64,000 bases of DNA from Myxococcota bacterium (GTDB lineage Bacteria; Myxococcota_A; UBA796; GCA-2862545). The DNA is taken from NCBI GenBank assembly GCA_039208735.1, contig JBCCQY010000007.1, positions 1-64,000 of the forward strand, given 5' to 3'. Shown one piece after another: positions 1 through 64,000 of the stretch (position 1 is its first letter; each line of letters opens with the position of its first letter). Below the pieces are notes generated by a model. That model searched no databases and was not told the origin of the DNA. It saw only the letters and a list, made by a program, of their open reading frames with translations. A program made the translations under genes and the position numbers.

Positions 1-436
1 CCGAAGGGTCATCAAACCCGAAGGTCGGCTTCTCGCCGCGTTCATCCCAAGGCTCTCGGGAGCCCGAGGCATCATCGAGCGGGCCACCCACAATCCGCAT
101 CATGTGGGATTGAAGACCCTGCCCAAGCTCCTCGCAACCGGGGTCTTTGCCAACGAGTCCGACGAGGGCTTCCAGGAAGGATGGTATCCGACACAGTCGG
201 ATGCGCGTGCGCTTTTCGAAGGAGCTGGCTTTACCGAACTCGCCTTCGCCTCGCTGCGTGGGCTTGGCGCAGGACAGGAGCAGCCCCTTCTCGACCTGCA
301 ATACCACCGCCCCAAGCTGTACGAGTCCGCCATGGAGGCGATTCGCGAGACGGCTGAAGAACCTGCGGTGGTCGACTCGGGCGGTCACGCGGTGTGGGTG
401 GGCCGCGCCCGAAGCACGGGCCCCAACCCTTCCTGA
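1..436 (+). CDS. Class I SAM-dependent methyltransferase, C-terminal part (5' truncated by window edge)
   Basis: The frame of ORF 104-436 is open back to base 2 and reads RRVIKPEGRLLAAF, matching the RVLKPGG post-motif-II segment; ends GGHAVWVGR. Confidence 0.7.
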   Translation, partial: RRVIKPEGRLLAAFIPRLSGARGIIERATHNPHHVGLKTLPKLLATGVFANESDEGFQEGWYPTQSDARALFEGAGFTELAFASLRGLGAGQEQPLLDLQYHRPKLYESAMEAIRETAEEPAVVDSGGHAVWVGRARSTGPNPS

Positions 437-1332
437 ACACAACTCCGAAGCCACCGTAGCGCAGCATCGTGGTGGTTCCGCGGAGCCCAGAACGCCGCCA
501 CCGGGATTTCCGGGAGGGGCATGGGCACATCGAAGCAGCGCAGCGCCAACGCGTCGGCAACATCGGCGGCCAATTCTCCTGGCGCCGTGAAAAAGTAGTC
601 GGTGCGACTCACGAGGTACAAGGCGGCCAGCATTGACGGAACCCCTGGCCCGACCGTACGTCGAACCCCCTGGTCCGCCAACAACCGTTCCAGTTGATTC
701 GGCGCTCCATCCCCTGCATAGACCTGCACATGCGGCCACCGAACCCACGCCGCCACGTCGAGCGGAGCCGTGCCCACGGGGTGTCCTTGTCGGGCCATGA
801 CCACGAAGCGAACCGAACCGAGGCGCTGCATCATCAGATCCTGAGACTCGCCCTCGATCCCGCCCCCAACCATGAGATCGAGGCTCCCGGACTGAAGTTC
901 GGGGACCCATTGCGGCCCGGGCAGGCGGAACCGGACCCGGACCCGAGGCGCCTGACGCCGGACCACATCAATGATTCGCGGTAGCACCGCCGCGGCAAGG
1001 TCCGGCATCGCGACGACGAACTCGCGGTGGACCACTCTGGGATCAAAGGGTTGGACCCTAGCGAACACACGCGTGACGCCCGACACCGCCTCCGACACGA
1101 TCGGGACCAACGCCTCGGCCCGCGGGGTAGGCACCAGCCGTCGTCCCGATCGCACAAAGAGCGGGTCGTCGAGTACCTCACGGAGACGCGCAAGCGCGTG
1201 GCTGACCGTCGATTGGCTTCGACCGACCTGCCGAGCCGCCTCCGTCACGCTGTGCGAGTCGAGGAGGGCGTGGAGCACAAGCAGAAGATTCAGGTCAAGG
1301 CTGTGCAATGTCGTGGAATCGATTCGATGCAT
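385..1332 (-). CDS. LysR-family transcriptional regulator (NodD/MexT-like subgroup)
   Basis: LDLNLLLVLHALL...SVTEAARQVGRSQSTVSHALARLR...DPLFVR HTH plus substrate-binding domain; start placed at ATG 1332 (MHRID). Confidence 0.93.
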   Translation of the reverse strand: MHRIDSTTLHSLDLNLLLVLHALLDSHSVTEAARQVGRSQSTVSHALARLREVLDDPLFVRSGRRLVPTPRAEALVPIVSEAVSGVTRVFARVQPFDPRVVHREFVVAMPDLAAAVLPRIIDVVRRQAPRVRVRFRLPGPQWVPELQSGSLDLMVGGGIEGESQDLMMQRLGSVRFVVMARQGHPVGTAPLDVAAWVRWPHVQVYAGDGAPNQLERLLADQGVRRTVGPGVPSMLAALYLVSRTDYFFTAPGELAADVADALALRCFDVPMPLPEIPVAAFWAPRNHHDAALRWLRSCVQEGLGPVLRARPTHTA

Positions 1333-1409
1333 GGATGCAAGCCAAACGTTCGATGAGTCACTGTATCGGGCCATCGATAGCCATGAAGCGAACTTGGCGA
1401 GGAGGCGAC

Positions 1410-2318
1410 ATGGTTCATGGCGCTAGGTGGGCGCTGCTCCTGGGGATCGCGGCCGGCCCAGGAACGGCTTGGGCGGGAGCTTGGGTCCCCGAGCGCGGCC
1501 ACGGGTACGTCAAAACGTGGACCAAGTGGCACTGGGGCTTTCTGGACTACGTCGACGGAAATGGCGACATTCTTCCGTTTGGAGCCTACCACGAGGTGTT
1601 TCAATCCACCTACGGTGAAGTAGGCATCGGAGCTGGTCTCGCGGTGACTTGGCACACGGACCTGGTGCGGTTCTTTGTGCTTGGAAACCCTCGCGACGGG
1701 TCTCGGCAACGGCACCTCGCACCCGGAGACCCTCGGCTGGGGCTGCGGGTACGGCTCCTGCGCACGGGGCGATTCGTGATGGCGGCCGACGCCGGCCTCC
1801 GAGCCCCCCTCGCTCCGGACATGCCCGTCCAGGACGTGTTCGCTCGGGAGCCCCCGATGCCCCAAATCGGCGAACTCCGCGTGGGGGCTGGCATCTTCGA
1901 GGCCGACGCGGGGGTGAGGGCTGGATTCGGTTGGAAGAAGGGCTACTTAGCCAGTTCTCTTGGATGGGAACTCCGCGGCGGCCGCTTCGACGATCGACTG
2001 TTGTGGAGTGTGGAGGGCGGCACTCAGTTTGGTCGACGGGTTGGCACCCGACTGCGCGCGAGCGGCGTTCACAGCGTGCGCTCCGAGGGTCTGCCTGCGG
2101 CGGAGGGCCCAAGCGGGATCGGCAACGGAACGAGTTGGACGGGCCTCGCCGTTGAGGCCGACGTGGCCCTGGGACGACTGGACGGTCCGGTCCGCTGGGC
2201 GTTGGGCCTCACCGAAGAGACGGGCATCACCTTGGTGCGCCGACGCTCCGGAGGCCTCACCACCTCGTTGAACCTGTCCGCAAGCCTCTCGCCTAGGGGC
2301 AGTTCGGGTCCGCGCTGA
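1410..2318 (+). CDS. Exported hypothetical protein, probable outer-membrane beta-barrel
   Basis: GGAGG RBS at 1401-1405; signal peptide ending AWA-GAW; alternating Gly/aromatic beta-strand pattern; divergent from the LysR gene. Confidence 0.6.
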   Translation: MVHGARWALLLGIAAGPGTAWAGAWVPERGHGYVKTWTKWHWGFLDYVDGNGDILPFGAYHEVFQSTYGEVGIGAGLAVTWHTDLVRFFVLGNPRDGSRQRHLAPGDPRLGLRVRLLRTGRFVMAADAGLRAPLAPDMPVQDVFAREPPMPQIGELRVGAGIFEADAGVRAGFGWKKGYLASSLGWELRGGRFDDRLLWSVEGGTQFGRRVGTRLRASGVHSVRSEGLPAAEGPSGIGNGTSWTGLAVEADVALGRLDGPVRWALGLTEETGITLVRRRSGGLTTSLNLSASLSPRGSSGPR

Positions 2319-3798
2319 TGTCGGCCGCCGAGCGTTCTTGGAGGGCTCCAAGCTCCACCGTGCCGATCACATTTTCAATCTCGAGCTCGATGCAACCAAT
2401 GCCTCCGTCGGCACAGGCCACGCAGGTCGCGCCAAGCGGAGCGGCTAGCGTACAGGCGGTGTCGGACGCCCCAAATACCGCTACCGAGAAGTTCCGGGTG
2501 TCGAAGTCACCACGCATCTGGGCCACCACGGTGCCTAGGTTGCTTTCATAAATGCCTTCGAAGTCGAGGTTCTCGATGTCGACCGGCAAGCCCTGGGCAA
2601 AGAACGTGACGTTGCTTGCGGCGAACCGAAAGTCGGGATTGTTCGAGAAGTCCACCGCCGGAACGCTGACGGTTTCGGTGCAAAGATCCTGGCCGAGCGG
2701 CGCGGCACCCGCGATCAGAAGGTCGAGTTCGGTGGGCTGCGCCGACGTGGCCCCAAGGAGGAACTCTGCTGGGCCGACGAGCGGCTTAATCACGGGCCCA
2801 AAACCGGGCGGCTGCACGATCAGCCCCGAGAACAGGTCGAGGCGGTAGGAGCGCGTGAGCAGGTCTTGTTCATTCACCGGACTCGAGAAGTCGGCGGCGG
2901 TGAACGTGGTCTGGGCCGTTCCACCATCACCGCAGGACCACGCCACCTCGACGGTGAACGTCTCCCCCGCGGCCCAGGGCATCACAGGCTCAAACACTGC
3001 GGCACCAGGACCGGTTCCCATCGTGACGCCCGCGACGGCGGTGTTGGTGGAATCACGCACCGTGATCGTCGCGTTGACATCGGGAACGAGCAACTCCACG
3101 GCAACGTCGCGTTCGGGCAACACCCCGAACTCCCCGTCGGTCGGCACCACCACCGCGATGCCGTTGGCGGTCACCTGCGGGTCGCCATCGTCGCAGTCCG
3201 ACACGTTTTCCACGTGCCCCGAAGGCACTTCACAGGCCTCGATCGTCGTGTCCGCGTCGCCTGCACCGTCGTTGTCACTGTCCCGGTAGAAGGTGAGGAG
3301 CACGCCCTCATCAACCTCATCATCGCAATCGTTGTCGAGTTCGTCGCAAATCTCGGGGGCGCCTGGGAAGACGTCGGGGTTTTGGTCGTTGCAATCCACA
3401 TCGGACAGCACGCCATCCATGTCTGCGTCGACGGGCCGCGGGCGCACCGAGAACCGCACCGTGGCGGCGCCCACAAGTCCCTCGGGATCCGTCGCTCGAA
3501 CCGTCACCGAACCGTCGCCCTGCGGCACGCCCGTAAGGTCGAAGGCCGCTTGTCCATTGGCATCGGGGGTGGCGGGCCCCTGCCCATCTGCAGACCCCGA
3601 CCACGTCAACGCGATGTCCTCCGGGGCATCGTCGGCGTCGAGGACGGACACCAGCACGGCGATGGGCTCCCCTTCGACGACCACCGCTCCTGCCATCGGA
3701 GCCTCGATCGTCACTTGGGGAGCCGACGAGGGACCGCTGCCCTCTCCTGCGCAAGAAACCAAGATTAAAACCGCACCATAAAGCCATCTCAACGCCAT
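2293..3798 (-). CDS. Lipoprotein with Ig-like domains and MopE-like putative metal-binding Cys/Asp motif
   Basis: Lipobox-like LILVSC; DADMDG..DCNDQNPDVFPGAPEICDELDNDCDDEVDEG motif typical of myxobacterial surface proteins; GGGAGGG RBS upstream of ATG 3798. Confidence 0.75.
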   Translation of the reverse strand: MALRWLYGAVLILVSCAGEGSGPSSAPQVTIEAPMAGAVVVEGEPIAVLVSVLDADDAPEDIALTWSGSADGQGPATPDANGQAAFDLTGVPQGDGSVTVRATDPEGLVGAATVRFSVRPRPVDADMDGVLSDVDCNDQNPDVFPGAPEICDELDNDCDDEVDEGVLLTFYRDSDNDGAGDADTTIEACEVPSGHVENVSDCDDGDPQVTANGIAVVVPTDGEFGVLPERDVAVELLVPDVNATITVRDSTNTAVAGVTMGTGPGAAVFEPVMPWAAGETFTVEVAWSCGDGGTAQTTFTAADFSSPVNEQDLLTRSYRLDLFSGLIVQPPGFGPVIKPLVGPAEFLLGATSAQPTELDLLIAGAAPLGQDLCTETVSVPAVDFSNNPDFRFAASNVTFFAQGLPVDIENLDFEGIYESNLGTVVAQMRGDFDTRNFSVAVFGASDTACTLAAPLGATCVACADGGIGCIELEIENVIGTVELGALQERSAADISADPNCP

Positions 3799-3817
3799 TC
3801 GCACCCTCCCCGGAGGA

Positions 3818-4651
3818 CTACCCATGCTCCGACGGATCCCCCTCGATGTCGGTGTACAAGGTGATTGGATAGACCGCGACATTGACCTGATAAACCCGGT
3901 TGGGCGGTACCCCAGGCGTGGCAGCCCCAAACGTGAGATCGGCGACCAGCTCTTCGAATCGTTCTCGGAAGCGATCAAAGTCTGCCTCCGACAGGGCAAG
4001 CGACGCAGTGACAAATAGCCGCTCACTCGGAAGTGTGGTTCGCAGCCCATACTTGGCAAGCTCAAGCGTTTCTTCATGGAGTGCATAGGCCGCGTCGCTG
4101 TCCGGCCCGTGGGCAATCTGGCGTTCGCTGCTCATGTCCGGCTTGGGCATCGGAATCGCCTGCAGCTGCTCATCGAGCAGCCCATGGGCTTGCAGAGCCT
4201 GAATGGCCTGCTTGACCGTGGCCAGATCTTGACGAGGCTGGAGCATGTCGGCAATCCACTTGAGATCCGGCACAACCTGCTCACAACGCGCCATCTCGTA
4301 TATGGCCCCTGCCTGCCAGCGCGCCAGCACCTGATGCAAGTCCGACCTGGGCGTCGTGAAGTTGCCGGGCTCCGATCGCTCGATCCCGTCAATGAGGTGC
4401 TCCGCCCTCGCTTGTGCAAGCTCGCTATTGCTTTCCTCGCGTTCCACGAGCGCAAGCAGTCGCATGCGGTCGCGCGCCTTCATCGCCAAGGCATCCGCCA
4501 CCGCACCGGCCAGCACGGGCCTTAGCCCCCGATGGCCGTTCAGGATCTGGCTTGCCCAAGACCTCGACATGCCCATACGGTCCGCGAGTACGCTCTGACT
4601 CAAGTCGTGACGCGCCAGGTACTCGCGAAGGAAGTCGCGATAATCCGACAT
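3818..4651 (-). CDS. TIGR02147-like protein (XRE HTH plus DUF4423-like domain)
   Basis: N-terminal DYRDFLREY..LSQSVLADRMGMSRSWASQILNGHRGL HTH; C-terminal RVYQVNVAVYP typical of this family. Confidence 0.8.
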   Translation of the reverse strand: MSDYRDFLREYLARHDLSQSVLADRMGMSRSWASQILNGHRGLRPVLAGAVADALAMKARDRMRLLALVEREESNSELAQARAEHLIDGIERSEPGNFTTPRSDLHQVLARWQAGAIYEMARCEQVVPDLKWIADMLQPRQDLATVKQAIQALQAHGLLDEQLQAIPMPKPDMSSERQIAHGPDSDAAYALHEETLELAKYGLRTTLPSERLFVTASLALSEADFDRFRERFEELVADLTFGAATPGVPPNRVYQVNVAVYPITLYTDIEGDPSEHG

Positions 4652-4723
4652 GCCCCCTCCGGGGCTTCGGCTGTATCAAACGATCGTGGCGCCACGAGCG
4701 CGTTTCACCGAATGTGAACACGG

Positions 4724-5929
4724 TTACAGCACGGTGATCGCGATCGTCGCCTCGGAGCTAAGCGTCCCATCGCTGGCCGAAATGCGAACACTGTCTGCTC
4801 CAGAAAACCCGGTTTCTGACATGTAATTCAGCACCGTACCCAGGAGCGTCGCGTTCCCGGACTGCGGGCCCTCGACGATCGAAAGGGTGACGCCCGCGCC
4901 TTCCGGATCAACGGCCACCAACGCCACACTTCCTGCCTGCCCCGAAAGCACCGTCAACGAAGCGGGCGTGATGCGTGGTGGGTCATCGACGGGCAGGACC
5001 AAGATAGTCAGGGCGGTCGGCGCGGACGTAAACACACCGTCTTCCCCCTGGACCTCAAACGTGTCGTTGCCGGAAAAGTCCAGGTCGGGCGTGTAGGTGA
5101 AGTCGCCCGTGGCCGCCGTCAGGGTCAGCTCACCGTTGGCCGGGAGTGCGGCAATCCCGAAAGTGACGGGGTCGTTGTTCGGATCGGTCGCCGTGACGGT
5201 GCCGGCCAGGGTGCCATCCTCCTGCATCGCGAACAGGCCATTGGACGTGACGACGGGGGGCTGCTCGGTCAGTTCAAACGTCACCGTCGCGGGAGGAGAG
5301 CTGACCGTGCCGTCCGAAGCGGTGACCATGAACGTCTCTTGCCCGGCGAAGTTCGGGTTGGCAGTGAAGGTGAACTCTCCCGTCGCCAGCAGATCGAGCG
5401 TGCCCCCCGAGGGCGTCGAGGTCTGCGTGAACGTGATGGATTGCCCGTCCGCATCGGAGCCTCGCAACACGCCGGTAATGGGCAACCCTCGGACCACCTC
5501 GAACGGACCCTGCGGCCCCACGACGGGCACATCGTTGATGGGCCGGACGAAGACCTCAACCACCGCCGACGGCGATTCGGCTTGGCCATCGCTCGCGACC
5601 ACCGTGAAGACGTCATTGCCCGAAGCGTTGAGGGTGGGGACATAGGTCATCTCATCCCCTTCGAAGGTGACCTGTCCGAGGGCGGGTTCCGCCTCCACCA
5701 CGTAGGTAAGCGCGTCTCCATCGGGATCTTGGGCGTTCATCATCACGGTGACAGGCACGTCCTCATCCGTGATGAGGTTTTCAATCGTCAGCGTAGGAGG
5801 GGTGTTCGGCACCGGGGCCATCCCCGTGTCCGCCGTCGGTGAGGTGTCTAAGCCCAGGACAGGTTCGGGCTCGGGCTCCCCGCACGCTCCCCAAATGAGG
5901 ACTCCCACCACGTTTGTGATGATGCGCAT
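4724..5929 (-). CDS. Lipoprotein with tandem Ig-like (Big_9/cadherin-like) repeats
   Basis: About four repeats with DEDVPV/QEDGTL, DPDGDALTY, FTYTP..NFSG.D.F and PINDVP/PVDDPP motifs; lipobox-like WGAC. Confidence 0.85.
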   Translation of the reverse strand: MRIITNVVGVLIWGACGEPEPEPVLGLDTSPTADTGMAPVPNTPPTLTIENLITDEDVPVTVMMNAQDPDGDALTYVVEAEPALGQVTFEGDEMTYVPTLNASGNDVFTVVASDGQAESPSAVVEVFVRPINDVPVVGPQGPFEVVRGLPITGVLRGSDADGQSITFTQTSTPSGGTLDLLATGEFTFTANPNFAGQETFMVTASDGTVSSPPATVTFELTEQPPVVTSNGLFAMQEDGTLAGTVTATDPNNDPVTFGIAALPANGELTLTAATGDFTYTPDLDFSGNDTFEVQGEDGVFTSAPTALTILVLPVDDPPRITPASLTVLSGQAGSVALVAVDPEGAGVTLSIVEGPQSGNATLLGTVLNYMSETGFSGADSVRISASDGTLSSEATIAITVL

Positions 5930-5974
5930 CCATCCCTCTCCAGCAACCTTTACATGATGCCATGGCGGCTGGGC

Positions 5975-6394
5975 CTACCGCCGATACTCAGCGGCAATGG
6001 CGGCGCGCGAGTCGAGCCCCGATTTGGTGAGAATGCGATGGACATGGTCCTTGACCGTGGCCACGGCGATGCCCAACGCAATAGCTACGTCGCGGTTGCG
6101 CAGCCCAACCGCCACGAGCCCCGCCACCTCGCGCTCCCGGGGCGTGAGGGCCTCAAACAGATCCGGCTGCCCACGGGACGGTCGTACGATGACCAAGGGC
6201 TGGCCCAACGTCTCTGCAGCTCGAAAGTCGACGGTCAACCCCATGCCTTCGGGCAAGTGTTCTCGGACCCGCGACAGGGCTGAGGCCACCGTGGCCAAGG
6301 TGACCCGCGGGGTGGATGCGCCCGTGCGTACCGCAAGCAAGGCTTCACGTAGCGCTTCGAGCGCCTCTGGGGTCAGGTCCATGCCCTTCTCCAT
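5975..6394 (-). CDS. LuxR-family HTH transcriptional regulator
   Basis: LTPREREVAGLVAVGLRNRDVAIALGIAVATVKDHVHRILTK. Confidence 0.9.
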   Translation of the reverse strand: MEKGMDLTPEALEALREALLAVRTGASTPRVTLATVASALSRVREHLPEGMGLTVDFRAAETLGQPLVIVRPSRGQPDLFEALTPREREVAGLVAVGLRNRDVAIALGIAVATVKDHVHRILTKSGLDSRAAIAAEYRR

Positions 6395-6456
6395 CGGAAG
6401 GTGGATGGTACGCGACGGTGTCGCTCGGTAGCGTAAGCCATCCCTCCGGAGGTCCC

Positions 6457-6822
6457 GTGTCCCATCCTATCGACGTGGTTCAGGCCTACTTTCACGCCAT
6501 GCAGGGCGGCCCTGCGAACCGGGCCGAGCTGTTTGCGCTGTTCGCCGATGATGCCGTGTATGTCGAGCCCTTCAGCGGACAGACGCTGACTCACGAAGGG
6601 CGAGCGGCCATCGAGGCGTACCTCGCCGCCTCGTGGGAGCAGGCGCCCCCCGACCTCGAATTGCAGGTCGACCGGATCGATGTGGACGGTGACGTTGTGG
6701 TCTCGGAGTGGACGTGCCGGTCTCCGGCGTTGCCCGTTCCTTACCGGGGCCGCGACACCTGCACCGTCCGCGAGGGCCGAATCCAACGGCTCGAGGTCGA
6801 GCCCCTAGGGGACACCGCCTGA
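6457..6822 (+). CDS. SnoaL-like / NTF2-family protein
   Basis: VVQAYFHAM...LFALFADDAVYVEP...EGRAAI; GGAGG RBS before GTG 6457. Confidence 0.85.
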   Translation: MSHPIDVVQAYFHAMQGGPANRAELFALFADDAVYVEPFSGQTLTHEGRAAIEAYLAASWEQAPPDLELQVDRIDVDGDVVVSEWTCRSPALPVPYRGRDTCTVREGRIQRLEVEPLGDTA

Positions 6823-6859
6823 ATCGAGCGGTAGACTCCTTGCTGCAAAGGGGTCTGCT

Positions 6860-7132
6860 GTGTGTCGAAACATCAAGCGGTTGTACAATTTCGAGCCTCC
6901 TGCGACGGACGAAGAAATCCAAGCCTCGGCCCTTCAGTACGTCCGAAAGGTCTCGGGCATGGTGCGTCCGTCGCAAGCCAACCAAGCCGCGTTCGATCGT
7001 GCGGTCGAAGCCATCACCGCCATCACCACAAAACTGCTGCATGAGGAGCTGACCACTAAGATGCCCCCGCGCGACCGCGCCGTCGAAGCGGAGCGGGCCC
7101 GTGCTCAGCGACGTCGCCGCTTCGGCACTTAA
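6860..7132 (+). CDS. DUF2277-family protein
   Basis: MCRNIK.L.NFEPPATDEEIQASALQYVRKVSG signature. Confidence 0.85.
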   Translation: MCRNIKRLYNFEPPATDEEIQASALQYVRKVSGMVRPSQANQAAFDRAVEAITAITTKLLHEELTTKMPPRDRAVEAERARAQRRRRFGT

Positions 7133-7174
7133 GCACCCGGGCGCTATGTTCCGATTTCATTTGTCGGAGGATGT

Positions 7175-10150
7175 GTGGCCGCTCCCTTCCTGTTCGCTCT
7201 CTTCAGCTCGACCGCGAACGCCCAAGTGCCGTACGTCCACTTTGAAAGCGGACCGGTGCGACCGGTCGCGACGTCCCCCGACGGCACGACACTGTTCGTC
7301 ACCAACGTGACCGACGGTCATCTCGAGGTCTTCGAGATCGAAAAGGCGGGCCTGACGTGGCGAGGCTCGGTGCCTGTCGGTCTCGAACCCGTCACCGTGG
7401 CCGCCCGCAGCAACGACGAGGTGTGGGTCGTCAACCACGTCTCCGACAGCATCTCGATCGTGGATGTGCCAAGCCTTTCGGTGACCCGCACCTTGCTGGT
7501 GGGCGACGAGCCCCGCGACCTCGTCTTCGCTCAAGACCGGGCGTTCATCACCACGGCGCATCGTGGCCAACATCGCACCGACCCAAGCATCGCCGATGTG
7601 CCGGGTGCGGGCGATCCCCAGCTCACGACCCCCGGCATCAGCCGCGCGGACGTCTGGGTGTTCGACGCGACCGACCCGGGTCCGGGCGTCGGCGGTCGGC
7701 CGCTGCGCATCGTGGAGCTGTTTGGCGACACTCCGCGCCCCCTCGCCGTCTCGCCCGATGGCAATACCGTTTACGCCGGCATCCATCACTCGGGGAACCA
7801 GACGACCACGCTGTCTGAGGGCCTGGTGTGCAACGGCTTTGACCTGGCTTCGAGTTGCACGGTCGACGGGGTGTTGATGCCGGGAGGGAACCCAGGCCCT
7901 GACGAAAACATCGATGGGATTCGGGCTCCTGAGGTCGGCCTCATCGTCAAATACGACACGAACGAGGAACGTTGGCTCGATGAATTGGGGCGGGATTGGT
8001 CGGATGCGGTTCAGTTCGATCTGCCAGACTACGACCTCTTCAGCATCGATGCCACGACTCTGACCGAGTCCGCGGCTCCCCTGTCGGGCGTGGGCACCAC
8101 GCTGTTCAACATCGCCGTCAACCCCGTGAGCGGCGCGCTCTACGTCACCAACACCGACGCCCGCAATGAGGTGCGGTTCGAAGGCCCGGGCGTCACCGGA
8201 GGCACCACGGTGCAGGGCCATCTCGCCGAAGCCCGGATCACCGTGGTCGAGAACGGAGCGGCCACCTCGCACCACCTCAACCCCCACATCGATTACGACG
8301 TGCTCCCCGCCCCTGCCGGCACCGCGGACCACTCGCTCGCCACCCCGCTTGACGCAGTGGTGTCGTCCGACGGTAGCACCTTGTATGTGGCCGCCTACGG
8401 CAGTCAGCGCATCGGCGTCGTTCCCACCGCGGCGCTCACCAGTGGCACCTTCGACCCCACCACGGCATCGTCGAGCTACCTCGAGCTGTCGGGCGGGGGC
8501 CCGGCGGGCTTGGCGCTGGACGACAGTGGGAATCGCTTGTTTGTCTACACCCGGTTCGACCATGCCATTGCGGTAATCGACCTCGGGACGGGGACCGAGG
8601 TGGACAAGCATGCGCTGTACACGCCCGAACCACCCGAGGTGATTCGCGGACGGGCGCTGCTCTACGATGCCCGCAACTTCTCGTCGAACGGGGAGGCGAG
8701 CTGTGCCGGCTGCCACGTGTTTGGCGACCTCGACCACCTTGCCTGGGACCTTGGCGACCCCGACGCCCCGCTCACGACGGGCACCATTCCCGTTCGCTTG
8801 GGCATCGCGGCGGGCGGCAACATCAACGGCACGGGCGACCCCAACGACTTTCATCCCATGAAGGGGCCCATGACGACGCAGACCCTTCGGGGACTGCAGT
8901 ACCACGGTGCGCAACACTGGCGAGGCGACCGTTCGGTCGGCTTCTACGGCAGCGATCCGTTCGACGCGAACCTTTCGTTCCGCAACTTCATCGTTGCGTT
9001 TGAGGGATTGCTCGGCATGGACGGCCTCCCCACCGATCCGCAGATGGACGATTTCGCGACGTTCACCGGGACCATCGCGATGCCTCCCAATCCGGTGCGC
9101 AACCTGGACCGAAGCTACACAAGCGAGCAGCAGGCGGCCTTCGACTTCTACGTGAGTCCCGATCGCATCTCGGACGGCATTCCCATCCCCAACCTCGGGT
9201 TCAACTGCGACGGCTGCCACACCCTCGATGCCGCCTCGGGCTTTTACGGCACCGATGGGCGACAAAGCTTTGAAAACGAAAGCCAGATCATGAAAATCGC
9301 CCAGCTTCGGAACCTCTACACGAAGGTCGGCATGTTTGGCGTGCGCGACGTCGCCTTTACCAATGGGGGCGACAACGGGTTTACCGGCGACCAGATCCGT
9401 GGCTTCGGTTTTCTTCACGACGGCAGCATCGATACGATCTTCCGGTTCTTCTCGGCGGTCGTCTTCGATAGCCAGGGCCCCAACATCGGGTTCATCGATG
9501 ACGATGAACGGCGGGCCATGGAATCGTTGATGCTCGCGTTCGATTCCGACATCTCGCCCATCCTGGGCCAGCAGATCACGGTGACCGCGCCCGACGACCT
9601 CGATGCGGTGGGACGGGCCGAAGCCCTGCGCGATGCGGCGGTCAGACCCTTCGTTTCCCGCCTGCTCGGCGGCGCCGTCACCGACTGCGACCTCGTGGCC
9701 CGCGTGACCGGTTCCGACCGGGTGCGGGGCTACCTCTACGACGGCACGACCTTCATCGCCGACGATGACACCGACTCGGTGCGTTTCGACGACCTGATCG
9801 CAGACTCCGCCACCGAACCCGTCACCTTCACCGCTGTGCTGCCCGGATCGGGCGAACGGTTCGCGCTGGACCGCGATGGCGACGAGCTTTACAACGGCAT
9901 CGACCCGTGCCCCACCTTGCCCGATTCGCTCGATTGCGGTGAGCTCAAGCCGAAGCCCGAGCCCCCGACCGATACGGGCATGCCTGGCCCCAGCGATACC
10001 GGCACCGACACCCCGGTGCCCGAACCGCAAGACGTGAACCCACCCGAACTCACGACGTGTGGTTGCGCTTCGAGCGATCCGCGTGGCGCGGCCTTTGGAT
10101 TCGCCCTGTTGCTCGCGGTCATCGGGCTGCGGCGACGCCGGGTCGTTTGA
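7175..10150 (+). CDS. Exported YncE/YVTN beta-propeller plus di-heme cytochrome c peroxidase-like protein with MYXO-CTERM-like tail
   Basis: Signal peptide; propeller repeats (SPDGTTLFV, VGLEPVTV, VGDEPRDL); CAGCH (8702) and CDGCH (9206); C-terminal CGC..hydrophobic..RRRR tail. Confidence 0.82.
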   Translation: MAAPFLFALFSSTANAQVPYVHFESGPVRPVATSPDGTTLFVTNVTDGHLEVFEIEKAGLTWRGSVPVGLEPVTVAARSNDEVWVVNHVSDSISIVDVPSLSVTRTLLVGDEPRDLVFAQDRAFITTAHRGQHRTDPSIADVPGAGDPQLTTPGISRADVWVFDATDPGPGVGGRPLRIVELFGDTPRPLAVSPDGNTVYAGIHHSGNQTTTLSEGLVCNGFDLASSCTVDGVLMPGGNPGPDENIDGIRAPEVGLIVKYDTNEERWLDELGRDWSDAVQFDLPDYDLFSIDATTLTESAAPLSGVGTTLFNIAVNPVSGALYVTNTDARNEVRFEGPGVTGGTTVQGHLAEARITVVENGAATSHHLNPHIDYDVLPAPAGTADHSLATPLDAVVSSDGSTLYVAAYGSQRIGVVPTAALTSGTFDPTTASSSYLELSGGGPAGLALDDSGNRLFVYTRFDHAIAVIDLGTGTEVDKHALYTPEPPEVIRGRALLYDARNFSSNGEASCAGCHVFGDLDHLAWDLGDPDAPLTTGTIPVRLGIAAGGNINGTGDPNDFHPMKGPMTTQTLRGLQYHGAQHWRGDRSVGFYGSDPFDANLSFRNFIVAFEGLLGMDGLPTDPQMDDFATFTGTIAMPPNPVRNLDRSYTSEQQAAFDFYVSPDRISDGIPIPNLGFNCDGCHTLDAASGFYGTDGRQSFENESQIMKIAQLRNLYTKVGMFGVRDVAFTNGGDNGFTGDQIRGFGFLHDGSIDTIFRFFSAVVFDSQGPNIGFIDDDERRAMESLMLAFDSDISPILGQQITVTAPDDLDAVGRAEALRDAAVRPFVSRLLGGAVTDCDLVARVTGSDRVRGYLYDGTTFIADDDTDSVRFDDLIADSATEPVTFTAVLPGSGERFALDRDGDELYNGIDPCPTLPDSLDCGELKPKPEPPTDTGMPGPSDTGTDTPVPEPQDVNPPELTTCGCASSDPRGAAFGFALLLAVIGLRRRRVV

Positions 10151-10574
10151 TGCCGATGAGGTAGCGGTACCGCGGGTCCTCGAGAAGCGAAGCCAGCGTC
10201 CGCACCTCGGGATGCCCGGGTCGCCGCGCGAGGTGCACCACGTGGGTGTCATCGATCGCGACGGCCACGTGGGCGCCCCAGGCCTCGGGCGTTCGGTGGA
10301 GCAACACCAAGTCCAACGCCTGCATCTGGGTCACCAAGACCGTGTCTTCGCGGTCTTCCCACAATTCGCTGGATCGCAGCCAAGGGACCCGTCGGCCGTG
10401 CCAGTCGACAAGTCGATACGCGAAGACCTGACAGTTGGCGGCGGCCGGCCATTCTTCAGGCGCCTGGGGACGTGACAACGCGCCAGGATGAACCGAGCCG
10501 CGGTAGCGCATGGCCCGCAAGGGTTCGGGCAGCCAGTCAAGGGTTGGGGGCGGGACGACCTCCTCGAGAACCAC
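10119..10574 (-). CDS. Small NlpC/P60-like (papain-fold) hydrolase
   Basis: ANCQVFAY (Cys), LDLVLL, WGAHVAV (His), VVHL; ends YLIGIKRP. Confidence 0.6.
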   Translation of the reverse strand: MVLEEVVPPPTLDWLPEPLRAMRYRGSVHPGALSRPQAPEEWPAAANCQVFAYRLVDWHGRRVPWLRSSELWEDREDTVLVTQMQALDLVLLHRTPEAWGAHVAVAIDDTHVVHLARRPGHPEVRTLASLLEDPRYRYLIGIKRPGVAAAR

Positions 10575-10599
10575 CCCTGTAATTCAAGACTCGTCGTCG

Positions 10600-11421
10600 T
10601 CACACGCCGAATTGGGCTTGAAACGCACCGAGCGTGCGCTGGTCCCGGGTGCCGTCGTAGATCGCGAACATCACACGGTCAAAGGCCTTCGCGAAGGGTT
10701 CGGTGTCGAGCCATGATCCAAATGCCCGCGCCACGACCGACGGTTCGTTGCCAAACACGCCGCATCCCCAGGCTCCAAGCAGAAGCGTGCGATGCCCGGC
10801 GTCCTTGGCCACCCCCAACACCAACGAGGCACGCCGACGAAGCGTACGGGTGATGTCGTCGTGCCCCTGCGGCTCACGGCGCAAGTGTTGGGTGGCGTTG
10901 GGCGCGGGGGCGACGATCACACTGGCCAAGAAGGGATGTTCAAGCAAATCGCGGTTGCGAGAGCGAAAGAACGGCACGCGAGGCGCATAGATCAGGTGAT
11001 CGGTGTAGAGCATCGACGGCTCGTCCCGGTTGGCGTCGTAGTACTCCGGCTGGTCAAGCAAGCAGGGGTAGAGGCCTGAACACCGCGCCAGGTCCTCTTC
11101 TTGGGCCTTTGCTCCATTGAGAAACCCACCTCCCGGGTTTCGGGCGGAAGCAAAGTCAAGCAGCACCAAATCGCGGACACCCTGTTCTTCGACCAGGATC
11201 TGGGCCCAGGCCTGGGTCGTCCCTTCCACAACCTCGATTTGGGCGCTGGACGCTGCGGGAATCTCGTAAAACGGACCGACCTCACCCGGGCGGTACAGAC
11301 GGGTGTCCTCAATCGCAAGTCGCAACGCCGGTTGGATGGACCGTCGCGTGCCCGACGGCGCGACGTAGGCACCCGCGGACAGAATCTCCAAGGTGGATTT
11401 AGCCGTTCCCTTCAGCGACAT
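10600..11421 (-). CDS. TIGR02452-family protein, bacterial poly(ADP-ribose) glycohydrolase-like macrodomain
   Basis: FASARNPGGGFLNGAKAQEEDLAR (GGG-x-QEE signature) and LLLGAWGCGVFGN; start MSLKG at 11421. Confidence 0.88.
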   Translation of the reverse strand: MSLKGTAKSTLEILSAGAYVAPSGTRRSIQPALRLAIEDTRLYRPGEVGPFYEIPAASSAQIEVVEGTTQAWAQILVEEQGVRDLVLLDFASARNPGGGFLNGAKAQEEDLARCSGLYPCLLDQPEYYDANRDEPSMLYTDHLIYAPRVPFFRSRNRDLLEHPFLASVIVAPAPNATQHLRREPQGHDDITRTLRRRASLVLGVAKDAGHRTLLLGAWGCGVFGNEPSVVARAFGSWLDTEPFAKAFDRVMFAIYDGTRDQRTLGAFQAQFGV

Positions 11422-11467
11422 GCGGGCTCCGGGTCGGGGGTAGCCCAGTCGGGTACCGCGCCGAGCG

Positions 11468-13360
11468 TCAATCTGCGTTCTCCGACCGTGAACGAAGGAG
11501 GTGGACAGGAATCGGAAGCCGTGCTTCAGCGCAGCCGGGCACCTCGCGGTCGCACAGGAGCCGAAGGTCCGACGCATCATCCCGACGTCGATGTGCCATC
11601 CATACCGCTTTTGCGACCTCCGCACGCGGATCGTTTCGGGCGTGCAATGCCGAAGCTTGCAGGCGGAGCAAATCAGGATCTCGCGGGGCACGAGCCAACC
11701 CCTCCGCGGTGGCATCGAGCGCACCGGCCGCATCTCCGGTCGACAGACGGGCCCGCGCCAAGTCGCGCCAAGTTGCGGTATCGCGAGGGGCCTCGGTCGC
11801 GAGCCGGGCAAACGCGGAGGCCGCCTCCGGCCATCGCCAAGCCGCCGCCAACGCATCGGCGCGAGCTCTCGTGATCGCGGGGTGGGGACCGACCTCCGCC
11901 TCCGCGCGGGCCGCGGCCGCAAGGGCCGACTCCGTGCGCAGCTGTCGTCCCCAGAGCTGCGCGCGAAGCACCTCCACCGCGGCGCGGGCCCGAGCGTTGG
12001 GCGCCAACGGTTCAGCCTGGGCAAGCGCTCGTAACGCCTCGCCTAACGACTCGGATCGAGCGTGGAGCAACCCCAAGGCGTAGGCATAGGCTGCATCGAA
12101 GGTCGTGGGTGGCCCGGGCGCAGCCGTCGCCACGGCCAGGGTGTGTTCGGGAATCGGACCACAGCCCGAGAGGGTCGATGGCGTGGTCACCGAACAGGCC
12201 GCCTCCTTAAGGGCGCCAGGGTGCGGGCGATGGCGAAGTTCCGCACGGACCTCAGGGGCTTGTGCGGCCCCGGCCACCACGGTCCGAAACACGCGTGCAT
12301 CCCCGGCTTCAACGCGATGATCCCAGGCCACCACCCCGATGCGATGGGCGTGATGCCGACGTTCGGGTCGCCCCGACGCATCGAGGACTTCGGTACGCAC
12401 GCGATGGGCGGCCGGGTCGGAGACCTCGTTGACCGACCACGGCCCGATGTCGAGCGCGATCCAGGTGTCTTGGGCATCCCCAAGACCTCCGGGGAACGCA
12501 TGACCCACCCCTACATTGTGAACCACCACGTCCACCACGAGGTCCGGGCCCTGCGGTTGGGCCACGACCCAGAGCTGAACGGCCTTCTGCAGTTGGTCGA
12601 GCACCACGTCGAGATGCCCAGTCTGGGCCGCAAGCGCCGTTTGTCCACCTGCGAACCGATGTCCGTCGAAATGGCAGTCGATGCACCCCCGGGGAGGATG
12701 CGGCTCCACGGGCGAAAGCCGCCGCGCATGACTTCCCGCCGCCGCCGAGGCAGCGTGAGCCCCGAGATCATCAAGTCCCGAGACAACCGAGGCATTTCCC
12801 GTTCGTTCGTCGAGAAACCCACGATGGCATGCGCCGCACACGGCTCCGGAGGTCAACGCGGCGGGACGCATGCGAGCCCGATGCGCCGCAAGACCCGTTC
12901 CGTCCGGAGCCGGGTACGGCACCTCCGACGTGTTGACCCGGTAGCTGCCGTTGCCATCGGGGGTGGCCGCCTCGGTTCCATGGCAGACCAAGCACGTCAC
13001 CCCTATGCGGGCCAGCGGGTCGGCCGGATCGACGTTCCCCTCGATCTGACCCGTGACGAGCAGCACCGGATCGTGACATCCGGCACAATGGCGACTCGCT
13101 GGACGCCCCTCCTCTTCGCGCAGGGCCTCGACGCTCGCGCGGTACCACGGATTGTCGAACGAAGCGTGCGCATGCGCAGAGCCTTTCCATCCTGCGAAGG
13201 CCGCGGGATGGCAGCGGGCACATCGCTGCACGTCGGCGAGCGGGTCAGGAGCCCCGACCAGCTCGGTAGCCGACGGCTCGAACGGGCCGTGAGTCATGGG
13301 CAAACGCACCGGTTGCGGATCAAGTCCCGCCGCACACGCCAACAGTCCCCATCCGATCAT
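11468..13360 (-). CDS. Pentaheme cytochrome c (c554-like) with C-terminal TPR repeats
   Basis: Five CxxCH motifs (CARCH, CAGCH, CLVCH, CGACH, CIDCH); W.GSAHA and GHAFPGG motifs; Ala/Arg-rich TPR tail; ATGA overlap with the upstream gene. Confidence 0.85.
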   Translation of the reverse strand: MIGWGLLACAAGLDPQPVRLPMTHGPFEPSATELVGAPDPLADVQRCARCHPAAFAGWKGSAHAHASFDNPWYRASVEALREEEGRPASRHCAGCHDPVLLVTGQIEGNVDPADPLARIGVTCLVCHGTEAATPDGNGSYRVNTSEVPYPAPDGTGLAAHRARMRPAALTSGAVCGACHRGFLDERTGNASVVSGLDDLGAHAASAAAGSHARRLSPVEPHPPRGCIDCHFDGHRFAGGQTALAAQTGHLDVVLDQLQKAVQLWVVAQPQGPDLVVDVVVHNVGVGHAFPGGLGDAQDTWIALDIGPWSVNEVSDPAAHRVRTEVLDASGRPERRHHAHRIGVVAWDHRVEAGDARVFRTVVAGAAQAPEVRAELRHRPHPGALKEAACSVTTPSTLSGCGPIPEHTLAVATAAPGPPTTFDAAYAYALGLLHARSESLGEALRALAQAEPLAPNARARAAVEVLRAQLWGRQLRTESALAAAARAEAEVGPHPAITRARADALAAAWRWPEAASAFARLATEAPRDTATWRDLARARLSTGDAAGALDATAEGLARAPRDPDLLRLQASALHARNDPRAEVAKAVWMAHRRRDDASDLRLLCDREVPGCAEARLPIPVHLLRSRSENAD

Positions 13361-14808
13361 CGCGTGACGCGGATCCGAAGCCAGCCGGGCACGAAGACGA
13401 GGAAGAGTCCCCACCATCCAACCGATCCGCCGGTCTGGCAACCTGAACTCTTGGGGGCGGCCGACGTGGGCTCCGGAGCGGCTTCGGGCGCGGTCGAGGC
13501 CTCGAGTCCCGGCAGAGGGTCCTGCAGCAAACTCGCCAGCTTCGGGGTGGCCTTTGCCACGCCTCCAGACAGCGCCGACCGTGCGGTGGCCACCTCGGAA
13601 GCGCCCTTGGGAGGTCCTGCCCAATTTCCTCGACGGGGCTTTTCACAAGTCACCTCCTCCGTCCACGGATGGAGGATGGCGTAGCGGCCCTGGAAGGTGT
13701 TGCTCGAACTCGCGTGGGCCCCAGAGTCGGCAAAGGTGCCATCGGGCAGTGGCGTTCCTTGTCCTCCGCGCATGGGCGGCCCGGCCTCGAACACCAAATC
13801 GCTGTCGAGACCATCGGCTTCGTAGCGGTAATGCAGGCGGGTGAGCACGAATGACTGTGGGGACTCGATCAGGTCATTGCCCAAGGTCGCAAGTTCCGAC
13901 GGATTCAACGCGGGCTGGGGGCAGGGATCGCACCACGATGCATCCCAGCTGTACTCGGTGACCACCGTACGGGGAGCGGCCACCTGGCTGAACAGCGCCT
14001 CGTAGAAGCCAGCAAAGTCCTGCTGGACGTCTTCGGTGACCCGCAGATTCGTGGGAATGAAGACGTTGTCGTAGTTCGCGACCTGGTACCGCTGACCCGG
14101 AGCCAGGATGTGGACCAAAAGGTCCTGCAGCCCTTGCGCATTGAGGAGTCCAAGCCGAACGGGCAGGGAAAACGAATCGCTGTCGTAGTTCATCCGAAGT
14201 GGAGACAGGACCGCACGGTCTCCTTCGAAGGTGACGCGCTCGGGATCGACACGCGCCACAAAGAACTTCGTCCCCGCGGCCACGTAGGGTTCAAGAACCT
14301 TGTTCGCGCCCTTCGGGATGTTGTACTTCTCCTTGCGCAACCACTTGTCGAGGCCCGAGGAATCCTTGGCCGACAAGACGACGATGTCGTACTCGCCAAC
14401 CTGAAATTGCGCCTCGATCTTCACCCCAAGCCCGGTCTTCCGGGCGGATGGCACCTTCTCGGCCATGGTGGACTTCATCAACATGCGAACGGGAGGTTCC
14501 AAGCACGGATCGCGTTCCCAGTAGGCCACGAGCCGCGGCGAGGCGAGCGCGTCTACCCGCGAAAAGATCTCACGCGGCAACGTCTTGACGTTCTTCTTCT
14601 GCAGCACCTGAGGCACCGGCACGACCATGGCGAACGCCTCGGGCGGGCCCTGGTAGCTGTTTTGCATCGACAAGACGGTCTGCGTGCCCGACCGCATCAT
14701 GACCACCATGGTCGCGTCGTTGTAGAGCGAGCTGTCCGCTCCGCTCACGTAGAACCCACAAAAGGCGTATACCGGGGTCACGAACCACGTAATCAGCAAA
14801 GGGATCAT
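13357..14808 (-). CDS. DUF2330-domain exported protein with MYXO-CTERM-like tail
   Basis: AFCGFYV, FAMVVPVP, VGEYDIVVL, WCDPC and LTRLHYRY motifs; tail SSGC..WWGLFLV..R. Confidence 0.85.
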   Translation of the reverse strand: MIPLLITWFVTPVYAFCGFYVSGADSSLYNDATMVVMMRSGTQTVLSMQNSYQGPPEAFAMVVPVPQVLQKKNVKTLPREIFSRVDALASPRLVAYWERDPCLEPPVRMLMKSTMAEKVPSARKTGLGVKIEAQFQVGEYDIVVLSAKDSSGLDKWLRKEKYNIPKGANKVLEPYVAAGTKFFVARVDPERVTFEGDRAVLSPLRMNYDSDSFSLPVRLGLLNAQGLQDLLVHILAPGQRYQVANYDNVFIPTNLRVTEDVQQDFAGFYEALFSQVAAPRTVVTEYSWDASWCDPCPQPALNPSELATLGNDLIESPQSFVLTRLHYRYEADGLDSDLVFEAGPPMRGGQGTPLPDGTFADSGAHASSSNTFQGRYAILHPWTEEVTCEKPRRGNWAGPPKGASEVATARSALSGGVAKATPKLASLLQDPLPGLEASTAPEAAPEPTSAAPKSSGCQTGGSVGWWGLFLVFVPGWLRIRVTR

Positions 14809-14857
14809 GGGGGGCTCCAGTCAGGCGCGACGAGGGTACCGCGGCCCTCCCCGGGTT

Positions 14858-15400
14858 TCAACGCGTCACGTGCTTGGGCGCCAAACTCACCACGAGCGCC
14901 CCTTCGGTCGCAAACGAGGTGTCCGTGCCGGGCGTGACGACAGGCCCCACCCCAAACCGCGGCCCAATCGTGACCCGGCCCACCGTCCCGGCTCCCTGCA
15001 GCTCAAACAGCAGCGGCAATCGCGCCTCGCCCACGGCCGTCACGGCCAACGGAGCCGCAATGACGCCCTGAATGGCCCAGCCGGACTGGACGGGCCCGGC
15101 CGCGATGAACGGCGTGGCGGTGAGACCGAGGGTCGGCCGCACCAAGGGCACGATCAGGCCACCCGAAACGCCCCCATCGATCTGCCAGCCCCGCGAACCT
15201 CGCCGGAGTTGCCATCGGCGACCGACCGCGACGTCCACCGCACCACGGTCGGTACGAACCGTCGCCGCAACCCCCACCTCCCCCAAGCGGATCGACGCCG
15301 AAAGGTCGTGCAGCCCGAGCACCACGGTGGGTTCATCGCGAAGCCCACGTAGGGCAACCGGATCCGCCCACGCGGCGCTCCAAAGCCAAACCCCAATCAT
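14858..15400 (-). CDS. Exported hypothetical protein
   Basis: Signal peptide ending AAWA; beta-rich; ATGA-coupled to the upstream hydrolase. Confidence 0.55.
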   Translation of the reverse strand: MIGVWLWSAAWADPVALRGLRDEPTVVLGLHDLSASIRLGEVGVAATVRTDRGAVDVAVGRRWQLRRGSRGWQIDGGVSGGLIVPLVRPTLGLTATPFIAAGPVQSGWAIQGVIAAPLAVTAVGEARLPLLFELQGAGTVGRVTIGPRFGVGPVVTPGTDTSFATEGALVVSLAPKHVTR

Positions 15401-16278
15401 GGCATCACCGCCTCAGCCCCTGGAAATGGTCCTGCAAGGTCTCGGTCGACGCCCGTGAGCTGGACGTCGAGGTTGGCGTCGATCACCGACAACGCCGCCT
15501 CCCTCAAGGCGGTTCGGTCGCCTTCAAGGGGACCGTCGCGATCGAGTTCGCCGGGGCGAGCGTCGTCGGTCCAGCCGAAGTGGTTCAAACCGGGCACCAG
15601 CCACAGGGCGGCATCCGAAAATCGCTCCGTGAGTCGTTCAACGAACTCGTCGGGCCCCAACAACGCATCGGTGGTGCCCGAAACCCCGATCACCGGTCGG
15701 CCAGCCTGGCTCTCGACGTCGTCGCCCGCAGCGGGAAACGCCGCCAACAGCACCAACAAGTCGATCGACGCATCGTCGACCCACTGGCGAGCCGCCATGA
15801 CCCCTCCCAAAGAGTGGCCCGCAACCGCCACCGGGCCTTCGGCCGGCACCAGATCCTGCAGCAACCCGGCTCGCTCCGCCTGACGCCGCAATGCGGCCAA
15901 TGCCAACGCCCCGTTGCCAGGTTGGGTGATCGCCAGATCCAGCTCCGCGCGAGGCAGGACGGTCACGAACCCCCGGCTAGCGAAGTGGGATCCGAGCCAC
16001 CAGTACCGTTCTGGAGGCACCAACCCCCCGTGGATCAGCACCACGACCGGGGCATCGGTGACCGCAGGCTCAGGCGCCTGGTCCCCGGGCACCGCCTCGG
16101 TCGGAAAGATCACATCGACGGGCACAACCTCACTCACCCGACCGGGAGCCGATAGCTCCACCCGCGCCGCACCGAACGTCCCGTCCTGCCCGTCTTCACC
16201 GGTTCGAGCCGCATCGAAACCCACGAGCAACTCGGGGTCACCCACGGCGCACGCAACCCAGACCCACCACGCCATCAT
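15397..16278 (-). CDS. Alpha/beta hydrolase (chlorophyllase-like/Abhydrolase_5), lipoprotein
   Basis: VVLIHGG, HFASRGFVTV, nucleophile elbow GHSLGG, G..D, GLNH; GGAGG RBS upstream of 16278. Confidence 0.85.
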   Translation of the reverse strand: MMAWWVWVACAVGDPELLVGFDAARTGEDGQDGTFGAARVELSAPGRVSEVVPVDVIFPTEAVPGDQAPEPAVTDAPVVVLIHGGLVPPERYWWLGSHFASRGFVTVLPRAELDLAITQPGNGALALAALRRQAERAGLLQDLVPAEGPVAVAGHSLGGVMAARQWVDDASIDLLVLLAAFPAAGDDVESQAGRPVIGVSGTTDALLGPDEFVERLTERFSDAALWLVPGLNHFGWTDDARPGELDRDGPLEGDRTALREAALSVIDANLDVQLTGVDRDLAGPFPGAEAVMP

Positions 16279-16334
16279 CGTGCGTCCTCCACCTTTGCGG
16301 GCTGTGGTATGCCCACTGGCGCAATGGGGGCAAC

Positions 16335-18866
16335 ATGCAGGTTCTCGCGCTGGCAACCTCTCTGGCCTTCGGGTCGGGTCATGCACTGCTCATCGGAGCC
16401 AATGAAATCAAAGGTGGGTCCACGTTTCCCGCCGCCGCGGCCGATGTCGACGCCATGGAGCGCGTCCTCGTTCGGACCTTCGACTACCCGCGAAAGAACA
16501 TTCGGACGCTGACCGGATCCGAGGCCACCCGAGAGGCTGTGAAGCGGGAACTCACGGAACTCGTGGGTCGCCTCGACAAGGATGACACCGTCGTCATCTA
16601 CTTCGCCGGCGCAGGGGCCCAGGTTCAGGATCAAGGCCGAGATGAACCCGCAGACCAATGGGACGAAGCCTGGGTGCTCTACGACGGCATCATGGTCGAC
16701 GATGAACTCCACGGATTCCTCGCGCCCATCGGGACGCAGGCTCAGCATGCGGCCCTCATGATCGACGCCAGCGTCGAAGGGGTACCGGGGAGCCGGGTGG
16801 GCACCGACCTCGTGCGGCGAATCGACGACGTCGAAGCATCTTCCGACGAGATCTCCACGGAAGATGGCCAGCCCCACTGGCCCAACCCCGAGGGATTCGT
16901 GACCCTTGAAGGGGCCGCACGAGGGGCCGCGACCGAGGGGGAGTCGTTGGGGCGCTTCACCGAGACGTTTGTCACGTACGCCCCCCAGGCGAGCACCTAT
17001 CGCAGCCTCGAGCAGCTCTTGCTGACCCACATCGGAGCCGTCAGCCGGCAGGTGCCTCGCATTTACGGCGCCGACTTAAGCGGAGCCGTCTTTGGGTCGG
17101 AACACCGCATCGAAAAGGTCGAATTCGGAAAATTTGAACTCGAACCCACCAAACTCGCGGTTTCACTTCAGCTCGACGGCCGAGCAAGCTGGGAGCAACT
17201 CGCCGACGAACTGCGTCGTGGCGTCAAGAGCGACCGGGAATATGCGCAGTGGATCGCATTCGATGACGCGGATGCGGGCATGGTGGTGCGACCCGACCCC
17301 TTAAACCCAGGAGGATTGCAGATTGTCGGTCCCGAAGGCACGATCCGCAACCGGATGACCCCCGAGGAGGGGGCCGTCATCTCGCAGACCCTGCGGTACC
17401 TCTGGTTCCACGCACGTCAACGAGCGCTGCTGGCCCTGCAAGCTCCCCTCGATGACACCATTCAAGTGCGACTCATCGAAGCGGAAAAGCAGTACACTTG
17501 TGCCGGAGATTGGCTGCAGGCCTCGGTTGGCGAAGAACAGCAAGTGCCGGTGTGCCATCGTTGGCAGCTCGAGGTCACCCTGGCGGAGGGCTCGGACGAT
17601 CGAGAAGTCGGTGGCTTTTTGCTTTTCAACGACGGTCACACCGTGGGCTTTCCCGTCGATGCTCGGCCCGTGACCGTAAAGGCCGGACGCAGCCACGTCT
17701 TCCCGCTGCCGGTGATCCCAGGCGAGCCACCGGGCGTGCCCTCCTCGCCTCCGCTCAACATCACCGAGCACGCCTTGGTGTTCGCGGGTCCGAAGGGGAG
17801 TTCCGTGCCCTTCCACAACGTCTCCAACGTGTCCGGCCGCGTGCGAGGGAGCCGCAAAATCGATGGGTCGTGGGGGCTTGCGCACCTACCGTTTCGGGTG
17901 GTGCCGAACACCGAGGCGGACCCCAAGGAATCTCGTCAGACCCGCGAGCTGACCCTCAACAACTTCGGGATCGATCACCTGCTGCCTGAAGACACCAACT
18001 CCTACCTGTATCGCCTGCTCGAACGCACCAAAGAACTGGCCGACTACCGAGATGGCGACGGCGTTCCCTACGCCCAGTGTGTGCCCGACGACCGGCTATC
18101 GAAGGCCACCTCGAGCCTGCGGCCCGAATCGGAGTGGCCGGGAGGAACCTGTTGGCCCCGCCCGTGGGACTTCCGTGAAGACGACAAGATGCTGCTGGAC
18201 CCGGCCCCCGGCATCGATTGCTCATCGACGGTGTGGTGGCTGTTCACGCGGACATGCCTTGGAAATGTTCGCCTCGAACCTCCGCAGCCCGAGGGCCGCG
18301 AGTCCTTCAACTCGGGCTCGTACGTCCGACGCGTGCAAAAGTGGCACACCGAAACCCGGAAATGCCTACTGCTCTCCGACGAGACCTTCCGCGGAGGCTA
18401 CCTGTCGACCTCGGCGATGCTCATCGAAGACCTGATGGACGACCATTGGGAAGACTGTACCGAAGGACCCTTCCGAACCGGCGATGTGTTGGTGACCAAG
18501 CGCCGGAACGGCGGAGGCGGCCACACCTACGTGATGATCGATCCCGACAAGTTTGTGGTGTTCGGCTCACACGTGGCGGACTACGACTTCGACCGCAAGC
18601 TCACCGAAGAAGAAAAGGCCTTGTGGGCGGACTACGGGCCGGCCGCAGGACGGGTGTGGGATGCCGGCGTCGAGTACCAGTACCTCACCCTGCGCGGCAA
18701 AGAAGACCTCGAACAGGGTCAGGCCGGAGGCTTCGGACCTGAGGTCTTGCGCAAGTGTTGGCGGCACAAAGCCATTGCGAAGCAGTGGGATGAAAACCCA
18801 TCTTCCCAAGCCGGAAGTGGCAACGTCGACGGACTGTGCAGCGCCGAGCGCTGCCCACTGCCGTAG
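16335..18866 (+). CDS. Exported caspase-like (C14) protein lacking the catalytic dyad, with C-terminal NlpC/P60-like domain
   Basis: HALLIG, DVDAM, L.GSEATREAV, YFAGAG, DE..DQWDE, DDEL and IDAS caspase-fold motifs; C-terminal GVPY..GIDCSSTVWW..GDVLV..GHTY. Confidence 0.75.
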   Translation: MQVLALATSLAFGSGHALLIGANEIKGGSTFPAAAADVDAMERVLVRTFDYPRKNIRTLTGSEATREAVKRELTELVGRLDKDDTVVIYFAGAGAQVQDQGRDEPADQWDEAWVLYDGIMVDDELHGFLAPIGTQAQHAALMIDASVEGVPGSRVGTDLVRRIDDVEASSDEISTEDGQPHWPNPEGFVTLEGAARGAATEGESLGRFTETFVTYAPQASTYRSLEQLLLTHIGAVSRQVPRIYGADLSGAVFGSEHRIEKVEFGKFELEPTKLAVSLQLDGRASWEQLADELRRGVKSDREYAQWIAFDDADAGMVVRPDPLNPGGLQIVGPEGTIRNRMTPEEGAVISQTLRYLWFHARQRALLALQAPLDDTIQVRLIEAEKQYTCAGDWLQASVGEEQQVPVCHRWQLEVTLAEGSDDREVGGFLLFNDGHTVGFPVDARPVTVKAGRSHVFPLPVIPGEPPGVPSSPPLNITEHALVFAGPKGSSVPFHNVSNVSGRVRGSRKIDGSWGLAHLPFRVVPNTEADPKESRQTRELTLNNFGIDHLLPEDTNSYLYRLLERTKELADYRDGDGVPYAQCVPDDRLSKATSSLRPESEWPGGTCWPRPWDFREDDKMLLDPAPGIDCSSTVWWLFTRTCLGNVRLEPPQPEGRESFNSGSYVRRVQKWHTETRKCLLLSDETFRGGYLSTSAMLIEDLMDDHWEDCTEGPFRTGDVLVTKRRNGGGGHTYVMIDPDKFVVFGSHVADYDFDRKLTEEEKALWADYGPAAGRVWDAGVEYQYLTLRGKEDLEQGQAGGFGPEVLRKCWRHKAIAKQWDENPSSQAGSGNVDGLCSAERCPLP

Positions 18867-19556
18867 TCACCGGCCTCCCCCCAACAGGCCTTGGGTAGCC
18901 AGGGCGTCAAGGTGACGAATTCCCTCGGCAAAACCTGGCACCCACCGCACCGACGGCAACCACGCAAGCCCCCGGGAAAGCCATTCGATCAACGTGGTCG
19001 TGGCTTCGGTGTGCGCGCTTCGGTCGAGCAGCCACCACAGGATGACGCCCATCTGAACCCAGTAGGCAAGGCGCCCTAGCGGTTCGGCCACGCTCGCCGG
19101 GACATCGGTAGCCTGCGCCACCGCGACTTCGAACCGCTCACGGACTCGGCTGCGGGACGCCTCGGTGTGCGGGGACAAAAGGCCGACCTCGGGGTCGGCG
19201 AGCAGCACTCCGAGCATGGAACGCAGGACGTCCCGATGGGGCGCCAACACCGCCAAGCTCGCCCGCAAGGTCGCAGCGAACCGCGTGGCTAGCGGCCCTT
19301 GGGGCCCCTCGAAGGTCGTAAACGACTTCGACAAGCGGTCGTACAGCTCGACCACCACCGCCGACTTGCTCGGGAAGTAGCGGTACAGCAGCCCCGGCGA
19401 GACCCCCGCAACCTTGGCGATGTGACGAAGGGTGGTCGCCTCGTAGCCCCGGGCATCGAAGGCGGTGATCGCAGCTTCATAGAGCCGCTCGCGCGTCGCT
19501 TCTCCACGTGCGGTAGGTCCTGGAGGCCGGCCTCGCTTTCGCTTTTCCATGAACAT
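18867..19556 (-). CDS. TetR/AcrR-family regulator
   Basis: TRERLYEAAITAF..RGYEATTLRHIAKVAGVSPGLLYRYFPSK; true start may be ATG 19550. Confidence 0.92.
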   Translation of the reverse strand: MFMEKRKRGRPPGPTARGEATRERLYEAAITAFDARGYEATTLRHIAKVAGVSPGLLYRYFPSKSAVVVELYDRLSKSFTTFEGPQGPLATRFAATLRASLAVLAPHRDVLRSMLGVLLADPEVGLLSPHTEASRSRVRERFEVAVAQATDVPASVAEPLGRLAYWVQMGVILWWLLDRSAHTEATTTLIEWLSRGLAWLPSVRWVPGFAEGIRHLDALATQGLLGGGR

Positions 19557-19562
19557 GTTTAT
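19549..19562. promoter_or_regulatory. Candidate TetR operator in AT-rich divergent promoter
   Basis: Near-palindrome ATGAACATGTTTAT over the TetR start. Confidence 0.5.
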
Positions 19563-19589
19563 CTATATTTTAGACACCAGGGAGGACCT

Positions 19590-20555
19590 TTGAAGATCGT
19601 GATCGCAGGGGGCACCGGTCAGCTCGGTTCCGTGTTGGCCCGAGGGTTCACCGACCACGACCATGAGGTGCGCGTCATTGGCCGTTCGGTGACGGATCCC
19701 GACCTTCGATGGGACGGCCGCACAGCGGGGCCCTGGACACAGGCCATCGACGGGGCCGACGTGGTCATCAACCTCGCCGGTCGTTCGGTCAATTGCCGCT
19801 ACCACTGGCCCAACCTGAACCTGATGATGCAGAGCCGCGTCGATTCCTGCCTGGCGATCGGCCGCGCCATCGAGCAGGCGCGCCGCCCGCCGGCGGTCTG
19901 GCTCCAGGCCAGCACCGCCTCGATCTACGCCCACACCTACGGGCCGGCGCATACCGAATCCACCGGCGAGCTGGGGGGCCGTGAGCCCAACGTTCCGGCG
20001 TATTGGGCCTACAGCGTAGCCATTGCGCGAGCCTGGGAACTCGCACAACAGAGCTGCCAGACGCCCCACACGCGAAAGGTTGCGCTCCGGCTTGGCTTTA
20101 CGATGAGCCCCGACCCCGGAGGCGTTTTCGACTGGCTCATGTGGCTCGTCCGCCACGGACTTGGCGGACCCTTCCAGGGCGGCCGGCAATACGTCTCATG
20201 GATCACCGGGGTCGATGTGGCCCGAGCCGTGACCTTCTTGGTGCATCACGAACTCGAAGGCCCCGTCAATCTGACGGCGCCTCAACCGCTTCCGAACCGT
20301 GCCTTCATGGCCCATTTGCGGGAAGCCGCCGGCGTGCGGTGGGGGTTGCCTATTGCCTCTTGGATGGCCGAGATCGGTGCGGTTGCGCTCCGTACCGACA
20401 CCGAACTTATGGCCAAGAGCCGTCGCGTGCAGCCCGCTCGCCTGCTGGATGCGGGCTTTGCCTTTCACCGTCCCGATTGGTCGATCGCCTCGCAGGACCT
20501 CGTTCAACGCTGGTGGAACCTTCACGACGCCGCCATGGACCGTATCGAGTCCTGA
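19590..20555 (+). CDS. TIGR01777-family NAD-dependent epimerase/oxidoreductase (DUF1731)
   Basis: KIVIAGGTGQLG, VVINLAGRSVNCRY, GRQYVSWI, GPVNLTAPQP; GGAGG RBS before TTG 19590. Confidence 0.9.
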   Translation: MKIVIAGGTGQLGSVLARGFTDHDHEVRVIGRSVTDPDLRWDGRTAGPWTQAIDGADVVINLAGRSVNCRYHWPNLNLMMQSRVDSCLAIGRAIEQARRPPAVWLQASTASIYAHTYGPAHTESTGELGGREPNVPAYWAYSVAIARAWELAQQSCQTPHTRKVALRLGFTMSPDPGGVFDWLMWLVRHGLGGPFQGGRQYVSWITGVDVARAVTFLVHHELEGPVNLTAPQPLPNRAFMAHLREAAGVRWGLPIASWMAEIGAVALRTDTELMAKSRRVQPARLLDAGFAFHRPDWSIASQDLVQRWWNLHDAAMDRIES

Positions 20556-20613
20556 CCAGACGATCCTCGGCGTCAAACATGGGATAGAACGACCCGGCTT
20601 GGCGAGGCGGAAC

Positions 20614-21867
20614 ATGCGCACCATCATTGCATCCTTGGCAACCGCGCTCGTGGTTGCGCTGCTGATTGGCGGATTCGGAACAGACCCCCGATGGGGTGCA
20701 TGGATAGGGGCCACAGCCATTGGCGCCTTTGCGCTGGGATGGGTCTTGCGTCCCTTCGACCCGATTGGTCAGATGCCGCTGACCGTCTTGCGCATGCTCC
20801 CTTACCCGGTCTTTTGGAAGGATCGGCGTTCTGTTTACCTAGGTTGCAATTCAAGCTTCGCTGAATTGGCCGGCCTGCCCGATCCCGACCAGATCATCGG
20901 CCGTACCGACTTCGAGATGCCCTGGTCTGAGGAGGAGGCGCGGGGCTACCGCGCTGACGACGCCGAGGTCATGAGGCACGGCCGTCCCAAACTTCACATC
21001 ATCGAGACACAGTTGAATGCAGCCGGAGAAAGGACGTGGCTGGACACTTCCAAGGTCCCGTTGCGCGATCCGAACGGTCAGATCTTCGGCATCCTAGGCA
21101 TCTTCAACGATCTGACCGCGCTGAAGAGTGCCGAGGCCGATCTCGTGGTTGCCCGTGACGAGGCAGAAAGCGCGAGCCGCGCCAAGAGCCGGTTTCTCGC
21201 GGGCATGTCTCACGAGCTTCGCACGCCCTTGAACGTGATCATTGGCTACGCAGAACTCATGCTCGAAGAGGCCGAAAATGGCCTTGCTCCAACCGATGAC
21301 CTCGACAAGGTGCTCGGGCAGGCGCATCACCTGCTTCAGCTCGTCAACGATCTGCTTGACCTCGCACGAGTGGAGTCAGGAGCGGTAGCGGTCGACATGC
21401 GCCCCTCCGACGTGATGCCGATTGCGGAAGAGGTCGTACGAAGCTGCCAGCCCTTGGCTATCGCCCGAAACAACGCCCTCACCTTGTCGGGAGAAGGTCC
21501 CGCCGTGGCGATGGTCGATCCGGACCGTCTACGTCAGGTGTTGCTGAACCTCGTCGCGAACGCCTGCAAGTTTACGCGCGACGGTCGCATCACTGTAGAA
21601 GTTCGCCTGGCCTCGGACGAGGTACGCCTTCAGGTTCGGGACGACGGGCCCGGATTGTCCGAGGTGGAACAACGCCACATCTTCGCGCCGTTCACGCAAG
21701 CCGAAGGTGTTCACATCGAACACGGCGGTTCGGGGCTGGGGCTTGCGATCAGTCGGGAACTCACGGTCCGCATGGGCGGCGGCTTGACCGTCGAGTCAGC
21801 CAAGGGCGAAGGCAGCTGCTTCACCGTCTCGTTGTCACACCCTCGCTCCGTCTCCGAGGTCGCCTAG
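20614..21867 (+). CDS. Membrane PAS-domain sensor histidine kinase
   Basis: Two TM segments; PAS VFWKD..YLGCN; H-box MSHELRTPLN; NLVANACKFT, DDGPG, GSGLGL. Confidence 0.93.
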   Translation: MRTIIASLATALVVALLIGGFGTDPRWGAWIGATAIGAFALGWVLRPFDPIGQMPLTVLRMLPYPVFWKDRRSVYLGCNSSFAELAGLPDPDQIIGRTDFEMPWSEEEARGYRADDAEVMRHGRPKLHIIETQLNAAGERTWLDTSKVPLRDPNGQIFGILGIFNDLTALKSAEADLVVARDEAESASRAKSRFLAGMSHELRTPLNVIIGYAELMLEEAENGLAPTDDLDKVLGQAHHLLQLVNDLLDLARVESGAVAVDMRPSDVMPIAEEVVRSCQPLAIARNNALTLSGEGPAVAMVDPDRLRQVLLNLVANACKFTRDGRITVEVRLASDEVRLQVRDDGPGLSEVEQRHIFAPFTQAEGVHIEHGGSGLGLAISRELTVRMGGGLTVESAKGEGSCFTVSLSHPRSVSEVA

Positions 21868-21877
21868 CGTCTGGGGT

Positions 21878-22507
21878 CTACTCGACCGTCGCCGCCAACA
21901 CGAGCTGAGCTGCGTAGTACAACGGCAGGCCCCAGGCGCGGGTGGCAAACGACGCCCGCACGAACCGCTGCTTGGCGACCGCAATGTCGGAGACGTAGAA
22001 CCCTACCGCCCCCGCGACGATCCACCCATTCCCGACGTCGACGTAGGTGCCCCAGGCAAGCGCGACCATGGCACTGATGACGATCATGTAGGCCGCCACC
22101 GGGCCCTGCATGGCCCGACGGACGTGGGGCCACAGCCATCGCACGATGGGCACGGCCACGATCCCAAGTCCTAATGCGGCAAGCAGGGTGGCCGAGCCGT
22201 CGAGCCCGCGCACCACAAAGGCGGCTGCATAAGCGACATGACCCAGCAGAAAGCTCACAAGTCCGGCAAGGAACCATCGCGGGTCTTTTGGGATGAGCAA
22301 CACATCGCCGAGAGCGGCAAGCACCAGTCCGCCCACCATGACCTGACCGTACAGCGTCGTGGGCCAGCCATCGAACACTCCCAAAACTACGAAGCCCAAC
22401 GAGGCCAGAGGCTTGAACAGCCACTCCCATCGCGCCTGCACGGGACGTCGAGCCACCCACAGCTGCGCCCCGACCAATGCCAACACCAGCCCTGCAATGA
22501 TGCCCAC
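21878..22507 (-). CDS. YhhN/TMEM86-family lysoplasmalogenase
   Basis: FKPLAS, LGDVLL, FLAGLVSFLLGHVAY, FYVSD, LPLYYAAQ; hydrophobic throughout. Confidence 0.88.
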   Translation of the reverse strand: MGIIAGLVLALVGAQLWVARRPVQARWEWLFKPLASLGFVVLGVFDGWPTTLYGQVMVGGLVLAALGDVLLIPKDPRWFLAGLVSFLLGHVAYAAAFVVRGLDGSATLLAALGLGIVAVPIVRWLWPHVRRAMQGPVAAYMIVISAMVALAWGTYVDVGNGWIVAGAVGFYVSDIAVAKQRFVRASFATRAWGLPLYYAAQLVLAATVE

Positions 22508-22580
22508 CCTGACTCCCAAGCGTGTCCCCCTATCGCAAAGACGCGAGAGGATGACCCCGGTTCGATTTGCAGGAGGTGCC

Positions 22581-23756
22581 ATGTCGCCACGGTCCATTCC
22601 CCGCAGTCCGGATGCCGACCATACCGAAGAAGCCGCTGCGCAACGCCGCAAGTTCATTGCCGAACAGACGGGCGTCGACCTGGTACACACGGGGCACTAC
22701 TCCATCGACCCGGCCCTGACGTCGGGCAATGTGGAGAACTTCACGGGCGTGGTGCAAATGCCCATGGGCTTCGCGGGACCCTTGGTCGTCGACGGGGAAC
22801 ACGCCCAGGGAGCGTTCTACGTACCCATGGCGACCACCGAGGGCACGCTCATCGCGAGCTACAGCCGGGGGATGTCCGTCACCCGAGCGGTGGGCGGCGT
22901 CCGCACCACGGTGGTCGATGATGCGATGCAACGCGCTCCCGTCTTTGTCTTTGCCGATGCCCGCGAGGCGCGTGACTTCGGGATCTGGCTTGACAGAGCC
23001 TTCCCGGACATCAAGGCCGCGGCGGAAGCGACCACCCAGGTGGGACGTCTTCGAGACATCCAGCAGTTTGCAGCCAGCAAGATGAGGTACCTACGCTTCA
23101 ACTACACCACCGGCGATGCCGCAGGCCAAAACTTAAGTGGCAAAGCTACCGATGCGGCCTGCAAATGGATCGTTGACCACTACCCGGGAACCATTGATCG
23201 GTTTGTGCTTTCTGGCTCCATCGACACCGACAAGAAATACAGTCAGATCAACACCCTTCACACGCGAGGGAAACGTGTGGTGGCCGAGGTGACGCTGCCT
23301 CGAGACTTGCTTATCGAACGGCTCCGCGCCACTCCCGAAAGGTTGTTTGCGGCCCGGCTCACCTCCCAGCTCGGAGCCACGCTGGCCGGTACTGCACTCA
23401 ATGCGATTCATCCGGCGAACGGCGTCGCGGCCATCTTCATCGCGTGTGGTCAAGACGAAGCCAACGTCGCCGAGTCCGGTGCGGGAATCCTCTACGCCGA
23501 GATCACAAATGACGGAAACTATTACTTCTCTCTTACGATTCCATCGCTCATTGTCGCAACCTATGGCGGGGGTACGGGGCTGCCGACGCAGCAGGAATGT
23601 CTGCGTTCCCTCGATTGCTATGGAACCGGCAAGGTGAGGAAATTCGCAGAAATCGTGGCTGCAGCCCCCCTGTGCGGAGAGCTTTCGCTCGCCGCCGCGG
23701 TGGTCTCGGAGGAGTGGGTCGGCAGCCACGACCGGTATGGTCGCAACCGTCCGTGA
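22581..23756 (+). CDS. HMG-CoA reductase-like protein (class I-type)
   Basis: NVENFTG, PMATTEGTLIASYSRG, TGDAAGQN, TDKK, CGQDEANV, GGGTGL, GELSL; AGGAGG RBS. Confidence 0.88.
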   Translation: MSPRSIPRSPDADHTEEAAAQRRKFIAEQTGVDLVHTGHYSIDPALTSGNVENFTGVVQMPMGFAGPLVVDGEHAQGAFYVPMATTEGTLIASYSRGMSVTRAVGGVRTTVVDDAMQRAPVFVFADAREARDFGIWLDRAFPDIKAAAEATTQVGRLRDIQQFAASKMRYLRFNYTTGDAAGQNLSGKATDAACKWIVDHYPGTIDRFVLSGSIDTDKKYSQINTLHTRGKRVVAEVTLPRDLLIERLRATPERLFAARLTSQLGATLAGTALNAIHPANGVAAIFIACGQDEANVAESGAGILYAEITNDGNYYFSLTIPSLIVATYGGGTGLPTQQECLRSLDCYGTGKVRKFAEIVAAAPLCGELSLAAAVVSEEWVGSHDRYGRNRP

Positions 23757-23786
23757 CGGCGGTCCTCAATCCGCTAAGGTGGGGCG

Positions 23787-24722
23787 ATGGGCTCCCTCCA
23801 TAGCTACCTTGCGCCGGTCATTGCCGAGGTTCGGGCCCGGCGCCCCATTCGCACCGGCTCCCTCGTCATCACCGTGTTTGGCGACATCGTCGTGCCTCGC
23901 GGGGGCGTGGTGTGGCTGGGCAGCCTCGTCGAGCTACTTGCGCCGTTCGGGGTGAGCTACGGCCAGATTCGTACCGCAGTGTCTCGCCTTCGAACCGAAG
24001 ACTGGCTGGCCAGCGAAGCTTGGGGACGCAAGAGTTTCGTACGCCTGACCGACCATGGCCAGCGCCGCCTCGCCGAAGCCACGAGTCGGATTTACGGCTC
24101 GGGAGCCGCGCCGTGGTCGGGACGCTGGACGGTCCTGCTGTTTCCCGCCGGCCTGTCGCCTCGACACCCGGTGCGCACCGCCCTGGGATGGCTCGGCTTT
24201 GGCACCCTTAGCCCGCAAGTGTTTCTGCACCCGAATCCCGACCCCCAAGGCCTTGGCTCGGTCCTCGACGACGCCCGCCGCCAGCTGCCGCCCGACGAAG
24301 CCCCCATCGAGATCGATGGGGAAGGAACGCTCGGCGTCCCGCTCGATCATCGACACCCCGCGTTGGACCGCCTTGTCGCCAGCAGCTGGAGCTTCGAGCC
24401 CCTCGAAGCGGCTTACCAGCGCTTTGTCAACCGCTTTCGCCCGGTGACCGCGGGACTCGCGCCGCCCATCGACCCCGAAGAGGCCGTGGCGCTCCGACTC
24501 GCCCTCATTCATGACTTCCGGCGAATCCTCCTTCGAGACCCCGGCCTCCCTGAAGCGCTCCAGCCTCCCGGCTGGATCGGACAGGACGTGCGGGCTTTGG
24601 TCGCCGAGATCTACCAAGCCATCTTGGGCCCCTCCGAAACCTGGATCAGCGACCATCTCGTCGGCCCGCAAGGCCCACTGCCCCACGCCCCGATCGATCT
24701 CGCACGCCGCTTCCAGCCCTGA
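23787..24722 (+). CDS. paaX: Phenylacetate degradation repressor PaaX
   Basis: SLVITVFGD..PRGGVVWLGSL, RTAVSRL, LGWLGFG, LIHDFRRILLRDPGLP; adjacent to the paa genes. Confidence 0.93.
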   Translation: MGSLHSYLAPVIAEVRARRPIRTGSLVITVFGDIVVPRGGVVWLGSLVELLAPFGVSYGQIRTAVSRLRTEDWLASEAWGRKSFVRLTDHGQRRLAEATSRIYGSGAAPWSGRWTVLLFPAGLSPRHPVRTALGWLGFGTLSPQVFLHPNPDPQGLGSVLDDARRQLPPDEAPIEIDGEGTLGVPLDHRHPALDRLVASSWSFEPLEAAYQRFVNRFRPVTAGLAPPIDPEEAVALRLALIHDFRRILLRDPGLPEALQPPGWIGQDVRALVAEIYQAILGPSETWISDHLVGPQGPLPHAPIDLARRFQP

Positions 24723-24761
24723 TCTATCAACGCGAATTGCTTGATAAATCCTTGCCTTTTC

Positions 24762-24809
24762 AACGTGTTACGATTTTTAGTTGTATTCAGCAGAATACCG
24801 TGACACATT
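24762..24809. promoter_or_regulatory. Candidate PaaX operator / paaK promoter
   Basis: AACGTGTTACG-N26-CGTGACACATT inverted repeat in an AT-rich spacer. Confidence 0.65.
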
Positions 24810-24827
24810 CAAGCGAGGTGAGGGACC

Positions 24828-26126
24828 ATGCTCGATCTGACGCCACCGCGACACAGCCTCGACCCCATCGAGATCGCTTCGCGCGAGGAGATTGCGAGGG
24901 TTCAGTTCGACCGGCTTCGCCGCACGCTGCACCTCGTCTACCAGCACGTGCCGTTCTACACGCAGAAGTTCGACGAGGCGGGGGTTCATCCCGACCAGCT
25001 CGTGCACCTCGACGACCTGGCCCGGTTCCCGTTCACCACCAAAGATGACCTGCGAGCCAACTACCCGTTCGGCATGTTTGCGGTTCCGCGCGCCCTCGTG
25101 GCGCGGGTGCATGCCTCATCGGGAACGACCGGCAAGCCCACGGTGGTGGGGTACACCAAGGCCGACCTCGACATGTGGGCCGAGGTGGTCGCGCGCTCGT
25201 TGCGGGCCGCAGGGGCTCGACCGGGGCACATCGTCCACGTCGCCTACGGCTACGGACTGTTTACGGGCGGATTGGGCGTCCATTACGGCGCCGAGCGGCT
25301 CGGTTGTACCGTGGTGCCGGTCTCGGGAGGCATGACGCCTCGCCAGATTCGACTCATCCAAGACTTCAAACCTGACATCATCACCGTCACGCCGTCCTAC
25401 ATGCTCGCCTTGCTCGACGAGTTTCGTCGGCAGGGCATCGACCCGCGTTCCACGAGCTTGAAGGTGGGCATTTTTGGTGCAGAGCCGTGGAGCCCCGGGG
25501 TTCGGCGCGAGATCGAAGACGCCTTCGACATGCACGCAGTCGATATCTACGGCCTCTCTGAGGTCATTGGGCCAGGCGTCTCGAACGAGTGCGTCGAGAC
25601 CAAGGACGGACTGCACATCTGGGAAGACCACTTCTATCCCGAAATCATCGATCCTCAGACGGGCCAGGTTCTTCCCGACGGTGAAGTCGGCGAGCTGGTC
25701 TTCACCTCGCTGACCAAAGAAGCGATGCCGATCATCCGGTATCGGACGCGCGACCTCACGCGGCTGCTTCCCGGCACCGCCCGGAGCATGCGCCGCATGG
25801 CCCGTGTGATGGGCCGCTCCGATGACATGTTGATCGTCCGCGGGGTCAACGTCTTCCCGAGTCAGATCGAGGAAATCGTGACGGCTCAACCCGCCCTATC
25901 GCCGCACTACGTGCTCGAAGTGGCCCGTGACGACCGCCTCGACACCCTGACGGTGCGCGTGGAGTCTCGTCCGGGCACCTCTCCAGGCGACGCAGGACCA
26001 GCCTTGGCCCGTGCCATCAAAGACAACGTGGGTGTCTCGGTCAATGTGGTAGTCGAAGCCCCCGAGACCATCGAACGCTCGATGGGCAAGGCTACCCGTG
26101 TCATCGACCGTCGCTCCACCCCCTAA
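24828..26126 (+). CDS. paaK: Phenylacetate-CoA ligase
   Basis: FPFTTKDDLRANYPFG, HASSGTTGKPT, YGLFTGGLG, IYGLSE, GRSDDMLIVRGVNVFPSQIE. Confidence 0.96.
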   Translation: MLDLTPPRHSLDPIEIASREEIARVQFDRLRRTLHLVYQHVPFYTQKFDEAGVHPDQLVHLDDLARFPFTTKDDLRANYPFGMFAVPRALVARVHASSGTTGKPTVVGYTKADLDMWAEVVARSLRAAGARPGHIVHVAYGYGLFTGGLGVHYGAERLGCTVVPVSGGMTPRQIRLIQDFKPDIITVTPSYMLALLDEFRRQGIDPRSTSLKVGIFGAEPWSPGVRREIEDAFDMHAVDIYGLSEVIGPGVSNECVETKDGLHIWEDHFYPEIIDPQTGQVLPDGEVGELVFTSLTKEAMPIIRYRTRDLTRLLPGTARSMRRMARVMGRSDDMLIVRGVNVFPSQIEEIVTAQPALSPHYVLEVARDDRLDTLTVRVESRPGTSPGDAGPALARAIKDNVGVSVNVVVEAPETIERSMGKATRVIDRRSTP

Positions 26127-26148
26127 TCTACCGTTTTAGAGGTTCAAC

Positions 26149-28182
26149 ATGCGCGTTCGTAGCTTCGCGATCGAGGATTGGCACACGTCCACGGGAACTG
26201 GCCGGGCGGTCCACAGCGCCATCGATGGCCGGCAGATCTACGAGGTGAGCAGCGACGGTCTGGACTTCCGGGCCATGTTGCAGCACGCCCGTGAGGTGGG
26301 GGGACCGCGCCTGCGGGCCCTGACGTTCCACAAGCGGGCGGCGATGCTCAAATCGCTCGCCAAGGCGCTCATGGCGCGCAAGGACGAGCTGTATGCACTG
26401 AGCCGACTCACCGGCGCCACGAAGCACGACGCATGGGTGGATGTGGACGGCGGATTCGGAGCGCTGTTCGTCTACGCCAGCAAAGGACGTCGGGAGCTTC
26501 CCGATGATCAGCTCCTCCTCGATGGGGACCTCGAAGGGCTGAGCAAAAGCGGACGGTTCGTCGGCCATCACGTCCAAGTGTCGCGTCGGGGCGTGGCCGT
26601 GCACATCAACGCCTTCAACTTCCCGTGCTGGGGGATGATGGAGAAGTTGGCCTGCAACTTCCTCGCGGGCATGCCGGCCATCGTCAAGCCGGCCACCGTC
26701 ACCTCCTATGTGACCGAGAAAGCCGTCGAGATCATGCTGGATGCGGGGGTGCTCCCCGAGGGCGCCCTGCAGCTGGTGTCGGGTGGCGTGGGCGACCTCT
26801 TCGAACACCTCGAAGACCAAGATGTGGTCACCTTCACCGGCTCCGCTCAAACCGGGCGTCGGCTGAAGTCTCACCCGCGGGTCACCGAGGCGAGCGTTCG
26901 CTTCAACATGGAGGCGGACTCCCTCAACTTTTCGATGCTGGGGCCCGACGTCGTTCCCGGCACCCCCACGTTTGACGCCTTCATCAAGGAGGTGTCCGAC
27001 GAAATGCGCATCAAGACCGGCCAACGCTGCACCGCGATTCGCCGCACGCTCGTGCCACGGCATCGTTTAGACGAGGTCGCCGAGGCCCTTCGGGCCCGCT
27101 TCGAGCAGGTTCGCATCGGCAATCCCGAACTCGATGAGGTGGGGATGGGGCCACTCGTCGGAGCCGACCAACGCGACGAGGTGCGACGTGCGGTCGAGGC
27201 TCTCACCGCCGAGGCCGACGTCTTGTTCGGCGACCTCGGTGAGGTGACCGGCGCCGACGCTGAGCAAGGCGCCTTCTTTCCCTTTACGCTGCTCCGGAGC
27301 CGCGATCCGATGGGCGCCTCCGCGGTGCACGACATCGAAGCCTTTGGCCCGGTAAACACCCTGCTGCCCTACGACGACCTGCCCCAGGCCTGGGCCCTCA
27401 TCCGACGCGGACGAGGCAGCCTCGTCGGCAGTGTGATGACGGATGACGACGACGTAGCCCGGCAGGCGGTGCTCGAGACTGCGGCGTACCACGGACGGCT
27501 GATGTTCCTCAACGCCGACAGCCACCAAGATTCGACGGGCCACGGCTCCCCCATGCCCCACTTGGTGCACGGCGGACCCGGCCGTGCGGGGGGCGGCGAG
27601 GAAATGGGCGGCATCCGAGGCATGGCGCTGTACATGCAGCGAACGGCGGTCCAAGGCTCACCCACCACCCTTTCCCACATCGCCCAAACCTGGCTTCCCG
27701 GCTCGACCCGAACGGAGTCTGAGCGGCATCCCTTCCGCAAGACGTTCGACGAAATTGCGGTGGGCGACACCCTGACGACGCATCGCCGAACCGTCACGGA
27801 AGCCGACATCACGAACTTCGCCGGGGTGAGCGGGGATTATTTCTACGCCCACATGGACGACATTGCGGCCAAGGCCTCCATTTTCGAGCGCCGCGTGGCC
27901 CACGGCTACTTCGTGCTCTCGGCGGCAGCGGGGCTCTTTGTGTACCCCGGCGTCGGCCCGGTACTTGCCAACTACGGCCTTGAAAACCTTCGATTCATCG
28001 AGCCCGTCTCTCCCGGCGATACGATTCGCGCGAAGTTGACGTGCAAGCGGCGCATTCCCCGTGCCACCCGCCCGGGAGAGGCCCCTCAAGGGGTCGTCGA
28101 GTGGCACGTCGACGTTGAAAATCAAGACGAAGCCCTGGTTGCGACCTACACCATCCTCACTTTGGTGGCCCGAGATGCCTGA
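26149..28182 (+). CDS. paaZ: Bifunctional oxepin-CoA hydrolase / aldehyde dehydrogenase PaaZ
   Basis: [39 protein letters not shown]-terminal MaoC-like domain with VAHGYFV. Confidence 0.96.
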
Positions 28183-29122
28183 ACCCACGTCGTCCCCATC
28201 GCACGACCCCTTCCTCGAACGCATCCAACGCGAAGAAAAGATCGAACCTCGCGACGCGATGCCCGACGATTACCGAGCCACCCTCGTGCGGCAGATTTCG
28301 CAGCATGCCCACTCCGAAATCGTGGGGATGTTGCCCGAGGGCAACTGGATCACGCGCGCCCCCACCCTGCGCCGCAAGGTCGGGCTTCTCGCCAAGGTGC
28401 AAGACGAAGCAGGCCATGGGCTGTACCTCTACAGCGCGGCCGAGACCTTGGGCGTGCCGCGGGCTGAACTCGTCGATCAGCTGCTGACGGGCAAAGCAAA
28501 GTACTCGAGCATCTTCAACTACCCCACTCCGACTTGGGCCGACATCGGAGCCATCGGGTGGCTCGTCGATGGGGCGGCCATCATGAACCAGGTTCCCCTC
28601 TGCCGATGCAGCTACGGCCCCTATGCGCGAGCCATGGTGCGCATCTGTAAGGAAGAGAGCTTCCACCAACGCCAGGGCTTCGAGATCATGGTGGCCCTGT
28701 GCCGAGGCACGCCCGAACAAAAGGCGATGGCCCAACGAGCCCTTGACCGATGGTGGTGGCCCGTCCTCATGATGTTTGGCCCGAGCGATCGGGATTCGAA
28801 GCACTCGGCCCGATCGATGCGCTGGAAGATCAAGCGGTTTAGCAACGACGAACTCCGTCAGCGCTTTGTGGACGCCACCGTGCCGCAAGCCCGCTACCTC
28901 GGCCTCACCATTCCCGACCCGGATCTGCGGTGGGACGAAGAGGCCGGCCAACACCGCTACGGCGAGATCGATTGGTCGGAGTTTCGTCGAGTGCTTTCCG
29001 GCGATGGACCTTGCAATCAAGAGCGCATGCACGCCCGTCAGCACGCGCACGAACAGGGGCGCTGGGTACGGGATGCGGCGCGAGCCCACGCCGAGAAGCG
29101 CCGGCAGCGGAAGTCGGCGTGA
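28175..29122 (+). CDS. paaA: 1,2-phenylacetyl-CoA epoxidase subunit A
   Basis: [40 protein letters not shown]. Confidence 0.96.
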
Positions 29123-29406
29123 GTACCGACGCTTGGCCCATGTTCGAAGTGTTCGTGCGGTCGCGAAGCGGCCTTGCCCACCGTCACGTCGGCAGTTTGC
29201 ACGCCGCAGATCCCGATCAAGCGCTCTCGATGGCTCGCGACGTCTACACACGTCGAGGCGAGGGGGTGAGCCTGTGGGTGGTTCGCTCCACCGACATCGT
29301 GGCCTCCGACCCCGACGAGCACGCGAGCTTCTTTGAGCCTGCCCACGACAAGGACTACCGCCACCCCACGTTCTACGACGTACCCGATGAGGTCGACAAC
29401 CTGTGA
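29119..29406 (+). CDS. paaB: 1,2-phenylacetyl-CoA epoxidase subunit B
   Basis: [42 protein letters not shown] overlap. Confidence 0.95.
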
Positions 29407-30185
29407 GTGTCCACGTACAAACCTTGCTCCGGCTTGGCGACAACGCGCTCGTGCTCGGCCACCGCCTGTCGGAGTGGTGCGGTCACGCGCCGGTCCTCGA
29501 AGAGGACATTGCACTGACGAACATCGCCCTTGACCTGGTCGGTCAAGCCCGCGCGTGGCTCACCCACGCCGCCGATGTCGAGGGGCAAGGTCGCAGCGAG
29601 GACGACCTCGCCTACCTGCGTGACGGCCTGCAATACCGCAACGTGTTGCTCGTCGAGCAACCCAATGGCCCCACGTCAGGCGGAAGTTCGGGTCGCGGTG
29701 GGGATTTCGGCATCACCATCGCGCGCCAATGGCTGTTCGACACTTGGCACCACCTGCTTCTCGAGCGCCTGACCCACTCCTCCGACCCCAAACTCGCGGC
29801 CATCGCGGCCCGAGCTCGCCAAGAGGCCATCTACCACCACCGACATTCGGCGGAGTGGGTGGTGCGACTGGGTGACGGCACCGAGGAGAGTCACGCGCGA
29901 ATGCAGGCCGCCATCAACGCCCTCTGGCGCTTCACAGGCGAGCTGTTTACCCCCGACGACATCGATCAAGCCGCCGCGAGCGAGGGCCTCACCCCCGACC
30001 TGACGACCTTGCGCGAACCTTGGGTGGCCCGCATCGACGAAGTATTGGCCGAAGCCACCTTGCAACGTCCCGACGATGGCTGGATGGCCACCGGGGGCAA
30101 GCAAGGCGAACACACCGAACACCTCGGCTACTTGCTGGCCGAGATGCAACATTTGCAAAGGACGTACCCCGGTGCACGCTGGTAG
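29403..30185 (+). CDS. paaC: 1,2-phenylacetyl-CoA epoxidase subunit C
   Basis: LRLGDNALVLGHRLSEWCGHAP.LEEDIAL, HTEHLGYLLAEMQ..QRTYPG..W. Confidence 0.95.
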   Translation: MSVHVQTLLRLGDNALVLGHRLSEWCGHAPVLEEDIALTNIALDLVGQARAWLTHAADVEGQGRSEDDLAYLRDGLQYRNVLLVEQPNGPTSGGSSGRGGDFGITIARQWLFDTWHHLLLERLTHSSDPKLAAIAARARQEAIYHHRHSAEWVVRLGDGTEESHARMQAAINALWRFTGELFTPDDIDQAAASEGLTPDLTTLREPWVARIDEVLAEATLQRPDDGWMATGGKQGEHTEHLGYLLAEMQHLQRTYPGARW

Positions 30186-30657
30186 CCCGACCGAACGCGC
30201 TTATGCGGTGGTCGCACGGGTGTGCGACCCCGAACTGCCCTTCCTTTCCGTGGTCGACCTGGGCATCTTGCGAGGGTTGGACGTCGATGATGACGGTGCG
30301 GTCCACGTGCGACTCACCCCCACGTACAGCGGCTGCCCGGCGACCGAGACCATCGAACGCGACGTGACCGACGCGCTGACCGCCGCCGGATTCGACCGCG
30401 TCCATCTCGTGCAGGAACTCTCGCCGCCCTGGACCACCGACGCCATCACCGAGGCCGGTCGCATCGCAATGCAGCGACACGGCATTGCACCTCCTGGCGG
30501 CGATGCCAATCGCTTCTTTGAGGCCCCTGCGGTGAGGTGCCCGCGGTGTGGGGCGACCGAAACTCACTGCGTCAGCCGGTTTGGATCGACAGCGTGCAAA
30601 GCCTTGTACGCCTGCGACCGTTGCCTTGAACCCTTCGACCACTTCCGGTGCCGATGA
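30172..30657 (+). CDS. paaD: Epoxidase maturation subunit PaaD (called PaaJ in some nomenclatures)
   Basis: DPELP.LSVVDLG, TPTYSGCPA, CPRCG, FGSTACKALY.C..CLEPFD.F.C. Confidence 0.93.
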   Translation: MHAGSPTERAYAVVARVCDPELPFLSVVDLGILRGLDVDDDGAVHVRLTPTYSGCPATETIERDVTDALTAAGFDRVHLVQELSPPWTTDAITEAGRIAMQRHGIAPPGGDANRFFEAPAVRCPRCGATETHCVSRFGSTACKALYACDRCLEPFDHFRCR

Positions 30658-31709
30658 CCCAGCGCTTTCATCCATTGACCCTTGCCGAAGTGCGCCGAGA
30701 GACCGACGAGGCGGTGAGCATCGGCTTCGACGTGCCCGAAGCGCTTCGCGAGACCTATCGCTTTGTACCGGGCCAATACCTCACCCTCCGCGCGACCATC
30801 GATGGCGAAGACGTTCGTCGAACCTACTCGATCTGCAGTGAGCCCGGCGAACCCCTTCGCGTCGCGATCAAACAGGTGCCGGGCGGGCGCTTCAGCACCT
30901 TCGCCAACCAGCGACTGGCCAAGGGCGAGGTCCTGCAGGTGTTGCCTCCGCAAGGGAAGTTCACCGTGGCCGCGCGCCCCCAAACCGCCCGGCATCACGT
31001 GGCGTTCGCGGCGGGCAGTGGCATCACGCCCATCATGAGCCTGCTGAAGACGCTGCTTCGCCAGGAACCGGAATCCCGGTTCACGCTGTGTTTCGGCAAC
31101 CGGGGCGTTCGCTCCATCCTGTTCCGCGACGAGCTGTGCGATCTCAAGAATCGCTACCTCAACCGACTGGCGATTCATCATTTCCTGAGCCGCGAACGAC
31201 AAGGCACGCCGCTGTACGACGGGCGACTCGACCGACCCCGGATCGAGCGACTCCTCGATACGGTGCTGCCTCCACAGCAAATCGACACCGTGATGATCTG
31301 CGGTCCGGGCGAGATGATCGACGAGACCGAAGCCGCGCTGGTCGCCCGGGGGTTCCCCGCCACCGCCATCGTGACGGAGCGCTTTGGCGTTCCGGTCCGT
31401 GCGGCGCGGGTCGAGCCCCAGAGCGATCACGCCTTTCGTGCCGAGATCACGCTGGACGGCGTGCGCACCCGCGTGGCGGGTCAGGCCGGCGAAACCGTCC
31501 TCGACGCGGCCATCCGAGCCGGTCTCGATTTGCCGTTTGCGTGCCGAGGCGGCGTATGCTCGACGTGTCGGGCCCGGCTCGTGGCGGGTCAAATCCAGCA
31601 TGCGGTCAACTACGCCCTCGAACCCTGGGAACTCGAAGCGGGCTTCGTGCTTTCGTGCCAGGCTCACCCGCAGTCCTCGCACATCGAAATCGACTTCGAT
31701 CAGACCTAA
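30654..31709 (+). CDS. paaE: Epoxidase reductase subunit E (FAD/NAD plus 2Fe-2S)
   Basis: PGQYLT, RRTYSIC, AAGSGITP, ICGP, CRGGVCSTC..C. Confidence 0.95.
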   Translation: MTQRFHPLTLAEVRRETDEAVSIGFDVPEALRETYRFVPGQYLTLRATIDGEDVRRTYSICSEPGEPLRVAIKQVPGGRFSTFANQRLAKGEVLQVLPPQGKFTVAARPQTARHHVAFAAGSGITPIMSLLKTLLRQEPESRFTLCFGNRGVRSILFRDELCDLKNRYLNRLAIHHFLSRERQGTPLYDGRLDRPRIERLLDTVLPPQQIDTVMICGPGEMIDETEAALVARGFPATAIVTERFGVPVRAARVEPQSDHAFRAEITLDGVRTRVAGQAGETVLDAAIRAGLDLPFACRGGVCSTCRARLVAGQIQHAVNYALEPWELEAGFVLSCQAHPQSSHIEIDFDQT

Positions 31710-31719
31710 GGAGCTTTCC

Positions 31720-32535
31720 ATGAGCGAGTCCATCTTGTTCGATGTCGAGACCGTAGGAGAGCATGCCGCCATCGCGGTGGTGACCCTGAACCGACCCGAC
31801 AAGCTGAACAGCTTCGACAGCGCGATGCAGCAGACGCTTCGCGAGGTGCTCGACAAGGTCGATGAGGCACGAACCAACGGAACGCCACCCGTTCGCGCGC
31901 TCATCTTGACAGGCGCGGGACGAGGCTTTTGCGCCGGACAAGATCTGGCGGACCCCGATTTTCCGCTCGATCCCGGAGGCGATCTCGCGCAACCCATCGA
32001 GCGGTACTACAACCCGCTGGCAAGGCGGGTTCGTGGCCTCGCAATTCCGACGATTGCCGCGGTGAATGGCGTGGCAGCCGGGGCTGGCGCCAACCTTGCG
32101 CTGTGCTGCGACATCGTGGTGGCGGCACGGTCGGCCAAGTTCGTGCAGCCCTTCAACCGTCTGGGTGTCGTGCCCGACACGGGCGGCACCTTCACCCTGC
32201 CTCGCCGAGTGGGCCAAGCCCGAGCCCGGGCCCTCATGCTCCTCGGAACGCCACTGCCCGCCGAACAGGCGCGGGATTGGGGCATGATCTGGGACGTCGT
32301 CGACGATGCGGCGCTGGCGGCCCACGCCCGCGAACTCGCCACTTCGCTGGCCCAGCTTCCGACGGCAGGACTCGCCCTCATCAAGCGCGCCCTCGACGCC
32401 TCGCCGGATCAGACGTTCGACCAACAACTCGACCTGGAGCGGGACCTCCAGCGCGAAGCCGGCCAAACGGACGACTTTCGGGAGGGCGTGGCGGCGTTTC
32501 TCGAGAAGCGAAAGCCCCAGTTCCGCGGACGCTAG
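31720..32535 (+). CDS. paaG: 2-(1,2-epoxy-1,2-dihydrophenyl)acetyl-CoA isomerase (crotonase fold)
   Basis: LNRPDKLNSF, GAGRGFCAGQDL, YNPL, AVNGVAAGAGANLAL, PDTGGT. Confidence 0.93.
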   Translation: MSESILFDVETVGEHAAIAVVTLNRPDKLNSFDSAMQQTLREVLDKVDEARTNGTPPVRALILTGAGRGFCAGQDLADPDFPLDPGGDLAQPIERYYNPLARRVRGLAIPTIAAVNGVAAGAGANLALCCDIVVAARSAKFVQPFNRLGVVPDTGGTFTLPRRVGQARARALMLLGTPLPAEQARDWGMIWDVVDDAALAAHARELATSLAQLPTAGLALIKRALDASPDQTFDQQLDLERDLQREAGQTDDFREGVAAFLEKRKPQFRGR

Positions 32536-32538
32536 GCG

Positions 32539-34296
32539 TCAGCGGGGGTGCCCCATCATCGAAAACGACGCCCAGACCGCGGGCGAAGCGCCCTGCTGCC
32601 GCAGATCGTCCGCCGCCCGACGAAGCGCCTCGGCGGGAGGCACCGCCTCGAGATGCGACAAGAACGACAGCATGAGGGCTTGGGTGCCTTCGTCGTCCAC
32701 GTTCCAGAGGCTCATCACTACGCGAGGCACTCCAGACTTGTAGAACGACCTCGCGAGTCCGATGGTACCGGCGTCGACGTCTTGTCCCAGACCGGTCTGG
32801 CAAGCCGACAGCACCGCCAATCGCGCCTTTCGTAGGTCCGCGGTGAGCACCTCGACCGCGGTCCACGGTCCCTGATTCAGCGCGATGAAGCTATCCCACA
32901 GAGGGGCCTTTCGATCCGCCACCCCGTGGGTCGCAAGGTAGATCAAATCAGCGTTCTGGACCCCCGTGAGCACCCGGTCTCGCGTGGCCGCCTCCCCGAC
33001 CCACGCCTGCCCCCGAACGCGCGAAGCCACCGCCCGAGCCTCGGCTGCGGCCCCCGGCAAGGCGGGGAAGTCCCAGTCGGGAAAGTCACGGCTCGATAAA
33101 GTGGGATCTCCCACGATCAGCGGTGACGAAAACTCGGCCGACCACGCAGGTGGTGCGTCGGCCAATGCGACCAAATCGGGCGCGACGGTGACCGAATGGG
33201 AGGCCACGAACGGCTGCCCATCCACCTCAAGGGCGAACCACGGCAGTCGCCCGAGCGACCGCGTCGGCACGATCACGAGACTGTCCACGACCCCCAGCCG
33301 TTCCTGAACCACGCGGGGCAACACGGCGCTCGCCACCGCAGCGGACGATGCGGGAGGCACCTCGGGGGGCGCTCGAAGCAGGCCTCGCGGCGCCGGAGAC
33401 CGACTTACGGCATTGCCTCCCGCAAGGGCCACCACCATTCCGTCGGTGAGGGGATCGATCTCGCTCGGAGACAGCTCAAGCCGGGTGGCCACCGCCGGTC
33501 GGCCGGCCTCGTACCACGCGGCCATCAGGGCCCCTTCGACCTCGGCGTACACGAGGAGACCTGCCTCGGGGGGCAGCGCGAAAGCCTCGCGAGGCGGAGC
33601 GCCACCTTCGCCGGGAGCATGCACGCGTCCCAGCACCATTTCCGCCGGCAATGGCTGGCCATGGGCGTGAAGCAGGCGAGCCAGCGTGAGACGCTGCCGG
33701 TTTTCGTTGTTGAGCAACGTCGTGAGGGCCTTGGCCTGGACGTTGTCGGGGCTCTCCCACGCGATGGTTCGAGCCGCCTGGTACATCACCGTATCTTCGA
33801 GGATCTGCGGTTCTCGGGTGCCCACAACGCGCATCAGGATGTCACCCGGTTTGCCCGCCGCAACACACATGGACAGCGTCTTGCCAGGCGCAACGTGGTC
33901 GACCAGGTCCTCGATGAACAGGCCATCTTCACGGTACTCGATGAGGTGAGGAATGAACGGCTCATCGCTCACATTCTCAATGGTGAGTTCGAACTGGGTT
34001 CCCGTGGGACTCTCGACCACGCTTTGGGGGGTTCCTTGGCCCTTGCAACCGTGCGCTTCAGCCGAGGCCGCCCGAAGCTTCACGGCGAACACCTGGGCTT
34101 CGTACACCTCGGCCCGAGACCGGATCTGCTGGCCTTTGGCGTTGATGAGTTCGAGCCCCACCTGCCCAGCCAGCCGCAGCGGATCCGGCGCTTCGTAGGC
34201 CGCAGGCGCGGTCGGGGCCGGCGAAGCGACAGGGGACCGCCCGCAGCCGAGCAAGGCCCCCACCGCGGCCATCCCGATGGCGTAGAACCGAGTCAT
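32539..34296 (-). CDS. CHAT-domain (caspase HetF-associated) lipoprotein
   Basis: Lipobox LLGC; LPGAAAEA, IYLATHG (His), VLSACQTG (Cys), SLWNVDD, WASF; ATGA overlap with the S9 gene. Confidence 0.88.
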   Translation of the reverse strand: MTRFYAIGMAAVGALLGCGRSPVASPAPTAPAAYEAPDPLRLAGQVGLELINAKGQQIRSRAEVYEAQVFAVKLRAASAEAHGCKGQGTPQSVVESPTGTQFELTIENVSDEPFIPHLIEYREDGLFIEDLVDHVAPGKTLSMCVAAGKPGDILMRVVGTREPQILEDTVMYQAARTIAWESPDNVQAKALTTLLNNENRQRLTLARLLHAHGQPLPAEMVLGRVHAPGEGGAPPREAFALPPEAGLLVYAEVEGALMAAWYEAGRPAVATRLELSPSEIDPLTDGMVVALAGGNAVSRSPAPRGLLRAPPEVPPASSAAVASAVLPRVVQERLGVVDSLVIVPTRSLGRLPWFALEVDGQPFVASHSVTVAPDLVALADAPPAWSAEFSSPLIVGDPTLSSRDFPDWDFPALPGAAAEARAVASRVRGQAWVGEAATRDRVLTGVQNADLIYLATHGVADRKAPLWDSFIALNQGPWTAVEVLTADLRKARLAVLSACQTGLGQDVDAGTIGLARSFYKSGVPRVVMSLWNVDDEGTQALMLSFLSHLEAVPPAEALRRAADDLRQQGASPAVWASFSMMGHPR

Positions 34297-36710
34297 CGGG
34301 AGGCGCTGGCTTGGTCCGACGAACCCTTCACATGCTCGTCGAACCACCGTAGCTGCTCCCACAACACGTGCTCGATGCTCTCGCGGGCTCGGTAGCCGTG
34401 GTCTTCGAAGGGCAACAACACGAGCCGTGCCGTGCCACCGGAGCCCCGGACCGCCTCGAAGAACACCTCGGACTGAAAGGTCAGGGTGCCGGGGTTGGAA
34501 TCGGCCCCGCCGTGAATGACGAGTACGGGCTCATCGACCTGGTCGGCGAAGAACGTTGGCGAAACCTGGATGTAGGTGTCGCGTGCCTCGAATAGCGTGC
34601 GTCGCTCGGACTGAAAGCCGAAGGGCTGCGTGGTCTTGTTGTACGAACCGCTCCGGGCGATGCCCGCCTTGAACAAGTCGGTGTGGGCGAGCAGGTTCGC
34701 CACCATCAGCCCCCCGTGGCTGTGGCCCACCACTCCGATCCGCTCAGGGTCGGCCACCCCGATTTCAATCGCTTTCGCCACCGCCGCCTCGGCGTCGGCG
34801 ACCAATTGATCGACAAAGGTGTCATAGACGGTTTCGGGGTCCCCCACCATCGGCATCGCCGTGCGGTGCAACACCGCGTAGCCCTGGAGCAAGAAGAACA
34901 TGTGAGATGCACCACCCATGCGCTCGAACCGATTGCTCGAGCCCCTCACCTGACCCGCCGTGCTCGGGTCCGAGTACTCGAGCGGGTAGGCGTACACCAC
35001 GGTCGGCAGTTTCTCGCCTTCTTGGTAGCCCGGCGGGAGGTACAGCTGGAAGGACAACGGAACGCCATCCTCCCGCTCGTACTTGACGATTCGCTTCTGG
35101 ATCTGGCGGAGCTGCGGGGTCGGGTCCGTAAACCGGGTGACTGGCGTCCGCTCCTGCGCCCAGCTCGCCTCACCCGCCTCCGCCTCGATGCGCTCCGTCA
35201 GGGTAGCAAGGTGGTAATTCGGAACTTCGGTCGGAGATTCAGAGCGAATGATGAACCGATCTTCACCGCCGGCAAACGCGGTGAACGTCTCAAACCGTTC
35301 CGCGTCGGCCCGAAACAGTCGTTCAACCTTCCCTGTCTTCATGTCACGCAGATCGAGGAAGGGACGGTCTCCCTGGGCGGTCGCCCCCGCACCACTGAAG
35401 TAGACCGCATTGCCCTTCTGGCGCAGCACCCACTGTCCGTTGTCGAGCGGACGATAGCGAGGCCGACCCGGCGACTGGTACCGGTCCTTTTCGTTGAGGT
35501 CGAACCAGGCTCGCGCCTTGCCGGTGTCGACGTTGAGAAGGTGCGTGTAGCGCCAACGTCGCATGCGTTCGCGTTCCGTGATCATCAAGGTCGACCCGTC
35601 TTCGGTCCATCCACCGCTCGAGATGATGCGATGCTTGGCCTTCCAGACCTGACGCGGGTTGCGCTTGAACGGAGCCTCGAGGCGCATCAGCCGGTCACGG
35701 TAGCGCGCTTCGGCCATGGGATCGCCGCCGTCGAGCGCCTCGACCCAGTACAGCGTGTGAGGCGCCGTCGCTCGCCAGGACACGGCGCGTGGCCCTTCGG
35801 CCACCCCTTGGATGGGCACCTCGTCCGCCACCGGAAGCGACGCCACGGTCGCAATTCGCTTGCCCCGCTTGTTCCAGACCTCGATCTCACTCGCAAACCG
35901 CCACCACGGCACCGCATGCGACCACGGGCCGACCAAACGCTCCACCAGCACGTACTTGCCATCCGGAGAGGGCTCAGCGGTGGCAAACACCGCCGGATCG
36001 CCAAGCGCCGTCCGTTTGTCCTTGCGGGGATCGAGGACGATCAGCTGCGAGGTTGCGTAGTAGTCGAACAGCGCATCATCGTGCGCGGTGACCAACAGGT
36101 TGCGCGATTCGTAGGTCGACCGGGCAGTGTCGCCACGACCTTCGAGCACTTCGGGACCGGCCGGGATCGGGGGAGGCGCAGGTTCGGCGCCGCGCTCCGG
36201 CACGGAAAGAATGAGCAGCCGCTCTTGGTCCGGCATCCACGACACGGCCCCGCCCATCGTGGGGTTGAGCACGAGATCCGGAATTTCTTTCAGGGTTCCT
36301 GTGACATCGCCCACCCACAACCTCACGTGGTCGGCGTGTTCGACGGTCAGCGCAAACTGCGTCCCATCAACGGTCCAGGCGACGGAATGCACCTCCGCCC
36401 CGTCCGGCAGATCCAGCGCTTGCTCAGCGCCGGTGTTCACCTCGACGAGGCGAGGGGAGGTAGCCCCCTGACGTCCGTGACGAAGGCCCAACCCCGGTTT
36501 GACACGAATCCCCGCAAGTTCGTGCCACCCTGCAGCGTACTCCGACAACGGTGGGTAGGTCACCGGATCGGCGAGAAGGAGATGATCGCCAGGGGGGGAA
36601 CTCCACACCCACGGCAGCGACGGGGCGTGCAGCACATCGAGGACCTCCTGCGGAGGCGACTGCCATTCCGTGGCGACCGCGGAGGTGGACAACAGCAACG
36701 ACAACAACAC
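34293..36710 (-). CDS. Exported S9-family (prolyl oligopeptidase-like) serine peptidase
   Basis: Signal peptide; LYLPPGY, GHSHGG, GIARSG.YN, HGGADSN, EDHGY. Confidence 0.92.
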   Translation of the reverse strand: MLLSLLLSTSAVATEWQSPPQEVLDVLHAPSLPWVWSSPPGDHLLLADPVTYPPLSEYAAGWHELAGIRVKPGLGLRHGRQGATSPRLVEVNTGAEQALDLPDGAEVHSVAWTVDGTQFALTVEHADHVRLWVGDVTGTLKEIPDLVLNPTMGGAVSWMPDQERLLILSVPERGAEPAPPPIPAGPEVLEGRGDTARSTYESRNLLVTAHDDALFDYYATSQLIVLDPRKDKRTALGDPAVFATAEPSPDGKYVLVERLVGPWSHAVPWWRFASEIEVWNKRGKRIATVASLPVADEVPIQGVAEGPRAVSWRATAPHTLYWVEALDGGDPMAEARYRDRLMRLEAPFKRNPRQVWKAKHRIISSGGWTEDGSTLMITERERMRRWRYTHLLNVDTGKARAWFDLNEKDRYQSPGRPRYRPLDNGQWVLRQKGNAVYFSGAGATAQGDRPFLDLRDMKTGKVERLFRADAERFETFTAFAGGEDRFIIRSESPTEVPNYHLATLTERIEAEAGEASWAQERTPVTRFTDPTPQLRQIQKRIVKYEREDGVPLSFQLYLPPGYQEGEKLPTVVYAYPLEYSDPSTAGQVRGSSNRFERMGGASHMFFLLQGYAVLHRTAMPMVGDPETVYDTFVDQLVADAEAAVAKAIEIGVADPERIGVVGHSHGGLMVANLLAHTDLFKAGIARSGSYNKTTQPFGFQSERRTLFEARDTYIQVSPTFFADQVDEPVLVIHGGADSNPGTLTFQSEVFFEAVRGSGGTARLVLLPFEDHGYRARESIEHVLWEQLRWFDEHVKGSSDQASASR

Positions 36711-36836
36711 GAGCGCTCCCTCGAAACGGACTCGATTGTCTAACGAACGAAATGCATGTAGGGAACCGCAGGCTCAAGACCCCTGCGCCAGATACCACGC
36801 CGCGAGATGGATAAAGGTGCAAACGGAGCAACGGAG

Positions 36837-39560
36837 ATGGCGACGGACTCCATCTGGACGGTGATCGACGGTGAGGTCGACCTGAACCGGGGCGTTGTGG
36901 TGCGCCAGGGCGACGTGCACACCTTGACTACCCGCGAGCTTCAACTCCTCCGCTATCTCGTCACGAATGAGGGCGAAGCTGTGCATCGGGACGCTCTGCT
37001 ACGGGACGTCTGGGGATACCAGGGACGAATTCCCTCCACCCGGGCCCCCGACTTTGCGGTCCGCCGGCTGCGCAGCAAGATCGAACCCGACCCCTCGAAC
37101 CCTCAGCTCCTGCTTACCGTGCGGAACCATGGGTATCGGCTGGTTCGCCCCGCGACTACGGACCCGACCAGCCTCCCCATCAAGCCACAGCCACCTCAAT
37201 CAAGTCTGCCCCACCAGCATGATTCCTTCGTGGGTCGCCGTGAGTTGCTGGAGCAATTGCAGAACAGCCTTGCGCACACCACGGTCGTGACGCTGCTTGG
37301 TCCGGGAGGCTCGGGCAAGACCCGCATGGCCGTCCAATACGCCACCCTGCAAGCCGAAGAAGTCTGCTTTTGCGAGCTGTCCGGCATCGAGGATGTGGGC
37401 GGCCTGATGGCTTGTGTGGCGCATGTGCTCGGCGTGAGCACCCCAGACCCGGACCGAGATTCCTTGGGCCAAGTGCTTGAGGGAAGAGGCAAGGTCCTCG
37501 TCATCTTGGATGGCGCAGAAGGGCTGGCTTCAACGCTGAACGAACGGGTGGCCCACTGGCGCAGTCAAGCTCCCCAGGCTCGTTTCCTGCTCACGAGTCG
37601 GGTTCGGTTCCGGATGCCAGGGGAATTGGCACTGTTCGTGGGCCCGCTTGCGCCCGAAGAAGGGGCGGCCTTGTTCCGCGAGCGTGCGCGAACCGCAGGT
37701 GCTCCGCCGATCGGACCTGCCCATGAGCGCGCCCTGTCGGAACTCGTCTACCTCCTCGATGGGCTACCCCTTGCCATCGAACTCGCGGCCGCCCGAAGCC
37801 CCGTTCTGTCGCTCGAGGGGCTCGTGGCCAAGATGAGCGAACGCTTCAAGCTGCTCACCGAACGACGCGGCACGGGCTCCCACGCCACACTGCGAGCGGT
37901 CCTCGAAGCGTCCTGGTCGCGAACCGATGCCGAGTGCCGAGAGGCCCTGGCCCAGCTTTCCGTCTTTCCCGGTAGCTTTACCCTCGAAGCTGCCGAGGCG
38001 GTGGTCCGCGTCGAAAACGCCTGGACGATGGATCTGTTGGAACGCCTTGTTGATCAGAGCTTGGTGCGACTGCAGGACCGGGGACGTTTTCGCATGTTGC
38101 ACTCGGTTCGCGAGTTTGCTGCGGAGCACCTCGACGACCCCATCGCAGCGGAAGTCCGACACGGCCGCTACTACGCCGGCCTCGACGCCGAGCCCAACGC
38201 CATCGAAACCACCCAACCGGTGCTCGGCATCCGTCGCTTGGCGATGACCAACGAGCGTGAGAACCTCGTAACGGCCTGCCGAAGAGCCGTCGCCCGAGGC
38301 GATGGCGAGGTCGCACCCCAGGTCTTGAGCTGGCTCACCCATGTCGTGTCCATGCAGGGTGGGCGAGCCTTGCTTCGGGAGTTGACAGATCTGGTGGCCA
38401 CGGTGCCTGGCCTCACCCCCATCGGACAAGCCGCCATCGAAGGAGCCCGGGGCCTGCTGAAGGAGCTCAGCGCCCCCACCGAGACGATTCAACATTGGCG
38501 CGCGGAGCGGGACCTCAGCCTCGCCGGCGGACATGCCTACCGCGCCACAGGAGCGCTGGTGAGGTTGGCCCACAAGGTTCGCTGGCTGCAGGGCCACGAC
38601 GAGGCACGAGCCCTCTACAACCAGGCCATTGCCGAGGCTCAGGCCGTAGGCGCAGCTGAACTCGAAGCGCGGGCCCTCCACGGGTTGGGCCAGATTGCGC
38701 TTACGGAGTGGAAGCTGTCCGAGGCCAAAGAGTGGATGCAGCGCGCCATCGCGAGAAGCCGGGAAGGCCACCATCCGGCCTACGAAAGCCGCATTCAGTC
38801 CACGTTGGCCAAGCTGTCCGCAGCCCTTGGCGACCCGGAGCGCGCCGAACGGCTGCTACTCCGCGCCTTAGAGACCGCGGACCGGTACGGCGAAAGTGTT
38901 CATGCCGCGAGACTCGAGTGCGACATCGGCATGATGCGCCATATGCAGGGCGCGTTCGATGCTGCGACCGAGGCACTCGACCGGTCCCTGGAATCGGCTC
39001 GACGCCTGGGCTGCAGCCCCACCACCATCGCCACCGTCATCATCCGAAAGGCGTTTGGAGCCCTACTCCAAGGGAAGGACAACGAGGCCCGTGACCTTGC
39101 CGAACAGGGGCTCCAACGCATCGCCGGCTTCGCCCCTTCGTACCAGCAGGGATTAGGCCACTACATCGTCGCCATGGTGAGTCACCGTCGCGGAGAGGAG
39201 TCCCTCGCGGCGCAGGCGTGGCAACGGGGCATTGAGATCTGTGAAGCGGTCAACGAACCCTTGATTGCAGGCCATCATCGGTTGGCACGAGCCAGCCACC
39301 ATGCCTCACAGGGTCGCTTTGGGGCGGCTCACGCCGACCTCGACGCGGTCAAACAGACCCCTGCGAAATTCGATGATGGCTTTTTGTGGTCGCGTTGGTT
39401 GGCCGTGAAGGCCGAGGTCACCTGGTTGGAGGGCAACCACGACGCGGCCCATGAGTGGTTGGCCCAAGCCGAAGCAAAGCGGTGGCCCATGCGCTTCGAC
39501 GCCACGTCCGAGATCGAACGCGTGCGACGGATCCTTGCAGGGACCGCAACGACCCCATAG
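36837..39560 (+). CDS. Winged-HTH (OmpR-type) plus STAND/NB-ARC-like ATPase plus TPR regulator
   Basis: LTTRELQLL..LLRDVWGY..RLRSKIEPDP..P..LLTV..GY; FVGR, GPGGSGKT, LDGLPLAIELAAAR; TPR tail. Confidence 0.88.
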   Translation: MATDSIWTVIDGEVDLNRGVVVRQGDVHTLTTRELQLLRYLVTNEGEAVHRDALLRDVWGYQGRIPSTRAPDFAVRRLRSKIEPDPSNPQLLLTVRNHGYRLVRPATTDPTSLPIKPQPPQSSLPHQHDSFVGRRELLEQLQNSLAHTTVVTLLGPGGSGKTRMAVQYATLQAEEVCFCELSGIEDVGGLMACVAHVLGVSTPDPDRDSLGQVLEGRGKVLVILDGAEGLASTLNERVAHWRSQAPQARFLLTSRVRFRMPGELALFVGPLAPEEGAALFRERARTAGAPPIGPAHERALSELVYLLDGLPLAIELAAARSPVLSLEGLVAKMSERFKLLTERRGTGSHATLRAVLEASWSRTDAECREALAQLSVFPGSFTLEAAEAVVRVENAWTMDLLERLVDQSLVRLQDRGRFRMLHSVREFAAEHLDDPIAAEVRHGRYYAGLDAEPNAIETTQPVLGIRRLAMTNERENLVTACRRAVARGDGEVAPQVLSWLTHVVSMQGGRALLRELTDLVATVPGLTPIGQAAIEGARGLLKELSAPTETIQHWRAERDLSLAGGHAYRATGALVRLAHKVRWLQGHDEARALYNQAIAEAQAVGAAELEARALHGLGQIALTEWKLSEAKEWMQRAIARSREGHHPAYESRIQSTLAKLSAALGDPERAERLLLRALETADRYGESVHAARLECDIGMMRHMQGAFDAATEALDRSLESARRLGCSPTTIATVIIRKAFGALLQGKDNEARDLAEQGLQRIAGFAPSYQQGLGHYIVAMVSHRRGEESLAAQAWQRGIEICEAVNEPLIAGHHRLARASHHASQGRFGAAHADLDAVKQTPAKFDDGFLWSRWLAVKAEVTWLEGNHDAAHEWLAQAEAKRWPMRFDATSEIERVRRILAGTATTP

Positions 39561-39581
39561 GCCCTCCCCTGGAGGAAAGCG

Positions 39582-40637
39582 GTGGATGCTCCACAGCTAA
39601 CGACCCTTCGGGACTATGTGGGCCGAGGGTTGCTGTCCGCCCATGAGCAAGACGGGCTCGTCATCTTCAACTACACGCCTCGAACCATCTACGAACGGGC
39701 TTGGGATGTGGTCACGCTCCAAGCGCGGGGCCTCGTATTGGACGGCTCGACGGGAACGGTGCACGCTCGGCCGTGGCCCAAGTTTTTCAACCACAACGAA
39801 CCGGATGGTCACGTTCCGGACGGTGAGCCCAACGAAGTCACGATGAAGCTCGATGGGTCGTTGGGGATTGGGTACGTCGATGCGACGGGAACCCCTCGAT
39901 TCGCCACCCGCGGCCGATTCGATTCCCCTCAGGCTCAGACCGCAGAAGCGCTTTGGGCACGCGACCACTCCGGCCGTCGTTGGCCCGAGGCCGTCACTCC
40001 ACTTGTCGAAATCATCGACCCTTCGACCAAGGTCATCGTGCAATACGAATGGTCCGGACTCGTGCTCCTTGGCGTACGAGACCACAATGGGGACGATTGG
40101 CTACGGTCCGACGTGGAGACGCTTGCCAAAGACCTGGCCATGCGGGTGGTCGAAAGCGCACCGCTCGATCGTGCGGCCCTGACGGCCGCCGCCCAGGAAT
40201 TGGACCATCGCACGGAGGGATTTGTTGCGCGCTGGGGGTCCCCCAAGGCCGCCCACCGCGTGAAGTACAAATCCGCCGCCTACTTGGCGCTCGCGCGCGT
40301 GCTTTCGGGCATCACCGAGCGGTTCGTCGGAGATTGCTGGATCGCGAGGGTTCAGTTGCCCCCGGACGTTCCTGAAGAAACCCGGCAATGGTTCGATGAT
40401 GTGGTGGCCGACTTCGAAACCGAAGCCCAACGCTTGGCCGCAGAAATCGAAGCGCTGCACAACGCGCTGCGCATGGATCATCCGGGGCGGAAAGCGTTTG
40501 CCATCGCGGCTCGCGCTTATCCCTCCCGCATGGGTCTCCTCATGGCGCGGTACTCGGATCGTCCCCTGGACGTGCGGACGTTCGTCTATCGCGAACGCTT
40601 CGGCAACCACCCTAGGCCGGTTCCCTTGAAGGCGTGA
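39582..40637 (+). CDS. T4 Rnl1-like ATP-dependent RNA ligase
   Basis: IFNYT, ARGLVLD, ARPWPKFFN, motif I KLDGSLG, ATRGRF.S, EGFV, RVKYKS..Y; GGAGG RBS. Confidence 0.85.
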   Translation: MDAPQLTTLRDYVGRGLLSAHEQDGLVIFNYTPRTIYERAWDVVTLQARGLVLDGSTGTVHARPWPKFFNHNEPDGHVPDGEPNEVTMKLDGSLGIGYVDATGTPRFATRGRFDSPQAQTAEALWARDHSGRRWPEAVTPLVEIIDPSTKVIVQYEWSGLVLLGVRDHNGDDWLRSDVETLAKDLAMRVVESAPLDRAALTAAAQELDHRTEGFVARWGSPKAAHRVKYKSAAYLALARVLSGITERFVGDCWIARVQLPPDVPEETRQWFDDVVADFETEAQRLAAEIEALHNALRMDHPGRKAFAIAARAYPSRMGLLMARYSDRPLDVRTFVYRERFGNHPRPVPLKA

Positions 40638-40681
40638 ATTTTCGTCCATCCCCATCGCTTCGCTTGCGATAACGTCATGCC

Positions 40682-42622
40682 ATGTGGGGCCGCCGCGTCA
40701 TTCCTTGGCTGCTCAGTCCCGTCGGGCTGACGTTGGCTGCGGCTTCTTGGTCCGCCACACGGCTGGTGGGCGAGGTCAATCAGGTACGTAGTGAACTTGG
40801 CCAACGTGTCCGATGGCTCATCGACATTCAAACGGTGCTCGAGTCTGCAAGTTCCGAACCTCCGGACATCACCGAGCTGGAGGACGCGACTACGCGACTC
40901 CTGGCCACCCGAGAGGCATTCGAAACGGCGATTGCGGATGGAGAAGAGACGCAGGAGGCCGTTTCTACCCTGATGTTGGGTCTCGATGAGCGCCCCTTAC
41001 CCGCCATCATCGAGCCAGCCAGCCACACCCTCGTTCGCGCGCTTCGGGCCCAGACAGCTTCGATTTCGTCCCAACTGGACGGCTATTGGGATCACCTCGG
41101 TCAACTCGTCGCATGGTCTGTGACCCTTTCGGTTGCCATCATGGGCCTTTGCGTTTGGATCTTGGTGAGCCGTGCTCGCGAGGAGCGGCTGTCTGAGAAG
41201 CTTCGTCGGTTGACCGCCCAGCAGCTCGCCGCACGCTCCCAAGCCAACCTCGAGCAGATCATGGCCACCATGCCGGTGGGCGTCGCGATTCAGGCCGAAG
41301 GCGTGATGGTGTATGCCAACTCGCGGCTGGCGCACCTCTTGCACGCGGGAAGCCCAGACGCCCTGGTGGGTCGTCCGTTGCAGGTTGACGCCTCCATCGA
41401 TGTTTCGGAGCCCGTCGACATTCGGTGGGACGGTGCGCCGGCTACGCTCGTGGTGGTCCGCGACCTCTCGGAGTGGAACGCCCTGCAAGCCCAGTTGCGC
41501 CTTGCCGATCGCATGGCCTCGGTCGGCACGATGGCTTCCGGCGTCGCCCATGAAATCAACAACCCGTTGACCTACGTGGTGCTTCATCTCGACGAATTGA
41601 CCCGCATCGTGTCCGGCAATCCCGAGGCCGGAAACCTGCTCCAGCCGGTTCGGCAGGGAATCGACCGTGTTCGGCAGGTCGTTCGGGATCTCTCGACGCT
41701 CGCGCGGAGCAGCACCGAGACCGAGGCCACGACCCATGACCTCATGGGGCTGCTCCATTCCACAGCCCGAATGGCTACTTACCCTCAACGGCACTCCGTT
41801 GAAATCGACGTTCGGGGGAGTCCGGTGCCCCCCGTCAATGGGAACGAGGCTCGCCTGGGACAAGTGTTCTTGAACCTGATGGTGAATGCGGTGCAGGCCA
41901 TCTCAGCGCATGCCCCCGAAGGACGAGGACGCGTTGAGGTGCGCGTCTCCAAGGCGTCCGACGACGTGGTCTTGGTGGAGGTGTCTGACAACGGACCGGG
42001 CATCTCTTCTGCCGACCTGGAGCATCTGTTCGATCCCTTCTTCACGACCAAGCCGGTAGGGGAAGGCACCGGTCTGGGGCTGTTCATCTGCCATCGCATT
42101 GTCAAGGAGACCGGCGGGCGCATCGAAGTGGTGTCTCCGCCGGGCCGGGGGGCCACCTTCCGCGTTGAGCTGCCGGTGGCTGACCGTGAGGCGGCGGTTG
42201 CGGATCGGCCCCCGAGCTACTCGCTTCCTCCCGAGCGCAACCTCGTCGTGCTGGTTCTCGACGACGAACCCCTGGTGGGTCGAGCCCTCGCACGGCTGCT
42301 GTACCAGCATGAAGTCGTGGTGGCGCAGTCGGTCCGAGAAGCCCGCGATGCGATCGCCAATAGGCCCGTTGACGTCGTGCTTTGCGACCTTCACCTGCCC
42401 GACGAGCCAGGCCGCAACTTCTATGCGCACCTCGAGACCACCGACCCCGAACTCGCATCGCGCGTGTTGTTCATGACCGGAGGACCCCTCACTCGGGCCG
42501 ACGAAGCGCTCCTCGAAGAAACGAACCAGCCCACCCTCGAAAAGCCTGTGGAACCAGGGCTTCTCGAGGCGGCTATCGAGCAGATGGCGCGGTCAAGCTT
42601 TGAAGGTGAACAACGGCCGTAG
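40682..42622 (+). CDS. Hybrid sensor histidine kinase / receiver
   Basis: Two TM segments; GVAHEINNPL, QVFLNLMVNA, DNGPG, FDPFFTTK, GTGLGL; receiver VLDDEP..LCDLHLP. Confidence 0.93.
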   Translation: MWGRRVIPWLLSPVGLTLAAASWSATRLVGEVNQVRSELGQRVRWLIDIQTVLESASSEPPDITELEDATTRLLATREAFETAIADGEETQEAVSTLMLGLDERPLPAIIEPASHTLVRALRAQTASISSQLDGYWDHLGQLVAWSVTLSVAIMGLCVWILVSRAREERLSEKLRRLTAQQLAARSQANLEQIMATMPVGVAIQAEGVMVYANSRLAHLLHAGSPDALVGRPLQVDASIDVSEPVDIRWDGAPATLVVVRDLSEWNALQAQLRLADRMASVGTMASGVAHEINNPLTYVVLHLDELTRIVSGNPEAGNLLQPVRQGIDRVRQVVRDLSTLARSSTETEATTHDLMGLLHSTARMATYPQRHSVEIDVRGSPVPPVNGNEARLGQVFLNLMVNAVQAISAHAPEGRGRVEVRVSKASDDVVLVEVSDNGPGISSADLEHLFDPFFTTKPVGEGTGLGLFICHRIVKETGGRIEVVSPPGRGATFRVELPVADREAAVADRPPSYSLPPERNLVVLVLDDEPLVGRALARLLYQHEVVVAQSVREARDAIANRPVDVVLCDLHLPDEPGRNFYAHLETTDPELASRVLFMTGGPLTRADEALLEETNQPTLEKPVEPGLLEAAIEQMARSSFEGEQRP

Positions 42623-42653
42623 CCGAGCGACGATGTGGAAGGGCTCACCTGCC

Positions 42654-43451
42654 CTACAGCGCCGGCACCTCGAACGCCTTTGGATCGGCCGAATCAAAAG
42701 TAAACGACTTGACTTTCACGACATGGAGGTTGTCTTCGAGCGTGTCGGCAGGCTTGGGGGCGACGAACATCGTCATCGGAACCCAGGCTCCATCGATGTC
42801 GACGTAATCCTGGTAGTTCATCGTGCCCGAAACAAAGCGAGCAACCTCACGCACCGTGTAGAACGTCTTGGCCAGCCGTCCGGTCTTGGGGTCGATGTAG
42901 GCCACGTACTGGTCGAAGCGACTCGTAGGTTCAAGGCCTTCCCACGTCACAAAGACGCGGTCGTAGGTCACCCCATCGATCGTTTCGGGCCCCGCGTCGA
43001 CGGCGATGGGGGCTTCGAGGAGTCGATAGGGAATCTCGGTGAAGTAGTGCATCGTGGGCAGCATGAACTCGGTGCCACCGTGGGAGCCTACGGAGGTCTT
43101 CCCATCCTTGACCTGCCAACTCTGGCCGTTCGTAATGCCCCAGACGAGGCCTTCCTCTTCGCCAAGGAAGGTCGCACGCGAGTCGAAGCTATGAAGCCGC
43201 TGCTCCAGCCGGACGTGGGCGTTTGGCGTAGGCCAAGGGTTTGCGACCTTCGCCATGAGCCCTTGCCAAACGTCTTCCAACTCGACGGTGACGGACGTGC
43301 GCTCGTTCCAGGCGGCGACGCCCCCGTGCGCTGCGGCCACGGACTCGAGCATCGCGCGGCCTCGTTCGGCAGCGGCCGTCTCGTCGGTCAGGCTGCGAAT
43401 GGAATCGGGACGAATGTCCGCCAGGCAGGCGGTCAGCGACAATAGCAACAT
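42654..43451 (-). CDS. Hypothetical lipoprotein (LolA-like fold possible)
   Basis: Lipobox LTAC; AAHGG..AW and YID.KTGRL motifs; 9 bp downstream of the TetR gene. Confidence 0.6.
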   Translation of the reverse strand: MLLLSLTACLADIRPDSIRSLTDETAAAERGRAMLESVAAAHGGVAAWNERTSVTVELEDVWQGLMAKVANPWPTPNAHVRLEQRLHSFDSRATFLGEEEGLVWGITNGQSWQVKDGKTSVGSHGGTEFMLPTMHYFTEIPYRLLEAPIAVDAGPETIDGVTYDRVFVTWEGLEPTSRFDQYVAYIDPKTGRLAKTFYTVREVARFVSGTMNYQDYVDIDGAWVPMTMFVAPKPADTLEDNLHVVKVKSFTFDSADPKAFEVPAL

Positions 43452-43460
43452 CAGGACGTC

Positions 43461-44054
43461 CTAGGTTCGATCTTGGCGAAGCAGGGCCACGATGGCCCGA
43501 GTTGAAGCGGCGAGACTGACGGGATCGGCCCCCGCTCGGATTTGCGTGACGAGGCCTCGGGTGAACACGGTCAACATGGCGGCCAGCTCATCGACCGACG
43601 CCTCCGGGCCGAGTTGCCCGGCTCGCTGGGCACCTCGTAGAACATTGGCGTACGCCGCCTCCATTCGTTCCTGGTGGGCGACAACCCGTTTGTGAACAGC
43701 CTCGTCGAGACGGGCGCGTTCACTGCCGCTGTGAGCGATCAAGCATCCAAAGGCCATCGGGGCGTCCTTTGCACTCGAGCCCAGTCCCGTGAACGTGCGC
43801 ATCAACGTGTCGAGATCGGCCCCCTCCGCCTCAAGCGGCCCAAGGACAAAGTCCACCACCCGCTCGAGGTAGCGGTCCAGCACCGCGAGAAACAGCCCCT
43901 CTTTGTCGCCAAACGCCGCGTAGAGGCTCGATCGACTCAGCCCGGTCGCGTCCAGCAAATCCGCAAGCGACGTCCCCGTGTAGCCTCGCTCCCAGAAGGT
44001 CACGACAGCGGCGTCTAACACCTGGTCCACATCAAAGGTTCGAGGCCGTCCCAT
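43461..44054 (-). CDS. TetR-family regulator (NemR/ComR-like)
   Basis: MGRPRTFD..FWERGY.GTS..L..ATGLSRSSLYAAFGDKEGLF; GCL motif. Confidence 0.92.
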   Translation of the reverse strand: MGRPRTFDVDQVLDAAVVTFWERGYTGTSLADLLDATGLSRSSLYAAFGDKEGLFLAVLDRYLERVVDFVLGPLEAEGADLDTLMRTFTGLGSSAKDAPMAFGCLIAHSGSERARLDEAVHKRVVAHQERMEAAYANVLRGAQRAGQLGPEASVDELAAMLTVFTRGLVTQIRAGADPVSLAASTRAIVALLRQDRT

Positions 44055-44064
44055 CGTTTCCTCG

Positions 44065-44086
44065 TTCTGGAACGATCGGTCCGTAA
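44065..44086. promoter_or_regulatory. Candidate TetR autoregulatory operator
   Basis: TTCTGGAACGATCGGTCCGTAA near-palindrome 10 bp upstream of the TetR start. Confidence 0.6.
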
Positions 44087-44167
44087 CCTGAGCGGACCCC
44101 CTGTCACGTTCGAATTGCTGCCAGGAGGTTGGACCTAAGGTCGAGCGAGGCGGCGCCTGAACGAACC

Positions 44168-46639
44168 TTAGGCTTCGTCACCCAACCCTGGGCGTGTCGC
44201 TGCGGTGGGACGACTCACGAGTGTCTGGGCCTGGGAGACCCAAGCGTCCCGTTCGATGCGCCCTCGATAATCCATGAGTTTCGCATCCACCGCCGACACT
44301 TGAGCGTCCGTCCACTCCGCGATCTGCCAGTAGTAGTACACGCCAAGGTCATGAAGGATGTCGCGCAGTGGGTTGTCGATACCGTCGAGCAGCGTAAGGT
44401 CGTCGGGTGTACCAAACGCAGCCTCGGTCAGCAGATTGTTCTTCGGACTCCGACGCATGGGGTCGATGGGGTCGAAGCGAGGGCTGGTCCGTGACTCGGT
44501 GCGGCTTCCCGTGCGCACCGACCGCTTGGTCTTGGTTTGCGTCACGACCGCGGACTTGCCCGCCGACCGCAACTGGTGATGCACCGCCGCCAAGCCGTAC
44601 TCGATGGCGGTGAGGCGGTTTTCGATCGAGGCAAGATCGAGCCGGCCTTCGATGGCCACGACTTCGTCGAGCACCGCCGTGAGGTCGGGCTCGGGCACGT
44701 CGATGGCCAGCACGGACTCCCGAATGTCCTCCACCCGCTCCTCGAGCGTTTCGAGCTTCGTCGAAAGCGGGTCCAAGTCCACCCGGGCAGGGCGCAGGGC
44801 CGCGATTGCCCCTTCGAGGCCCACGAACCGAGCGTGCAAGCCATCCATGTCGCCGGTCGAACCGAGCCGACTCGACAAGGCCTCGAGCCGCGTGTCCAAC
44901 GTCGCTTCGATCGGGGTGAAGTCGGGCTGGGCGGACTTGAGGTCGTCGATGCGCGCATCCACCGCGTCGAGACGAGCGACGAGGGGCGAGAGGTCGACGG
45001 TCGGTTCGGGCAGGGTCGCGAACGTGCTCTCGATCTGGGCCAACCGTTCGTACAACGGGGCCAGATCAACGTTGGGCGCAGACAACGCGCCGAGATGTTC
45101 CTCGAGCCGCACCAGATGGTCGGAGACCGCAGTAAGTTCGACCCGTTCCCCCGGTTGGGTGGTGAGTCCTTCTTCGATGTGTGTCAGACGCTCCTGAATG
45201 GGCCCAAGGTCCACGACGGCATCGGGCTGGGAGAGAAGCGCCTCTTCGATTTGGCCAAGCTTGGCCTTCAATGGCTCAACATCGACGGGGGCTAACCCCG
45301 CCAGCCGTTCGTCGATCTTCTGCAGATGCGCATGGACCGACTCGAGATCGACCTCTTGGGGACTGGCCACTCGCTCCTCAACCTGCCGCAGGTGGGCGTG
45401 CAAAGGCTCGAGATCAAGGTTTGGTGTGGGAACCGCCACAAACCGCTCTTCCACCTGCCGCAGGTGGGCGTGCAAAGGCTCGAAGTCCACCCCTGAACCA
45501 CCCAGTCGCGACTCCAGGCTCGCGATTTGCTCGCGCAGGGGCGTGAGATCCACGGAAGGCTGCGTGGTGAGGTACTCCTCGAGCCGCGTGAGGTGCTCCT
45601 GTACGGGTGCAAGATCGACGTTGGAGGCCGGCGTCGCTTCGAGAAGCTGTTCAAGCTTCTGCAGATGCGCGTGGACGGGCTGAAGGTCGGGGGGAGTCGG
45701 CGTCGCAAGCTGCGCTTCGATCTTCGCCAATTGCTCCCGAACGGGCCCAAGATCAACATTCGGCTGGGTCGCCAGGTGCTGGTCGATCTGATTGAGCTGA
45801 GCGTGCACCGGTTCCAGATCGAACGAGGGCACAGGCAACGCCTCGATCCGCTCCTCGAGCTTGTGCAGGTGGGCGTGCACGGGCTCGAAGTCTACCCCCG
45901 TCGCGCCAAGCCTTGACTCAAGGGTGGCAAGCTGCTCCCGAACCGGCCCGAGATCGACACTCGGTTGAGCCAGCAAGTAGTCCTCAATCTGCTTGAGGTG
46001 TTCGTTCACCCCAGTGAGATCCACCGCGGGCAGCGCATCCAGACGCGACTCCAGCTTTTGCAGATGCTGGTGAACCGGCCCCAAATCCGTCGACTTGAAC
46101 GCAGCGACCGTCGACGCCACCGCGGCCACCCCGGATGTGACCTGGTCGAGGTCCATCGCGCCAAGACGCGTTTCGATGGCCCTCAACTGTGCATGCACAG
46201 GCTCGAAGTCTGGGCCCGACTGACCCGCCACCCGCTTGTCCAACGCATCGACCTTGCTCGACAGCGCAGACTGAACCGACACCAAATCCGACTTGGTGAA
46301 GTCCATCGCCACGGGCTCGATCTGCCGGATTTCCGCCGTCAACGCTTCGCTCACGTTGGTCAACTGCTGTTGCACCGGAGCCAAGTCGGTGGCCTTCAGC
46401 CCGTCAAACCGCTTGGCAAGACCCGCGATCTGAACGGTCAAATCACGCCGCAAGGCTTCGAGGTCGTCGGTGGTGACCGACGGCCCCTTGGCGATCATGG
46501 CCTGTTCGTGCTGCAACAGCTGGGCGTAGGTCTCGGTCACATCCTCGTACCGATGACTCATCCAGTAGTAGGAGAACGCTGCCCCGAACAAGACGGCGAG
46601 CAGCAGCAGAAACACAATCTGCACGGATAGAAGCATCAT
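44168..46639 (-). CDS. Membrane-anchored tandem-repeat helical protein with C-terminal HhH-like (DDL..GI) domain
   Basis: N-terminal TM; about 25 VDL.PV..HL..LE..L repeats; PDDLTLLDGI..L..LGVYYYWQIAEW..GRIERDAWVSQA (COG3743/NuoE-C-terminal-like). Confidence 0.8.
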   Translation of the reverse strand: MMLLSVQIVFLLLLAVLFGAAFSYYWMSHRYEDVTETYAQLLQHEQAMIAKGPSVTTDDLEALRRDLTVQIAGLAKRFDGLKATDLAPVQQQLTNVSEALTAEIRQIEPVAMDFTKSDLVSVQSALSSKVDALDKRVAGQSGPDFEPVHAQLRAIETRLGAMDLDQVTSGVAAVASTVAAFKSTDLGPVHQHLQKLESRLDALPAVDLTGVNEHLKQIEDYLLAQPSVDLGPVREQLATLESRLGATGVDFEPVHAHLHKLEERIEALPVPSFDLEPVHAQLNQIDQHLATQPNVDLGPVREQLAKIEAQLATPTPPDLQPVHAHLQKLEQLLEATPASNVDLAPVQEHLTRLEEYLTTQPSVDLTPLREQIASLESRLGGSGVDFEPLHAHLRQVEERFVAVPTPNLDLEPLHAHLRQVEERVASPQEVDLESVHAHLQKIDERLAGLAPVDVEPLKAKLGQIEEALLSQPDAVVDLGPIQERLTHIEEGLTTQPGERVELTAVSDHLVRLEEHLGALSAPNVDLAPLYERLAQIESTFATLPEPTVDLSPLVARLDAVDARIDDLKSAQPDFTPIEATLDTRLEALSSRLGSTGDMDGLHARFVGLEGAIAALRPARVDLDPLSTKLETLEERVEDIRESVLAIDVPEPDLTAVLDEVVAIEGRLDLASIENRLTAIEYGLAAVHHQLRSAGKSAVVTQTKTKRSVRTGSRTESRTSPRFDPIDPMRRSPKNNLLTEAAFGTPDDLTLLDGIDNPLRDILHDLGVYYYWQIAEWTDAQVSAVDAKLMDYRGRIERDAWVSQAQTLVSRPTAATRPGLGDEA
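45381..45483. repeat. 31-bp exact direct repeat inside the repeat-protein gene
   Basis: ACCTGCCGCAGGTGGGCGTGCAAAGGCTCGA at 45381-45411 and 45453-45483 (72-bp period). Confidence 0.9.
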
Positions 46640-46663
46640 CGCGAGCTCACAAGAGGTTGGGGG

Positions 46664-47812
46664 TCAGTCCGAGGCACGGACGACGCGGATCTCGATCCGC
46701 CGGTTTCGGGAGCGGCCCAGCTTCGTGGCATTGTCGTCCACTGGACGCCTTGAGCCGTAGCCCCGCGCCACCAGCCGGCGCGAAGATAGGCCTCGTTCGA
46801 TCAACGACCGTCGGACCGAGGCCGCACGACGCTGGCTTAAATCTTCGTTGAACGCCGGGTCACCCGTGTTGTCGGTATGGCCTTCGATTCGTAGCGTACC
46901 GGGACAATCGCGGGCGGCGGCGGCGACCTCGTCGAGCACCGGTGCACTCGCCGCGTCGATGGCATCGCTTTCCGAGGCAAACCGAATCGTCGATCGGCCC
47001 AACACGTCCGCCATCGCCTGTTCGCAAGAGGCAACCGCCTCGTTTGCAAGAACCTGAACCGTCCCCACCCGACCGTATGGAAGGGGCGCCGAAGCCGCCG
47101 TGCGCAAGTCTTCCGCCCGGCTCTCCGGCAGCTCGCAAAGCAGCGAGTAGCGATCGCACGAAAACTCGGCGACCCCCATGTCGCACGCAGAGACGTTGGC
47201 CAAACCACGCTTGGCGACGTCCACAAAGCCGTCGGGAACGGGCTGGTCCACCACCACGAGATGGCTGTCCACCGAGGTGATCGATCCCGGCTGGACGAGC
47301 GTTCGCGCCGCGGTCTCGATGGCCTGTCGCGATGCGGCATCGGGCACTTCGCCTTCGAGCCTCAGCACGCCTTCCTCGACGCGAAACGTCCATTCGAGTG
47401 CAGGCGACGGGGCCGCGGCCGCGGGTGCCTCTGCCGCCGTGAAGTCCCCTCGCACCCGGGTGGGCGCCACCACCGGCCCCGCCCACGTCGCGGCCCGCGC
47501 CGCCCGGACCGCGGCCAGGGCTTGCGAGGCGGCTTCGTCACTGGGAGGAGTGCCCTTCACCACGACATGTTGCCCGGAAACTTCGACGGTCGCCCATGAA
47601 GCCTTCACGTCATGCAACGCATCCTTTGCCGCGCGTTCCGTCTTGTCTTGGATCCAAGTGATCGCAAAGGGACCAAGCCCAAACAAGAACACCAAGCCCA
47701 AGGCCGCAAGAAGCATCCAACCCCATGGGAACCAGGGCATCGGCGCCGACACGCGACGCCAGCGGCGCACGGTGGACGCGTTCTTCGATTCGGCGCGGGT
47801 ACGGGTCGCCAT
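46664..47812 (-). CDS. BON plus OmpA-C-like peptidoglycan-binding membrane protein (ArfA/Rv0899-like)
   Basis: TM segment; BON-like VSGQHVVVKG and VLRLEGEVP; IEGHTDNTG..FNEDLSQRRA.SV, RNRRIEI. Confidence 0.88.
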   Translation of the reverse strand: MATRTRAESKNASTVRRWRRVSAPMPWFPWGWMLLAALGLVFLFGLGPFAITWIQDKTERAAKDALHDVKASWATVEVSGQHVVVKGTPPSDEAASQALAAVRAARAATWAGPVVAPTRVRGDFTAAEAPAAAAPSPALEWTFRVEEGVLRLEGEVPDAASRQAIETAARTLVQPGSITSVDSHLVVVDQPVPDGFVDVAKRGLANVSACDMGVAEFSCDRYSLLCELPESRAEDLRTAASAPLPYGRVGTVQVLANEAVASCEQAMADVLGRSTIRFASESDAIDAASAPVLDEVAAAARDCPGTLRIEGHTDNTGDPAFNEDLSQRRAASVRRSLIERGLSSRRLVARGYGSRRPVDDNATKLGRSRNRRIEIRVVRASD

Positions 47813-47928
47813 GGCACCCCTCCGGAGGACGAAACCTCGCATGTCCCGATGGGGAGCACACGTAACACCTACGGTGCAAAGTCTGGTGATCTACGCGACA
47901 AGCCAATTTCCACCCTTTCGAACAAAAG

Positions 47929-47985
47929 GCAACCATTAGGTTGCGCATTGGAGCATGGGGCCATTAAAGGCAACCTGGAGGTTGC
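47929..47985. promoter_or_regulatory. Tandem palindromic operators for the ArsR regulator
   Basis: GCAACC-N4-GGTTGC at 47929-47944 and 47970-47985. Confidence 0.75.
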
Positions 47986-47987
47986 GT

Positions 47988-48338
47988 TTGATCCGGCGCC
48001 CCGACCCGGAACTCTTCAGCGCGTTGGCTGACCCTACCCGTCTCGACCTCGTCGAACGCCTGCTCAGCGTCCCCAGTCTGTCGACCACCCAGCTCACCAA
48101 GGGTACCGGGCTCACCCGACAAGCCATCCACAAGCACCTCACCGTGCTCGAGGGAGTGGGGTTGGTGGCGCAAGAGCGCGTAGGACGAAGACGGCTATGG
48201 TCGCTCGATGCGCGGCCCCTGGGGTTGGTGCGGGATTGGAGCAACCGTCTTCGTGCAGTTTGGGCTGCGCGATTCGACCAACTCGAACGTCTGCTTGCCG
48301 AGGGAGGGCCCGATGACCCCCGATCCGTTGACCCTTGA
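47988..48338 (+). CDS. ArsR/SmtB-family regulator
   Basis: LFSALADPTRL, LTRQAIHKHL.VLE..GLV, W..RFD.L; GGAGG RBS before TTG 47988. Confidence 0.9.
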   Translation: MIRRPDPELFSALADPTRLDLVERLLSVPSLSTTQLTKGTGLTRQAIHKHLTVLEGVGLVAQERVGRRRLWSLDARPLGLVRDWSNRLRAVWAARFDQLERLLAEGGPDDPRSVDP

Positions 48339-49275
48339 GATTCGCGCCGAGGGGGACCGCCAGATTGTCCTCGAACGGCGATTCGAGGCCGGTCCGTCCA
48401 AAGTCTACGCAGCCTTCACGGACCCAAAGAAGATCCGGCGCTGGCTTAGCACCCCCGAATGGCCCATGCGCACGTGCATGAATGAAGCTCGCGAGGAAGG
48501 GGCGATCCGGTACGAGTGGTTCAATGCCGAGGCGCCCGAAAAGACCATGGGCATGACGGGTCGCTACCTGCGCGTGGACCCTCCTCGCTTCGTCGAACCC
48601 CGCGAGGTGTTCGACGAAGATTGGACAGGCGGGGAGGTTCAAGTGCGCACCGAATTCCTCGAAGACGGAACAGGAACGCTCCTTCGCATGACGATGCGCT
48701 ATTCGACGCAAGAAGCCCGCGACGCGGTGCTCAAGACCGGAATGGCCCGCGGCATGGACCTCAATTTCTACGGCCTCGATGAGGTGTTGTCGGGCCGGGA
48801 TCGGTTGATGACCCCCGATCCCGAACGTGATCTCGTCCTGCAACGGATCTTGGATGCGTCGCCATCGCGGGTGTGGGCCGCGTGGACGCAGCCCGAGCTG
48901 ATCGCCCAGTGGTTTGCGCCCGCTCCGTGGTCCGTGGCTCGCGCCACCGTCGAGCCATTCGCCGGCGGCGCATTTAGCGTGGTGATGCAAAGCCCCGAGG
49001 GCGAAGCGATGGCCGGGGAGCCCGGCTGCGTGCTGATGGCACTGCCCAATCGTCTGTTTGCTTGGACCGATGGCCTGGGGCCCGGTTTTCAACCCAAGTC
49101 CGACAGCTTCTTCACGGCCTTTGTTCGGCTGCGACCTCATCACCGTGGCACTCGGTACCAGATCCTGGTTCGGCATGCCGACGCTGATGGTCGAGCCCGG
49201 CATGAGGCGATGGGTTTTCATCAGGGGTGGGGCAAAGCCGCAGACCAGCTTGCCACTCTGCTTGGCGAACGTTGA
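48313..49275 (+). CDS. Tandem SRPBCC (AHSA1-like) domain protein
   Basis: Domain 1 IVLERRF.A....VYAAFTDP; domain 2 DLVLQR.LDA....VWAAWTQPELI.QWFAP..HEAMGFHQGW. Confidence 0.88.
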   Translation: MTPDPLTLEIRAEGDRQIVLERRFEAGPSKVYAAFTDPKKIRRWLSTPEWPMRTCMNEAREEGAIRYEWFNAEAPEKTMGMTGRYLRVDPPRFVEPREVFDEDWTGGEVQVRTEFLEDGTGTLLRMTMRYSTQEARDAVLKTGMARGMDLNFYGLDEVLSGRDRLMTPDPERDLVLQRILDASPSRVWAAWTQPELIAQWFAPAPWSVARATVEPFAGGAFSVVMQSPEGEAMAGEPGCVLMALPNRLFAWTDGLGPGFQPKSDSFFTAFVRLRPHHRGTRYQILVRHADADGRARHEAMGFHQGWGKAADQLATLLGER

Positions 49276-49317
49276 GCGATCGCCAGCTTCCTTTCTCAAG
49301 ACGTTCACATTGAGGGA

Positions 49318-49659
49318 TTGGCCTTTGAGGGCGGGAATGGCATCTTGCTGGTGCATGCAGCCCAACCCGCACCGAGTGGTGCGCTCCAAACCTATGGCCA
49401 AACCCTTCATACCCGAGAACTTGGGCTCGTCCTCCTGACCCTCTCCGAGCCCGACTGCGCCACGTTGCTCGCGAGCACCGGACAACAAATCCATGTGATC
49501 GGAGAGCAGAATCCGCACGGCGCGGATTCTCCTGGTCTAAGAGCGCAGCGCGCCCAAACCGTTTTCAAGCGGCTGGGAAGTCTTGGTCTGGACCTCAACA
49601 TTCACGACGGAAGCGTCAGCGATAGCGCAGTTGTAAGGCTCTGTATTGCCCCACCTTGA
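49318..49659 (+). CDS. Hypothetical protein, possibly a degenerate OmpA-C-like fragment
   Basis: 113-aa ORF; IHVIG...LRAQRAQTVFKRL weakly resembles the OmpA LS..RA..V...L segment. Confidence 0.3.
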   Translation: MAFEGGNGILLVHAAQPAPSGALQTYGQTLHTRELGLVLLTLSEPDCATLLASTGQQIHVIGEQNPHGADSPGLRAQRAQTVFKRLGSLGLDLNIHDGSVSDSAVVRLCIAPP

Positions 49660-49717
49660 ATCGGTGACATCCTTCTGGCAACGACAACCTCAGAATTCGG
49701 CATCATAGGGTCAGCCT

Positions 49718-49788
49718 GGTGCTGCGCGGTATCGTCGAATTTCCCTCTGCCTGCCAGCTTCTACCTACGACCGATACCGCGTGGCACC
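49718..49788 (+). other. Intergenic long stem-loop
   Basis: GGTGCTGCGCGGTATCG (49718-49734) pairs with CGATACCGCGTGGCACC (49772-49788), 17 bp including two G-U pairs. Confidence 0.6.
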
Positions 49789-49840
49789 GACTTCTCTCCT
49801 CCCTCCATCCCGAGACTCGACAGCTCAATCAAAGACGCTA

Positions 49841-49864
49841 TGACCATATAAACGAAAATGGTCA
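49841..49864. promoter_or_regulatory. Candidate TetR operator
   Basis: TGACCAT-N10-ATGGTCA directly upstream of the TetR ATG 49867. Confidence 0.7.
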
Positions 49865-49866
49865 CA

Positions 49867-50466
49867 ATGCCGAAAGCGTTCAACGATGAAGAGAGAGTGC
49901 AGGTGAGACGTCGGCTTGCAGCGGCGGCGGCCGAACGCGTAGCCCAGGTCGGCTACCGGCGAACCACGATTGGCGAACTCGCGCGCACGGCGGGCATCTC
50001 AAAGGGTGCCTTCTACACCTTCTACGACAGCAAGGAAGCGCTGTTCATCGAGATCTTGAGAGACACCGAGACCGCCCTTCGGGCCGAGATGCAGGCCGCC
50101 GCGGACCGCGAGGGGGCTCCGCGCGAAATCCTGGCCGGTGTCTTCGAAGCCCTCCGCGCGGCGGTGGCGGACCACCCCTTGCTTCGCGTCCTGGCCCAGC
50201 CCGAAGAATCGGCCGCGCTGTTTCGTCACCTGCCTCCGGAGTTCCTCGAAGAGGCCCAAGCCGACGACGATCGGTGGTTCGCCGAGCTGTTTTCGGGGCT
50301 GGCCGCTCGCAAGATCGTCGATCCAGCGATGGTGCCGGTGCTCGTGGCGTTGCCGCGATTTTGGTTTGCTCTCGCCACGGGCCGTTCCTGGCTTGGCGAC
50401 GACTTTGGTCCCACGACGCGCCTCGTCGTGGACGCGCTTGCCCATCACCTTGGAGGTGACTCATGA
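49867..50466 (+). CDS. TetR-family regulator of the ABC exporter
   Basis: MPKAF.DEE; GYRRTTIGELARTAGISKGAFYTFYDSKEALF. Confidence 0.92.
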   Translation: MPKAFNDEERVQVRRRLAAAAAERVAQVGYRRTTIGELARTAGISKGAFYTFYDSKEALFIEILRDTETALRAEMQAAADREGAPREILAGVFEALRAAVADHPLLRVLAQPEESAALFRHLPPEFLEEAQADDDRWFAELFSGLAARKIVDPAMVPVLVALPRFWFALATGRSWLGDDFGPTTRLVVDALAHHLGGDS

Positions 50467-51305
50467 TCGAGGTGCGCGACTTGTGGTTTCGCTACCCCGG
50501 CGCCCCGCAAGACACCCTACGTGGACTTGGGTTTGCCGTGGGGCCCGGCGAGGTCTTTGGGCTTCTGGGGCCGTCCGGCACCGGAAAGAGCACCGTCGTT
50601 GGCGTGCTGACCGGGGCGCTGCATGGCTACCGAGGGACGGTTCGCATCCTCGGGGACGATGGCGCCGCAGACCGCGCCCGCCGATCGCGAATTGGCGTGG
50701 GATTCGAGGTACCAAGTCTCTATTCTCGACTCACCGCTCGAGAGAACCTCGACTTGTTTGCCGCGTTGCACGGCGTTCCTTTGCTCGACGTCGACGCGCG
50801 GCTCGCCCCCCTCGGTCTCGAAGACCATGCAGACCAACGGGTCGAAGCCTTCTCAAAGGGCATGAAGAGCCGACTCGACCTCTGCCGAGCCCTGCTTTCC
50901 GATCCCGATCTGTTGTTCGTCGACGAGCCCACGGCGGCACTCGACCCCGGCCACGCGAGAGTCGTTCGGGATCTCCGTCGCGCCTTCGCCGATCGTGGAG
51001 GCGCGGTCCTCCTCACCACCCATGACATGCAGGTCGCCGAAGCCATCTGCGATCGGGTGGGATTGCTCATTGATGGACGGTTTGCCGCCACGGGCCCGCC
51101 ACGCGCGCTGCGGGCCCGTTCGGAGCCGCCGACAATCCGCGTCGAAGCATCATCCGGCGCCATCCGTGAGGTCCCGCTCCTCGCGCTCGCCGACGATGAG
51201 GCGCTTCGCCAAGCGATTCGAGAGGGCCACGTCCGCTCTCTGCACACGTGCGAACCCACGCTCGAGGACGTTTTCGTCGAGCTAACCGGCCGAACGCTCA
51301 CATGA
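50463..51305 (+). CDS. ABC exporter ATP-binding subunit
   Basis: Walker A GPSGTGKS, signature FSKGM, Walker B LLFVDEPT, TTH. Confidence 0.93.
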   Translation: MIEVRDLWFRYPGAPQDTLRGLGFAVGPGEVFGLLGPSGTGKSTVVGVLTGALHGYRGTVRILGDDGAADRARRSRIGVGFEVPSLYSRLTARENLDLFAALHGVPLLDVDARLAPLGLEDHADQRVEAFSKGMKSRLDLCRALLSDPDLLFVDEPTAALDPGHARVVRDLRRAFADRGGAVLLTTHDMQVAEAICDRVGLLIDGRFAATGPPRALRARSEPPTIRVEASSGAIREVPLLALADDEALRQAIREGHVRSLHTCEPTLEDVFVELTGRTLT

Positions 51306-51988
51306 CGGCCCTGTTGTGGACCGAGCTTCGCCTGCTGACCCGCGGGGGCTTCTGGCTCGCCTATGCGGTGGTCGGCGCAGGTTACCTCGCCATCCTCCAT
51401 GCATTGCCCGCTTCCCTGGCCAAGGGGCTGCTGCCGGTGCTCGTGTTTTCGGATCCGGCGGTACTCGGGTTGTTCGTTGTTGGGTCGATGGTGCTTCTCG
51501 AGCGTCGTGAGGGCGCGCTGCAGGCCCTCGCCCATACGCCCACACCAGCCGCAACGTGGATCGGAGCCAAGGTCCTGGCGATCACGGGGTTGGCCAGCAT
51601 CGTGGCTGGAGTGGTCGCCGCAGGAAGCGGCCAACTGGTGCGACCCGATCTGCTCGTGCTGGCCGTCGTGCCCACCTCGATCCTGACGGTCTTGGTAGGC
51701 ATCGCCATCGTCAGCCGAACCAGTACCTTCAACCGGTTCATCGCTTGGGTCTCCCTCATCACCACTCCCCTGGCCCTGCCCGCCGTGGAACTCCTGCTGA
51801 ACGCCGAGTGGACGTGGATCCGATGGCTTCCCACCGGAGGAACCGCGGAACTGCTCCGAGGGGCCTTCGGCGCAAGCCTCTCGCCGGGGGTGGTCCTCCG
51901 CGACGTTGTCGGGCTCGTTGTGGCCTGCGTCGGGGCCGCATTCTGGGCGGACGCATGGACCCGTCGGTACCTTTGGAGGCGTGCATGA
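51302..51988 (+). CDS. ABC exporter permease (fluoroquinolone-export type, Rv2687c-like)
   Basis: FSDPAVLGLFVVGSMVLLERREG.L.AL..TP; ATGA-coupled. Confidence 0.82.
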   Translation: MTALLWTELRLLTRGGFWLAYAVVGAGYLAILHALPASLAKGLLPVLVFSDPAVLGLFVVGSMVLLERREGALQALAHTPTPAATWIGAKVLAITGLASIVAGVVAAGSGQLVRPDLLVLAVVPTSILTVLVGIAIVSRTSTFNRFIAWVSLITTPLALPAVELLLNAEWTWIRWLPTGGTAELLRGAFGASLSPGVVLRDVVGLVVACVGAAFWADAWTRRYLWRRA

Positions 51989-52677
51989 GCCCGTGGTTGG
52001 CCCTCGCACGGGCAGACCGTGTGAACGTCCTTCGCGACCCGATGTTGCTCGGCGCGAGCCTGGCCCCGTTGCCGTTGGGCGGCTTGGTCCGGTTCGGAGG
52101 ACCATGGCTGCACGAGGCCGCACCCGCAGTTGTCGATCCCACCGTCCTGGAGGCCATCGTAGGCAGCGCCTTGCTCGTGCTTCCGGCCCTTCTCGCAGGC
52201 ACCGTTCAGGGCTACCTCCTCCTCGAAGAACGCGATGAGCACGTCGAGGCCGCCATTCGCATGACCCCGCTTGGGACCGTAGGGCTCTGGCGATGGCGGC
52301 TGAGCACCAGCTTCGCCATGGGCCTCATCGGGGGGGGCGTGGCGTGGGGGATCGCAGGGCTGGCGATTCCGGCCACGTGGGGGCTCGGGCTCCTCGTCGG
52401 AGCCAGTCACGCTCCCCTCATCGCACTCATCCTCGCCACCTATGCGCGCGACAAAGTGCAGGGCCTGGCCCTCTCGAAGGTGACGTCGTTGGCCGCCGTG
52501 GCCCAGGTCGCCCTGTTGTTCCCCGAACCGTGGGCCTGGCTTGGCGCACCGTTTCCCGCATGGTGGTTGGCGCGTGGGCTCCGGCCCGACGCCGGTGCGA
52601 TGGTGGTAGCGGCCACGATCGTGGGCGCCTTTGCGTTTCACGGAGCTTACTTCAGTCGCTCGACCGCTCGCTCCTGA
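51985..52677 (+). CDS. ABC exporter permease (Rv2686c-like)
   Basis: RDPML, GYLLLEERDE....AIRMTP, ARDKVQGLALSK, PFPAWW; ATGA-coupled. Confidence 0.82.
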   Translation: MSPWLALARADRVNVLRDPMLLGASLAPLPLGGLVRFGGPWLHEAAPAVVDPTVLEAIVGSALLVLPALLAGTVQGYLLLEERDEHVEAAIRMTPLGTVGLWRWRLSTSFAMGLIGGGVAWGIAGLAIPATWGLGLLVGASHAPLIALILATYARDKVQGLALSKVTSLAAVAQVALLFPEPWAWLGAPFPAWWLARGLRPDAGAMVVAATIVGAFAFHGAYFSRSTARS

Positions 52678-52722
52678 CCCCGAGGGCCCATACCCTTCCC
52701 GTCTGGACACGGGGGTGCACAG

Positions 52723-55700
52723 ATGTGGGGGTGGGTCATCTTGAGCGTGGGGTGCCGGCCATCCGTTCCCCCGAATCCCGTACTTCCCGATGCCGCCTCC
52801 GTCCGTTCCGCCAAGCTCGTGCCGCAGCTTGGCCACCGCTCGAGAGTCACGCAGCTGCTGACATCCGGTCCGTACGTCATCACGACCGATCCCGAACCCG
52901 AAGTCTTGGTGTGGCATCTCGACGACGCGGTCTTGTTGCATCGCCTGCGGCTGCACACCGACACCGTCCGCGACCTGGCCCTGTCGCCCGACGGGCGGCT
53001 GCTCGCCACCGCGAGTGACGATGGGCAAGTCGGCGTCTGGAACCTCGACGATGGGACCATGCTCCAGGTGTTCGAGCACGAGAAGGCCGTCGAGACCGTG
53101 ATCTTCGGTGCGAGAGGCAAAACCGTGATCACGGGCGCGCACGATGGGGTGGCCCGCATCTTCGATGTCGCCCAAGGCCAGCTGGTTCGCGAGCTGCCAC
53201 ATCCGGGCTGGGTCTTCGTCGATCGATTGAACGATGGGCGGTTGGTTACATCCTCCATTAGCGAGGTCCGAATCTGGGCTTCCGACTTCAGCCGGACCGA
53301 CCTTCGCCTCGCGCCATCCGACACATTTCAATCCGCCACGGTTTCGGCAGACGGTTCTCGCATCGCCATTCAGCGGAAGTCGCAGGTGACGGTCCACGAC
53401 GCCTCCGGCCGGGTTCGCGGCACCCTCGACCACAACGCCGAGGTGACCCACCTCGCGTTCGGACCTGGCCGGCGCCTCCTCACCACAAGTCTCGACGGCA
53501 CGGCTCAGGTGTGGAACACCAACACGCTCAACCCCATCACGACCTACCGCGGCCACGAAGAAGAGGTCGATCGAGCTTATTTTTCCTCGGACGGGACGCG
53601 GGTCGCGTCGGTGGGGGGGGATTACCGGGCGCACATCTGGGACGCCGAAACGGGCGAAACCCAGGCCGTGTTCGGGGGCATCGACAATTCCCTTGGCGTT
53701 CCCTTGATCGTCCATCAGGTGACCCTGCGAGAGGCCGATGACACCTTGATCACAGGCCATGCCGACGGACAGCTCTGGGCGTGGGATCTTAGGACCCGCG
53801 AGCCGGTAGGGCGGCTGCGATCTCGCGTTGACTTGGCCATGAGCGTCGATGCGTCCCCTGACGGTCGGTACCTGGTCGCGGCCCATGGGCCCAAGGCCAC
53901 CCTGTTCGACCTGCGCTTTGGGCGGGAGCATGCGGTACTGGAGGGGCACCAATCCAACATCCAACAGGTGCGCTTTGCGCCAGATGGCGCCACCGTGTTC
54001 ACCGCGGCCTCGGACAGCGGCGCGGTGGCTTGGGATGCGGCCACCGGAGAAGCCCGTGCGGCCTTTGTCGGAGAGCACCAAGCGGGGCTTCGCGACTTGG
54101 CGGTGGCGCCCGATGGTGCCTCGATTGTCACCGCGGGTGAAGATGGCTTGGCCGTGTGGTGGGACGTCGCCACACAGAAGGCCAAACGTCGCCTTGAAGG
54201 CCATACGGGTGACATTTGGGCTGTCGCCATGGCACCGGATGGCCGACGGCTCGTCACCGGCGGAGAGCACGCGGAAGTCCGGCTGTGGAATTTGGACGAA
54301 ACGCAGCCTCCGCGCCTCGTGACGGTGCCCCATCGCACGAGCCGTCCGCCCACCGTGCTTACCGCCACATTCACCCCGGACGGCGCGGAAGTGCTGATTG
54401 GAACCATCTACCGAGAGATCCTACGCCTTGACGCAAACACAGGTGACATCCTCCAAACCGTGAAGCGAGAGGGTCCCGTTTCCACGCTGAGATTCACCTC
54501 CGATGGCCGGGATCTCATTGCCGGGAACTTTAACGGCGTGACCCAGCGCCTCGATCCCAAGACCCTCACCCCTCGGGAGTCGTTTGCGCGCCTCGATAGC
54601 TTCGTGCTCGATGCCCTCGCGTGGCCAGACGCTCCGTGGGTCGTCAGTGCGGGCATGGATGGCACGGTGCGGTTCTTCGAACGGGGCGCTTCAGAGGCGC
54701 AGGCGACGCTCTTGCTGGCCGGCGGCGGATTTGCCGTCATCGATCGCGACGGGCGATTCGATGCTGAGGAAGCCGAGCAGAACGCCTTGTGGGTGATCGA
54801 TGGGATGGGCTACGCCCTCGGTCAGCTGCGCGATGAGTTCTACGATCCAGGCTTGCTTGCCAAAGTCCTTCGCCAAACCGTCACACCACGGCGTACGGTG
54901 CCTGAACTTCGCGCCATCGCTCCCCCCGCCAAGGTCACCGTCGAAGGTCCTCGACCAGACGGTCGGGTGCGACTGACCGCGGAGGACCGAGGTGGCGGCG
55001 TGGGGGAGGTGTTTGCCACGCTGAACGACACCGATGTCTCCTCGGTGGTCCAAACGACCTGTGGCCAGTTCGATGTCCCCTGTGAGGTCGACCTATCCGA
55101 ACTCCCCACGTGGGCCGCCGGCCTCGAAAACACGTTTCGTGTGCAAATGAGCAACCTGGCTGGCTCCGTCCAATCCCGGGGCCTCCTCATCACCACCAAG
55201 GCCGCGGGCCGACCTCCCCGGGACCCGCCTGATCTCTGGGTATTGGCCGTTGGATCCAGCGACTACACCGGCACCCAACTCGACTTGGCCTACCCTGCCC
55301 TCGATGGGCATCAGATCGCATCGGCGCTCCGTTTGGCAGGACTTAGCGGGTTTGGGACAGAGCGAACTCATATTCGCGTACTCACTACGGACACGACACT
55401 GCCGCTCTTCCACGACACCCCAAGCCGGGACTCGCTCGACGAGGCATTCGCCTGGCTCCAACAGGCCGACGTACTCGATACCGTGGTTGTGTTCTTCGCG
55501 GGGCATGGCGTCGCCTGGTCCGATGAGCAGTCCGACGACTACTTCTTCCTTCTCCCCAGTGCCGCTTCGCTCGAAGACGTCCGAGACCCCAACCTTCGGC
55601 AACTTCGGACGTGGTCGGGAGACGACCTCGCCGTCGCCTTGAGTCGCGTGCCGGCACGAAAGCGCGTCGTCATCCTCGATACCTGTGCCGCCGGTAAACT

Positions 55701-56379
55701 CGATCAGTCGCTCACCGTGGAACGGATGTTGTCTTCAGACGCACTTCGCGCCCACGCACGGGCGCGTCATCGGACCGGGGCGTGGGTGCTCGCGGGCGCC
55801 GCCGCCGATCAGATCAGCTACGAAGCGTCGAGGTTTGGCCAAGGTCTCCTCACCTACAGCCTTCTCGAAGCGATGAAGGGCCCAGCCCTCGACGAGGGCG
55901 ATCAGCTCTGGGTCAGCCGTTGGTTTGCCAGAGCCGAAGCCCAAGTCCCGCGGTACGCCAAGGCGATTGGTGGCGTGCAACGTCCGGTGCTTCGGCGGGG
56001 GGCCGGCGACTTTCCGCTCGGCGAACTCCCGCCAAAGGACCGATCACGCATCGTCCTGGCCGCGGTGCAGCCCGTCGTCGTACGCACCGTTGTGGTGGGG
56101 CCCGGAGGACGACCGGATCGACGGGGCATCGCAACGGCGGTGGACCGAGTACTCCGTCGTCTGGCTCCTACCCACAACTTTGTGTGGTGGGACGTCGATG
56201 ACGCGCCGGACGCCACGAGGCTGAGTGGTCAATACAAGGAGGCGCGCGACGGTCTGACCTTCGAGGGGTTTGTGAGCCGTGGGGATCGCGAACAGGCCGT
56301 TGCCTTGGGCGCACCCGATCTCGACGTGTTGGCCCAGCGTCTCGCCGAACAGGTCCACGCCTTTCTTCAAGCCGAGTAG
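52723..56379 (+). CDS. Lipoprotein with WD40 repeats and C-terminal caspase (C14) domain
   Basis: Lipobox SVGC; more than ten GH..WD repeats; FFAGHG (His) and ILDTCAAG (Cys) intact; FGQGLLTYSLL. Confidence 0.9.
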   Translation: MWGWVILSVGCRPSVPPNPVLPDAASVRSAKLVPQLGHRSRVTQLLTSGPYVITTDPEPEVLVWHLDDAVLLHRLRLHTDTVRDLALSPDGRLLATASDDGQVGVWNLDDGTMLQVFEHEKAVETVIFGARGKTVITGAHDGVARIFDVAQGQLVRELPHPGWVFVDRLNDGRLVTSSISEVRIWASDFSRTDLRLAPSDTFQSATVSADGSRIAIQRKSQVTVHDASGRVRGTLDHNAEVTHLAFGPGRRLLTTSLDGTAQVWNTNTLNPITTYRGHEEEVDRAYFSSDGTRVASVGGDYRAHIWDAETGETQAVFGGIDNSLGVPLIVHQVTLREADDTLITGHADGQLWAWDLRTREPVGRLRSRVDLAMSVDASPDGRYLVAAHGPKATLFDLRFGREHAVLEGHQSNIQQVRFAPDGATVFTAASDSGAVAWDAATGEARAAFVGEHQAGLRDLAVAPDGASIVTAGEDGLAVWWDVATQKAKRRLEGHTGDIWAVAMAPDGRRLVTGGEHAEVRLWNLDETQPPRLVTVPHRTSRPPTVLTATFTPDGAEVLIGTIYREILRLDANTGDILQTVKREGPVSTLRFTSDGRDLIAGNFNGVTQRLDPKTLTPRESFARLDSFVLDALAWPDAPWVVSAGMDGTVRFFERGASEAQATLLLAGGGFAVIDRDGRFDAEEAEQNALWVIDGMGYALGQLRDEFYDPGLLAKVLRQTVTPRRTVPELRAIAPPAKVTVEGPRPDGRVRLTAEDRGGGVGEVFATLNDTDVSSVVQTTCGQFDVPCEVDLSELPTWAAGLENTFRVQMSNLAGSVQSRGLLITTKAAGRPPRDPPDLWVLAVGSSDYTGTQLDLAYPALDGHQIASALRLAGLSGFGTERTHIRVLTTDTTLPLFHDTPSRDSLDEAFAWLQQADVLDTVVVFFAGHGVAWSDEQSDDYFFLLPSAASLEDVRDPNLRQLRTWSGDDLAVALSRVPARKRVVILDTCAAGKLDQSLTVERMLSSDALRAHARARHRTGAWVLAGAAADQISYEASRFGQGLLTYSLLEAMKGPALDEGDQLWVSRWFARAEAQVPRYAKAIGGVQRPVLRRGAGDFPLGELPPKDRSRIVLAAVQPVVVRTVVVGPGGRPDRRGIATAVDRVLRRLAPTHNFVWWDVDDAPDATRLSGQYKEARDGLTFEGFVSRGDREQAVALGAPDLDVLAQRLAEQVHAFLQAE

Positions 56380-57147
56380 TCAGGCCTCGTCAACCGGTTC
56401 GGGACGGCCCACGACGAAGAAGGCGTAGCCAACCGCTTCGGGGTGGGCCCAAAAGGCATCGATCTCTGCTTGGGCTTCGTCGAGCACCGCCACCAGGGCC
56501 TCGTCGGCTCCAGGTCGAAGGTCGTGAATCCTCGACTGTAGGGGATCGTAGTACGGCCGCCACGCGGTTTCGGGGTCCAGCACGAACAGGTCATGCAGCA
56601 CGAGACCGGCTTGAGCCACCTGCTTGCGGCGCACCTCGATTGGCTGCAAGTCAGGGTAATCCGCCCATACCGCCGCGACTTGTGTCGGCAGGGGGTCGAC
56701 CAGCTTTACCGGTTCCGTCAAGGCGATGGCTCCGCCGTTCGTGAGCAGGGTCGGCCATTCGAGCATGGCCCGCTCAAAGCCGAAGAGGTAAGCCGATCCT
56801 TCTGCCCAGATCAGGTCGGCCGGATCGGTCACTGGCGGATCGCGTAGATCGCCTCGAACGGTCGAGATGCGGTCACGAAATCCTTCCGCTGCCGCTCGTG
56901 CGTCCAGCACATCAAGGAAGGGTTGGTGGAGGTCGACTGCGGTGATGCGGGCGCTTGGCAGGAGGCGGGCCAGATCCAGCGTCGGGGTGCCGGGTCCGCA
57001 GCCAAGGTCGAGGACGCGGGGTCGGTAGGGCAGGGCGGGAATCGAGAACAGTGCGCGGGCGGTACTCTCGGAGTCGCCCGGCCCCTCGCGGAGCAGGCCT
57101 CGATGAAGCCGGAAAAAGGGGTTTTCGTTCGGTTCCCGTTCGGTCAT
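56380..57147 (-). CDS. Class I SAM-dependent methyltransferase
   Basis: REGPG, VLDLGCGPG, AVDLH, DLIWAEGSAY. Confidence 0.9.
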   Translation of the reverse strand: MTEREPNENPFFRLHRGLLREGPGDSESTARALFSIPALPYRPRVLDLGCGPGTPTLDLARLLPSARITAVDLHQPFLDVLDARAAAEGFRDRISTVRGDLRDPPVTDPADLIWAEGSAYLFGFERAMLEWPTLLTNGGAIALTEPVKLVDPLPTQVAAVWADYPDLQPIEVRRKQVAQAGLVLHDLFVLDPETAWRPYYDPLQSRIHDLRPGADEALVAVLDEAQAEIDAFWAHPEAVGYAFFVVGRPEPVDEA

Positions 57148-57255
57148 GGTCGCCTTGTAACGTCGATCTACACGTCTTCTGCGCCTGTCACCTGACCGTT
57201 GCCCACCAAGCCCGAGCGTTCCCGCCGAAGCGACAAAACCAGCCGGCCATTTCGC

Positions 57256-57374
57256 TCCCCCCTCCCCCCAAGCGAAGCGCCAGCGGTCCGCCGGAGCGCA
57301 GCGACGCCGGACGAGCTGACGGCGTCGAGCGGAGCGAGAGGAGGAGGCCGAGCTGAGCGCGGAGCGCTTAGGGG
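57256..57374. repeat. Structured intergenic palindromic element with four GCGNAGC mini-hairpin motifs
   Basis: GCGAAGC 57272, GCGCAGC 57296, GCGGAGC 57329 and 57359; central GACGCCG/CGGCGTC stem; outer CCCC..AAGCG/CGCTT.GGGG arms. Confidence 0.6.
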
Positions 57375-57416
57375 TAATGTTGCGGATGCCACCTCGCCCC
57401 CGCTAATCTGACCGGC

Positions 57417-57896
57417 ATGTCACGGCTCGCGCGCGGGAGAGGGCCGGTCTGGAGAGGGTTGGTGGCAGACACCGATAGTGATGGTCGGCGACCTGTCGAG
57501 ACGCCGCAAGGAACGGCCTATCTCGAGATTGGCGCCGATGGCAGCGTACATATTCAAGGCCCCCCAGAGGCGGTTCGATACATCAACGACCACCTTCAGC
57601 GGGCCATCGCCCAAGCTCGGGGTGACCGACGCCCGCGCAGACGCGTGTTGACCGGTCGGGTCATCAAGAACAAGATGACCAAGACCGTCGTGGTGCAGGT
57701 CACCCGTCGGGTTCGACATCGGCGCTACGGCAAGTACGTCGAACGACGTAAGACCTACATGGCCCACGACGAACACGAGGAATGCAAGGTCGACGACGTC
57801 GTCGTGATCCAAGAGTGCCGGCCTCTGTCGCGGCACAAACGGCACCGTGTCGTGTCGATCTACTCGCAGGAGCGCGGGATGGCAGGGCGTCCTTGA
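57417..57896 (+). CDS. rpsQ: Ribosomal protein S17 (uS17) homologue with N-terminal extension, outside the S10 operon
   Basis: RVLTGRVIKNKMTKTVVVQV.R...H..YGKYV.R.K.YMAHDE...CKV.D.V.IQECRPLSRHKR; start may be GTG 57462 after GGAGAGG. Confidence 0.85.
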   Translation: MSRLARGRGPVWRGLVADTDSDGRRPVETPQGTAYLEIGADGSVHIQGPPEAVRYINDHLQRAIAQARGDRRPRRRVLTGRVIKNKMTKTVVVQVTRRVRHRRYGKYVERRKTYMAHDEHEECKVDDVVVIQECRPLSRHKRHRVVSIYSQERGMAGRP

Positions 57897-57957
57897 CCGC
57901 AAACGCGCTGGCTTAACGAGTCGCCGCGCTGGCTCACAGCTGCGAAGGAGGCACTTG

Positions 57958-60900
57958 ATGATGTGGCTTGGCATGGTGACGGTCGCGACGTGCCTTGCCC
58001 AAGACCTCCCCGTGCAGCGGGCGCGCATTGTGGTCGATGTCGATCAGGCCATCGCAACGGTGACCCAAACGCACACGTTCACCAACGACCGCAGCGCCTT
58101 CATCGAAGGCACCTACGTGTTTCCCCTGCCTGAAGACGCCTCCGTAGACGGCATGGTGATGCACATCGCAGACCGCACGATCGAAGGGCGCGTCGAAGAG
58201 CGTGACACAGCCTGGCTTGCCTATCGAAATGCGGTCGCCCAAGGCCGCATTGCGACGTTGACCCAAGAATCTCGGCCTAACGTGTTTTTACAACGGGTCG
58301 GCAACATTCCCCCCGGCGCCAGCATCGATGTCACCCTGACTTTGGTGCAACCCGTCGACCAACGCAATGGCTACGCAGAGCTGGTGCTCCCGGTGGTCGT
58401 TGCCCCGCGCTTCATCCCGGCATCCGACCGACCCAACATCGAACCGGGGCCGCGGTTAGGCGACACCCCCGTCGAGACCCAGGTCTCCGTTTCGCTGACC
58501 AGCGCCACCCCGATCATCGACCTGCATTCGCCTAGCCACGCCGGGCTCACCTCCCTGGAGGCTTCCGCCACCCCTGGAGTTCCCCATCAAGCACGCTTTG
58601 AGTTGAACACGCCCGGGCAGCGAGATGTCGTTCTGCGCTGGTCAATGAGACGGCAGACTCCTACAGCCCACGTCCTTCTCCAACGGGGACCCAACGACGC
58701 CGAACATGCGCTCCTCATCGTCGATCCACCGGCGGACGTATCCCCAGCGGATCGGGTGGCCCGCGAATTGGTGTGGGTCATCGACCAATCCTGTTCGATG
58801 CGCGGCGCGCCCCTCACCTTGACCCAGCGCGCCATGCAGCAGCTCGTGGACGACCTCGATGAGCGCGACAGCGTCTGGCTCTTGCCATCCACCGCGTGGC
58901 TCGAGGGCGAGAGCGAACCGCAGGCAGTGACGCCTTGGCGTCAAACCCTGGTCCGAGGCCGCATCGCCAGCCTCGAGGCCACCGGTCCCACGCCCTTGTT
59001 TGAAGGGCTTACCCTCGCGCTCGAGCATCCCCTCGACCCACGACGAGAGCGCGCGATCATCGTGGTCAGTGACGGCCTTGTGGCGGACGACTGGTCCGTC
59101 CTACAACAGGTGGCGGATCAGCTGGGCCCCAGCCGACTGTTCAGCATTGGCGCCGGACCCTCGCCCAATCGTTTTCTGCTGGAAGAACTCGCTCGTATCG
59201 GCGGTGGAACATCGACATTCTTGCGTCAGGGTGAAGACCCTGAGGCCACGGTGGCCCGGTTCCTGCGCACGATTCAAGCGCCTGTGCTCACCGATGTGGG
59301 GGTGGACTGGGGCGACTGGGTGGTCGACGAAGTGACGCCAGACCGCTGGCCCGCGGTGTACGCGAACCAGCCCCTGCAGCTCACCGCCATCGTGCGAAAG
59401 CGAGGCACCACACCCATCACGATTCGGGGCCGTACCGTGGACGGGCCATGGAAGACCGAGGTCACCCCAACCGTGCTCGATGCAGGCCGTAGCATCCCTT
59501 CAACCTGGGCCCGGCAGCGCATCCGCGAACTCGATCGGGACCAACTGTGGCGCGACGTTCCCGGCGCCGTCAAGCGCATCATCGACCTGTCGCTGACCTA
59601 CCAGGTGTCGAGCCGCTACACCGCATTTGTGGCGATCGACGACCGCCCGGTCCGGGACCCCACCGACGCAATCTTTCGCGCCGAGCAACGGGCGGCACCT
59701 CCTGCAGACGCCACCTTCTTTGCCCCAGTGGTCGAAGCCAGCACCGCGTCACTCGAGTCCGCCTCCAGGGTTGTGGCGGCGTTCACAAGCCGCCGTACCA
59801 TCCCGGCCGGGCGATCCTACCAAACCGCTGTTTCCACCATTTACTTCCCCCTCTACCGCCGAGCATCGTTCGTCGGTCATCAATCGATCCTCTGGCCGTT
59901 CGACCCCGCCCTGGTGCAGCGGTACGGAGCGACCAACAATCGCTTCATCGAGCTTCGCCACGAAGAAGGCCTCGCAACCCGGACCGACCTGGGCGTTCGC
60001 GAGACCATGGGCGCCGCGCGAGGGCCCGTGGTGAGGGATGCCGTATGGGCCGAAGGACGGGCTCGGCGCATCGAGACCAACGCGGGAGATCGAAGCTACC
60101 TAGGGCATCGTCTCGTGATAGGCGCCTCCGCGCAGCCCAATTCAAGCCATCAGCTGATGGCTCGAGGATTGGTGGATCGCAGCACCATCAACGATGCGTT
60201 TGGGCGCTCCGACCAGGCCGAGCTGGCGCTGTCCGGCCAGTGGAAGGCGTTTCCCTCGCCCAACTTCGCGGTTGAGCTTCAAACGGAAGGGCGACGGGTA
60301 GGGATTGGCGACGATCGATTCGACCGTTTGGTGGCCCAAGTCATGCTACGCCAGGTCATTTCGAAACACCGTTGGTGGGCCGAACTGCTCGCCGACCGCG
60401 TGCGGTGGCAGCGCCCGGATGGGTTCCGAACCCGGGGCCTTCCTCAGATCGCAGCGACCAACCGCATCTTCTTCCGCGGCGCGTATCGCTACCGCTTCGA
60501 TGAGCATTGGCTCATCCGCGCGTGGCTCGAGACGCACGGGTTCTTAGGCCGAGTATGGCCCACCCCGGCCCTCTGGATCGAATGGGAGCCGTCGGATTGG
60601 CTGACGGTGACCGGAGCCGCGGGTCGCCATCTCACGCACGTGGGCCAAGCAGGGTTTCTCAATGGTCAACCCGCCATTCTCAACGAAGCTCTGGCATCGG
60701 TGGAACTTCGCGTAAACTACGCCTTGGAGGCCAACTTCCAAGCCAGTGTCCGGTCCCGTCAAAACGTTCCGCAGGTTGACGGCTCCTCCGTAGACCGCGA
60801 TGTGGCACGGCTCGCCTTCGCGGGCCGGGCCGAACTCCACCCTCTGGAACTCGAAGTCACCGCGACCCAGCAATGGTTGCTGACCGATGTCCCCGGACCG

Positions 60901-61281
60901 GTCTACAGCGATGGCACGTTGGCCGGCTTTGCCCATCGACTCGAGGGGCACATCGCGTGGACGTCCAACCGCCGCAACCCCCTGACGACCGAATTTCTCG
61001 CGGGAGTCTTCGCTCAGCCCCTTGGAAACGTGCTTCCCGATCCCACCCTCCGTAACGGACCCAACATTCCGCGGTGGAGGCTTGGCAACCGTTGGACGTG
61101 GACCCGAACCAGCCACCAGGCCATCCCCTTCGAGATCTCGGTCGAAGCATCATGGACCGAGCTGCTCGGACCCGCCTCTCTCGACGATGTGCTTCGGTCC
61201 GGCCTGCAAGGTCCCCAGGTTGCGCTACCCGCGTTCACCGGTCTGCGCCTTGGGGGAACCGTGGCACTGAAATTCGAGTGA
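57958..61281 (+). CDS. Exported VIT plus vWA protein with C-terminal beta-barrel-like region
   Basis: VIT: EGTYVFPLP, IEGRVEE, RPNVF..VGNIPPG; MIDAS DQSCS, T, SDG; S.YTAFVAID; then PAGRSYQ and an aromatic beta-rich tail ending LKFE; AGGAGG RBS. Confidence 0.82.
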   Translation: MMWLGMVTVATCLAQDLPVQRARIVVDVDQAIATVTQTHTFTNDRSAFIEGTYVFPLPEDASVDGMVMHIADRTIEGRVEERDTAWLAYRNAVAQGRIATLTQESRPNVFLQRVGNIPPGASIDVTLTLVQPVDQRNGYAELVLPVVVAPRFIPASDRPNIEPGPRLGDTPVETQVSVSLTSATPIIDLHSPSHAGLTSLEASATPGVPHQARFELNTPGQRDVVLRWSMRRQTPTAHVLLQRGPNDAEHALLIVDPPADVSPADRVARELVWVIDQSCSMRGAPLTLTQRAMQQLVDDLDERDSVWLLPSTAWLEGESEPQAVTPWRQTLVRGRIASLEATGPTPLFEGLTLALEHPLDPRRERAIIVVSDGLVADDWSVLQQVADQLGPSRLFSIGAGPSPNRFLLEELARIGGGTSTFLRQGEDPEATVARFLRTIQAPVLTDVGVDWGDWVVDEVTPDRWPAVYANQPLQLTAIVRKRGTTPITIRGRTVDGPWKTEVTPTVLDAGRSIPSTWARQRIRELDRDQLWRDVPGAVKRIIDLSLTYQVSSRYTAFVAIDDRPVRDPTDAIFRAEQRAAPPADATFFAPVVEASTASLESASRVVAAFTSRRTIPAGRSYQTAVSTIYFPLYRRASFVGHQSILWPFDPALVQRYGATNNRFIELRHEEGLATRTDLGVRETMGAARGPVVRDAVWAEGRARRIETNAGDRSYLGHRLVIGASAQPNSSHQLMARGLVDRSTINDAFGRSDQAELALSGQWKAFPSPNFAVELQTEGRRVGIGDDRFDRLVAQVMLRQVISKHRWWAELLADRVRWQRPDGFRTRGLPQIAATNRIFFRGAYRYRFDEHWLIRAWLETHGFLGRVWPTPALWIEWEPSDWLTVTGAAGRHLTHVGQAGFLNGQPAILNEALASVELRVNYALEANFQASVRSRQNVPQVDGSSVDRDVARLAFAGRAELHPLELEVTATQQWLLTDVPGPVYSDGTLAGFAHRLEGHIAWTSNRRNPLTTEFLAGVFAQPLGNVLPDPTLRNGPNIPRWRLGNRWTWTRTSHQAIPFEISVEASWTELLGPASLDDVLRSGLQGPQVALPAFTGLRLGGTVALKFE

Positions 61282-61380
61282 GGCCTGGAGGCAGAATGCT
61301 CGTGCCACTCGGGTCGTGCGCCCTCCCAAGTCGGCGTGGACCAGCGTGGCCCGTCGAACCGCGGTGCCCGACGACGATCG

Positions 61381-62355
61381 CTACATGGACGGAAGGTCGA
61401 CGGCCCAGATCCCGAATGTGTCGAGGAAGGAAGCGGACAGGTACGTTTGCTGACCCGCGCGCACGGCGATGGAATCGATGTTGATGGTGTCCTGGTCACC
61501 AAATCCGAGCAACGGTTCGGCTTCCCAACGCGCGGCCACCGTGCCATCTGTCGCCACGCGCCACAGATCGCCGCCCGGGCTTTCCGCAACGAGAAACCCA
61601 TCCTCAATCGCCACGATGTCGGAGACCGCCGCCATCTCTTGATCGTCGATCGTGCCGAGTCCGATCGAGGTGAGTTCGGCGCCGGTGGTCACGTCGATCA
61701 GCACGGCCGGTGGCAGGGCGTTGGACGGATCGTGATGATCGACCGCAAGGTTGGCCCCTGCAGCCACCGGGGCCGTGCTGATCGCACTGGCCAGCTTCAA
61801 CGACGTCGGCGCCTTGGCGCAGTCCCCAACCCCAATGTCGACCCACGTGAGGGTGTCCGCGCCCACGGGCACGATGTAAGCGCGGTCCCCGGCCCCGGAG
61901 ACGGCAACGCCTTGACCCGAGGGTCCTTCACAGGAAAACTCCACGGCACCCGCCGTCGACAACCGAACGATCTCAGAGAAGAAGACGAGCAAGGTGGGAC
62001 GCCCGGCATCGTCAAGGTCGAAGTCGGTGATCGCATCGAAACCGGTGTCCTGCCAAACGCGAGTGCCCTGCAGCGAACAGCCTGCGGCCTCTCCATCCGC
62101 CTCGTAGCGGAAGAGTTCCCCTCCGACCTGCACCCAGAGCACCCCATCGGGCCCAATTCGGATCTCATCCGCCGCGTCGGTCAATGCAGGGGTCAACACG
62201 CAGGGCGTGCCGACGATCTGCGGAAGGATGGGCGCCATGCCGGTATCAGAGGTGTCCGGGGAAGGCATCGTCGTCGAGGGGACTGGGGCAACCCGATCAC
62301 ATCCAATGGCGAAAGCCCAGATCAGAACAGCAGCAAGCGAGGAGCGAAGGCTCAC
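61381..62355 (-). CDS. Hypothetical lipoprotein, beta-propeller-like
   Basis: Lipobox AIGC; DTSDTG linker; IGPDGVLWV, GVAVSGAGDRAYI and DGFLVAE blades. Confidence 0.6.
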   Translation of the reverse strand: MSLRSSLAAVLIWAFAIGCDRVAPVPSTTMPSPDTSDTGMAPILPQIVGTPCVLTPALTDAADEIRIGPDGVLWVQVGGELFRYEADGEAAGCSLQGTRVWQDTGFDAITDFDLDDAGRPTLLVFFSEIVRLSTAGAVEFSCEGPSGQGVAVSGAGDRAYIVPVGADTLTWVDIGVGDCAKAPTSLKLASAISTAPVAAGANLAVDHHDPSNALPPAVLIDVTTGAELTSIGLGTIDDQEMAAVSDIVAIEDGFLVAESPGGDLWRVATDGTVAARWEAEPLLGFGDQDTINIDSIAVRAGQQTYLSASFLDTFGIWAVDLPSM

Positions 62356-62509
62356 GTGATCTCCACGGGAAGGGCGGCCCAAGCCTATCTCGCTCCGAAG
62401 ACTTCACACGGCTGTGAACTCGAAACGAGGCGAAAGGAGTTTCATCAGCTACGGAATTAGTGTAACCTGACTCCAAATACCCAAAGCCAAGTCTTGGAGG
62501 CGCGTTTCC

Positions 62510-63199
62510 GTGCCACAACCACCGAATCCGAAGGCCCCCCACAACCCACGGAACCGGCTTTCCCTCAATGATCTGCGCGCGGCGGCAAGGCTCGTCAACG
62601 CAGCTTTGGTGGGAATCGTAGGATTCTCTGGTTCGTGGGCGCACAACGCACGCAAGGACGCGAAGCAGGTTGCAAGAAATGCCCTCACCGGACTCTTTCG
62701 TCGGCAAAGCAACGCCGGACAGCCCCCTGCCGACCTCTGGTGCGTGAGCGGGGCCACCAATTTTGGGGTACCTGCCCTCGCCTATGAAGTTTCAACCGAA
62801 CTCCACATTCCCCGGATCGGACTCACGGCAAGGGAAGCCCTCCGCTACAAACTTGCGGAACTCGATGTCCTCACGCTGGTCGGGCGGCGGTTTGGCGATG
62901 AATCACGCGCCTTCGTCGACCTTTGCGATGTGTTTTGGATGATCGGCGGAGGGTCGCAGTCCGAGGCCGAGATGCGGCTTGCGGCGAAACGTGGCAAGCC
63001 CATCGTCGTGGTGCAGGGCTTAGGGGGTCGGGCGGACCACATGACGCTGACGGAGCTTCCTACCGCACAGTTCCTCGATTGCGATACCCTCGAGGTCAGG
63101 TCGCCGGATCGTGATCGAAAAACCTATCTTCGGGTCGCAGGGCAAGCTGCACGAGCCCTCCCTCACACCGCACCAGCCACGTCGGGACCCGTTTGTTGA
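62510..63199 (+). CDS. SLOG-superfamily nucleotide-binding protein
   Basis: VGIVGFSG, VSGATNFGVPALAY, GDES, MIGGG.QS..E, GKPIVVVQGLGGRAD; GGAGG RBS. Confidence 0.72.
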   Translation: MPQPPNPKAPHNPRNRLSLNDLRAAARLVNAALVGIVGFSGSWAHNARKDAKQVARNALTGLFRRQSNAGQPPADLWCVSGATNFGVPALAYEVSTELHIPRIGLTAREALRYKLAELDVLTLVGRRFGDESRAFVDLCDVFWMIGGGSQSEAEMRLAAKRGKPIVVVQGLGGRADHMTLTELPTAQFLDCDTLEVRSPDRDRKTYLRVAGQAARALPHTAPATSGPVC

Positions 63200-64000
63200 C
63201 GAGTTCGGCATACAACCTGGTGCGTTTTTGGGGCCACAGCGAATCCAGTCTCCCTTGCTGGTTTGGTAGGTTCCAAACGCGTTCGGCCAACGCCATCCAA
63301 ATCACGGGTCGGCCCGTTCCTGCGGTGAGGCGCCCCAGCTGCCGAAGGATGTCATGCGACCGCTGATACAGACGCACCGGACTACGCCCCTCGATTCGGA
63401 TTTCGGTCTCGTCGTGGTGGCAGTGGACCTCGATGGGAGGCACCTCGGTGCGGGTCCCCGACATGCTCGCAGCCACTCGCGACCGGAGCATCAGGGTGAC
63501 GTTGCGTCCATCCAGGACCACGGGCTCGCCAGGCTCCAGCTCCACGACGGGTCCCCCGGGTTCGCGCGCGTACCAAACGCCTTCCGCACCCCAGACGGCC
63601 GGCCAATCCGCCAGGTCTCCCGGCTGCAGTTCCCCATCCGCATCCAAATGCCACGCCAGGTGGTCCATCGGATGCTCCGGACCCTCATCGACCTTCAGCG
63701 TCGGCACCAGATCGGGAAGGCACAACTCGACCACGCGCAGCGCCACCCCAGGCGCAAACTCAATCCGCATGCCGCGGATTAGCTTGACGTCATCGCGTCG
63801 GGTTCCATCGACCCACACCCGACCTCGGTAGGCCAACAACCAAAGCGCCCCCCCTCGCAAGCCAACCCCCGCGTGGGCCACCGAAATCGCGGGGTCCCTT
63901 AGCTGAAGGTCGGCGTACGGACCTCGTCCTACGACCGCCCCCAAACCCAGGGGCTGAATCTCACCGTCCGGCCCCTCGAAGGTCACACCGATGGACGGCG
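63096..64000 (-). CDS. FHA-domain protein with possible C-terminal HTH (5' end runs off the window)
   Basis: VVGRG..ADLQL.DP.IS.AHA FHA motif; frame open to the window edge. Confidence 0.75.
   Translation of the reverse strand, partial: PSIGVTFEGPDGEIQPLGLGAVVGRGPYADLQLRDPAISVAHAGVGLRGGALWLLAYRGRVWVDGTRRDDVKLIRGMRIEFAPGVALRVVELCLPDLVPTLKVDEGPEHPMDHLAWHLDADGELQPGDLADWPAVWGAEGVWYAREPGGPVVELEPGEPVVLDGRNVTLMLRSRVAASMSGTRTEVPPIEVHCHHDETEIRIEGRSPVRLYQRSHDILRQLGRLTAGTGRPVIWMALAERVWNLPNQQGRLDSLWPQKRTRLYAELVNKRVPTWLVRCEGGLVQLALRPEDRFFDHDPAT

Follow-up and report, generated by a model that had tools for sequence, protein, structure and literature searches.

Introduction

Ribosomal protein uS17, the product of rpsQ, is a primary binder of the 5′ domain of 16S rRNA and stabilises an assembly intermediate, according to the available part of PMC7356742, and the available parts of PMC11711686 and PMC11764897 place it facing h21 during translocation. 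In the accessible portion of the census of Yutin et al. 2012, the highly diverged paralogues of ribosomal proteins are zinc-motif proteins, and its supplementary file 3 gives S17 as duplicated in 3 of 995 genomes (PMC3353972). Additional sequence on uS17 is known from M. smegmatis, in which an N-terminal extension contacts h7 and h9 on the ribosome (PMC5876184, accessible text); in a mycobacterial 70S structure, the alignment of chain 5v93_q (135 aa) begins only at residue 53.

We analysed a stretch of 64,000 nucleotides of a Myxococcota genome (hereafter the window, from contig C7 of genome G000). An open reading frame at 57417-57896 on the forward strand encodes 159 aa from ATG, and its C-terminal part is a uS17 domain. 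The comparisons described below suggest that the gene is an old second copy of rpsQ that acquired a small domain at its N-terminus.

A second rpsQ outside the ribosomal gene cluster

Two matches to PF00366 were found in G000. The normal rpsQ (86 aa) is located between rpmC and rplN in a str-S10-spc-alpha cluster on contig C117, whose gene names were assigned from sequence and gene order; it occupies the position expected in the S10 operon, and the window copy stands outside that position. This canonical rpsQ confirms the second copy claimed in the original prediction and excludes the simple relocation of an only rpsQ. The two proteins share 43 of 69 core residues (62%), and synonymous substitution between their genes is almost saturated (pS 0.71), which suggests that the copy is old. 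Among the 25 proteins of the C117 cluster (24 ribosomal proteins and RpoA), only S17 has a second match in the genome (E <= 1e-4), and a block duplication is therefore not the source.

Two further genes of the ribosomal set are located elsewhere in this genome. rplC (L3) is absent between rpsJ and rplD of the C117 cluster and lies alone at C32:7129-7401 (L090), preceded by a gene for a protein of ~230-270 aa and followed by a long gene, which we take to encode an acyl-CoA ligase. The same arrangement was present in 5/5 genomes of the family checked (L092-L096), and the relocation of rplC thus appears to be old. rpsN (S14), presumably of the long, zinc-free type, was also found outside the spc cluster, at C128:1-270 (L091); at the contig end, its first 149 bases lie in inverted orientation and are bounded by short inverted repeats, which is probably an assembly artefact.

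The occurrence of duplicated S17 was surveyed in two overlapping genome samples, in which many genomes are incomplete MAGs. An S17 match was present in 138 of 182 genomes of the class, and only G000 had two; in the phylum sample (386 genomes with a match out of 401), two matches were found in G000 and G343. The second match of G343 was rejected as a true copy, since it comes from two contig ends that overlap by 114 identical bp. A true second S17 copy is accordingly present in 1 of the 386 phylum genomes with a match, incomplete MAGs included. A search of the full protein against 5.8 billion proteins returned only itself and 25 plain S17s (88-105 aa) and no other fusion, a metagenome scan for the fusion gave 8 loci that all matched the S17 part only, and neither a bacterial S17 paralogue nor a fusion was found in the open-access papers searched. 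The fusion is known from one genome and one partial strain fragment.

In the phylogenetic tree, the window S17 was placed outside the order on a long branch (0.79 vs a median end branch of 0.16). Placing it in a clade with the genus cost 0.02 log-likelihood units and was not rejected (p-AU 0.48), and the normal S17s nearest to it were those of G002, G003, and G010 (68-70%). The tree is thus compatible with an origin of the copy within or near the genus, and such an origin is likely because the fusion partner, described below, is restricted to the genus.

Start site and predicted product

Public gene callers disagree on the start of the gene: NCBI gives 144 aa, and Logan gives 159 aa from the upstream ATG (P0033). 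The 15 in-frame codons after this ATG (57417-57461) have a coding log-odds of -0.347, which is in the range of off-frame windows (-0.84 to -0.10), and the next 57 codons, which make up the extension, have a value of 0.133, within the 5-95% range of gene windows (0.02-0.36). A GGAG Shine-Dalgarno-like motif is located at 57451-57454 (+), 7 nt upstream of a GTG at 57462. Based on the codon scores and the position of this motif, the likely start is GTG 57462, the first 15 codons are probably untranslated, and the probable product is a protein of 144 aa (P0001; 57462-57896, +). On the forward strand, this product comprises a predicted N-terminal add-on domain of 57 aa (57462-57632), recognised by homology to stand-alone genes and a predicted fold and having the motif D-G/R-S/T-x-H-I/L-Q-G; the uS17 domain, delimited by profiles and alignment (57633-57857; Pfam match 57654-57854); and a C-terminal tail of 12 residues (57858-57893), which in the alignment is longer than that of the genome's normal S17.

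GTG and TTG codons are also present just ahead of the S17 core, at ~57647-57652, from which a plain S17 of ~82 aa could be made, the extension then not being translated together with S17. On reading the sequence, no Shine-Dalgarno-like motif was suitably spaced from these codons, and the frame of the extension is free of stops, coding-like, homologous to real small genes, and preceded by its own GGAG at 7 nt. Such an internal start is therefore considered very improbable, and an untranslated extension appears unlikely in view of its coding-like frame and its homology to small genes.

Conservation of and selection on the S17 half

The original prediction had identified the C-terminal part as uS17, and the profile searches agree. 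PF00366 matched residues 80-146 (E 1.2e-28; 99.4 bits vs a cut-off of 25.9), and the scores with TIGR03635, the bacterial uS17 equivalog (100 bits vs 88.7), and PRK05610 (100.9 bits vs 74) also exceeded their cut-offs. Of the 31 columns that are conserved in at least 90% of 30 normal S17s from the order, the protein keeps 27. The changed columns are V>I83, S>K84, N>E121, and W>H143 in the 159-aa numbering, and a further change, D>T88, affects a less strictly conserved column. The positions of 84 and 121 are S and N, respectively, in 30/30 normal copies, and that of 143 is W in 28 and F in 2, with F in the genome's own normal copy. The core has a net charge of +11, vs +4 to +11 in normal S17s. 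Three odd motifs had been pointed out previously; KRH in place of KRW is indeed unusual, the third residue being W or F in 30/30 normal copies, whereas HRRY and KVDD turned out to be ordinary. Since HRRY occurs in the normal S17s of G002 and G003 of the same genus and KVDD in those of G002 and G013, the two motifs are not diagnostic in the genus and family.

A contig from another sample of the same study (X5; a single contig of depth 3.8 from a related strain) spans 57609-57841, including the junction between the extension and S17, so that the extension is represented by no more than its last 8 codons. The contig differs from the window at 10 sites, which are all third positions and all synonymous; given 57.7 synonymous and 173.3 non-synonymous sites, neutrality would produce this pattern with a probability of ~1e-6. 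Sequencing error is an unlikely source because errors would hit more than silent sites. Of the 12 listed coding differences between X5 and the adjacent VIT gene, 6 change a residue (Fisher p 0.015); one more listed site was dropped as it is located before the gene start. In comparisons of the window S17 with six normal S17s, dN was 0.26-0.35 vs a near-saturated dS of 1.3-2.3. The synonymous nature of all 10 strain differences indicates, at the level of sequence, that the S17 half is under purifying selection, and this apparent selection supports a function for the second copy. The codon bias of the window gene is 0.699, a ribosome-like value that is matched by 14.6% of 1709 background windows.

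Locus and integrity of the assembly

As had been noted in the original prediction, no ribosomal genes flank the fusion gene. Its divergent neighbour upstream encodes a class I SAM methyltransferase (56380-57147, -), and a VIT-vWA protein gene (57958-61281, +) begins 61 nt downstream; both were assigned by domain matches, and both have homologues in the same genus. No S17 frame was seen beside the methyltransferase orthologues in G001, G003, and G004. Neither a sigma-70-like promoter nor a terminator was found within 57000-58100, and since no terminator-like site separates them, the fusion gene and the VIT-vWA gene are possibly co-transcribed. The region upstream of the fusion gene contains a repeat of ~100 bp rich in GCG(A/C/G)AGCG (57265-57371), which was detected by blastn and marked by raised depth and loose ends. 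Copies 84-91% identical to it, in both orientations, were found at C146 7667-7985 (three) and C157 7606-8314 (three), which suggests a REP- or MITE-like element. The repeat and the upstream region had no Rfam match, and the leader and upstream RNA was predicted to fold no better than shuffles (z 0.40).

The possibility was considered that the gene is an artefact, namely an assembly chimera, bin contamination, or a decaying pseudogene. The contamination of the bin is 6.15%, which leaves some room for this explanation. In run X1, a contig of 7253 bases covers 55500-59275 at an even depth and is identical to the window there; as the genome itself may derive from X1, the run is not independent, and this contig tests the assembly only. 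Runs X2 and X3 had no coverage of the gene, which carries no weight either way. On this read-derived contig without a break, an assembly chimera is unlikely, and the X5 contig crosses the junction in a different sample. Besides, C7 is the 5th closest of 173 contigs to the tetranucleotide mean of the genome, its genes beside the fusion have same-genus homologues, rpsQ alone of the 25 C117 cluster genes has a second match, and the strain differences are silent in 10/10 cases. Taken together, we regard an artefact as highly improbable.

Other genes in the window include one for a WD40 beta-propeller protein of 1218 aa (52723-56379, +), whose C-terminal part is presumably a caspase-type domain. 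A gene for a SLOG-like protein (62510-63199, +; LSDAT_prok, E 6e-6) is convergent with that for a weakly matching FHA-domain protein (63096-63986, -; E 0.0015).

The N-terminal extension and its stand-alone relatives

When the extension was used as a query against 154 genomes of the order, 19 genomes had a match at E <= 0.05, most of which were noise. From the 22 non-self matches at this threshold, 13 were inspected and 3 were kept. The kept homologues are stand-alone ORFs of 47, 47, and 66 aa, each complete, with 36-40% identity to the extension, predicted to encode small basic proteins (L034:4148-4291, -; L069:3953-4132, +; L068:3878-4147, +). All are from the same genus, two in G001 and one in G003; both G001 genes have Shine-Dalgarno-like motifs and appear in public collections as predicted proteins (P0031 and P0032). 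When a profile built from the three genes was run against the 164,740 frames of G000, the extension scored E 8e-10 and the next match 0.31; as its members were chosen by their likeness to the extension, this test is not fully independent. Short matches within long unrelated ORFs (L070-L072) were rejected. The profile had matches in 4 of the 182 genomes of the class; that in the fourth (G046, E 1e-4 to 8e-4) was rejected because it lies in a long frame that overlaps other ORFs or runs opposite to them. Against 1.84 billion representatives, the extension gave 4 matches, all through repeated short stretches, and the three of these sequences that were inspected were rejected. With an alignment of the extension and the three homologues (A1), only P0031 and P0032 were found among short proteins, and a weak search of longer proteins returned only the fusion protein itself.

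No free copy of the small gene was found in G000. The stand-alone genes adjoin a MerR regulator, a PCMT methyltransferase, and a TIR-domain gene, and no neighbour is common to the three or to them and the window. On the basis of these sequence relationships, the extension is judged to be a homologue of a small genus-restricted gene, behind which the S17 copy became fused in frame.

AlphaFold2 with the four-sequence alignment predicted strands at residues 9-14, 17-23, and 29-32 and a helix at 35-54 (pLDDT 80.6); the full protein, modelled from its sequence alone, gave a poor result (pLDDT 47.7). The extension had been described as a beta-beta-alpha unit of 55-70 aa, and an in-frame extension of 57 aa agrees with this, whereas the prediction has three strands ahead of the helix, not two. 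Its proposed likeness to KH and NolW domains was not significant, with no Pfam match and a best structural Z of 3.5, and may serve as a lead but does not assign the domain to either family. Pfam KH gave no match at E <= 1 with the full protein or at E <= 10 with the four members of A1, and Pfam secretin N/NolW gave none to the extension or the A1 members. The small-protein family has no match in Pfam and, with the extension and P0031 as queries, no usable match by features in the ESM Atlas, and Foldseek of the extension model against PDB and BFVD returned nothing at E <= 0.001. KH and secretin-N pieces were the most frequent among the top structural neighbours, where a Z of at most 3.5 reflects a common arrangement. 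The KH neighbours had Z 2.6-3.5, the best being 3.5 over 41-52 residues and tied with unrelated folds, and the secretin-like neighbours EscC, GspD, PilQ, and HofQ had Z 3.0-3.4, with an Atlas TM of 0.53, below the Atlas threshold. The RNA-binding half of a KH domain is a strand-helix-GxxG-helix unit; A1 contains no GxxG.

The codon adaptation of the extension is 0.496, with 92% of background windows being higher, and the fused domain has a near-neutral pI of 5.5 vs 10-11.6 for the basic free homologues. These features would suit a backup S17 with a passenger, in which selection, seen here for the S17 half and linker only, acts on an equivalent S17 of use for dosage or under certain conditions, and the extension is tolerated as a supplier of promoter and start. 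The zinc-related paralogues of L31 and L36 are functionally equivalent replacements in the available text of PMC7873864. However, the extension retains the family motif and a confident predicted fold, relatives manage with a single copy, and changes at invariant residues are unexpected for a plain backup. We therefore consider a mere backup quite unlikely.

Possible roles of the fusion protein

We tentatively favour, at slightly less than even confidence, the reading that the second copy is an alternative uS17, which would bind 16S rRNA and bring an add-on domain with it. An S17 half above the equivalog cut-off, with 27/31 conserved columns, a basic core, and only synonymous strain differences, is consistent with this reading. 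So are the low dN relative to dS in comparison with normal S17s, the primary binding of S17 to the 5′ domain, and the mycobacterial cases, in which ribosome-bound uS17 tolerates an N-terminal addition. On the other side, S>K and N>E at invariant positions, W/F>H, and the long branch are what would be expected after a change of function, and the gene lacks a ribosomal-operon context.

These last features could instead indicate that the OB-fold of S17 was co-opted to provide the small domain with an RNA-binding module, giving a regulator that acts outside the ribosome on another RNA, which might be an mRNA, an sRNA, or the repeat nearby. The detachment of the gene from ribosomal genes and the many KH domains among the weak nearest structural neighbours of the extension would fit such a role, and since the genome has no free small gene, the fusion may now carry the role of that gene. 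This extraribosomal RNA binder is the main rival, and we consider it possible though doubtful: the 27/31 columns kept are more than a new target obviously requires, the KH likeness is at noise level, with the strand-helix-GxxG-helix half missing from the extension, no target RNA was found, and the upstream region has no fold beyond that of shuffled sequences.

For the alternative uS17, the following course may be proposed. An old duplication of rpsQ in the genus, or arrival of a copy from a close relative, would have been followed by the joining of the copy in frame to a resident small gene. The S17 half would still bind the S17 site of the 16S rRNA 5′ domain, the simplest reading given that the conservation of the S17 core persists, and the fusion would compete with normal uS17 in 30S assembly whenever its separate gene is expressed. 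In a share of the small subunits, the 57-aa domain would then sit on the outside of the 30S body, where it could provide a docking surface or modify assembly locally. The fused domain is near-neutral and the free homologues are basic, which would fit a surface-exposed role of the extension rather than a second grip on RNA. The broader idea that duplication turned a non-zinc core ribosomal protein into a carrier, by which a newly recruited folded domain specific to the lineage is attached to the 30S, is, in our estimation, unlikely; if true, it would represent a specialised ribosome that a bacterium obtained through gene fusion, and would show in a living organism how ribosomes gain protein domains.

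Comparison with known systems

The reach of this case is limited to one uncultured species and a putative function. As judged from the available part of PMC3353972, divergent bacterial ribosomal protein paralogues are mostly zinc-ribbon swaps, and duplication of S17 is very rare. Against this background, an S17 paralogue that appears to be selected, together with a recruited domain that has living free-standing relatives, provides a small, testable case of ribosome heterogeneity or co-option.

The window protein resembles bacterial uS17 (rpsQ; PF00366, TIGR03635, PRK05610) in that its domain passes all three cut-offs and retains most conserved residues and the basic charge. It differs in its location outside the S10/spc cluster, its 62% core identity to the resident copy, its folded N-terminal domain (as predicted), and its substitutions at invariant positions. 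Like the C+/C- paralogues of L31, L33, L36, S14, and S18, as presented in the accessible text of PMC3353972 and PMC7873864, it is a diverged second copy off the main operon that could swap in; unlike those zinc-ribbon proteins under Zur control, it involves no loss of a zinc ribbon, and a fused domain is not part of the scheme in those portions of the two papers. The C117 S17 contains a single Cys and lacks a CxxC pair, so the zinc ribbon that defines the parent of a C-type paralogue is absent from it; in the window copy there are more His and two Cys, which lie apart.

In its most frequent top structural neighbours, the extension resembles KH type I (the C-terminal strand-strand-helix part) and secretin N/NolW domains; in contrast to a member of either family, it reaches only Z <= 3.5, has no Pfam or Foldseek match, and lacks the GxxG half. 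A parallel to additional sequence on a ribosome-bound protein is mycobacterial uS17 (PMC5876184, in the accessible part, and 5v93_q), in which the extra N-terminal sequence reaches ~50 aa. There, however, the extension is part of the normal S17, whereas here a recruited domain with free homologues appears to be carried by a second copy.
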